Assembly (NCBI RefSeq): GCF_053078305.1
Contig: NZ_CP166879.1
Direction: 5' to 3' (one strand)
Length of the DNA stretch: 64,000 bases
The translations under genes and the position numbers were made by a program. How positions within the stretch are numbered: the stretch's first letter is position 1; each line of letters begins with the position of its first letter. Positions 1 to 64,000 of this stretch are shown here, piece after piece. Below the pieces are notes generated by a model. It saw only the letters and a program-made list of their open reading frames with translations. It was not told where the DNA came from and searched no databases.

Positions 1-10259: not shown

Positions 10260-12302
10260 ATGACGAATCCGTTACTGACTCCCTTTGAATTGCCTCCGTT
10301 TTCTAAAATTCTCCCGGAACATGTCGTTCCAGCCGTGACTCAGGCGCTGAACGACTGCCGCGAAAATGTGGAGCGCGTAGTAGCGCAAGGGGCACCGTAC
10401 ACCTGGGAAAATCTCTGCCAGCCGCTGGCGGAAGTGGACGATGTGTTAGGGCGTATCTTCTCCCCGGTCAGCCACCTGAACTCGGTGAAAAATAGCCCGG
10501 AACTGCGTGAAGCCTACGAGCAAACCCTGCCGCTGCTGTCGGAATACAGCACCTGGGTAGGGCAACATGAAGGGCTGTATAAAGCGTATCGCGACCTGCG
10601 CGATGGCGATCATTACGCCACGCTGAACACGGCGCAGAAAAAAGCGGTTGATAACGCACTGCGCGACTTTGAACTCTCTGGCATCGGTCTGCCGAAAGAG
10701 AAACAGCAGCGTTACGGCGAAATTGCTACCCGTCTTTCTGAACTGGGCAATCAGTACAGCAACAACGTTCTCGATGCGACGATGGGCTGGACCAAACTCG
10801 TTACCGACGAAGCGGAGCTGGCGGGGATGCCAGAAAGCGCGCTGGCTGCGGCAAAAGCCCAGGCCGAAGCGAAAGAGCTGGAAGGTTATTTACTGACGCT
10901 GGATATCCCAAGCTACCTGCCGGTAATGACCTACTGCGACAACCAGGCTCTGCGTGAAGAGATGTATCGCGCTTATAGCACTCGCGCCTCCGATCAAGGC
11001 CCGAACGCCGGTAAATGGGATAACAGCAAGGTGATGGAAGAGATCCTCGCTCTGCGTCACGAACTGGCGCAACTGCTGGGCTTTGAAAACTACGCCTTTA
11101 AATCCCTTGCCACTAAAATGGCAGAAAACCCGCAGCAGGTGCTTGATTTCTTAACCGATCTGGCAAAACGCGCGCGTCCGCAAGGCGAAAAAGAGCTGGC
11201 ACAACTGCGCGCCTTCGCCAAAGCCGAATTTGGCGTGGATGAGTTGCAGCCGTGGGATATCGCGTACTACAGCGAAAAACAAAAACAGCACCTCTACAGC
11301 ATCAGTGACGAACAGCTGCGTCCGTACTTCCCGGAAAACAAAGCGGTTAACGGCCTGTTTGAAGTGGTGAAACGTATTTACGGCATCACCGCTAAAGAGC
11401 GTAAAGATGTTGATGTCTGGCATCCGGATGTACGTTTCTTCGAACTGTATGACGAGAACAACGAACTGCGCGGTAGCTTCTACCTCGACCTGTATGCCCG
11501 TGAAAACAAGCGCGGCGGGGCGTGGATGGATGACTGCGTAGGCCAGATGCGTAAAGCCGACGGTTCGCTGCAAAAACCGGTCGCGTATCTGACCTGTAAC
11601 TTCAACCGCCCGGTGAATGGTAAACCGGCGCTGTTTACCCATGACGAAGTGATCACCCTGTTCCACGAGTTCGGTCATGGTCTGCACCATATGCTGACCC
11701 GCATCGAAACCGCCGGTGTATCCGGGATCAGTGGGGTGCCGTGGGATGCGGTCGAACTGCCGAGTCAGTTTATGGAAAACTGGTGCTGGGAGCCGGAGGC
11801 GCTGGCGTTTATCTCCGGTCACTATGAAACCGGCGAACCGTTGCCGAAGGAGTTGCTGGATAAAATGCTGGCGGCGAAGAACTACCAGGCGGCGCTGTTT
11901 ATTCTGCGCCAGCTGGAGTTCGGCCTGTTCGATTTCCGCCTCCATGCCGAGTTCCGCCCGGATCAGGGAGCGAAAATCCTCGAAACTCTGGCAGAAATCA
12001 AGAAACTGGTTGCCGTAGTACCGTCTCCATCCTGGGGCCGTTTCCCGCACGCTTTCAGCCATATTTTCGCCGGTGGTTATGCCGCAGGTTATTACAGTTA
12101 CCTGTGGGCCGACGTGCTGGCGGCAGATGCCTTCTCGCGGTTTGAGGAAGAGGGCATTTTCAACCGTGAAACCGGGCAGTCGTTCCTCGACAACATTCTG
12201 AGCCGTGGCGGTTCAGAAGAGCCGATGGATCTGTTCAAACGCTTCCGTGGTCGTGAACCGCAACTGGATGCGATGCTGGAGCATTACGGCATTAAGGGCT
12301 GA
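10260..12302 (+). CDS. prlC: Oligopeptidase A
   Basis: 680 aa from [14 protein letters not shown]; zinc-binding HEFGH motif ([12 protein letters not shown]); M3 peptidase family. Confidence 0.95.
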
Positions 12303-12309
12303 TCATTCA

Positions 12310-13068
12310 GTGAAAATCTGCTTAATTGATGAAACAGGCACCGGAGACGGTGCCTTATCTGTTCTGGCGGCCCGCTGGGGGCTGGAGCACGATGAAGACA
12401 ACCTGATGGCGCTGGTGTTAACGCCGGAACATCTGGAATTGCGCAAGCGTGATGAGCCAAAACTTGGCGGCATCTTTGTTGATTTTGTTGGCGGAGCGAT
12501 GGCGCACCGACGCAAATTCGGCGGTGGTCGCGGTGAGGCGGTGGCGAAAGCGGTGGGCATTAAAGGCGATTATTTGCCGGATGTGGTGGACGCTACCGCA
12601 GGGCTGGGGCGCGATGCCTTTGTGCTGGCTTCGGTCGGCTGCCGCGTGCGGATGCTGGAGCGTAATCCAGTCGTTGCCGCGCTACTCGACGACGGCCTGG
12701 CGCGTGGATATGCGGATGCGGAAATCGGCGGCTGGTTGCAGGAGCGGTTGCAGTTAATTCACGCCTCCAGCCTGACGGCGCTGACCGATATTACCCCGCG
12801 CCCGCAGGTGGTTTATCTCGACCCGATGTTCCCGCATAAGCAGAAAAGCGCGCTGGTGAAAAAAGAGATGCGTGTCTTTCAGTCGCTGGTGGGGCCGGAT
12901 CTTGATGCCGATGGATTACTGGAGCCTGCACGCTTGCTGGCGACCAAACGCGTGGTGGTAAAGCGCCCGGACTACGCGCCACCGCTGGCGAATGTCGCCA
13001 CGCCAAACGCGGTAGTCACTAAAGGGCATCGCTTTGATATCTACGCCGGAACGCCGTCAGTCGATTAA
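12310..13068 (+). CDS. rsmJ: 16S rRNA m2G1516 methyltransferase RsmJ (YhiQ), GTG start
   Basis: [25 protein letters not shown]...; GTG start 8 nt after prlC stop; about 252 aa. Confidence 0.85.
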
Positions 13069-13268
13069 CCGCCCGTTATTGCCGGGCTGCGTTGCTGCCC
13101 GGATCTCCTCAACCTTCTCCTCCTCTGATGTTATATAACTAAAACACGCAAAATCGTGCAGTCTGTGTATGGTTTTGTAATTTCTTTGTGTTGATTAATT
13201 TATTGAAAATAAACTGTTAAAGAGATAAATCTCGATCGTCGTCACAGATCATCTTTTGCTGCATGGTT

Positions 13269-13314
13269 TATGCGTTTTTATGCGCATATTATCTTAAATA
13301 CGCAAAAACATGCA
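13269..13314. promoter_or_regulatory. Candidate operator/promoter upstream of the epimerase operon of the PTS island
   Basis: ttATGCGtttttATGCGCAtat and tACGCAaaaacATGCA within 60 bp of the start codon; related motifs recur at 21671..21715. Confidence 0.3.
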
Positions 13315-13330
13315 AAAGAAGGAATTTGAA

Positions 13331-14041
13331 ATGGCTGCCCCGAAAATTGTTTTATCTCCGTCGCTGATGTGCGCGGATTTGCTCAATTTGAGCGATGCGG
13401 TAAAAGCGCTGGAGGAGATTGGCGTCGATGCCCTGCATATTGATCTCATTGATAGCGCTTTCAGCCCCAGTATGCCGCTGGGGCTGGAGACGATTAAGCA
13501 GTTACGTAAAGCGACAAACCTGCCTTTTGATATCCACATTATGTCGATGAATAACGAGTGGTTTATCCAGCAGGTTCTTGAGATTGGCGTGCAGCGAGTT
13601 TCCTTTCACTATGAGACGTCGTTGCACCCTGACAGGCTGGTTAATCTCATTAAAAAACACAATGTTGAAGTTGGCGTGGCGTTAAATCCTGCCACCAGCT
13701 TAACGTCGCTGGATTACCTTCTGCCTTCGCTGGATTACGTTTTGCTGATGCTGATTAATCCGGGCTTTGCGGGAGATAAAAATGAGACACAGGTGCCTTA
13801 TGCCATTGAAAAAGTGCGTAACCTGCGGGAGAAAATTTGCGGGATAGATTCAGGTGCCGCCATCCAGGTCGATGGTCGGGTTTCTTTTGCCTCGATCCCT
13901 GGGCTTATCGCCGCTGGTGCGAATAATCTGGTACTTGGCAGCACTGGGCTGTTTATTAAAGGCGCGACGCTTGCCGACAATAAAACGCAGTTGGATCGCT
14001 ATGTGCGTGAAGGTTTGGCACAGTCAGGAGGCCAGCAATGA
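13331..14041 (+). CDS. Ribulose-phosphate 3-epimerase family protein (AlsE/Rpe-like ketose-phosphate 3-epimerase)
   Basis: 237 aa; ...PSLMCADLLNL...HIDLIDSAF.P... TIM-barrel epimerase signature; AAGGAA RBS 9 nt upstream of ATG. Confidence 0.8.
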   Translation: MAAPKIVLSPSLMCADLLNLSDAVKALEEIGVDALHIDLIDSAFSPSMPLGLETIKQLRKATNLPFDIHIMSMNNEWFIQQVLEIGVQRVSFHYETSLHPDRLVNLIKKHNVEVGVALNPATSLTSLDYLLPSLDYVLLMLINPGFAGDKNETQVPYAIEKVRNLREKICGIDSGAAIQVDGRVSFASIPGLIAAGANNLVLGSTGLFIKGATLADNKTQLDRYVREGLAQSGGQQ

Positions 14042-14595
14042 GTTATCAGACTAATCAGGAAAACGTGCTGGCTGAGTTACGCGCCACGCTGGGAAATATC
14101 AGCGCCGATGAGGTTGAACGCTTAATTGCAAGGATCGAAGCGGCAGAGAACGTCTTTTTTGTCGGCGTTGGCCGGGTGCTGTTGTCATTGCAGGCAATGG
14201 CAAAACGGCTGGCGCATCTGGGTATTAAAACCTACGTCGTTGGGCAAATTACGGAGCCTGCCATCACCGAGCGCGATCTGCTTATCGTGGGTTCCGGAAG
14301 CGGTGAGAGCATGTTTCCTCTCGGCATTGCCAGAAAAGCGAAAAGCTTTCATGCAAGCGTTGTGCATATTGGCGCAAATCCCGAAAGCAGTATGAAAGCG
14401 TATAGCGACCTTTTTGTGCGCATCGGTGTAAAAACCAAACTCAACTTACCTTCTGAAATCCCCTCCATTCAGCCGATGACCTCTCTTTTCGAGCAATCTT
14501 TACTGCTGCTGGGAGACATCGTTGCCCTGGAATTAATCGGCAAGAGAAAAATCAATATGCATGAGCTGTGGCAGTTCCATGCCAACCTTGAATAA
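14038..14595 (+). CDS. SIS-domain sugar-phosphate isomerase (6-phospho-3-hexuloisomerase-like)
   Basis: 185 aa; start overlaps previous stop (ATGA); SIS-type fold pattern VFFVGVGR...LLIVGSGSGES. Confidence 0.7.
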   Translation: MSYQTNQENVLAELRATLGNISADEVERLIARIEAAENVFFVGVGRVLLSLQAMAKRLAHLGIKTYVVGQITEPAITERDLLIVGSGSGESMFPLGIARKAKSFHASVVHIGANPESSMKAYSDLFVRIGVKTKLNLPSEIPSIQPMTSLFEQSLLLLGDIVALELIGKRKINMHELWQFHANLE

Positions 14596-14675
14596 ATGCC
14601 CGCGGCATCAATGATTTCCGCCATATCTGATAAGCCTGTTTTCAGATATGGCGCTTTTTATTTGAAGGAATAACT

Positions 14676-15326
14676 ATGTTTTCAGCAGTTATCTTTGATA
14701 TGGATGGCGTGCTTGTTGATTCGGAACCGGTGTGGCGAGAAGTGGAGTGCGAATACTACCTGCGCAATTACGGCTTATCCCTGCAACGTGAAGATTTCGA
14801 CCCTTTTACCGGTATGCCAGTCACCATTTTTTTACGCAAGTTGCATCAACGCCACGCTCTTCCGGAAGATAACCTCCGGCAGGTGCATGATACGATAGTG
14901 GAAGAAGTCGCCCGGCGAATCAGGCTCAAACCTGCGCCATTGCCGGGGGTATATGAATTACTCAATCACCTGCATCAGCACAATATTCCGCTGGCGGTGG
15001 CGTCATCTTCGCCGCAGCGGCAGATAGATAATGTTCTCAGCACCCTGAATATGCGCCACTATTTCTCTGCCGTGATTTCTGCCGAAGGGCTGGCGCATGG
15101 CAAACCGCATCCGGAGATTTTTCTCACCGCCGCATTGATGACAGGTCAAGAGCCAGAATTTTGCCTGGTGATTGAAGATTCGCTCAATGGCGTTGTTGCA
15201 GCAAAAGCGGCGGGTATGCACGTTATTGCGCTACCGGCAGAGCACCAGCAGGACGACCCGCGCTTTACGCTTGCTGACGGCAAAGTGACCAGTCACTGGC
15301 AAATTCTCGAACGGTTTTGCGAATAA
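14676..15326 (+). CDS. HAD-superfamily sugar phosphatase / beta-phosphoglucomutase-like hydrolase
   Basis: 216 aa; N-terminal DxD motif VIFDMDGVLVDSE, C-terminal EDS.NG motif; GAAGGA RBS. Confidence 0.75.
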   Translation: MFSAVIFDMDGVLVDSEPVWREVECEYYLRNYGLSLQREDFDPFTGMPVTIFLRKLHQRHALPEDNLRQVHDTIVEEVARRIRLKPAPLPGVYELLNHLHQHNIPLAVASSSPQRQIDNVLSTLNMRHYFSAVISAEGLAHGKPHPEIFLTAALMTGQEPEFCLVIEDSLNGVVAAKAAGMHVIALPAEHQQDDPRFTLADGKVTSHWQILERFCE

Positions 15327-15353
15327 AAAAGAGACTGATGACAAACGAAAAAA

Positions 15354-15458
15354 CTGCCTGATGCGCTACGCTTATCAGGCCTACATGGTTTGTGCAATAT
15401 ATTGAATTTGCATGATTTTGTAGGCCGGATAAGGCGTTCACGCCGCATCCGGCATGAA
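15354..15458. repeat. REP/BIME-type extragenic palindromic element pair
   Basis: ctgcctgatgcgctacgcttatcaggcctaca ... tgtaggccggataaggcgttcacgccgcatccggcatg between convergent HAD and dehydrogenase genes. Confidence 0.6.
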
Positions 15459-15489
15459 CAAAGCGCACTTTGTCAACAATCTGAGATAA

Positions 15490-16590
15490 TTAATGGTATT
15501 TTTTGCCGTATGCGTCGGCCGCAATTAACGCCGCGACGACGCTTTCTGGCGTGATCTCAAAAGGTTCGTTATGCATCGTTTCGCCAGGCTGGCAGGCGGC
15601 CTGGGCAATTTTCATCAAATGTTCTGGTGAACTATTGGTTATGCCAATTTCGGCAAGCGTCACCGGCAGCCCGACGCTTCGGTAAAACGTATAAACCTGG
15701 GCTATCAGCTCCGGTTTTCTGTCGGTCATTAGCAGCATGGCCAGGGTGCCAAAGGCCACTTTTTCGCCATGCCAGAACGCTTTCGTTTCAGGCACAACCG
15801 TCAGCCCGTTATGAATGGCGTGCGCGGCAGCAAGCCCGCCGCTCTCAAAGCCCAGCCCGGAAAGTAGCGTATTAGCTTCGATAACATGTTCAAGGGCGGG
15901 GGTAACCTGATGCATACGGCAAGCCGTTACCGCCTGTTCGCCGTACTCCAGGATGGTGTCGAAGCACAATTTCGCCAGCGCATAGGCAGACATCGGCCCC
16001 GGACGACCGGTCATATTCCCTGCGCCTTTGATCCGGCAATCTTCGGCTTCAAACCAGGTTGCCAGGGCATCACCGATACCCGAGAGCAGGAAACGCACCG
16101 GCGCATTGGCCACCACCAGCGAGTCGATGAAAACAAGCGACGGGTTATGGGGGATCATCATATAACGCTTGAACTGACCCTGGGCCGTGTAGATGACAAC
16201 CAGCGAGCTGCATGGCGCATCGGTAGACGCCAGAGTAGGGATGACGATGATCGGTAAATTAAGAGTAGCACCGACGGCCTTGGCGGTGTCCAGCGTTTTG
16301 CCGCCGCCGATACCCACAATCATCTTCGCGCCACAGGCCTGCGTGCATTTGCAGATCCGTTCAATTTCTTCATCGCAGCATTCGCGATTAAAAATTTCCA
16401 GCTCGTAAGTGAAGTCTTCGTTTAGCGCGTCGGCTATTTTGCCGCCGATGGTTTGATTAACCACCGGATCTTCCAGAATCATTGCCTTGTTGCCAAAACG
16501 GGATAACTCCTCACCTAAACATTGCTCAATAGCTCCCGCGCCCTGAATATATCTTCCAGGGAATATCGCTGTGGTAATCATAATCATCAA
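15490..16590 (-). CDS. Glycerol dehydrogenase family (iron-containing polyol dehydrogenase, GldA-like)
   Basis: 366 aa; strong similarity to recalled GldA (GIGGGKTLDTAKA, APTLASTDAPCS, LLSGLGFESGGLAAAHAIHNG). Confidence 0.85.
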   Translation of the reverse strand: MMIMITTAIFPGRYIQGAGAIEQCLGEELSRFGNKAMILEDPVVNQTIGGKIADALNEDFTYELEIFNRECCDEEIERICKCTQACGAKMIVGIGGGKTLDTAKAVGATLNLPIIVIPTLASTDAPCSSLVVIYTAQGQFKRYMMIPHNPSLVFIDSLVVANAPVRFLLSGIGDALATWFEAEDCRIKGAGNMTGRPGPMSAYALAKLCFDTILEYGEQAVTACRMHQVTPALEHVIEANTLLSGLGFESGGLAAAHAIHNGLTVVPETKAFWHGEKVAFGTLAMLLMTDRKPELIAQVYTFYRSVGLPVTLAEIGITNSSPEHLMKIAQAACQPGETMHNEPFEITPESVVAALIAADAYGKKYH

Positions 16591-16638
16591 TCCTTAATAT
16601 TAGAGCGCTTATTAAGTAATAAGCGCCAGCAGATAAAA

Positions 16639-16935
16639 CTATTCACCTAAGCCGTTTTCAATTTCAGTGCTCAGCTGTTGTAATGCACGTTGTGCGTCTT
16701 CACCATCAAAAATAACACTGACTTCATGCCCGTTTTTTATTCCCAGCGACATTAACGCCATAAGACTTTTTGCGTTAACGTAATGATCATTGCGTGACAA
16801 GTTGGCAATTTTTACCGCGCAGTTAAACGGTTTTAAAATATTCACCATATACGCACCGGGTCGGGCGTGAATACCATGTTCATTTTTAATAATAAAATTC
16901 GCACTGCATGTTGATTCAGACATCATAATTAACAC
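16639..16935 (-). CDS. HPr-family PTS phosphocarrier protein (island-encoded paralog)
   Basis: 98 aa; GIHARPGA active-site His motif. Confidence 0.7.
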   Translation of the reverse strand: MLIMMSESTCSANFIIKNEHGIHARPGAYMVNILKPFNCAVKIANLSRNDHYVNAKSLMALMSLGIKNGHEVSVIFDGEDAQRALQQLSTEIENGLGE

Positions 16936-18101
16936 GGTATGGCTGGAATTAAATTTTCAGCATCCAGCGCTAAATATTGTTGAGCAACGTTTAGCGTGAC
17001 GGGATGATCTTTCGGCAAACCGATAATTTGCGCGGTTGTCGTCAGCAAGCCCTTTTTCTGCATCTGCTGTTGCAGATTTACAGAAGCGCGGTCGTCTTCG
17101 GCATAGTAAGCGAGGCCACAGGCGATGGCTTTGGTAAGCGGTGAATAATCAAGATTGTATTTCAGGCAAAGCTGCACCACGCCCATTAAGCGGTCTTTAA
17201 AGGCTAATTTGCGCACGGGATCATAGGCGACGCGATGGATTGAGTCGGGGAGCTCGTTCTTGGCTTTCGGCAAATATTCCAGGTCCGTAAGGGCTTCACG
17301 GGTGATTTGCGGATATTCTGTCATCACCGCCTTGATGGTGACGTCGTGTACCGCATTGGCTAATGCGGCTACTTCCGGGTCTGCGGAGGCATCCGGAATG
17401 GTGTTATAACCTTTCAGGTGTCCGTAATAAGCAGTGGTGGCGTGTGGGCCATTGATGGTAAAGACTTTAATGTCTTTAAGCATTTCCAGATGATCACGTG
17501 GCTCCAGCCATTCCACGTCGCTAATGTCATTGTACAGCGGGGTTTGAATCAATAAGGAGGCGACAGCGGTGCTATCGATCTGCGTTGCGTAATGCGTTTC
17601 GGCATCGGTTGAACGTCTGACGATCGAGTCACGAATGGCGACATGGGAATCAAACCAGTCTCGCGCCTGCGCTGAAGGAATGGCATTGCGATACCAGGCT
17701 TCAATGTCTTTAATAATATGATTTTTATTGGTCAGGCAAATGAGCGTCATTTTTTTATCAGGGTCAACTTTAAACTGCTGTTCAAAGCATTTTCCGAGAT
17801 AATGCGCAGACTCTTCAAAATCTTCCGGATATAGCGGACACATAATAACGGAAGATTCCAGGAAGTCATTCATTACGGAGTAGTTATCATCTGTAGCAAA
17901 GGCACGAAAATTGGTTACCTCATGCATGATGATATCATCGGTGCGGAATACCTGAACGGTATATTTATTATGACGATTTAATTCATCAATAACTCGTGGA
18001 TCTTTATCAAGGAAAGTAATATTCCAGCCTGCGTTATCAAAAGTTTCTCCAACAAAACCTTTACCAAGGCGGCCAGCGCCGATAATTAATACGCGTTTCA
18101 T
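16929..18101 (-). CDS. Mannitol-1-phosphate 5-dehydrogenase family (polyol-phosphate dehydrogenase)
   Basis: 390 aa; N-terminal Rossmann MKRVLIIGAGRLGKGFVG and FTINGPHATTAYYGHLKGYNTIPDA resembling MtlD. Confidence 0.8.
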   Translation of the reverse strand: MKRVLIIGAGRLGKGFVGETFDNAGWNITFLDKDPRVIDELNRHNKYTVQVFRTDDIIMHEVTNFRAFATDDNYSVMNDFLESSVIMCPLYPEDFEESAHYLGKCFEQQFKVDPDKKMTLICLTNKNHIIKDIEAWYRNAIPSAQARDWFDSHVAIRDSIVRRSTDAETHYATQIDSTAVASLLIQTPLYNDISDVEWLEPRDHLEMLKDIKVFTINGPHATTAYYGHLKGYNTIPDASADPEVAALANAVHDVTIKAVMTEYPQITREALTDLEYLPKAKNELPDSIHRVAYDPVRKLAFKDRLMGVVQLCLKYNLDYSPLTKAIACGLAYYAEDDRASVNLQQQMQKKGLLTTTAQIIGLPKDHPVTLNVAQQYLALDAENLIPAIPC

Positions 18102-18118
18102 TAAAATACCTCATGTTT

Positions 18119-18817
18119 TTAGATGTCCTTACTCGTAAATATATAGTTAATATCCTTGAGTGAGGACACGACGAAATTAGAACGCGTCTCAAGTTTTTCC
18201 TCTGTTACGAGGATGGCAACTTCATTTGAGACTTGAGCCATTTTTTGTTTGGTATAGCACTCATCTAGACCAGGAATGGTAACACCCACTTCGCTATCAA
18301 CATGCGCAACACCCATGAAATAAATATCAGGGCGAATTGCCTCAAGTTCGCGAATAGTCTCTGCGCCAATCAACACTAAAGAGTTTTTATACAGGCGACC
18401 ACCAAGACCAATGACCTCTACATTCTGATAATCACTTAAAAGATGCAGAATAGGTATGTTATTGGAGACAACCGTACACTTTAAATCTTTAGGGATCAGC
18501 TTTACTAATTCGTAATTAGTTGTTCCTCCATCAATTAAAATGACGCTATTTTCTTTAATTAAATGTACTGCTTTCTTTGCAAGCTTGACCTTCTCATTAA
18601 TATTCAGATCTTGCCTGACGTTAAAGTCGGTAATGGCAGGCCCCACACGAATCGCGCCGCTATGAACCCGACGAATTAACCCCTGGTTAGCCAGTTCATT
18701 TAAGTCGCGTCTTATGGTGTCTTCAGAAACCTTAAGACGCTCACTTAATTTACTGGCAACAATCTTTTTCTCTTTCTCAAGTATTTGAAGGATAATGTCT
18801 TGTCTGGCAGCTTTCAT
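18119..18817 (-). CDS. DeoR-family transcriptional regulator
   Basis: 232 aa; N-terminal HTH (...LSERLKVSEDTIRRDLNELANQGLIRRVHSGA) and C-terminal sugar-phosphate-binding domain. Confidence 0.85.
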   Translation of the reverse strand: MKAARQDIILQILEKEKKIVASKLSERLKVSEDTIRRDLNELANQGLIRRVHSGAIRVGPAITDFNVRQDLNINEKVKLAKKAVHLIKENSVILIDGGTTNYELVKLIPKDLKCTVVSNNIPILHLLSDYQNVEVIGLGGRLYKNSLVLIGAETIRELEAIRPDIYFMGVAHVDSEVGVTIPGLDECYTKQKMAQVSNEVAILVTEEKLETRSNFVVSSLKDINYIFTSKDI

Positions 18818-18857
18818 CGTAACATACTCATTTTATTCATAGAATAATGAGTATATC

Positions 18858-19286
18858 TTAGATGTTGAGTACTTGTAAAACCTGTTCAATGGTTTTAGCG
18901 TTACGCAATGCTTTAACATTATCTTCGTCAATACAAATTAAGGCGATCTTATTTAACAGATCCAAGTGTTCGCCTTCTTTTCCGGCAATGCCAATGGTTA
19001 TATAGGCAGTATTCCCATCGCCAAAATCAATACCATCGGGAAACTGTACCAGAGAGATTCCAGATTTAACAATCTCGCAATCTGAACCATCAGTGCCATG
19101 GGGAATTGCCAGACCATTACCAAGATAGGTTGAAACGATCTCCTCCCTTAGTTTCATTCTCTGGATGTATTCTTCAGTGACATAACCATTTTGTTTAAGA
19201 ATATTACCAGTAAGAGTAATAGCCTCGTATTTATCTCCTGCTTTTGCGTTCAGGATAATGTTATTCGGTGAGAAAATGGATGTCAT
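18858..19286 (-). CDS. PTS EIIA component, mannitol/fructose family
   Basis: 142 aa; phosphorylatable His in GNGLAIPHGT. Confidence 0.85.
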   Translation of the reverse strand: MTSIFSPNNIILNAKAGDKYEAITLTGNILKQNGYVTEEYIQRMKLREEIVSTYLGNGLAIPHGTDGSDCEIVKSGISLVQFPDGIDFGDGNTAYITIGIAGKEGEHLDLLNKIALICIDEDNVKALRNAKTIEQVLQVLNI

Positions 19287-20761
19287 GCCGTCGCCTCCTC
19301 ACGTTGAGTAACATTTTCTTGCGTTTTTATATAGGACACAGCCTCATCATAGTCACTTAACTTAATAAAGTTTTTCACCGTCATAAAAACAGTATTTTCA
19401 TTCTCGCAACTTAGTCTTGCGCGTTCGAGTAGTCCGGAAAGCGTAATGACAATATCGTAATCTCTACCTACTCTGTTTGCGGAATCGTTGACAACAGTTA
19501 TGTAATCGAGCCCTTCAGCTTTTAACCGTTTTCGTAAAACAGATGCCCCCATTGCGCTGGACCCCATGCCTGAATCACAGGCAACCAAAATGCGTTGAAC
19601 GGTTTTATTACTGGTTGCCGCCGTCACGTTTGAGATGCCAGGGACAAAGTCGCTAACAGATCTCACCTGACGACCACCGACGATGACCGGATTTTCTTCG
19701 TCATCATCTTCTGAACCGGGGCTAATTTTGAGAATTAACCAGCCAAGTGTACAGGAGACGACAAAACCGGCGCTGATAGATACCAGGTTGGCAATAATCG
19801 CACTTTTAGGCGTCATCATGGCGATGGCGATCAAACTCCCCGGCGAAGCCACACCGATCAAACCGCCGCCCATGATCACCTGTAAGAACAAAGAGACAGC
19901 AAGGCCGCCCATTGTTGCGAAGACTAACAACGGATTAGCCAGTACAAACGGGAAGTAGACTTCACCAATCCCTGCAATACCGGCGATAAACATCGCCATT
20001 GGTGCTGTTTTCTTCGCACGACTACGACCAAACAGGGCTATGGCCATCAATGTTCCGAGCAAGGGACCGTTATTGGTATCCACAAGGAACATAATTGATT
20101 TACCCAATTCAGGAACTTGGGCAAAACCAATTGGCGCGAGAATACCGTGGTTCACCACGTTATTCAGGAAAAGCACCTGTGCAGGAGCCATAAATACTGA
20201 TAATAACGGCAGTAAATTATGACTGGTACACCAGTTCACGCCTGAAGTGATAATAACGATCAGGACGCGGATAACCGGCCCCACTGTCATATAAGCAAAG
20301 ATTGCACAAAGCAGTCCTATTATTCCCAGACTGAAATTATTTACAAACATCTCGAAGCCAGGTTTAATTCGGTGCTGTACTTTCTGGTCAAACTTTTTCA
20401 ATAGCCAGGACGATAACGGCCCCATGACCATCGCGCCGCTTATCATGGTTATTTCAGAACCTACGATGACGCCCATCGTTGCGAAAGCAGCGATGACCCC
20501 TCCGCGCTGACCGTGAATGTTATAACCTGCGGTATATCCAATAAGTAATGGGAAAAGATAATTCAGGATGGGGCCGACCATCTGGCCTAATTTTTCATTA
20601 GGAAACCATCCATTAGGAATGAAGATAGCGGCCATTAACCCCCATCCTACAAAGGCACCCAGATTCGGCATTACCATGCCGCTCATTACTCCACCAAACT
20701 TTCTTATTTTCGCTAACGCAGGGCTATTGGCTATTTTACTGTTCCCCATGGTCGGCTCCAT
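19283..20761 (-). CDS. PTS EIICB component, mannitol-type (MtlA/CmtA-like)
   Basis: 492 aa; N-terminal IIC membrane domain (MPNLGAFVGWGLMAAIFIPNGWFPNE) and C-terminal IIB with Cys motif ILVACDSGMGSSAM. Confidence 0.85.
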   Translation of the reverse strand: MEPTMGNSKIANSPALAKIRKFGGVMSGMVMPNLGAFVGWGLMAAIFIPNGWFPNEKLGQMVGPILNYLFPLLIGYTAGYNIHGQRGGVIAAFATMGVIVGSEITMISGAMVMGPLSSWLLKKFDQKVQHRIKPGFEMFVNNFSLGIIGLLCAIFAYMTVGPVIRVLIVIITSGVNWCTSHNLLPLLSVFMAPAQVLFLNNVVNHGILAPIGFAQVPELGKSIMFLVDTNNGPLLGTLMAIALFGRSRAKKTAPMAMFIAGIAGIGEVYFPFVLANPLLVFATMGGLAVSLFLQVIMGGGLIGVASPGSLIAIAMMTPKSAIIANLVSISAGFVVSCTLGWLILKISPGSEDDDEENPVIVGGRQVRSVSDFVPGISNVTAATSNKTVQRILVACDSGMGSSAMGASVLRKRLKAEGLDYITVVNDSANRVGRDYDIVITLSGLLERARLSCENENTVFMTVKNFIKLSDYDEAVSYIKTQENVTQREEATA

Positions 20762-20776
20762 TTTAGTGATTATTGA

Positions 20777-21592
20777 TTAATGGTGTGATTTACCGCCGGT
20801 GATATTGATCACGGAACCGGTAATGTAGGAAGAACGATCCGAAACCAGGAAAGAAATTAAGTCAGCGATTTCTTCGAGTTTGCCAGGGCGACCAAGCGGG
20901 ATAATTCCTTTGTAATCTTTATGAACATGTGAGGGATCTGTGCCGCGTGTATAAGCAAGAGCACGGAAATTCGCTTCGCTGTTCATAGGAGTAGGAACGT
21001 TTATAGCTGGTTCAACGCTGACAACGCGAACGTTAAACGGGCCCAGTTCTTTTGCCCATGAAAAGGTGAATGCATTGACGGCGGCTTTTGTCGCTGAATA
21101 ACAGCTTTGTCCACGCGATCCCTGAACACCTGCTTCAGATGTCATATTAATAATGACGCCTGACTGCTGTTCGACCATCTGACGAGCTACGGCCTGCGAT
21201 ACCAGGTAAACGGCTTTTTGATTCACTCCCACCATAAAATCAAAGTCGTCTTCACTAAGTTCGTACTCTGGTTTTTGTTTAAATACATCGACCAACAGTC
21301 GCGGGCGGCTGACCCCGGCGTTATTAACCAGGCCATCAATATGACCAAACTTTTCTACGACTGCCTGTGTGAGAGCTTCAACCTGGGTCTTTTTTGTGAC
21401 ATCACATTTTATAAAGGTAATGCCTTCCATCTCATTAAAGCTCTGGTTGGGAGCCAGATCGGCATAAACGACATTTGCGCCATTTGCAGAGAGGTTTTCG
21501 ACCATTTTTTCGCCTAACCCCATACTGCCCCCGGTCACGATCACCACTTTTCCTGAGAGATCCAACCATTTGTTTGCTTGATCCATCTTCAT
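20777..21592 (-). CDS. Short-chain dehydrogenase/reductase (sorbitol-6-phosphate dehydrogenase-like)
   Basis: 271 aa; TGGSMGLG cofactor motif; YSATK catalytic motif. Confidence 0.8.
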   Translation of the reverse strand: MKMDQANKWLDLSGKVVIVTGGSMGLGEKMVENLSANGANVVYADLAPNQSFNEMEGITFIKCDVTKKTQVEALTQAVVEKFGHIDGLVNNAGVSRPRLLVDVFKQKPEYELSEDDFDFMVGVNQKAVYLVSQAVARQMVEQQSGVIINMTSEAGVQGSRGQSCYSATKAAVNAFTFSWAKELGPFNVRVVSVEPAINVPTPMNSEANFRALAYTRGTDPSHVHKDYKGIIPLGRPGKLEEIADLISFLVSDRSSYITGSVINITGGKSHH

Positions 21593-41863: not shown

Positions 41864-43214
41864 AAACCGTGCTCCGCGTCATTCGGAAAATGCCATATAG
41901 TACCAGGGCGATAACCGGCACCAGACCAATGGCGATGATATTGCCGTTGAAGATTTCCAGCAGCCAGAAGCGGAACGGGTTACCGCCATCAAGGAAACTG
42001 GAAACCTGGCCGCTGGATCCTTCGGCAAATTTGAAGTTAACGTCTTTCGCCATGCCGGTAATAAACGGTGCGATTTTAGTCGCAATCCACAGGTCGGCAA
42101 TAATCACCGGGATCGCCGCCAGAACGGTGCGGAAAATATTGCCACGGCTGGCTAAAGCAATCATCGACGCCATTACCGCCAGGTTGGCAAGGTCGCCAAG
42201 CGGCAGGACTTCATTACTTGGGAGGGCAAACGCGATAAAGACCGAGATTGGCGTTAGCAGCAGGGCGGTGGAGATAATCGCCGGATTACCTACGGCAACG
42301 GCGATATCCAGTCCGATATAGAGATCGTCACGGTCAGGGTATTTGGCATTGAGATACTTTTTAATGGCTTCAGACAGCGGTAATAAACCTTCCATCAGGA
42401 TGCGTACCATGCGTGGCAGGATGAACATCACACCGCCAATGCTGATGCCAAGCAGCAACACTTTTTTGAAATCGTATCCTGCAATCACGCCGAGCAGTAT
42501 GCCCAGAATAGTGCCAACCATCATCGGTTCGCCGAAGATGCCAAACTTTTTCTGTACGGTTTCCGGGTCGATATGAATACGATTGAGGCCGGGGATATGG
42601 TCGATGATTTTGTCGACCAGCAGACCGACCGGGAAGAACACCACCGAAGAGAGCGTCGGCAATGAGATCCCTTCCAGTCCAAAGTATTTTTGTACCAGTG
42701 GCGCAGACCAGTCGGCGAGTTTAAGTACTACCACCGCAGCAATCGCCGCCGCCAGCAAACCAAAGAACAGGCTGCCGGTGCTGTAATAAACCAACGTACC
42801 AGCAAGGGCAAAATGCCAGTAGTTCCACATATCTACGTCAACGGTGCGGGTTTTATTTAACGCCAGCATCGCCACGTTAATCAGAATGGTCAGGGGAATA
42901 ACAAACGGGGCAATTGGCGAACCCCATGTAATAGCGGAAAGCGGCGGCCAGCCTAAATCTACCACCGGTAAATTAATTCCGGTGCGTTCAACCATCGCCT
43001 GGGCCGCTGGCCCGACATTGCTGGTCAGAATATCGAAAATGGCATAAATACCGACAAAACCAATGCCGACTGTTAATGACGAACGTAAGGCTTTAGCGGG
43101 TTTTACTTTAAAACAGAGAGCAAGAATAAATAACACCAACGGCAACATTACCGTCGGGCCAAATCCCAATATATATTGCACAATATTATAGAGGGTATGC
43201 GCGATATCGTTCAT
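41856..43214 (-). CDS. PTS EIIC component, galactitol family (GatC-like)
   Basis: Start trimmed to MNDIAHTLYNIV... (452 aa) preceded by AAGAGG RBS; polytopic membrane protein matching the GatC family. Confidence 0.8.
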   Translation of the reverse strand: MNDIAHTLYNIVQYILGFGPTVMLPLVLFILALCFKVKPAKALRSSLTVGIGFVGIYAIFDILTSNVGPAAQAMVERTGINLPVVDLGWPPLSAITWGSPIAPFVIPLTILINVAMLALNKTRTVDVDMWNYWHFALAGTLVYYSTGSLFFGLLAAAIAAVVVLKLADWSAPLVQKYFGLEGISLPTLSSVVFFPVGLLVDKIIDHIPGLNRIHIDPETVQKKFGIFGEPMMVGTILGILLGVIAGYDFKKVLLLGISIGGVMFILPRMVRILMEGLLPLSEAIKKYLNAKYPDRDDLYIGLDIAVAVGNPAIISTALLLTPISVFIAFALPSNEVLPLGDLANLAVMASMIALASRGNIFRTVLAAIPVIIADLWIATKIAPFITGMAKDVNFKFAEGSSGQVSSFLDGGNPFRFWLLEIFNGNIIAIGLVPVIALVLYGIFRMTRSTVYA

Positions 43215-43290
43215 AATAAACCTCTTTTTCAGGCGAGAGCGCACCTCGCGTTAGCGCCTGATGGAGTGGGTTGAAATTAATTATTATTAA

Positions 43291-43572
43291 TTACTTTTTA
43301 AGGATCGAAACAATTTGCGCCAGTACTTTCTCTTCGCCAATACCGGTAATAATAGGCAAGCCGTTAACCACCGGGACGTCGAGTTCATAAGGCACTTTAG
43401 TCGTTGAGACTACCAGTGCTACGCCGTCAGTATTTCCAGGTAAAGAGGCAACGTTGGTTTGGGAATAATTGACGTTAAGACCTTGCTCTTTGCAATATTC
43501 CATGACTTTTTCTGTTACCGCCGTGGATGTGGCAATACCCGTGGCGCAGACAAATAAAATGGTTTGACTCAT
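43291..43572 (-). CDS. PTS EIIB component, galactitol family (GatB-like)
   Basis: 93 aa; phosphorylatable Cys in ILFVCATGIATS. Confidence 0.8.
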   Translation of the reverse strand: MSQTILFVCATGIATSTAVTEKVMEYCKEQGLNVNYSQTNVASLPGNTDGVALVVSTTKVPYELDVPVVNGLPIITGIGEEKVLAQIVSILKK

Positions 43573-44042
43573 ATTTCACCTCGTTCTTTCATTTTGTTTA
43601 AGATTACTGTGTGTATTTCTGTTGTTTCCATCGTAAGCAGGGCTTGCATAAAGGGCGTATCCTGAATCATTTCCATAATCCAGCCCAGGGCATTTAATTG
43701 TTTGTTACTTTCGCTTAAGGCGAGCAAAAAAATCACCCTGACAGGTACGGGGTCAGGATCGCCGCCCATATCGGCAAACTCTACCGGTTCCGGCAGGATG
43801 CCGACGGCAATTGCATTGTGCCTGACATGTTTATGGTCCGTGTGTGGAATAGCGACGCACGGTGGTTCGGTAGGCAGCCCCGTTGGGTACGTCGCCTCAC
43901 GTTTCAGTACGTGATCGGCAAAGTCAGGGACCACCAGCTCGGCGGCAACCAACGGTTGCGCTAACTGACGGATGATCTGTTCAACGCTTAACCCTGCCGG
44001 AAGTCGTTGAATATAATTTTCCTGAAACTGTATGCCTTGCAT
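43569..44042 (-). CDS. PTS EIIA component (GatA/fructose-type EIIA fold)
   Basis: 157 aa; VAIPHTDHKHV His motif. Confidence 0.75.
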   Translation of the reverse strand: MQGIQFQENYIQRLPAGLSVEQIIRQLAQPLVAAELVVPDFADHVLKREATYPTGLPTEPPCVAIPHTDHKHVRHNAIAVGILPEPVEFADMGGDPDPVPVRVIFLLALSESNKQLNALGWIMEMIQDTPFMQALLTMETTEIHTVILNKMKERGEI

Positions 44043-44066
44043 TTTATTCCTCTTAAAAAAGTGTAC

Positions 44067-44813
44067 TTAACTCACTTCCCGCCGTTGCAGCACGGTGCCA
44101 AGATAATATTTATTTCCTTTTAACCAGACGTTGCCAAACTCAACGGGTAATCCTCGGGAGAAAAAGACTAACTGCTCCAGATGCAAAACGGGTGCATCTT
44201 CACTGATATCTAAAAAATGACCGCGTTCATTACCAATTAATCGCGCGGCATAGCGACTTTCCGAGTAACGAATTTTTCTTTGCGACAAACTTTCTATTGT
44301 TGGAAATAAATTGTGTTGATTAAAATCGATTTCCGCGATGCCGGGGCATAGCTCAATATTGATACGGTTCTCTATCAGCATCGCTTTTTCATCACCAATC
44401 GAACGTAAACGTTCAAGGTAAAGAATATCCTGACCGGGCGTTATTCTTAATTTCTCTGCTACATAACGATTAGCCGGTTCAATCCGTGACGTAATAACTT
44501 CAGTGGTAAAATGTATTTTCTGGCTTTCCAGCGATTCCGCGAATGACAATAATCCTTCACCTAACGGATAGGCCACGTTCTCTTTTTTGACAAATGTTCC
44601 CTTGCCCTGGACCTGAATCAACACGCCTTCTTTTACCAGTTGGGCGACCGCTTTTTTAACGGTTCCCCGACTGACTTCCAGCATATCCATAATCTGGTAT
44701 TCCGAAGGGATGCGATCGTCTTCCACCAGATCTCCGGTATAAATACTTTCTCTTATCCACTCCACCACTTGTTGATAGAGCGGTATTTGTGACGACTTAC
44801 TTAATGATTTCAT
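44067..44813 (-). CDS. GntR/HutC-family transcriptional regulator (UTRA effector domain)
   Basis: Start trimmed to the ATG at 44813 (MKSLSKSS...); N-terminal winged HTH, C-terminal UTRA-like domain. Confidence 0.8.
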   Translation of the reverse strand: MKSLSKSSQIPLYQQVVEWIRESIYTGDLVEDDRIPSEYQIMDMLEVSRGTVKKAVAQLVKEGVLIQVQGKGTFVKKENVAYPLGEGLLSFAESLESQKIHFTTEVITSRIEPANRYVAEKLRITPGQDILYLERLRSIGDEKAMLIENRINIELCPGIAEIDFNQHNLFPTIESLSQRKIRYSESRYAARLIGNERGHFLDISEDAPVLHLEQLVFFSRGLPVEFGNVWLKGNKYYLGTVLQRREVS

Positions 44814-44836
44814 GGCGCGCACCTGAACATTTACAG

Positions 44837-44861
44837 TTGTCTATGGACAATCATGGACAAC
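44837..44861. promoter_or_regulatory. Candidate GntR-type operator
   Basis: gTTGTCtatgGACAAtcatgGACAAc: inverted repeat TTGTC-N4-GACAA plus a direct repeat of ATGGACAA, 24-48 bp upstream of the regulator start. Confidence 0.3.
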
Positions 44862-45011
44862 TTCAAGCGTATAGTAGGTGAACAGGCGAAAAAGAGGATC
44901 GAAGCGTCTCACATTTTGAGGGACCAAATCGTGATCAAAAAAATGTGATGGAAGTCGAAGTTTGGCAGGAATTTACTGCGCCGTGAGGAAATAACGGCGC
45001 GTTGGGAGGTG

Positions 45012-47815
<2,804 letters not shown>

Positions 47816-47819
<4 letters not shown>

Positions 47820-48760
47820 GCGTGCGCTCCTTCATGACGACGAATGCGCGGGTCCAGCGCGGCGTTGAGCAAATCGACAATCAAATTACAGACCACAAAA
47901 ACCACCACCATCATCAGCGTAAAGCACTGGATCACCGGATAGTCACGGTTAAAAATCGCCGACACCGCATAGCGCCCGACGCCAGGCCAGGCAAAGATGT
48001 TTTCGATAATCATCGTCCCGCCAATCAGTTCGCCAATGTGCATCCCCACGGCGGTGATCATCGGCAGCGAGGCATTGCGCAGGATGTGGCGACGTTCGGT
48101 CTGTTTGTCGTTCAGGCCGCGCAGACGCGCCCAGGTGACGTGACGCTGACCGGCGACGTCCAGCATACTGGCGCGCAGCAGCCGTGCGTTAATCGCCAGC
48201 GACATAAAGGCAATGGAAACCGCAGGCAAAATGATGTGCTGCCAGCCGCCGTAGCCCATCGCGGGTAGCCATTGCAGATACACCGAAAACGCCATCACCA
48301 GTAAAAATGCCAGCCAGAAGTTAGGCATCGACACGCCAAGAAACGCGATGAAACGTACGGCGAAATCCGGCAGACGGTCACGATGGCGCGCCGCCCAGAT
48401 ACCGAGCGGTACGGAAGTGAGCAGAATTAATACCAGCGCCGCACCTGCAAGTTCCAGCGTGGCGGGCAGGAAGTTCAGCATATCGTCCAGCACCGGGCGT
48501 TGGCTGGCGAATGAGATACCAAAGTCAAGATGCAGCGCCTTCCACAACCAGGTACCGTACTGGACGTACAGCGGCTGATCCAGTCCGAGCATGGTGCGGG
48601 TAGAGGCCAGCATCTCCGGCGTCGGCGGCAGGTTAGATAAACGCAGATAATCGAGCGCCGGGTCGCCGGTACCGAGGCGCAGCATCAGAAAAATGATCAC
48701 CGAGGCGGCGAGCACCATCGGGATCAGCAGCAGAAAGCGGCGTAATACGTAACGCAACAT
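47816..48760 (-). CDS. nikB: Nickel ABC transporter permease NikB
   Basis: 314 aa membrane protein in operon position. Confidence 0.9.
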
Positions 48761-50334
48761 TAAGGTTTCACCGGTTTAATCTGTTCGAACGGAATTTCGG
48801 TGGCGATCGGCGCGTAGGGGATGTTACCCAGCTCCGGTTTTGATACCACCATCATTGAGATGTAACTGATAGGCAGATAAACCGCCTCGTCATGCAGACG
48901 GGTCAGAATGTCGCGATACAGCGCCTGACGTTGCGTTTCGTCATGGGTCGCCAGCACTTCGCCGATCTCTTTATCAATCAGCGGTTTGTCGGCTAATCCT
49001 TGCTGTGCCTGGAAGTCAGCGTGTGACGGTACGCGCATTGAACTGAGGAAGGCGTGTGGATCGTATGGCGCGCCCCAGGTGCGGTGGAAAATCATGCCAA
49101 AACGACCGTCGCGCTGACGAGCATAGATACTGCTCTCTTCTTCGCCAATCAGCGAGACATCTGCGCCAATCTGGCGCATATCAGCCTGAATGATTTCCGC
49201 CATCGATTTGCTTAACGCATCGGTGCCGATGAACGACAGTTCAATGCGCAGCGGCTGACCATTTTTCTCGCGGATGTCTTTGCCCGCCGGCAGCGTCCAA
49301 CCGGCTTTTTCCAGCAACGCTTTCGCTTTCTGCGGATCGTACTGGCGCGGTTTCAGGCCGAGGTTGGCGTAGGGCACAGAAGGGGCAAACAGGGTGTCGG
49401 CGACCTGCTGGGTGCCATACAACGCGTTATCAATCAGCGATTTTTTGTTTACCGCGTAATTAAGAGCTTCACGTACTGCCAGCTCATTGGTGGGGGCTTT
49501 GGCGGTATTAAGCGCCAGCATCACGGTTTCGATCGGCTGTGACAGTTGGGTATGGTAAGCCGGGTTCTGGCTAAAGCGGGCGAAGGTATCGAGCGGTAAT
49601 AACCCTTCGTTTCCGTACAGCAGGTCGATATCGCCAGTTTCAAACGCTACCGCGCGGGTCGTCGGGTCCGGGATGACGTTAAAAGTGATCTTCTTAATCG
49701 CCGGCTTTTCGCCCCAGTAGTTTTCGTTACGGACGAAGACATCGTACTGATTCAGTTTCGATTCCTGCAAAACCCACGGCCCGGTGCCAATCGGCGCTTT
49801 AATCCCGTTCATGGTTTCATGGTTTTTAAACTGCGAGGGGGCGATAAAGCGGAAAGGGCGCGGCAGGGCCAGTTCTTGCAGGAAAGGATAGTAGGCGCTT
49901 TTCAGGGTGATTTGCAGCTCTGTTTTACTGAGTGCTTTGACATCAACAATCTGGTTTGCCAGCTCCAGCCAGGCGTGACGTTGACGGTTATCGAGCACTG
50001 CGCGGAAGTTTTCTGCCGCTGCCTCTGCATCAAACGGTTCGCCGTTGGAGAATTTCACGTCATCACGCAGGGTGAAGGTCCAGGTTTTACCATCTTCTGA
50101 ATGAGTCCAGCTTTTTGCCAGCCACGGGATCACCGAACCGTCTGCCTGATATTTCACCAATGGTTCATAAACCATGCTCTGGGCGAACATCTGGTTAGGC
50201 GTGTAAAGGTGCGGGTTTAGTGGCCCGACATTCACCGGCCAGGCGGTGGTGATTTCATCTGGTGCAGCGGCATGGACGATAAAAGACGCACAAGCCAGCA
50301 GCGCAAATAGAGTGCGGCGGAGTGTGGAGAGCAT
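48760..50334 (-). CDS. nikA: Periplasmic nickel-binding protein NikA
   Basis: 524 aa with signal peptide; family 5 solute-binding protein; first gene of nik operon. Confidence 0.9.
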
Positions 50335-50371
50335 GGTAACCCCAATGGATTAAAATAGATGGCGGAAATAA

Positions 50372-50399
50372 GTATGACGATTTTAAGTATTCGTCATAC
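50372..50399. promoter_or_regulatory. NikR operator (GTATGA-N16-TCATAC) in the nikA promoter
   Basis: Exact dyad GTATGAcgattttaagtattcgTCATAC 38-65 bp upstream of the nikA start codon; matches the established NikR operator consensus. Confidence 0.7.
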
Positions 50400-50444
50400 T
50401 GATTACCTGTTCTGGATCAATAGATGGGCAGTCGGGTGGGCGGA

Positions 50445-51032
50445 TCAGTTAACTGAATCGATCCATTGCACACTGTCGGCGGTGAGCGTAAAGGGGGTGG
50501 GGGTGCAGATCGCAAGGCTTAAATTTTCTAGCTGACAATGGCTGACTGACAGCGAGGAGTGATAGGTGCTATCTACGCTGACGATTTGCCAGGCGCTGCC
50601 GCCACGCTGTTTAACGATGGCTTCTTTGCGCGTCCAGATGCGCCAGAACATTTCCAGTTGCTGATCAGGATGCACGGCGTCCATCTCAGCGTGTTCCCCG
50701 AGGCTGAATACGGCGTTCGCCAGCCAGCGCCAGTTGGCGCGCGGGCGAATCACTTCGATATCGCAGCCGACTTCGCCTTCATCACTCAACAGCAGAGCGA
50801 TATCGTCACCGCTATGGCTTAAGTTGAACCATAGCGGCGTTTCCGGCGCGAATGCAGGTTTGCCTTGTTCGCCATAGATGATCTCCGGTAGCGGGGAAAG
50901 CGTGTGCGAAAGCAATGCACGCCCCGCCAGCCAGCGTTCGCGTCGTGGACCTTGCGGTGCTTGCTCGCGTAAACCCGGTGGCAGTGGAGCTGCGCTTAAG
51001 GTCGAAACTTTCCCCAGAACTATCCGATACAT
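50445..51032 (-). CDS. acpT: 4'-phosphopantetheinyl transferase AcpT
   Basis: Start trimmed to MYRIVLGKV... (195 aa); PPTase motifs (FNLSHSGD, WTRKEA..K). Confidence 0.85.
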   Translation of the reverse strand: MYRIVLGKVSTLSAAPLPPGLREQAPQGPRRERWLAGRALLSHTLSPLPEIIYGEQGKPAFAPETPLWFNLSHSGDDIALLLSDEGEVGCDIEVIRPRANWRWLANAVFSLGEHAEMDAVHPDQQLEMFWRIWTRKEAIVKQRGGSAWQIVSVDSTYHSSLSVSHCQLENLSLAICTPTPFTLTADSVQWIDSVN

Positions 51033-51033
51033 A

Positions 51034-52263
51034 TCAGGGCCAACGTTTAATGATGATGGATGTATTAATGCCGCCAAAGGCAAAGTTGTTACTCTGCAAA
51101 AACTCACAATCAACCTTGCGGGCTTCATGCATGATGTAATCCAGCGCGCCACAGTTCGGGTCTGGTTTATTCAGGTTTAGCGTAGGCGCAAACCAACCTT
51201 CGCGCATCATTTGCAGACTCATCCAGGCTTCGAGCGCGCCACAGGCACCAAGCGTATGACCAAAATAACTTTTCAGCGAGGAGAGCGGCACATTATCACC
51301 GTAAATGGTTGCTGTCGCCAGACTTTCTGCCATATCACCGCGATCGGTCGCCGTACCATGCGCTGAAATATAGCCGATATCTTGTGCGCTTAACCCGGCG
51401 ATTTTCAGCGATTGCTCCATACAATACTGCATGGTTTCGCGCTGCGGCTGGGTAATATGTGCCGCGTCGCAGTTCGTCGCAAAGCCGACGATTTCACCGT
51501 AAATGGTCGCGCCGCGCGCTTTGGCGTGCTCCAGTTCTTCGAGAATGAGCGTACCTGCGCCTTCACCAATCACCAGCCCGTCGCGGTTTTCATCGAACGG
51601 TGAAGGTGTGGTTTTCGGCGCATCATTGTGCTGGCTGGTGGCGAAAAGCGTATCAAATACCGCTGCTTCTGAAGGACATAACTCTTCGGCACCACCAGCA
51701 ACCATCACCGTTTGATAACCGTGGCGAATGGCTTCCCACGCATAACCGATTGCCTGGCTGCCGGAAGTACAGGCGCTGGAGGTTGGGATCACCCGCCCGC
51801 GCAGGCCGAAAAAGAGGCCAGTATTAACGGCGGTGGTGTGCGGCATCATCTGCACATAGGTGGTGCCAGTGATGTTATTGGTGTGCTTTTCCGTCAGCAT
51901 GGTGGCGAACTCGCTTACCGGGCCGGTACTGCCGGTCGATGAACCGTACGCAATGCCCGTTTCGCCGCTGGTTAATATCGGATCGCCAATCAACCCTGCC
52001 TGCTCTAACGCCAGCTCGCTGGCACGGGTCGACATTTGCGACACGCGGCCCATCGCACGGATACGCTTGCGGGTGTAGTGCTCCGGTAGCGTGAAATCAT
52101 CAACAGGCGCGCCAAGCAGGGTGTGCAGCCCGTCGTAGACCTGCCACTCCGGCATTTTGCGCACCGCATTTTCATACGCCAGTAAGCGTGCAGAAACGTC
52201 CTGCCAGTTTTCACCAAAGGCAGTCACGCCACCCATTCCTGTAATCACTACGCGACGTGTCAT
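51034..52263 (-). CDS. Beta-ketoacyl-ACP synthase (KAS I/II-like; ApeR-position)
   Basis: 409 aa; active-site Cys in PTSSACTSGS, His motifs HGTAT and GHTLGA. Confidence 0.8.
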   Translation of the reverse strand: MTRRVVITGMGGVTAFGENWQDVSARLLAYENAVRKMPEWQVYDGLHTLLGAPVDDFTLPEHYTRKRIRAMGRVSQMSTRASELALEQAGLIGDPILTSGETGIAYGSSTGSTGPVSEFATMLTEKHTNNITGTTYVQMMPHTTAVNTGLFFGLRGRVIPTSSACTSGSQAIGYAWEAIRHGYQTVMVAGGAEELCPSEAAVFDTLFATSQHNDAPKTTPSPFDENRDGLVIGEGAGTLILEELEHAKARGATIYGEIVGFATNCDAAHITQPQRETMQYCMEQSLKIAGLSAQDIGYISAHGTATDRGDMAESLATATIYGDNVPLSSLKSYFGHTLGACGALEAWMSLQMMREGWFAPTLNLNKPDPNCGALDYIMHEARKVDCEFLQSNNFAFGGINTSIIIKRWP

Positions 52264-52991
52264 AACATCCCTCCGTTGATGGAAATAACCTGGCGGGTGA
52301 CGTAACCCGCAATATCAGACATTAAATAACTGGCAAGCCCGGCAACTTCTTCCGCCTGGCCCATACGTTTCATGGGGATCATCGACATTGCCTCTTTCAG
52401 AGCGCTCTCTTCCATTTCGATCATCCCGGTATCAATAAGCCCTGGCGCGATGCAATTGACGGTGATTTTGCGCTTTGCGAGTTCGATAGCCAGCGCTTTT
52501 GTTGCGCCGATAATTCCGGCTTTGGCAGCGCTGTAATTCACCTGGCCGCGATTGCCCATTACGCCGGAAACCGAGGACAGCGTGATGATGCGCCCACCCT
52601 GGCGCGCGCCGATCATTGGCATAATGCACGGCTGAATGACGTTGTAGAAACTGTCGAGATTGGTGTGGATCACCGCATCCCAGTCGTCATCGCTTAAAGC
52701 CGGAAAAGCGGCATCGCGGGCGATCCCGGCGTTACTGACCACGCCGTACCAGGCACCGTGTTGCGCGATCTCATGCTCCAGCACTTCCCGACACTGTTCG
52801 CGGTTTGCGACGTCGAAACTGAGCAAACGCCCGTTACCCCCGTTGGCGACAATGGCATTCAGCGTTTCCTGAGCGCCTGTGGCGTCACGGTGATAGTGAA
52901 CGCCAATGTTAAAGCCGTCTGCCGCCAGTTGGCAGGCGATGGCGCGACCAATGCCTTTGCTGGCACCAGTAACCAGAACTGAACGACTCAT
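52260..52991 (-). CDS. 3-oxoacyl-ACP reductase (FabG-like SDR; ApeQ-position)
   Basis: 243 aa; TGASKGIG cofactor motif, YSAAK catalytic motif. Confidence 0.8.
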   Translation of the reverse strand: MSRSVLVTGASKGIGRAIACQLAADGFNIGVHYHRDATGAQETLNAIVANGGNGRLLSFDVANREQCREVLEHEIAQHGAWYGVVSNAGIARDAAFPALSDDDWDAVIHTNLDSFYNVIQPCIMPMIGARQGGRIITLSSVSGVMGNRGQVNYSAAKAGIIGATKALAIELAKRKITVNCIAPGLIDTGMIEMEESALKEAMSMIPMKRMGQAEEVAGLASYLMSDIAGYVTRQVISINGGML

Positions 52992-53455
52992 CAGGACGCT
53001 CCTTGTTGAAACAGGGTGGTAAGTTCTTCCGCGGTCGGCTGGAAGGTGTTAATGCGGCCCGTCGCCTCGCCGTCGTTGATGCTGCACTCAAAACTGCCGA
53101 AGCGATCGTCCTGCATCAGCAGTTTGACGGTAATGGTCAGCGTCTGGCCTGCGGGCAGAATGCCAGCGGCGCAAAGCAATTCACGCGCGCCCAGTATCAT
53201 CCCTAACTCAATACTGTTTTTGCCCTGCTGGTGGCGATGCCAGCCAGACCAGACGCCGACGGTTTGCGCCATCAGTTCAAGGGCAAACCAGCCAGGGAGA
53301 TTGCCGTCCGGGTCGAGAAACGGTGCCAGTACGCCACTGGGCGAAACCGTCACGCGGCACACCGCGCTGTCATCGCTGACGCTCACCACGTCTTCCAGCA
53401 GTAACATGGGCGCGTCGTGGGGCAGATAAGCGCCGGGGGATAAATAGTGGCTCAC
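52991..53455 (-). CDS. Hotdog-fold 3-hydroxyacyl-ACP dehydratase (ApeP-position)
   Basis: 154 aa; cluster context between reductase and synthase genes. Confidence 0.55.
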   Translation of the reverse strand: MSHYLSPGAYLPHDAPMLLLEDVVSVSDDSAVCRVTVSPSGVLAPFLDPDGNLPGWFALELMAQTVGVWSGWHRHQQGKNSIELGMILGARELLCAAGILPAGQTLTITVKLLMQDDRFGSFECSINDGEATGRINTFQPTAEELTTLFQQGAS

Positions 53456-54630
53456 GAAACCCTCCCGAGCAGAATGCTGGCGTTATTGCCGCCAAAGGCG
53501 AAGGAATTGGACAGGATCACCGGACGTGCCAGCGGCTGCGGTTTTTCGATAATGCCACACGGTGGCAGCGTGGGATCGCGCGGCGACAGGCTGAAGTCCT
53601 GAGCGGGCAGCGGTAAATCACGCTGTAAAATCAACATACTAATTGCCGCCTCGGTAATGCCCGCTGCGCCCAGCGTGTGTCCGGTCAAATGTTTGGTGGA
53701 GCTGCACGGTACGCGTTCGCCAAACAGGGCGTTAACCACCATTGATTCAATCTGGTCGTTGAGCTGTGTGGCGGTGCCGTGCAGGTTGATATAGCCGACG
53801 TCATCCGGCGTAAGCTGCGCATCGGTCAGCGCCTGATTAATAGCGCGGATCGCTCCTTCGCCCTGCGGATGCGGGGCTGAAATATGGTAAGCGTCGCTCG
53901 ATTCACCAACGCCCAGCAACGCGATGGGCTGCGGTTCCCGGGTCAGCAGCATTAGCCCCGCCCCTTCACCAATGGTGATACCTGCGCGGTCACGACCAAA
54001 CGGCTGACATAAGGTTGGCGACAGCGATTCGAGGCTGTGAAAACCGTTAATCGGCATCCGGCTCAGGGTGTCTGCACCACCCACAATGGCGGCATCGACC
54101 AGCCCCGCTTCGATAAGCCTGCGCCCGCTGATTATCGCTCTGGCGCTGGAAGAGCAGGCGGTTGAAAGGGTATAGGCCGGGCCGTCGAGCGCCAGCCAGT
54201 GGCTGAGAAAACGCGACGGATCGCCGAGTTCCTGTTGCGCGTAGTGCCATGTGGTGCTCGGCTGCCCGTGGGTGCGTAGGTTAACGTGCGTGTCGCCTTC
54301 ATGCAGGCCGGAGGTGCTGGTGCCAAGTACAATCGCGATGCGCTCGCGACCATATTTCGCTATAGCGTCATCAACCTGCGGCTGGAGCTGCGCCAGCGCC
54401 GCCAGCAGGATCTGATTGTTGCGCGAGCGATGCGCAGCGAATTTTTCCGGGATAAGCGGAAGCTCGCCATCCACGCCAGCCAGGACCGCCTGCGGATGCC
54501 CCTGCAACCAGCCTGCGCGTGGGCGCATTCCGGGGGCGACACCGCGAGCTAGGTTGGCTGCGATTTCGTCAAGGTTATTTCCCAGGGCGTTGATCATGCC
54601 GACGGCGGAAATATAAATCATATCAGTCAC
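53452..54630 (-). CDS. Beta-ketoacyl-ACP synthase (ApeO-position)
   Basis: 392 aa; active-site Cys in STACSSSA, HGTAT and GHTLGAAG motifs. Confidence 0.75.
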   Translation of the reverse strand: MTDMIYISAVGMINALGNNLDEIAANLARGVAPGMRPRAGWLQGHPQAVLAGVDGELPLIPEKFAAHRSRNNQILLAALAQLQPQVDDAIAKYGRERIAIVLGTSTSGLHEGDTHVNLRTHGQPSTTWHYAQQELGDPSRFLSHWLALDGPAYTLSTACSSSARAIISGRRLIEAGLVDAAIVGGADTLSRMPINGFHSLESLSPTLCQPFGRDRAGITIGEGAGLMLLTREPQPIALLGVGESSDAYHISAPHPQGEGAIRAINQALTDAQLTPDDVGYINLHGTATQLNDQIESMVVNALFGERVPCSSTKHLTGHTLGAAGITEAAISMLILQRDLPLPAQDFSLSPRDPTLPPCGIIEKPQPLARPVILSNSFAFGGNNASILLGRVS

Positions 54631-55207
54631 CTAAGTATTGAATGGTGATGTGGTATTTAAAGACATGCTGCTCAATGCTGATTGGCACGCGTTTTCCCTG
54701 GCGATTCAGATAGGTGATTTCCGTGACCAGTTTGCCGCTGGCGTTACGCAGTTCGCGTTTGTCACCGTTGTCGCGAAGTGTCCAGCCAGCGGGAAGTTGC
54801 GGTTGCCAGGCGCTAATCGGCCAGTGGCTGAGCATTACGTCAGCCAGAACCTGACTTGCGGGCGGCAACTGTGGGACGACGATGGATTGCTCGGCGCGTA
54901 GCCCTTTTGCATCGTAGGTCACCAGAAACAGGCGAATGCCGACCGACGACAGCCCGGCAAGGGTGATTTTCTGGTCGTCGGCGTTAAGCATCACTAACAG
55001 CGACTGGGTTTTGCCGTTGAAGCTGCCGGTCAACAGTTGCTGGGAATTGACGGCGGGTGAAATCCCTGGTGCCGGCAGCGTGATGCGCGTGCCAGGTTGC
55101 AGCCACGCCTGCGGGCGGCCTTCCTGTTCCGGTTGCGAGTGGCTACAGCCGGTGAGGATAAGCGTAGCGGTCAGGGCGAGCGCTCGCCAGAAGGTAGGTT
55201 TGATCAT
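54623..55207 (-). CDS. Lipoprotein (LolA/DUF3261-like; ApeN-position)
   Basis: 194 aa; signal peptide with lipobox LTGCS. Confidence 0.5.
   Translation of the reverse strand: MIKPTFWRALALTATLILTGCSHSQPEQEGRPQAWLQPGTRITLPAPGISPAVNSQQLLTGSFNGKTQSLLVMLNADDQKITLAGLSSVGIRLFLVTYDAKGLRAEQSIVVPQLPPASQVLADVMLSHWPISAWQPQLPAGWTLRDNGDKRELRNASGKLVTEITYLNRQGKRVPISIEQHVFKYHITIQYLGD

Positions 55208-64000: not shown

Follow-up and report, generated by a model that had tools for sequence, protein, structure and literature searches.

The E. coli nikABCDE(-nikR) promoter, which occupies the region described here, is very probably a class II FNR-dependent sigma70 promoter that is shut off by Ni(II)-NikR. All positions below refer to the window, that is, the whole stretch of DNA that was analysed (64 kb), unless another record is named. 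Positions 50335..50444 of the window are exactly the 110-bp acpT–nikA intergenic region. Both flanking genes lie on the minus strand, and the gap is bordered upstream by the acpT stop codon (50445..50447) and downstream by the nikA ATG at 50334. The upstream ORF was identified as AcpT by an NCBIfam profile match. The first gene of the operon and the gene for its repressor are as follows.

48760..50334, minus strand: nikA, first gene of the nikABCDE-nikR operon (NCBIfam equivalog TIGR02294, 840 bits)
45012..45413, minus strand: nikR, gene for the cognate repressor, distal in the nikABCDE-nikR operon (NCBIfam NikR equivalogs)

The nikR product gave a full-length match to the NikR sequence of PDB entries 1q5v, 2hza, 2hzv, and 3od2. 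In a RefSeq genome that is identical over the region, acpT, nikA, nikB, nikC, nikD, nikE, and nikR are annotated on the minus strand with coordinates equal to those of the window ORFs. A 501-bp query around the site was matched by 5,425 of 5,426 complete E. coli genomes. The 110 intergenic bases were at least 99% identical in 5,198 of the same 5,426 genomes, and 100% identical in K-12 MG1655 and O157:H7 EDL933. Because of this high identity, which includes 100% identity to K-12 MG1655, the published K-12 maps are valid here base for base. The locus is the well-studied E. coli nickel-uptake promoter, and its biology is already known textbook biology; it had been recorded in advance as expected biology and as a positive control, and as such it stands, the 110 bp being identical to those of K-12. 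The sequences of the sites, their uniqueness, their register, and their conservation were determined in this analysis. Occupancy by FNR, dependence on FNR and on nickel, and the consensus of the operator were taken from the literature, namely reviews and Myers 2013.

The regulatory region does not differ from the K-12 nikABCDE promoter PnikA (same 110 bp, same dyad, same nikR), and only the wider context does: a fatty-acid/aryl-polyene-like cluster lies upstream of acpT here but not in K-12. This cluster, which extends over at least 13 kb upstream of acpT (51034..64000), contains genes for ketoacyl-ACP synthases, FabG2, dehydratases, an MMPL transporter, a LolA-like protein, a glycosyltransferase, an AMP-binding enzyme, and two acyl carrier proteins, and thereby resembles an island of the fatty-acid/aryl-polyene type, of which AcpT is presumably the cognate phosphopantetheinyl transferase. 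No terminator-like hairpin was seen (50400..50650) that would separate the nikA promoter from the stop codon of acpT (50445), so that there is no obvious barrier to read-through into nik from acpT and the upstream cluster. The accessory content of positions 1272..10223, 38523..39154, and 39204..44813 (a chu/shu heme-uptake island, a hicAB toxin-antitoxin pair, and a PTS/aldolase/kinase island, the last with a GntR regulator and directly downstream of nikR) marks a non-K-12 lineage. A 58-aa ORF on the plus strand (50359..50535), which overlaps the promoter and the 3' end of acpT, was treated as spurious.

The elements assigned within the intergenic region, in the order in which they occur on the nikA sense strand, are as follows.

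50407..50420, minus strand: FNR site TTGATCCAGAACAG, centre 50413.5 = -40.5; class II activator site (Myers 2013)
50400..50406, minus strand: GTAATCA, 7-bp gap that separates the operator from the FNR site; length fixed across species, sequence weakly conserved
50372..50399, minus strand: NikR operator, 28-bp dyad GTATGA-N16-TCATAC, exact consensus match; spans -26..+2 as counted from the putative +1
50385..50380, minus strand: putative -10 hexamer TAAAAT, -12..-7, placed from the -40.5 position of the FNR site; inside the operator spacer
50373, minus strand: putative nikA transcription start +1, A, placed from the FNR centre + 40.5; 3,613,628 in K-12 NC_000913.3, 39 nt before the ATG
50335..50372, minus strand: nikA 5' untranslated leader, +2..+39, with a Shine-Dalgarno-like GGGG at 50343..50340

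The operator sequence, GTATGACGATTTTAAGTATTCGTCATAC, lies 37 nt upstream of the nikA ATG (3,613,602..3,613,629 in K-12 NC_000913.3) and matches GTATGA-N16-TCATAC exactly; it is symmetric over 11 bp in each arm (GTATGAYGAAT / AATCRTCATAC). This was the sole exact match in 64 kb. The pattern occurred in 0 of 100 dinucleotide-preserving shuffles (about 0.004 expected per window), and a search of the 64-kb window with up to 2 mismatches gave only one extra match, at 38661, which corresponds to chance level. A co-crystal of NikR with its operator (PDB 2HZV) was reportedly described by Schreiter in 2006. The published consensus of the E. coli NikR operator is GTATGA-N16-TCATAC (review PMC7055735, citing Chivers & Sauer 2000; also PMC4486848), and Ni-NikR binds the operator with nanomolar affinity, the ribbon-helix-helix domains being placed in the major groove of each half-site (PMC7055735, PMC4486848). 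The original prediction had read the region as the nikA promoter with a textbook NikR operator and had described the dyad at 50372..50399 as an exact match. Both statements were confirmed: the gene downstream is nikA by TIGR02294, and the dyad, unique in the window, is the consensus given in PMC7055735. The dyad is thus the published E. coli NikR operator, for which Ni(II)-dependent binding and repression are known from the literature.

The FNR site TTGATCCAGAACAG is the reverse complement of 50407..50420 and is read on the nikA sense strand. Of the 10 positions that TTGAT-N4-ATCAA specifies, it agrees at 8: its left half is a perfect TTGAT, and its right half, AACAG, agrees with ATCAA at 3 of 5. 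The proposal of a half-site pair with a degenerate second half therefore holds, although the evidence for it is positional and experimental. As for its location, the sequence had been given correctly, but the coordinates had been set at 50409..50422, which is off by 2 nt from the true 50407..50420; the reverse complement of 50409..50422 reads TATTGATCCAGAAC. FNR-like sites as good as TTGATCCAGAACAG are frequent in the window (54 vs 33.3 expected), and the FNR site is therefore neither significant nor callable from sequence alone. Its support comes from position, conservation, and published ChIP and expression data, not from the sequence match.

The nikABCDE operon belongs to category 1 of Myers 2013 (PMC3688515), that is, direct activation by FNR, and has one FNR motif, centred at -40.5 (Table 1/Table S5 of the same paper); the site that had been put forward as a possible FNR site is this motif. 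The FNR ChIP-seq peak at nikABCDE has its summit at 3,611,605, the peak being found by all four peak callers, and a ChIP-chip peak is also present (Myers 2013, PMC3688515). Both sigma70 occupancy and expression of nikABCDE are higher without oxygen, and the expression ratio of the fnr mutant to the wild type is 0.03 for nikA (33-fold down), 0.03-0.06 for nikA-E, and 0.35 for nikR (Myers 2013, PMC3688515). The nikA motif has a PatSer PWM ln(p) of -9.55, worse than the threshold of -10.75 used for genome-wide prediction, and nikA is missing from the table of predicted FNR sites (Myers 2013, PMC3688515). The site is bound and functional, yet it is unpredictable by motif match, and the value of -9.55 agrees with the chance-level count obtained here. 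In NC_000913.3, the nikA ATG is at 3,613,667, and the centre of the 14-mer, at 3,613,587.5, lies 79.5 nt upstream of it. For conversion between U00096.2 and NC_000913.3 we took the offset to be 1,977 bp, which we assume from the record lengths. With this offset, the centre of the 14-mer corresponds to approximately 3,611,610.5 in the coordinates of Myers 2013, 5.5 bp from the ChIP summit. TTGATCCAGAACAG is the functional FNR site of nikA, its occupancy and the FNR dependence of the operon being those of Myers 2013.

The start of transcription was placed at 50373 because the FNR centre, 50413.5, is at -40.5. Note that the start sites in Myers 2013 were drawn from EcoCyc or Kim 2012 (PMC3688515), and that the +1 of nikA is thus from a secondary source; the nikA transcription start was not found in the supplements of Kim 2012. 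We infer the exact +1 and the exact -10 on this basis. The anaerobic sigma70 ChIP-seq peak lies at 3,611,651 of U00096.2 (Myers 2013, PMC3688515). The FNR centre precedes the TAnAAT that is invariant across species (see below) by 28.5 nt, as counted to the first base of this hexamer. When converted with the assumed 1,977-bp offset, the sigma70 peak maps to 50373, the putative +1 itself. If +1 and -10 are placed in this way, the -10 hexamer falls entirely within the operator spacer, and the start site within the promoter-proximal half-site. The -35 region, AGGTAA (-35..-30), which lies within the 7-bp gap and the right half of the FNR site, matches TTGACA at only 2 of 6 positions. A generic scan of 50200..50650 found no sigma70 promoter and no terminator. 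The two-hexamer promoter scan was empty because the -35 is poor; this is expected for an activator-dependent class II promoter and is no independent support for it. Downstream of the start, the leader is T-rich and moderately conserved at +3..+8, and its remaining part is unconserved.

For the analysis of conservation, one genome per species was scanned with NikA, which gave 80 loci, and the upstream regions were anchored without gaps on the best dyad. The footprint set consisted of 69 distinct nikA upstream sequences of Enterobacterales, and per-position conservation was calculated from a 67-sequence set. The NikR dyad was perfect in 49 of the 69 sequences and had at most 1 mismatch in 68; TAnAAT was present at the same register in all 69; and a perfect TTGAT was present in 67, always 7 bp upstream of the dyad. 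The match of the -35 to TTGACA did not exceed 3 of 6 positions in any of the 69 sequences. TTGATCC was nearly invariant (1.4-2.0 bits per position). The right FNR half-site had 2-3 mismatches in 59 of 69 sequences, and in the 67-sequence set only C(-36) (75%) and A(-35) (100%), which are the C and A of the consensus TCAA, were held. In the operator, the half-sites were conserved and the central spacer bases at -15..-13 were variable; the sequences upstream of -48 and downstream of +9 were unconserved. Among the Escherichia variants, every intergenic SNP was located outside the FNR 14-mer and the NikR 28-mer. The footprint thus gives a compact picture of the promoter, in which an activator half-site, a 7-bp gap, an operator arm, a -10 in the spacer, and a second arm at +1 follow one another in a fixed register. 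Outside Enterobacterales, the nikA loci of Consotaella, Rhizobium, Fulvimarina, and Halomonas (L069, L071, L072, L075, and L077) retain the dyad (0-1 mismatch); no TTGAT was found 7 bp upstream of it in these alphaproteobacterial and Halomonas nikA loci.

The 27-28-bp inverted repeat GTATGAT-N13/14-ATCATAC has been reported upstream of nik transporter genes as the NikR signal of enterobacteria by comparative genomics (cited in Rodionov et al. 2004, PMC545781), and the extended arms of this signal were reproduced by our 69-sequence footprint. At the seventh arm position, where the reported signal has T/A, E. coli has C/G (GTATGAC...GTCATAC; 50379 and 50393 in the window, positions -6/-5 and -20). 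In most Enterobacterales, the base at -20 is T (52 of 67), and the base at -5 is A or G.

Two Escherichia loci carry insertions in the nikA leader. In Escherichia sp. MOD1-EC7003 (L006:1303-1500), the FNR box and the dyad are intact, but the nikA 5' leader has gained approximately 112 bp directly behind the operator, so that the distance from the dyad to the ATG is increased from 37 to 149 nt. The inserted sequence is similar to an ERIC/IRU repeat and contains AAGTAAGTGACTGAGGTG, which we take to be the ERIC2 primer sequence. The locus of Escherichia sp. E1V33 (L005:981-1500) at first seemed to be without the operator; a wider scan showed an intact promoter that an insertion has moved away from the gene, with TTGATCC at 981, the dyad at 1002-1029, and then approximately 440 bp before nikA. 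In its leader, an 81-bp unit that includes GC-rich REP-like palindromes occurs in tandem in 3.1 copies (1143-1394), and a partial second copy of the right end of the operator, AATCGTCGCCATACTTATTTCGCC, adjoins the nikA ribosome-binding site. Neither leader insertion had a match in Rfam. These two loci suggest that the leader just after the operator is a hot spot for insertions.

Class II FNR-activated promoters, which include those of dmsA, narG, nirB, yfiD, and pykA, have the FNR box TTGAT-N4-ATCAA near -41.5. The centre of the nikA FNR site, at -40.5, is within the 4 nt of -41.5 by which class II is defined, and is the same as in ynfE, pykA, focA, and yfiD (Myers 2013 Table 1). Like the class II FNR promoters, nikA combines a poor -35 with a strong anaerobic gain in sigma70 occupancy and expression. 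It differs from nirB, which has the perfect TTGATTTACATCAA, in that the downstream FNR half-site of E. coli nikA is degenerate (AACAG), and from the class II set in that its FNR PWM score falls short of the prediction threshold.

Two other readings of these elements were weighed. TTGATC might be the -35 hexamer of an ordinary sigma70 promoter, paired with TATGAC (-25..-20) over a 16-bp spacer, the anaerobic control then being indirect. TTGATC agrees with TTGACA, and TATGAC with TATAAT, at 4 of 6 positions each, and TTGATCCAGAACAG is not significant as an FNR match, all of which would suit this reading. However, TATGAC is without the near-essential final T, the promoter scan reported none, and conservation covers TTGATCC and not a TTGACA pattern, with the invariant TAnAAT located 12 bp further downstream. 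The FNR ChIP-seq peak lies on the site, expression falls 33-fold in the fnr mutant, and the sigma70 peak maps to 50373 and not to approximately 50386. On the ChIP and expression data, the position of the sigma70 peak, and the pattern of conservation, TTGATC was rejected as a -35 hexamer, and we consider a promoter of this type very improbable. It is still harder to believe, and in our judgement nearly inconceivable, that the dyad arose as a palindrome by chance, or has a structural role, for instance as a leader hairpin, in place of being a protein operator. Cruciform or hairpin formation is open to any 28-bp dyad, but only the last 2 nt of this one would be transcribed from +1, the rest being upstream and so not in the RNA. 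A chance origin is opposed by the result of the shuffles (0 of 100, with about 0.004 expected per window), and both versions are opposed by the identity of the dyad to the published operator consensus and by its occurrence with nikA in alphaproteobacteria and Halomonas as well. Conserved half-sites around variable bases at -15..-13 are the pattern of a protein operator with two half-sites and not of a stem, and what is conserved is the sequence of the half-sites rather than their pairing. The dyad is accordingly read below as the NikR operator, and TTGATC as part of the FNR site.

There might also be a site for a third regulator, through which NarL would repress nikA in response to nitrate. 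Two heptamers of the NarL type came into consideration by sequence match.

50374..50368, minus strand: candidate NarL-type heptamer TACTTAT, perfect match to TACYYMT, -1..+6
50404..50410, plus strand: candidate NarL-type heptamer TACCTGT, 6/7 match, -31..-37

In this reading, NarL would act via TACTTAT, which overlaps the start, possibly together with TACCTGT on the other strand. For nikA, repression by nitrate through NarL is cited (Rowe 2005) in PMC2718512, where no binding site is identified. A perfect TACYYMT is rare (25 in 128 kb of both strands), so that 0.04 would be expected in the gap, and the perfect heptamer at -1 is kept in 22 of 69 species. Against this, the heptamer is not kept in the other 47 of 69; it owes its first three bases to the NikR half-site TCATAC, which brings the effective chance to approximately 1 in 32 per TAC; no 7-2-7 arrangement is present; TACCTGT matches at only 6 of 7 positions and is not conserved; and the nitrate effect could be indirect. 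NarL control through these heptamers is unlikely on this balance. The heptamers make a plausible third input, but they are too weakly conserved for such an input to be claimed. We rate as rather improbable a proposal in two separate parts: NarL could act through TACTTAT (-1..+6), whose first three bases are shared with the promoter-proximal NikR half-site, and the degenerate right FNR half-site could be selected so as to keep FNR activation weak enough for NikR to override it. If NarL did act there, repression by nickel and by nitrate would meet in the same few base pairs around the start.

The analysis has value as a calibration: reading of the raw sequence recovered the established operator exactly, and a sequence-weak activator site within 2 nt. 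The limit of such reading is also apparent, since the NikR dyad is statistically self-evident, while the FNR site is indistinguishable from approximately 50 chance look-alikes in the window without position, conservation, or ChIP data.

With the class II FNR-dependent promoter under NikR control as the preferred reading, the operon would be regulated as follows. Without oxygen, dimeric [4Fe-4S]-FNR binds TTGATCCAGAACAG, centred at -40.5; it would thereby compensate for the very poor -35 and recruit RNA polymerase to the good -10, TAAAAT, and the first base transcribed would be the A at 50373, 39 nt upstream of the nikA start codon. Once the cytoplasm contains sufficient nickel, the NikR tetramer places two ribbon-helix-helix domains on the half-sites GTATGA and TCATAC (-26..+2). 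Because the -10 and the start site are between or under the half-sites, bound NikR would probably exclude RNA polymerase, so that repression would be by occlusion. Nickel feedback through the operon-encoded NikR would in this way dominate over anaerobic activation by FNR. Since the alphaproteobacterial and Halomonas loci keep the dyad, the NikR operator travels widely with nikA, and the FNR input appears, as judged from the aligned upstream sequences, to be restricted to Enterobacterales.
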